This document shows positions 1 to 10,882 of a DNA stretch of 10,882 bases, piece after piece. The translations under genes were made by a program, and so were the position numbers. The stretch is from Oscillospiraceae bacterium. GTDB taxonomy: Bacteria > Bacillota > Clostridia > Oscillospirales > Ruminococcaceae. The stretch spans positions 1-10,882 of the forward strand of contig JALELV010000026.1 in NCBI GenBank assembly GCA_022768545.1. The letters are read 5' to 3'. Every line of letters starts with the position of its first letter. The stretch's first letter is position 1. The notes under the pieces are model-generated. The model saw only the letters and a program-made list of their open reading frames with translations. It was not told the DNA's origin and searched no databases.

Positions 1-44
1 CGGAAAGGCGCGGAGCAAAGCCTCCGAATCTTTCCGGTGTTTTT
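1..44 (+). terminator. Rho-independent terminator of an upstream plus-strand gene, truncated at the window edge
   Basis: cggaaag (1-7) pairs with ctttccg (30-36), with an inner ggag/ctcc stem, and is followed by gtgttttt (37-44). Confidence 0.45.
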
Positions 45-45
45 C

Positions 46-74
46 TGTGAGAACAGGCCCGAATATGCTACAAT
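46..74 (+). promoter_or_regulatory. Candidate extended -10 promoter (TGcTACAAT) upstream of the sigma-factor leader
   Basis: TG at 66-67 and TACAAT at 69-74. The -35 is poor (tgtgag at 46-51), so this is a weak call. It would give a ~280-nt GC-rich leader before the sigma start at 363. Confidence 0.3.
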
Positions 75-362
75 AAGTACGGAACTGAAAGGCATACCGG
101 GGCCCTGCCGACAGGGCCTTTGCAGGGAGAAAAAGAACAAGCTGTTTTGATATGTATACCGGCGCCGGGTGCCTTTACAGCCTCAAAAAAGCGGAACGGG
201 GCGCGGGCTTCATCAGCGGTGAGGGCCGGGATACAGGATGCGGCGGGCGGCACTGGGCCGGATGCGAGCCTGCCCCGGGGCTCAAATACCGCGATCAATT
301 ATTCTGCCGCGCGACCGGCAAAGGCGCTTTTACGTCTTTACAGGCAGGAGAGGAGGGGGAAA

Positions 363-914
363 ATGGAGGATCTTCAGATTATAGAGCTCTACTGGCAGCG
401 CTCCGAACACGCGGTGGAGGAGACGGCGTGCAAATATGGGGGGTATTTGAACCAGATCTCCTATCAGATCCTGCGGGATCCGCAGGACGCCGAGGAGTGC
501 GTGGGAGATACCTATCTGCACGCATGGAACGCCATTCCGCCCCAGCGCCCCGGCGCTTTCCGCAGCTGGCTGGGGCGCATTGCCCGGAACCTTTCCCTGG
601 ACAGGTTCCGGGCCCGGCGGGCTCAAAAGCGCGGCGGGGAGGGGACGGAGCTTTTGCTCTCCGAGCTGGAGCAGTGCATCCCCTCGGGGGAAAGGGACTG
701 GGAGGAACGGGAACTGGCGCAGCTGCTGGACAGCTTTCTGCGCGGCCGGACGGAAATTGCCCGGCTGATCTTTCTGCGGCGCTACTGGTACGGCGACGAT
801 ATCCGGCAGATGGCAGAACGCTTTTCGGTGGGGGAGAGCTATATAAAATCCAGCCTCTTCCGCACCCGGAAGGCCCTTCGGCAGTACCTAGAAAAGGAGG
901 GGGTGTCCCTGTGA
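363..914 (+). CDS. RNA polymerase sigma-70 factor, ECF subfamily
   Basis: The product begins MEDLQIIELYWQRSEHAVEE and has a region-2 pattern (DAEECVGDTYLHAW) and a region-4 HTH (EIARLIFLRRYWYGDDIRQMAERFSVGESYIKSSLFRTRKAL). There is a strong SD GGAGAGGAGGGGG 5-8 nt upstream of the ATG at 363. The in-frame upstream extension to the ATG at 120 is low-complexity and has no SD, so I chose 363. Confidence 0.85.
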   Translation: MEDLQIIELYWQRSEHAVEETACKYGGYLNQISYQILRDPQDAEECVGDTYLHAWNAIPPQRPGAFRSWLGRIARNLSLDRFRARRAQKRGGEGTELLLSELEQCIPSGERDWEERELAQLLDSFLRGRTEIARLIFLRRYWYGDDIRQMAERFSVGESYIKSSLFRTRKALRQYLEKEGVSL

Positions 915-2557
915 ACGCGGAAAAGCTTCTCTATGCCCTGGGAGATATCGGGGATGACCTGATCGAGCAGGCGGAGGACCGGCGCCCGGCACGGCGCACC
1001 GCCTTAAAATGGACGGCGGCCGCGGCGGGGCTTTTGCTGGCGGCCGGCCTTGGGATATGGGGCGTGCGTCTGCTGCCATTTTTCGGCGGCGCCACCGCGG
1101 GTGCAGGCGGCGAGGGCGCAGAGAGCGGCTCCAGCGTTTTTATGTCCTACGGCGGGCCGGTGTTCCCCCTGGATGTTTTGGAGGAAACGCCCGGGCTTTC
1201 AGCCTCCCGGGAGCTTTTGTACGACTTTTCCCCCTGGGACCCGGTATGGGTCTCCAACGAGCAGCAGCTGGCGGGGAGGAATGACCTGACGCCGGAGGAG
1301 CGGCGGGAATATGAAGAAGACCTGCAGCGCTGGTTCCCGGAGGGGGGGGATGAGCAGACCAGCACCGACCTGCTGGTGACCGACCGATACACTCTGGAGA
1401 ATTCCTCCGGGCAGGAGGCCGCCGTGACGGCTGTGTACCCTTTTACCGGCAGCTTCCAGAATCTTTCTGAGCTGACACCGGAGATTTTGACAAACGGACG
1501 GGGCGCCGGGGCAGAGCTCCTTGCCGGGGGCTACAGCGGCGGGTTTGCCGGTGCTGTCGGCGGGGAAGAAGATTCGGAGGAGCGGCTGAACCTGCAAAAC
1601 CTGGACAGCTGGGTGGGGTATTGGAACCTGTTAAAAAGCGGGGAGTACCGAGAGGACGCCCTGAGGGAGAAGGATTTCGGGCAGCTGCCCGTGACAGTAT
1701 ATAAGTTTGACGCCTGGAGCGCCCCCCACGAAGAATACCCCGCCGCCACCCAGGCCATAAGCTTTACAGTGGACGCCGAAAAGACCCGGGTGCTCACTTA
1801 CGGCTTTGAGGGCCTCGAGTGGGACAGCGACACCGGTTTTCAGCGGCACAGCTACTTTGTCCCGGACGGGATGCGCCGGAGTACGGAGACAAAGCTCCTT
1901 GCCGTGGTGGGGGAGGACATTGGGCAATACGCCCTGCAGGGCTACCAGAACGGTGGCTGCGAGGCGGGGGAGGAAATTGACGGGGTCTCCTGCACCGTCA
2001 CCCGGTACGAAAGTACCCTTCGGGAGCTTCTGGAGAGTTTGACAGAGGAATATCTGCGGGAGTACACCGATGACAGCCGCGGAAAGATCGTGGAGCAACA
2101 GCGGATTTTTGACCTGTATGTGGACGCGGAGGAGGAGTTGCTGCGCCGCTATGGGCTGCTCTCCGAAAACGGGGCGGAACGCTACGATACCGGCAGGCTG
2201 GAGGACGTCATCTCCGAGACCGGGAGCCAGCAGAGGGTGTTTTACCAGGCGTTCAAAGTGAAGATCCCGGCGGGGGGCAGCACTGTGGTGACCGCCCGGA
2301 TGACCAAATACGCCAGTTACGATTTTTACTGCTCCGGCTCGGAGAACCGGGGGATATACGGCTACGACATGGTGACGCAGCTGGGCAGCGGGCTTGCGTT
2401 TGGGCAGATAGAGGCGCAGCTGCTTCATACAGAGCAGCTGGAGATCGTCCGGCAGAACTACGGCTTTGACCTGGGCTCCGGCATCACCCGGGTGAGCATT
2501 GACCCGGCGCAGCAGCACTGCTATCTGGAGGTGCGCCGGGCACAGCGAGGGGACTGA
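911..2557 (+). CDS. Membrane-anchored anti-sigma-factor-like protein with a single TM helix and a ~450-aa extracytoplasmic domain of unknown fold
   Basis: The GTG start at 911 overlaps the sigma stop (GTGA, 911-914) and has the SD AAAAGGAGGGGG at 893-903. The N-terminus VNAEKLLYALGDIGDDLIEQAED matches the conserved N-motif of Firmicutes anti-sigma proteins encoded next to ECF sigmas. A single hydrophobic helix (WTAAAAGLLLAAGLGIWGV) follows, then a long acidic, Gly-rich extracellular domain. Confidence 0.65.
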   Translation: MNAEKLLYALGDIGDDLIEQAEDRRPARRTALKWTAAAAGLLLAAGLGIWGVRLLPFFGGATAGAGGEGAESGSSVFMSYGGPVFPLDVLEETPGLSASRELLYDFSPWDPVWVSNEQQLAGRNDLTPEERREYEEDLQRWFPEGGDEQTSTDLLVTDRYTLENSSGQEAAVTAVYPFTGSFQNLSELTPEILTNGRGAGAELLAGGYSGGFAGAVGGEEDSEERLNLQNLDSWVGYWNLLKSGEYREDALREKDFGQLPVTVYKFDAWSAPHEEYPAATQAISFTVDAEKTRVLTYGFEGLEWDSDTGFQRHSYFVPDGMRRSTETKLLAVVGEDIGQYALQGYQNGGCEAGEEIDGVSCTVTRYESTLRELLESLTEEYLREYTDDSRGKIVEQQRIFDLYVDAEEELLRRYGLLSENGAERYDTGRLEDVISETGSQQRVFYQAFKVKIPAGGSTVVTARMTKYASYDFYCSGSENRGIYGYDMVTQLGSGLAFGQIEAQLLHTEQLEIVRQNYGFDLGSGITRVSIDPAQQHCYLEVRRAQRGD

Positions 2558-2573
2558 CCGGATACAGAGAGAA

Positions 2574-2616
2574 AAAACGCCCGTCTTTGCTTTTGGGGCA
2601 AAGACGGGCGTTTTAA
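2574..2616. terminator. Bidirectional Rho-independent terminator between the convergent anti-sigma and GNAT genes
   Basis: Stem aaacgcccgtctttgc / gcaaagacgggcgttt with loop ttttgggg, flanked by an A-run on the left and a T-run on the right. Confidence 0.7.
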
Positions 2617-2625
2617 CGCGGATAT

Positions 2626-3111
2626 TTACCGGGAAATAAATTCGTAGGCCACGCGGGGGGAGCCGTCCGCCACACGGATGACACCGCAGCAGACAAAGCC
2701 GCTTTTTTCAATGAGGTGCCGCATGACCTTATTGTCGGCGTGGGTATCGATGCGCAGATGCCCGCAGCGGCTTTTGCAGAAGGCAAGGCACCGGCTGAAC
2801 ACCCCTTTTACCGCGCCGTCCCCAGCCACCCGGTGGATGGCGGCGTAGGGCTCATCCGAGAGCCAAGCCCCGTTTTCCACGGCGGCATAGGTGGGGTCAT
2901 CCCCAAAGATGAGGGCGAAGGCACCGTGCACCCCGCCCGCCTCCTCCAGAACATAGAGGTGCCCGGCGAGGATGTCCTCTTTTAAAAGGGAATCGGGCGG
3001 GTACCCGCCCGCCCACTGGGTGGGGTTTCCGTTTTGCTGCATAAACTGCCGCGCCGCGCCGTAGACGGACAAAAGCGCGGGCAGATCCTGCATCTCTGCG
3101 GGACGTATCAT
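2626..3111 (-). CDS. GNAT-family N-acetyltransferase
   Basis: The 161-aa product carries the GNAT acetyl-CoA motif context (AAIHRVAGDGAVKGVFSRCLAFCKSRCGHLRIDTHADNKVMRHLIEKSGF). The SD AGGAGG lies 6 nt upstream of the ATG at 3111. The gene sits 28 bp downstream of DegV on the same strand. Confidence 0.85.
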   Translation of the reverse strand: MIRPAEMQDLPALLSVYGAARQFMQQNGNPTQWAGGYPPDSLLKEDILAGHLYVLEEAGGVHGAFALIFGDDPTYAAVENGAWLSDEPYAAIHRVAGDGAVKGVFSRCLAFCKSRCGHLRIDTHADNKVMRHLIEKSGFVCCGVIRVADGSPRVAYEFISR

Positions 3112-3139
3112 GATGGCATGCTCCTCCTTTCAGAGCCGG

Positions 3140-3982
3140 TCATTTTCGGATAAACAGAATGCCTAAGGTGCTGGGGCCGCAGTGGCAGGAGATGGTGCAC
3201 CCGGCCTCGGTCTCAAAGGTCTCGGTAAAGTCTGCCGAGGAGGCCACCGCCTCCCGCACCGCTGTCAGGACGTTTTCGGCGGTGGGGGTGTGGGTGATAA
3301 AGACCATATCCTTCTGAAGATCCGTCCGCTCGGCCAGGCGCTCCCGGGCATACTGGCGGATGCATTTTTCAAAAGAGCCCCGGTATTTTTTGCCCACGGC
3401 CATCTTTCCGTCCTTTACCTCGATGCAGGGCTTCAGGCTCAGCAGGTTTGCCCCCAGGGCGGCCACGGCGGAGCAGCGCCCGCCCTTGCGCATGTAGTCC
3501 AGGCGGTCCAGCAGGAAGCTTGCCTCCACTTTGGGGGTGATGGCGTTTAAACGGCGGACGATCTCTTCGGCGGGCAGGCCCTGCTGCGCCATACGGGCGG
3601 CACAGAGCACCACAAGTCCCTGGCCGGTGGAGAGATTTGCGGAATCCACCGCGTACACATTGGCAAACTCCGCGGCGGCGGCGCGGGCGTTTTGGTGGCA
3701 GGAGGAGAAACCGGCGCCCAGGTTGATATGGATGACCGCGTCGTACTCCGCGCTCAGACCGGAGAAGAACCGGCTGTAATCGTACTGGCTTACGGCGGAG
3801 GTGGTGCAGAGCGCACCGCCCGCGTCCACGTGGGCGAAGATATCCGCGGGGAGAATATCCTCCCCATCCCGGAAAGATACGCCGTCCTTGAGGACATAAA
3901 GCGGGATAACGGCGATGGAATAACGTTGTAACAGCTCCGGCGAGAGATCGCAGGTGCTGTCGGAGGTGATCTTGATGCTCAT
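3140..3982 (-). CDS. DegV-family (EDD-fold, fatty-acid-binding) protein
   Basis: The product begins MSIKITSDSTCDLSPELLQRYSIAVIPLYVLKDGVSFRDGEDI, a typical DegV N-terminus. I placed the start at the ATG at 3982 (SD GGAAAGGAG) rather than the ORF-track 4084 start, whose N-terminal extension is Arg- and Pro-rich and has no SD. Confidence 0.85.
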   Translation of the reverse strand: MSIKITSDSTCDLSPELLQRYSIAVIPLYVLKDGVSFRDGEDILPADIFAHVDAGGALCTTSAVSQYDYSRFFSGLSAEYDAVIHINLGAGFSSCHQNARAAAAEFANVYAVDSANLSTGQGLVVLCAARMAQQGLPAEEIVRRLNAITPKVEASFLLDRLDYMRKGGRCSAVAALGANLLSLKPCIEVKDGKMAVGKKYRGSFEKCIRQYARERLAERTDLQKDMVFITHTPTAENVLTAVREAVASSADFTETFETEAGCTISCHCGPSTLGILFIRK

Positions 3983-4080
3983 ACGGGAGCTCCTTTCCTG
4001 TGGCCTGCGGCAGGGGAGGGGCCGGGGCCCGGGCAGGGCCGTAGCCGGGAACCGCTGCCGCGGCCCTGCTGCGCAAGGCT

Positions 4081-4119
4081 GCAAAAAACGGCCATGTGGG
4101 CCGTCCCCGGCCCACGGCC
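4081..4119 (-). terminator. Intrinsic terminator forming the 3' end of element copy A, 100 nt upstream of the DegV start
   Basis: Read on the minus strand: ggcc-gtgggccg-ggga-cggcccac-at-ggcc, followed by gtttttt. Confidence 0.6.
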
Positions 4120-4195
4120 TTAAAACTCAAGACGCCCGCCCGCAGGAGTGGGCGGATGCGTGTAAAAAGCAGCAGCATAGCTATTATTTTTTATT
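4081..4195 (-). repeat. Copy A of a ~110-nt conserved noncoding element (promoter-proximal T-rich tract, GC hairpin, intrinsic terminator)
   Basis: Copy A is the reverse complement of 10770-10872. A 37-nt block (aaaaaacggccatNtgggccgtccccggcccacggcc) matches at 36/37. A second block (gcccgcccNNNggagtggNcggatNcg) matches at 23/28. Confidence 0.6.
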
Positions 4196-4221
4196 ATACC
4201 TCCGGACAGCGGAAAATTCAA
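4193..4221 (-). promoter_or_regulatory. Near-consensus sigma-A promoter driving element copy A and, by read-through, DegV and GNAT
   Basis: On the minus strand the promoter reads TTGAAT (4221-4216), a 17-nt spacer, then TATAAT (4198-4193). The predicted TSS is near 4186. Confidence 0.6.
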
Positions 4222-4247
4222 TTCCCCCGGGACCTTTCCGCGCATGA

Positions 4248-4288
4248 CAAAAAAACGGCGTCCGGCATGGGTGCTCCATACCGGACGC
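4248..4288 (-). terminator. Rho-independent terminator immediately downstream of the flotillin stop
   Basis: On the minus strand: stem gcgtccgg / ccggacgc with a 15-nt loop, followed by ttttttt (the plus-strand A-run at 4248-4255). Confidence 0.55.
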
Positions 4289-4305
4289 TGCCGAAGGGGT
4301 AAAAC

Positions 4306-5706
4306 TTACTGCTCGGGAGCGGCTTTCTCCGCGCCCGCGTCCCCCTCTTTGGGGGTGCCAAGGTAGGTGGGGAGGTTCATACCGGCCATGCCGAACAAGT
4401 CGTTCATGGGGGGAATGGACTTCATCAGGCTGGAGACGAAGTTGGAGGTACTGCTTTCGCCGTCCTTGCCGTTCATACCGTCCCAGACGGTGATCTTGTC
4501 GATCTTCAGGTTCTTGACAGCCTCCACCTGCACCCGGATCAGATCCTCCATCTTGTCCGCGATCATCAGGCGCACCGCGTCGTTTGCGTCGCCGCCGGCG
4601 GCGCGGACCACCTCTGCCAGACCGGAGGCCTGCTTGGTGAGCATCTCCTCCATACCGCGAGCCTCTGCCTCCATCTTGGCGTAGATGGCGTCGGCTTCAC
4701 CGCGCGCTTTGCGGCGGATCTGCTCGGCTTCGGCTTCCGCCTGAAGCTCCGCCTGTTTCTTTTCAACCTCGGCCTTGACGATGATATCAGCTTCCATCGT
4801 GGCTTTATCCCTGGTGGCACGGGCAAGCTCGGCTTCCTGCTCGGCAGCGTAGGCTTCCTGCAGAGCGCGGGCGGACTGGATCTTCTCCGCAGCCACCGCC
4901 CGGCGCATGGACTCCGCCTCTTTTTCCCGGCGGATGGCGTCGGATTCGGCGATCTCCGCCTTGGCGGTGTTTTCACCCTGGATGGCCTCGGAGTTTGCAA
5001 GTGATACCCGGATGCGCTGGTCCTTGCGGGCGTTGGCCTCGCCGATGGCGCCTTCCCGGTCGGCTTCCGCCACGGAAATCTTGGCGTCGTTGATGGCTTT
5101 GGCCGCGGCCTCTTTACCCAGGGCCACGATATAGCCGGATTCGTCGTTGATGTCGGTGACGTTTACGTTGATCAGACGCAGGCCGATTTTTTTGAGCTCT
5201 GTCTCCACGTTGCTGGAGACGGCGGAGAGAAATTTATCGCGGTCGGTGTTGATCTCTTCGATATCCATGGTGGCGATCACCAGACGCAACTGGCCGAAGA
5301 TGATATCCTTGGCAAGCTCCTGGATCTCGGTGAGCTTGAGTCCTAACAGGCGCTCGGCAGCGTTCTGCATGATGCCCGGCTCGGTGGAGATACCCACGGT
5401 GAAGCGGGAAGGGACGTCGATGCGGATATTCTGGCGGGAAAGGGCGCTGGTCAGGTCCACACTGATGGACAGGGGGGTCAGGTCCAGGTACTCATAAGCC
5501 TGGATGACCGGCCAGATGAAAGCCGCGCCGCCGTGGATGCACTTGGCGGAGCTGGCGGTGCCGTCGGCGTTGTTGCCTACCTTTCCGTAAATGACCATGA
5601 TCTTATCCGAGGGGCATTTGCGGTAGCGGGAAAGCAGCACGATGAAGGTGGTGAACAGCAGCACCACGATGACGGTGATCAGAATTACGGTCGAAAAATC
5701 TCCCAT
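4306..5706 (-). CDS. floT: Flotillin-family protein (SPFH/band-7 domain with an EA-rich coiled-coil); FloT/YuaG-like
   Basis: The 466-aa product has an N-terminal TM segment, an SPFH domain and a long Ala/Glu-rich repeat region (AEQEAELARA...EAEAEQIRRKARGEADAIYAKMEAEARG). The SD AGGAGG lies upstream of the ATG at 5706. Confidence 0.9.
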   Translation of the reverse strand: MGDFSTVILITVIVVLLFTTFIVLLSRYRKCPSDKIMVIYGKVGNNADGTASSAKCIHGGAAFIWPVIQAYEYLDLTPLSISVDLTSALSRQNIRIDVPSRFTVGISTEPGIMQNAAERLLGLKLTEIQELAKDIIFGQLRLVIATMDIEEINTDRDKFLSAVSSNVETELKKIGLRLINVNVTDINDESGYIVALGKEAAAKAINDAKISVAEADREGAIGEANARKDQRIRVSLANSEAIQGENTAKAEIAESDAIRREKEAESMRRAVAAEKIQSARALQEAYAAEQEAELARATRDKATMEADIIVKAEVEKKQAELQAEAEAEQIRRKARGEADAIYAKMEAEARGMEEMLTKQASGLAEVVRAAGGDANDAVRLMIADKMEDLIRVQVEAVKNLKIDKITVWDGMNGKDGESSTSNFVSSLMKSIPPMNDLFGMAGMNLPTYLGTPKEGDAGAEKAAPEQ

Positions 5707-5762
5707 TCAGGTTTCCTCCTAAAAATATTATTCTGCCGGGGTGCCGCCCCGGGGCAAAGCGT

Positions 5763-6359
5763 TTAAGTGTCTGCGGCTGCAGAGACCGGCGCCTTTTCCA
5801 CAATAAGGGTCTGTTTATCCAGCAGGCCGGTCACCCGCACCTGGGTCCCGGAGGGCAGCGCCTCTCCGCCCCGGGTCACGGCGTCCAGTTCACAAAACCG
5901 CTCCTGCAGGGTGAGGTTCACCTTCCCGCAGCCATCGGCTGGGACAGTGAGGTAAACCCTTCCCGTGAGCCCGACGGCGGCTTTCAGATCCAGATTCCCC
6001 GATGCCTGCAGGCGGCTCATGGATTTAAACAGCAGGGCGATGACCACCATAGCCGCCCCGCCGGCCAGAAAGGCCGCCGCCACGGCAAGCGGAGGGTGGG
6101 CTCCGCCGCCCAGAACGATGCCGGTCCAGCCGCCCACGGCGAAGAAAGCCACGATGCCGCGTACCGTAAACAGCGCCAGCCCGTCGCCGGAATCCGGCCC
6201 TTCCATCGCGTCGGGCACGCCGTCCGCGTCTGTATCGGCGCCGTCTCCAAAGCCAAACAGCACCATCACCGACTGGATGGCGAGCACCAGGGTGGCCGGG
6301 ATCGCCAGATAGGCAAAGACCCGCTGCAGAAGGTTTAAGCCCTCCCACCATGCGATCAT
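5763..6359 (-). CDS. NfeD-family membrane protein (YuaF-like) with a C-terminal OB-fold, partner of flotillin
   Basis: The product has N-terminal TM helices, an acidic linker (DGADTDADGVPDAMEGPDSGDG), further TM segments and a C-terminal beta-barrel segment. The SD AGGAGG precedes the ATG at 6359. The ATG overlaps the stop codon of the upstream gene (ATGA, 6356-6359). The gene is followed 56 bp later by flotillin. Confidence 0.85.
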   Translation of the reverse strand: MIAWWEGLNLLQRVFAYLAIPATLVLAIQSVMVLFGFGDGADTDADGVPDAMEGPDSGDGLALFTVRGIVAFFAVGGWTGIVLGGGAHPPLAVAAAFLAGGAAMVVIALLFKSMSRLQASGNLDLKAAVGLTGRVYLTVPADGCGKVNLTLQERFCELDAVTRGGEALPSGTQVRVTGLLDKQTLIVEKAPVSAAADT

Positions 6360-6940
6360 GTCAATTCCTCCTTTTTCTCTGTATTTCTCAGCTGCTCCAG
6401 CGCCGCCTCGGCCTGTCTTTTCCGCATGGCGGAAAGATACGCCGGCAGGATCACCTTCAGCGCGCCGTGCAGCTTCCCCTTGGCTCCTTCCAAATTCTCT
6501 ACATAATCTTCCGTTTGCTGCGCAATGATGGCCTCCATCCGGTTGTCATCCTTTTCCGGGAGGGCCTCCCACGCTTCGATGACCTTACAGATATAGTCAT
6601 AGAGCTTAGATTCCGGAATGATATCATCGGAGCGGTCATTGGCGCTGCCGTTGATATAGGCCATCAAAAAAACTACCTTTTCCAGCTGCATGACATCCCG
6701 CAGCATGTTGATGATCAAAATCCGCGCTACCTGGTCGATATTGTAGCGCTTGTTTACCGGGCTCGACACCCAGCCTCTCTTGATCCAGTTCTGCAGCGCG
6801 GGCGCATCCATTCCGGTGAGCTCCCGCACCTGCGAGAGCATGATGCCGGACGTCACGGAAAAGATGCCTTGTAAAAATTCAAGCCCCGTCTTGTTCTGTT
6901 CGGGAGTCAGGGTGATGTGGGTACCCGGTAACTGCTCCAT
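6356..6940 (-). CDS. MerR-like HTH protein resembling the DUF1836 family; first gene of the NfeD-flotillin operon
   Basis: The start is the ATG at 6940, with SD AAAGGAGGAA and a 6-nt spacer (the ORF-track start at 6970 has no SD). The HTH signature is LSQVRELTGMDAPALQNWIKRGWVSSPVNKRYNIDQVARIL. The DUF1836 family assignment is from memory, not from a search. Confidence 0.7.
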   Translation of the reverse strand: MEQLPGTHITLTPEQNKTGLEFLQGIFSVTSGIMLSQVRELTGMDAPALQNWIKRGWVSSPVNKRYNIDQVARILIINMLRDVMQLEKVVFLMAYINGSANDRSDDIIPESKLYDYICKVIEAWEALPEKDDNRMEAIIAQQTEDYVENLEGAKGKLHGALKVILPAYLSAMRKRQAEAALEQLRNTEKKEELT

Positions 6941-6965
6941 GGTATTCCTCCTTTCGTTTGAATTG

Positions 6966-6994
6966 ATCATATCACAAGTTCATATGAATGTCAA
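6966..6994 (-). promoter_or_regulatory. Sigma-A promoter of the DUF1836-NfeD-flotillin operon
   Basis: On the minus strand: TTGACA (6994-6989), a 17-nt spacer, then TGaTATGAT (extended -10, 6974-6966). Confidence 0.7.
6979..6988. promoter_or_regulatory. Perfect 10-bp palindrome TTCATATGAA inside the promoter spacer; candidate operator
   Basis: The sequence equals its own reverse complement and sits between the -35 and -10 of the operon promoter. The first gene of the operon encodes an HTH protein. Confidence 0.3.
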
Positions 6995-7078
6995 TAGAGT
7001 TCTTTAGAATTTTTAAAAAGCTCAAACGAACCGAAATTTTCCAAACCAGCAGAGGATGTTGGCAGCTTTTGCTTTTAA

Positions 7079-7125
7079 CGGGACGGCCCGGATGGCCGAA
7101 AATAGGCCATGCCTCTTTTTTATCA
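7079..7125 (+). other. Plus-strand terminator-like hairpin with a T-run in the noncoding region upstream of the flotillin operon promoter
   Basis: atggcc-gaaaata-ggccat followed by gcctctttttt. Its orientation is opposite to both flanking genes. Confidence 0.3.
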
Positions 7126-7290
7126 AAACATGGCTCGCACTGGGAATGTTACAGCCGGGGCCGCAGACGGCAAAAAGCATTTTGAGCTCCGGATGGCCGC
7201 GCCCCTTCCCCATGGAAAAAAGGGGCTGTTTAGGGAAGGGTACAAAGCAGAGCTCTTCTGGCCTGGGATGGCCCAGACGCCCTCAAGACA

Positions 7291-7330
7291 CAAAAATCCC
7301 GCCGGGCACTTGCCCGGCGGGACGTTTTTA
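7291..7330. terminator. Bidirectional Rho-independent terminator just downstream of the membrane-protein gene
   Basis: Stem cccgccgggca / tgcccggcggg (7298-7321) with caaaaat on the left and acgttttta on the right. Confidence 0.7.
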
Positions 7331-7873
7331 AGGCCTTGCGCGCCCCATGGCGCAGCAGCAGCAGCCGAAGATCAGCAGGGCTCCCACCGTTTGAAGGGTG
7401 CCGGAAAAGACCGAGACGCTGTTGGAGAGGATGCTATAGGCGGCCAGCAGGGAAGCTCCGTAGCGGGCTATGACGATGCTGGGGATAAAGGCAAAGAAGC
7501 GGCCCGCAAAAAGCCCGATGAGAGCGAACGCCGACAGCAGGATACCCGGGAAGGGGCCGCCGGCCCAGGTCCTGCTCTTCATGGCAAGAAACAGGCCGAT
7601 CACTCCGTACAGAGCCGTGCGCAGCAGCAGGGGAACAAAGGTGAAGAGCATAACGGTCCAGTGATGCATATATCCGAACAGTTCCGCCGGGCCGCCAAAG
7701 ACCCGCATGAACGGGGCGGGGAAAACAAGGACTACAAGCCCGGCCAGCGCACCGAGAAACAAAAGGACGATGCCGAAGATCAAAGCGGCTTTTCCGCCTT
7801 TGGGAAGAAGAGCGCGCCCGGAGTAGGCGGGAGGATACTGCTGTCCATAGGGGGCCTGATAGGGTTCGGTCAT
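7328..7873 (-). CDS. Small polytopic membrane protein with a Pro/Tyr-rich N-terminus and a C-terminal CCCC motif (hypothetical)
   Basis: The start is the ATG at 7873 with SD GGAAAGGAAG. The product begins MTEPYQAPYGQQYPPAYSGRALLP, has four or five hydrophobic helices, and ends ...LLIFGCCCCAMGRARP. The plus-strand ORF 7109-7930 overlapping it is rejected. Confidence 0.65.
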   Translation of the reverse strand: MTEPYQAPYGQQYPPAYSGRALLPKGGKAALIFGIVLLFLGALAGLVVLVFPAPFMRVFGGPAELFGYMHHWTVMLFTFVPLLLRTALYGVIGLFLAMKSRTWAGGPFPGILLSAFALIGLFAGRFFAFIPSIVIARYGASLLAAYSILSNSVSVFSGTLQTVGALLIFGCCCCAMGRARP

Positions 7874-7952
7874 GGCAAACGCTTCCTTTCCTGGCAAAAC
7901 AGCGGTGCGGCGCTTGGAAGGCCGGCCTGAAAAGACGGCTGTTTTTTCTGTT

Positions 7953-7981
7953 ATTATATCAGAAAACAAAAGCTCCGGCAA
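7953..7981 (-). promoter_or_regulatory. Candidate sigma-A promoter of the membrane-protein gene
   Basis: On the minus strand: TTGCCG (7981-7976), a 17-nt spacer, then TATAAT (7958-7953). Confidence 0.5.
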
Positions 7982-8052
7982 GTAAGGGGCGGCGGTATTT
8001 CGTCCCGGGCCTTAAAGAAGGGGGCCCCGCCGCCGTCGTTTATAGGCCCTGT

Positions 8053-8081
8053 TTGACCGCGCCGTAAAAGAATGATATCTT
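8053..8081 (+). promoter_or_regulatory. Candidate promoter of the ANT gene
   Basis: TTGACC (8053-8058), a 17-nt spacer, then TGaTATCTT (extended -10, 8073-8081). Confidence 0.45.
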
Positions 8082-8131
8082 AAAGCTGTAAGGAGATCTT
8101 CCCCGCAAAAGGGGGGAAAGGAGGGAACTCT

Positions 8132-8929
8132 CTGGAAAACACGGAACAGCTGACGCGAGAGGTAAACCGCTGGATAAGGGAAATTTTGAAGGAACGGTGC
8201 GTCGGGGTGTATTTTCACGGCTCCCTGCGGTTGGGGGGCTTTAACCCCCAAAGATCCGACGTGGATTTTATCGTCGTCACAGACCGGAAGATGCCCCGAA
8301 AGGTAAAAAAGAGAATATGCGGCGTCATGATGGAGCATCGGAGCATGTTTCCGGAAAAGGGCTTTGAGTTCAGCATGGTGCTGGAGCGGTACTGCCGGGA
8401 GTTTCTTTACCCGACGCCTTACGAGCTGCACATGAGCCGCGCCTGGGAGGAGCTTTACCGAAGCGACCCGGATGCACTGCTCTGTGACCGCCCCCGGACA
8501 GACCCGGACCTGGCGAGCCATTTCCATGTGCTGCAGGTGCCGAATGCCGCCATGGATTTTGGGCCGCCGTCCTCCGAGGTTTTCTGTGAGGTGCCCCGGG
8601 AGTTTGTGGCGGCCTCCAACTGGGGAGACGTAAAGAACGCCGAAAGGGACATTGCCGAAAACCCTGTCTACACGGTTTTGAACCTTTGCCGGTTTTACGC
8701 CTTTCTCAAAGACGGCCTTACCCTCTCCAAAAAGGCAGGCGGGGAATATGCTCTTGCCTGCCCGGAGTTTCCCGGCGGGGATCTGATACGGGCGGCGCTG
8801 GCGGATTACAGCGGGGAACCGAAGGTCCGCTTTCCCGCCGGGGAGCTTTCCGCCTTTGCCTGCCGGGCGCTGGAGCTCGTCCGGGACGCCATGGAGCAGG
8901 CGGGCTTTTCCACAGAGGGACACGGATAA
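8132..8929 (+). CDS. Aminoglycoside nucleotidyltransferase, ANT(9)/AadA-like: nucleotidyltransferase domain plus a C-terminal DUF4111-like domain
   Basis: The product carries the CVGVYFHGSLRLGGFNPQRSDVDFIVVT nucleotidyltransferase motif (GS...D.D). The 5' end is uncertain. The only ATG, GTG or TTG in frame is the TTG at 8186, which has a weak, short-spaced SD. The open frame extends upstream to 8084 and encodes a typical ANT N-terminal helix (ENTEQLTREVNRWIREIL). A CTG at 8132 sits 6 nt after a perfect SD (AAAGGAGGG). The conservative coordinates are 8186-8929. Confidence 0.7.
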   Translation: MENTEQLTREVNRWIREILKERCVGVYFHGSLRLGGFNPQRSDVDFIVVTDRKMPRKVKKRICGVMMEHRSMFPEKGFEFSMVLERYCREFLYPTPYELHMSRAWEELYRSDPDALLCDRPRTDPDLASHFHVLQVPNAAMDFGPPSSEVFCEVPREFVAASNWGDVKNAERDIAENPVYTVLNLCRFYAFLKDGLTLSKKAGGEYALACPEFPGGDLIRAALADYSGEPKVRFPAGELSAFACRALELVRDAMEQAGFSTEGHG

Positions 8930-8977
8930 ACGCGCGGCGGCCCGGGGAAAATATTCGGGGTCGTCCGGGCGGAAAAA

Positions 8978-9029
8978 GAGGCAGAGCGCGCCGCGGCTTT
9001 GGGGCGCGCTCTGCCTCTTCCTTTATTTG
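8978..9029 (+). terminator. Rho-independent terminator of the ANT gene
   Basis: Stem gaggcagagcgcgcc / ggcgcgctctgcctc (15 bp) with a 10-nt loop, followed by ttcctttatttg. Confidence 0.7.
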
Positions 9030-9086
9030 CCGCAGGATGAATACGGGGCTGGGCGGGGCGCAGTTTTGGCCGGAGCGGATGGAGCC

Positions 9087-9120
9087 GAAAAAAGCGGCGG
9101 CCCCAAAAAGGGCCGCCGCA
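9087..9120 (-). terminator. Rho-independent terminator of the MlrC-like peptidase gene
   Basis: On the minus strand: stem gcggcggccc / gggccgccgc with loop ttttt, followed by ttttttcgg. Confidence 0.75.
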
Positions 9121-9160
9121 GGGGAAAGAGCCTGATGAAAATACCCGTGAAATGCAAGGA

Positions 9161-10612
9161 TCAGAAAGTGAGCTCTGCGTCCGGATCCAGAGGATAGATG
9201 GGGCGGGGCAGAAGCTTGTAGTCCCCGTCCCGGATCTCCAGATGGGTATTGCCGGGGGTAAGCGCCCAGATGTTGAGCGTCGCCATGGGCAGGAAGTCGG
9301 GGAAGAGGTAGCCCTGCTTGAGCACGACGATATGATAATCCCGTGGATTGACGCCAATGCTCTCGAAGTACTCCATACCGGTAAAGGACATATGCTCATC
9401 GGCCACGCAGATGTCCACATCGCCGCAGGAGAGAAGGGCCATGTTGCCTCTCTTGATGAGCTTGCCTACCTGCTCGCCCATGATCTCGCCGAAGCGGAGC
9501 AGAGTGCCGGTGACCGCGACGGGGGTGCTGTCCTCGTCGATGTTGGCGCCGATGGAGAGGCTGACGGTATCGCCGGGCTTGTGGTTCTTCAGCAGATACT
9601 CGTAGGCTTTTCCATCGTAGATGCTGGCGATAATGGCCTTTTTGCCGCTGAGGTCGGCGTCGGTGAGGGCCTTGAGCATGACAGTGTTGACGCCGCTGGA
9701 ACCGGCGGATGGGTTGTCGCCGCTGTCGCAGATGAACACGGGGCCGGCCGGCTCTTCCAGTGCGCGCGCCACAGACCCTTCCGCGGGCAGGGCGAGGGCG
9801 CCGTAGTCAAACTGGTCTCTCTTTTCCCAAATATAAGCCGCGAGCTCCCGGGCAGCTTTGCGGGCGTAGTCGGCATAACAGGCGGCAGAAGGGGTGATGG
9901 CTACCGTGGTGGTGGTGCGGGGGGTATCGGTCCAGGCCATGCAGACATACATGGTGGCGATGGCGATCTCCTCCTGTTTTTCCAGCTCCCACAGATGGGC
10001 GAAGATGGTCTTGAGGGGCTCCCGCGCGTCGATGGCCTTTTCACCGACCAAAATCATGGGCAGGCGCTCCATGGCAGGGTGATAGACCTCGCCGCGGCCG
10101 ATGTATCGAAGCAGCTCCCGGGCTACGATCTCCTGGTTCTCCACCACGTCGATATGAGGGGCGGAGCGGAAGCCGCGCATGATATTGAGAAGGTTCGGAA
10201 GGTCGTTGTCGTTATTGGAGTGCAGGTCCATGGCGGCGGCGATGGGCATTTTGTCGCCCACGATGTCGCGGATGTCCCTCATCAGGCGGTATTCGCCGGA
10301 GCCGATGTTTTCCACATTCATGGCGCCGTGCATCTGGAAGAAAATACCGTCCAGGTTGTCCTTTTCGCGGCGGACCACGTCCAGGATCTTGTTTTCAAAA
10401 TAGAGATAGGCATCCTCCGTCACAGTGCCGGAAGGGCCTCGGGCGGCGTAAATAGTGGGAACAAGCTCTGCTCCGGCTTCTAAAAAGACATGGGCGCCCG
10501 GAATTTTCTGAATAACATCCTCACCCTCGTAGAAATCAAATTCTTCCCGGCGGGAGGGGAAAGGGGAAAAACTGTTGGACTCATGGGAAAAATGCCCGAT
10601 CAGAATACGCAT
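9161..10612 (-). CDS. M81-family metallopeptidase, MlrC-like (N-terminal DUF1485 plus MlrC C-terminal domain)
   Basis: The 483-aa product starts MRILIGHFSHESNSFSP, a typical MlrC/DUF1485 N-terminus. The SD AAGGAGAG lies 8 nt upstream of the ATG at 10612. The plus-strand ORF 9152-10483 is its antisense shadow. Confidence 0.9.
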   Translation of the reverse strand: MRILIGHFSHESNSFSPFPSRREEFDFYEGEDVIQKIPGAHVFLEAGAELVPTIYAARGPSGTVTEDAYLYFENKILDVVRREKDNLDGIFFQMHGAMNVENIGSGEYRLMRDIRDIVGDKMPIAAAMDLHSNNDNDLPNLLNIMRGFRSAPHIDVVENQEIVARELLRYIGRGEVYHPAMERLPMILVGEKAIDAREPLKTIFAHLWELEKQEEIAIATMYVCMAWTDTPRTTTTVAITPSAACYADYARKAARELAAYIWEKRDQFDYGALALPAEGSVARALEEPAGPVFICDSGDNPSAGSSGVNTVMLKALTDADLSGKKAIIASIYDGKAYEYLLKNHKPGDTVSLSIGANIDEDSTPVAVTGTLLRFGEIMGEQVGKLIKRGNMALLSCGDVDICVADEHMSFTGMEYFESIGVNPRDYHIVVLKQGYLFPDFLPMATLNIWALTPGNTHLEIRDGDYKLLPRPIYPLDPDAELTF

Positions 10613-10713
10613 GCAGATCTCTCCTTATGTTATTTGCAGCAGTATTGGATAAAAACGTTTACATCGCGTTTTAAAAAACTTTAAACATTTACGGGCCGAT
10701 ACCGCTTAGCGCT

Positions 10714-10741
10714 ATTGTACCATAAAAATCAACAAAATCAA
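10714..10741 (-). promoter_or_regulatory. Candidate promoter of the MlrC-like gene in the AT-rich upstream region
   Basis: On the minus strand: TTGATT (10741-10736), a 16-nt spacer, then TGgTACAAT (extended -10, 10722-10714). Confidence 0.4.
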
Positions 10742-10769
10742 ATAAATTTTATAAAATCAGCATAAAAAA

Positions 10770-10872
10770 TAACCTGCGGCTATTTTTTATGCGTATCCGT
10801 CCACTCCCGTGGGCGGGCGGCATGAATCCTATGGCCGTGGGCCGGGGACGGCCCAAATGGCCGTTTTTTATA
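10770..10872 (+). repeat. Copy B of the ~110-nt conserved noncoding element, on the plus strand
   Basis: Order along the plus strand: T-rich tract (ctattttttatgcg), GC hairpin (ccgtcc-actcccgt-gggcgg), spacer, then the terminator hairpin and T-run. It is the reverse complement of 4081-4195 at roughly 80% identity. Confidence 0.6.
10833..10870 (+). terminator. Intrinsic terminator forming the 3' end of element copy B
   Basis: ggcc-gtgggccg-ggga-cggccca-aat-ggcc followed by gtttttta. Confidence 0.55.
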
Positions 10873-10882
10873 GCTTTGCGCA

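Follow-up and report, generated by a model that had tools for sequence, protein, structure and literature searches.

The REP, BIME and REPIN elements of Proteobacteria are mobilised by RAYT (TnpA-REP), a Y1 HUH transposase whose single-copy gene has REPs on its flanks, and at the ends of genes REPs can serve as terminators or stabilise RNA. BOX elements of Streptococcus pneumoniae, arranged as boxA-boxB(n)-boxC, consist of a small set of hairpin boxes with tandem-variable internal modules, lie between genes and can alter the expression of their neighbours; RUP and bcr1 are similar repeats of Firmicutes. The Correia or NEMIS elements of Neisseria are small non-autonomous repeats that insert near genes and bring promoters, terminators or RNase sites with them, and Correia elements are bounded by terminal inverted repeats and duplicate a TA target. 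REP and REPIN elements have been defined in earlier work (PMC6006769, PMC3116915). RAYT-associated REPs are characterized by a GT[AG]G foot, a “double-foot” variant has been described, and classical REPs are normally species-specific (PMC6006769). RAYT group 1 has been reported from Clostridia (PMC5581495). No relevant description of REP-like repeats in Oscillospiraceae or Clostridia was found in the literature.

The window, i.e. the whole 10,882-nt stretch of DNA from an Oscillospiraceae bacterium analysed here, carries two inverted copies, A and B, of a hairpin-rich element. An earlier note on this DNA had read copy A as a candidate attenuator, riboswitch-like leader or small RNA in front of a gene of the DegV family. 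We consider it probable that the element represents one of several arrangements in a modular family of dispersed palindromic repeats of Oscillospiraceae, similar to REP/BIME/REPIN or BOX elements, and that its terminator effect is incidental. The family exists, is modular and is intergenic; it consists of interspersed mosaic palindromic repeats, which are of a known kind. The features of the window are listed below, where bit scores refer to R1, a covariance model of the hairpins H1 and Hb (85 nt, 24 pairs) that was run on all sequence collected for the analysis.

5706-4306, minus strand: SPFH/Band-7 gene, upstream of the DegV promoter
4288-4258, minus strand: terminator of the SPFH/Band-7 gene, before the DegV promoter
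4193..4221, minus strand: DegV promoter TTGAAT-17-TATAAT, 10/12 consensus positions, outside the repeat
4070..4192, minus strand: copy A, with degenerate Hc, H1, spacer, Hb, T-run and 5' half of Hd (alignment)
4082-4166, minus strand: R1 match of copy A, 108.4 bits
4164..4192, minus strand: degenerate Hc of copy A, AAAAAATAATAGCTATGCTGCTGCTTTTT, consensus AAAAAATAGCCTGCGGCTATTTTTT (alignment of units)
4132..4161, minus strand: H1 of copy A, ACGC-AT-CCGCCCAC-TCCT-GCGGGCGG-GCGT, folding energy -17.9 kcal/mol, with the Hb architecture on the opposite strand
4090..4119, minus strand: Hb of copy A, the core hairpin, GGCC-GTGGGCCG-GGGA-CGGCCCAC-AT-GGCC, folding energy -24.1 kcal/mol
4083..4089, minus strand: G + T6 run 3' of Hb in copy A, giving with Hb the form of an intrinsic terminator; 5' arm of Hd in intact units
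4070..4082, minus strand: GCAGCCTTGCGCA, what is left of the Hd 5' half in copy A (alignment)
3140..3982, minus strand: DegV-family gene downstream of copy A (Pfam PF02645, E 7.7e-64)
7080..7110, plus strand: relic third copy, GGGACGGCCCGGATGGCCGAAAATAGGCC, in which the right half of Hb runs into the start of Hc (repeat search)
10764..10882, plus strand: copy B, with Hc, H1, spacer, Hb, T-run and 5' half of Hd, which is cut by the window end
10786-10870, plus strand: R1 match of copy B, 97 bits
10764..10788, plus strand: Hc of copy B, AAAAAATAACCTGCGGCTATTTTTT (blastn, 24/25 vs consensus)
10791..10820, plus strand: H1 of copy B, GCGT-AT-CCGTCCAC-TCCC-GTGGGCGG-GCGG, folding energy -16.1 kcal/mol
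10833..10869, plus strand: Hb of copy B (folding energy -22.3 kcal/mol) and GTTTTTT run

In an inverted-repeat search of the window, positions 4070-4177 and 10775-10882 formed ungapped arms of 108 nt with 82% complementarity, and the runner-up inverted repeat had 34 nt and only 74%. By gapped alignment, the similarity of the copies reaches back to an A-run at about 4192 and 10764, respectively, which in copy A comes directly after the -10 box of the promoter. The 37-nt block GGCCGTGGGCCGGGGACGGCCCACATGGCCGTTTTTT was located at 4083-4119 on the minus strand without mismatch and at 10833-10869 on the plus strand with one mismatch (36/37 between the copies), and had no match in any of 200 shuffles. 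The H1 block is present in both copies, at 4132-4161 by structural scan and at 10791-10820 as read from the sequence, and the two blocks are aligned. Copies A and B each fold as two independent hairpins, with z = -2.95 and -3.68 in comparison to shuffles. Thus, the inverted pair of about 110 nt, the shared block of hairpin and T-run, the second shared block and the two hairpins, all described in the earlier note, are real. Copy B is real as well, but its extent of 10770-10872 had been drawn too short: the similarity continues to the last base of the window, so that the copy is truncated in the middle of the fourth hairpin, Hd. The relic at 7080-7110 has a junction of Hb and Hc like that of the class-1 arrays described below. 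No tRNA or tmRNA genes were found in a scan of the window.

The complete unit of the window type has a length of about 130-150 nt and contains four hairpins, Hc, H1, Hb and Hd. It was defined from an alignment of the window copies, the same-species contig L022 and six metagenome units, which gave the following consensus sequences.

Hc: AAAAAATAGCCTGCGGCTATTTTTT
H1: GCGC-AT-CCGCCCAC-TCCC-GTGGGCGG-GCGC
Hb: GGCC-GTGGGCCG-GGGA-CGGCCCAC-AT-GGCC
Hd: TTTTTTATAGCTTGCC-GCA-GGCAAGCTATAAAAAA

H1 and Hb are separated by a spacer of about 12 nt. Since Hd is defined by the aligned units, the U-run previously assigned to a terminator is the 5' arm of Hd. In both H1 and Hb, a 2-nt AT bulge separates the outer stem of 4 bp from the inner stem of 8 bp, and the loop is GGGA/TCCC. 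A structural scan showed that this design recurs, with outer and inner stems of 4 and 8 bp, a loop of 3-4 nt and, on the 3' side, a 2-nt bulge that is nearly always AT; the inner stems GTGGGCCG/CGGCCCAC, GTGGCCAG/CTGGCCAC, GTGGCCCA/TGGGCCAC, ATGGGCCG/CGGCCCAT and GTGCCGTC/GACGGCAC fit it. The H1 loop is variable among units (TCCC, TCCT, TTCT, TCTC). The inner stem of Hb starts with GTGG and ends with CCAC, resembling a double foot, and is enclosed by the 4-bp outer stem; the GTGG of H1 adjoins the loop.

By reading the flanks and mapping the modules with blastn, Hb was found in at least three arrangements, namely the window type, class 1 and class 2. Class 1 comprises tandem arrays of the three hairpins Ha (TTTTTTATTGCTCCGCAATAAAAAA), Hb and Hc (AAAAAATAGCCTGCGGCTATTTTTT), for example in L010 with an 89-nt period, 4.7 copies and 93% matches. 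Class 2 is a 165-nt element with four hairpins, and the outer stem of its Hb is GCGC/GCGC; class-2 copies within one MAG are 93-96% alike and occupy at least six loci. In the arrangements other than the window type, Hb is followed by an A-run or GAAAC and lacks the terminator form. The window-type H1 and the class-2 hairpin h2 correspond to the Hb design on the opposite strand, and thus both unit types hold an inverted doublet. The ends of the unit, i.e. the A-run of Hc and the A-run of Hd, are not mutually inverted, so there are no terminal inverted repeats, and no duplicated flank indicative of a target-site duplication was seen among nine aligned units. A MITE was ruled out on these two grounds, which we also counted against the preferred reading of a REP-like family. 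A CRISPR-like array was rejected because unique spacers are absent, and integron attC sites were rejected because the hairpins are too short, cassettes are absent and the sole neighbouring tyrosine recombinase, in L032, is XerC/D-sized. A small peptide encoded by the open reading frame across the element was likewise rejected, since this is a multi-copy repeat that is read in both orientations.

To survey GTDB representative genomes, among which the window's own genome is not included, a 20-mer from the Hb core (CGTGGGCCGGGGACGGCCCA) was used as an exact-match query. It was present in 21 stretches from about ten genomes, all of them Oscillospiraceae, with several matches per MAG: Ca. Pelethomonas intestinigallinarum had seven matches on six contigs and three further MAGs had 2-4 matches apiece, and other carriers include Flavonifractor sp. 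An82, Ligaoa zhengdingensis and Ca. Oscillibacter excrementigallinarum. DVGP01, CATXYA01 and CAJMEU01 are carrier MAGs. Over these stretches the Hb core occurs as single copies, inverted doublets and tandem arrays. Searching metagenome contigs with the H1 block TCCGYCCACTYCYGYGGGCGGGCG yielded six more window-type units on five unrelated contigs. Unrelated genes lie next to them, namely a GNAT gene, part of an ABC transporter, a tyrosine recombinase gene and, with its 3' end, another DegV paralogue. The units next to this paralogue, in L030, form a tandem of two with a 129-nt period and 95% matches. In L031 and L033, the window-type unit is followed by class-1 modules in the opposite orientation. 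The search for further copies with a covariance model, which had been proposed as a check, was productive: R1 recovered nine window-type copies at 82-113 bits, class-2 doublets on both strands at 46-60 bits and class-1 units at 34-45 bits. The earlier note had also asked whether the copies always precede a gene family such as DegV; they do not, and the other copies lie in unrelated neighbourhoods. All of the approximately 45 module clusters are intergenic with every kind of gene orientation around them, and the orientation of the copies shows no relation to that of the adjacent genes.

Neither an RNA family nor a known mobile element accounts for these units. With Rfam 15 at gathering thresholds the whole window gave no match, a permissive search of 3950-4320 gave a best sub-threshold match of 18 bits (E 0.058), and in 14 related loci no Rfam family covered any module, in agreement with the earlier statement that the element belongs to no known RNA family. 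Collections of plasmids, phages and viral contigs contained essentially no matches to the element, so that there is no tie to a known mobile element. The earlier note had named ends of a known insertion sequence as a finding that would refute its reading. The dispersed repeat comes close to this, although the element does not represent such an end.

Among the described systems, the REP/BIME/REPIN elements are similar in several respects. Hb and H1 are imperfect palindromes that are rich in GC, contain a bulge and measure about 30 nt, within the 20-40 nt of REP hairpins. The copies are extragenic and dispersed, both single and clustered, with several loci per MAG, and combine inverted doublets (H1/Hb, and h2/Hb in class 2) with mosaic clusters that contain linker motifs. 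The GTGG of the Hb inner stem and its complement CCAC may correspond to the double foot, and compensatory changes keep the hairpin. In contrast to the REPs of Proteobacteria, these repeats reside in a Gram-positive anaerobe of the gut, an extra outer stem of 4 bp surrounds the GTGG foot and the class-1 arrays are direct tandems instead of alternating orientations. A further difference is that the core 20-mer is identical across genera, namely in Ligaoa, Flavonifractor, Pelethomonas, Oscillibacter and several MAGs, and is therefore not specific to a species or narrow lineage. We counted this identity against the REP reading; it could instead reflect a function conserved in the hosts or a role as RNA.

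With BOX elements the family shares its modular units of few hairpin modules, the tandem variation and the intergenic location. It differs in that the modules are shorter and that the flanking A-runs and T-runs provide the terminator form; we know of no sequence relationship between the two. Like Correia/NEMIS elements, the repeat inserts near a gene and brings a transcription signal, but neither terminal inverted repeats nor a TA duplication were seen in its units. The 12-bp GC-rich stem of Hb (-24 kcal/mol) followed by G + U6 resembles an intrinsic terminator, yet in contrast to locus-specific terminators Hb is a repeated module that is conserved across genera.

Covariation was assessed on 19 distinct Hb sequences, which were chosen by position or sequence and not by structure. 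In their alignment, 93.9% of the cells are paired and 5 of the 12 pairs are changed on both sides. The covariation score is 0.205 in comparison to 0.061 in shuffles, of which 0/500 reach it, and slid partners score at most 0.036. Due to these compensatory changes, which keep the pairing, we conclude that the hairpin is under selection. No strand-specific bias of G-U wobbles was seen by eye. Together with the orientation of the copies, which is independent of genes, this fits a palindrome acting at the DNA level better than a transcript-specific RNA.

The units would spread as DNA, and the likeliest routes may be local tandem duplication, which would account for the arrays, together with a Y1/RAYT-type transposase that is specific for single-stranded hairpins and whose gene lies at another place in the genome. 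Such an enzyme is proposed because a bulge in the hairpin, a GTGG foot and inverted doublets are all in keeping with it. By this analogy such an enzyme might have spread the units, a tentative suggestion to which we give somewhat less than even chances. In 216 kb of flanking DNA, tblastn with approximate queries for IS608 TnpA, IS200 TnpA and the E. coli RAYT gave only spurious matches for a Y1/RAYT transposase, which within these flanks is a point of difference from the REP systems and counts against the preferred reading. The match in L001 is antisense to an open reading frame of 736 amino acids, which from a look at its sequence we take to be similar to polynucleotide phosphorylase. A more far-reaching idea, possible but in our judgment doubtful, is that of an undescribed REPIN-like system of the Oscillospiraceae. 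A dedicated enzyme, RAYT-like or of a novel type and inherited vertically, would then recognise and bind the invariant bulged GTGG...CCAC hairpin, and the modules would be mobile “terminator cassettes” that change transcription wherever they land in a 5' UTR, as at DegV.

At the DegV locus, the minus strand has the order SPFH/Band-7 gene, its terminator, promoter, copy A, 100-nt GC-rich leader and DegV. The leader between the terminator of copy A and DegV is not repeated elsewhere. DegV homologues were retrieved and the upstream regions on their contigs compared; L034, which ends before DegV, was assigned to the window species by MlrC (99%), a protein for which an exact look-up had returned no record.

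L022, L023, L034: same species, DegV 100% identical (L022/L023); element present, copy A of L034 read directly
L024, L025: DegV 81% identical; TATAAT promoter and leader of about 50 nt, without element
L026: DegV 77% identical; end of an SPFH-type gene, terminator, identical TTGAAT-17-TATAAT and 75-nt leader, without element
L027, L028: DegV 67% identical; different neighbourhood, without element upstream

R1 gave no match in L024-L026, and in L027/L028 nothing more than a weak one (13 bits, E 0.29) that lies roughly 1 kb beyond DegV. Since the locus with 77% identity keeps the same promoter without the element, the promoter is that of DegV and the element was inserted. Comparison of the sequences shows copy A to be a lineage-specific insertion between the -10 box of an older DegV promoter and the ribosome-binding site and start codon. 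The promoter of the previously described promoter-hairpin-terminator module is real, but L026 and the units in L030-L033 show that it does not belong to the repeated unit.

In both window copies, the 12-bp stem of Hb is followed by G + U6 and has the form of an intrinsic terminator. In copy A, the T-run ends 100 nt before the DegV ATG, and no promoter-like site was found in between. The earlier note had described a terminator-shaped structure at this distance, which we confirm in form, and its inference that transcription of DegV from the promoter must read through the hairpin stands. Transcripts initiated at about 4186 would first run through H1 (-17.9 kcal/mol) and afterwards through Hb (-24.1 kcal/mol) with G + U6; termination at Hb would yield a transcript of about 100 nt, leaving DegV to be expressed by read-through only. 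In prefix folding, H1 and Hb fold independently at every transcript length, and neither prefix nor constrained folding revealed a terminator/antiterminator alternative. When the 3' arm of Hb was blocked, its 5' arm remained essentially unpaired (-27.9 vs -47.4 kcal/mol). As there is no competing structure, constitutive premature termination is expected and a regulated switch is not. Hb with U6 thus probably acts, according to the folding model, as a constitutive intrinsic terminator in the DegV 5' UTR, which would be a side effect of the insertion and not a switch that responds to a ligand or signal. Proteins of the DegV family are fatty-acid-binding (FakB-type) proteins. If the model holds, DegV expression in the window species is likely lower than in relatives without the insertion.

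The insertion could have been exapted, i.e. it arrived as a mobile repeat and is now kept as a useful damper or factor-dependent attenuator of DegV. Such a role would agree with the presence of the element at 96% identity and with intact terminator form in 4/4 samples of the species (window, L022, L023 and L034). Retention over such a short timescale within one species is expected anyway, however, and folding offers no alternative structure; we regard exaptation as improbable.

We consider a family of trans-acting sRNAs very unlikely. Its units of about 100 nt would pair with Shine-Dalgarno regions through the C-rich H1 loop (ACUCCY), and as read from the sequence the loop variants CUCCU and CUCCC are complementary to ribosome-binding sites of the GGAG type. 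Both window copies end in a hairpin with a U-run, and both have a promoter-like site just upstream, which was counted against the repeat reading: copy A follows the strong promoter, and copy B follows a site with 9/12 consensus positions (10729-10757) within an AT-rich divergent promoter region. But the promoter of copy A is the ancestral DegV promoter, and no same-strand promoter-like site lies directly upstream of the units in L030-L033 (four other copies); the terminator form is conserved and the promoter is not. Head-to-tail arrays, units adjoining oppositely oriented relatives, the variable H1 loop and the free recombination of modules also argue against small RNAs.

There is hardly any room for a dedicated cis-regulatory leader of DegV in which H1 senses a signal and decides whether Hb forms as a terminator. 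In 4221-3982 the promoter is indeed followed by two hairpins, the U-run, a stretch of 100 nt and DegV, the part between terminator and ATG is without a promoter-like site, and the unit pair in L030 lies beside another DegV paralogue, though at its 3' end. Against this, the DegV leaders at 81%, 77% and 67% identity do not contain the element, with the promoter conserved in the 77% locus, the remaining copies are not upstream of DegV, H1 and Hb are independent without an antiterminator by folding, and Rfam gives no match. The reading of the earlier note as a dedicated attenuator, riboswitch-like leader or sRNA is not supported, as the element is absent from orthologous DegV leaders, recurs in unrelated contexts and forms no antiterminator; what stands of it is the description of a terminator-shaped hairpin in the DegV leader. 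The chance that recombination between the copies inverts the 6.6-kb segment 4190-10764 and thereby swaps promoters is negligible: although they are inverted and the DegV promoter lies just inside copy A, both independent contigs (L022, L034) have the same arrangement, the window proteins have no recombinase domain, the arms are only 82% alike, and units elsewhere are single or in direct tandem.

With the dispersed palindromic-repeat family as the preferred reading, a false lead towards a riboswitch or sRNA is removed, and the DegV locus provides a concrete case in which a repeat puts a putative intrinsic terminator between a gene and its promoter. Should the family be mobile, it would be a Gram-positive counterpart to the REPIN/RAYT systems of Proteobacteria. 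The only parts with scope to grow are the invariance of the hairpin across genera and the factor that mobilises or binds it. The family also matters for genome reconstruction, as it breaks short-read assemblies of MAGs from chicken-gut and other Oscillospiraceae, whose contigs end in copies. L023 begins inside Hb, L029 ends in Hb and the window itself ends in Hd, and such breaks inside copies are typical of multi-copy repeats. L034 (6772 nt) begins inside Hb of copy B and ends in the T-run of copy A; with both ends inside copies, it gives no view beyond copy B.

The core hairpin Hb of the window-type unit is shared with a second arrangement of the repeat, class 2, an element of ~165 nt with four hairpins that usually starts directly after a T-run or terminator. 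Compensatory changes were found in eight of its pairs, and a comparison with Rfam gave no match. A Pelethomonas MAG carries multiple copies that are 93-96% alike, and the element also occurs in Flavonifractor An82, Ligaoa and further MAGs.

Class 2 elements and repeat relic
L003:1798-1954, class 2 element
L005:1915-2071, class 2 element
L006:634-793, class 2 element
L016:595-752, class 2 element
L018:388-547, class 2 element
L007, L012, L015, L017 and L021, further class 2 loci
window 7080-7110, third repeat copy, preserved as a relic in which the right half of Hb is fused to the first part of Hc (GGGACGGCCCGGATGGCCGAAAATAGGCC)

The DUF1836 gene and a 273-aa ORF are divergent, and the relic lies in the intergenic region that separates them. 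Window-type units on metagenome contigs have other neighbours. At L030:636-886, a tandem pair is located directly 3' of another DegV-family gene (PF02645, E 2.6e-9, matched on a C-terminal fragment), which differs from the DegV gene of the window; a flavodiiron/ODP-like gene runs convergently to it. That a DegV gene again neighbours the repeat may be a coincidence, given how common DegV paralogues are. The unit at L032:589-672 is cut off directly after Hb and gives way to AT-rich DNA. A tyrosine recombinase (L032:868-1713; Phage_integrase, E 1e-23) is encoded 200 nt downstream, and the T-run of this unit may have been the landing site of an integrative element.

Several samples gave short-read contigs with an end inside a repeat copy, and assemblies of the window species are broken by the repeats. 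One contig of this species, L034, terminates in copy B on one side and in copy A on the other.

Contig ends inside repeat copies
L034:1-100 and 6660-6772
L023:1-24
L029:1508-1535
window 10864-10882

The DegV leader itself varies. One strain of the same species carries a ~23-nt deletion in the GC-rich stretch of leader that separates the terminator from the DegV ribosome-binding site (L023:75-81 versus window 4005-4030). The element-free leader of the relative with a 77% identical DegV contains a nested hairpin, GGGCGG...GGCC-TATAA-GGCC...CCGCCC (L026:150-222), which may derive from the repeat by decay or may have no relation to it.

For none of five sizeable ORFs of the window, one of them 801 aa long, did Pfam give a match at E<=1e-3. 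Among the five is ORF 2626-3111, which the earlier note had called GNAT.

ORFs without Pfam match
window 152-2557
window 2626-3111
window 5763-6359
window 7109-7930
window 8012-8923

Two terminator regions of the window, 2570-2588 (AGAAAAAACGCCCGTCTTT) and 7931-7949 (AAAGACGGCTGTTTTTTCT), share a 19-nt inverted match (89%) that may represent another small repeat or chance.
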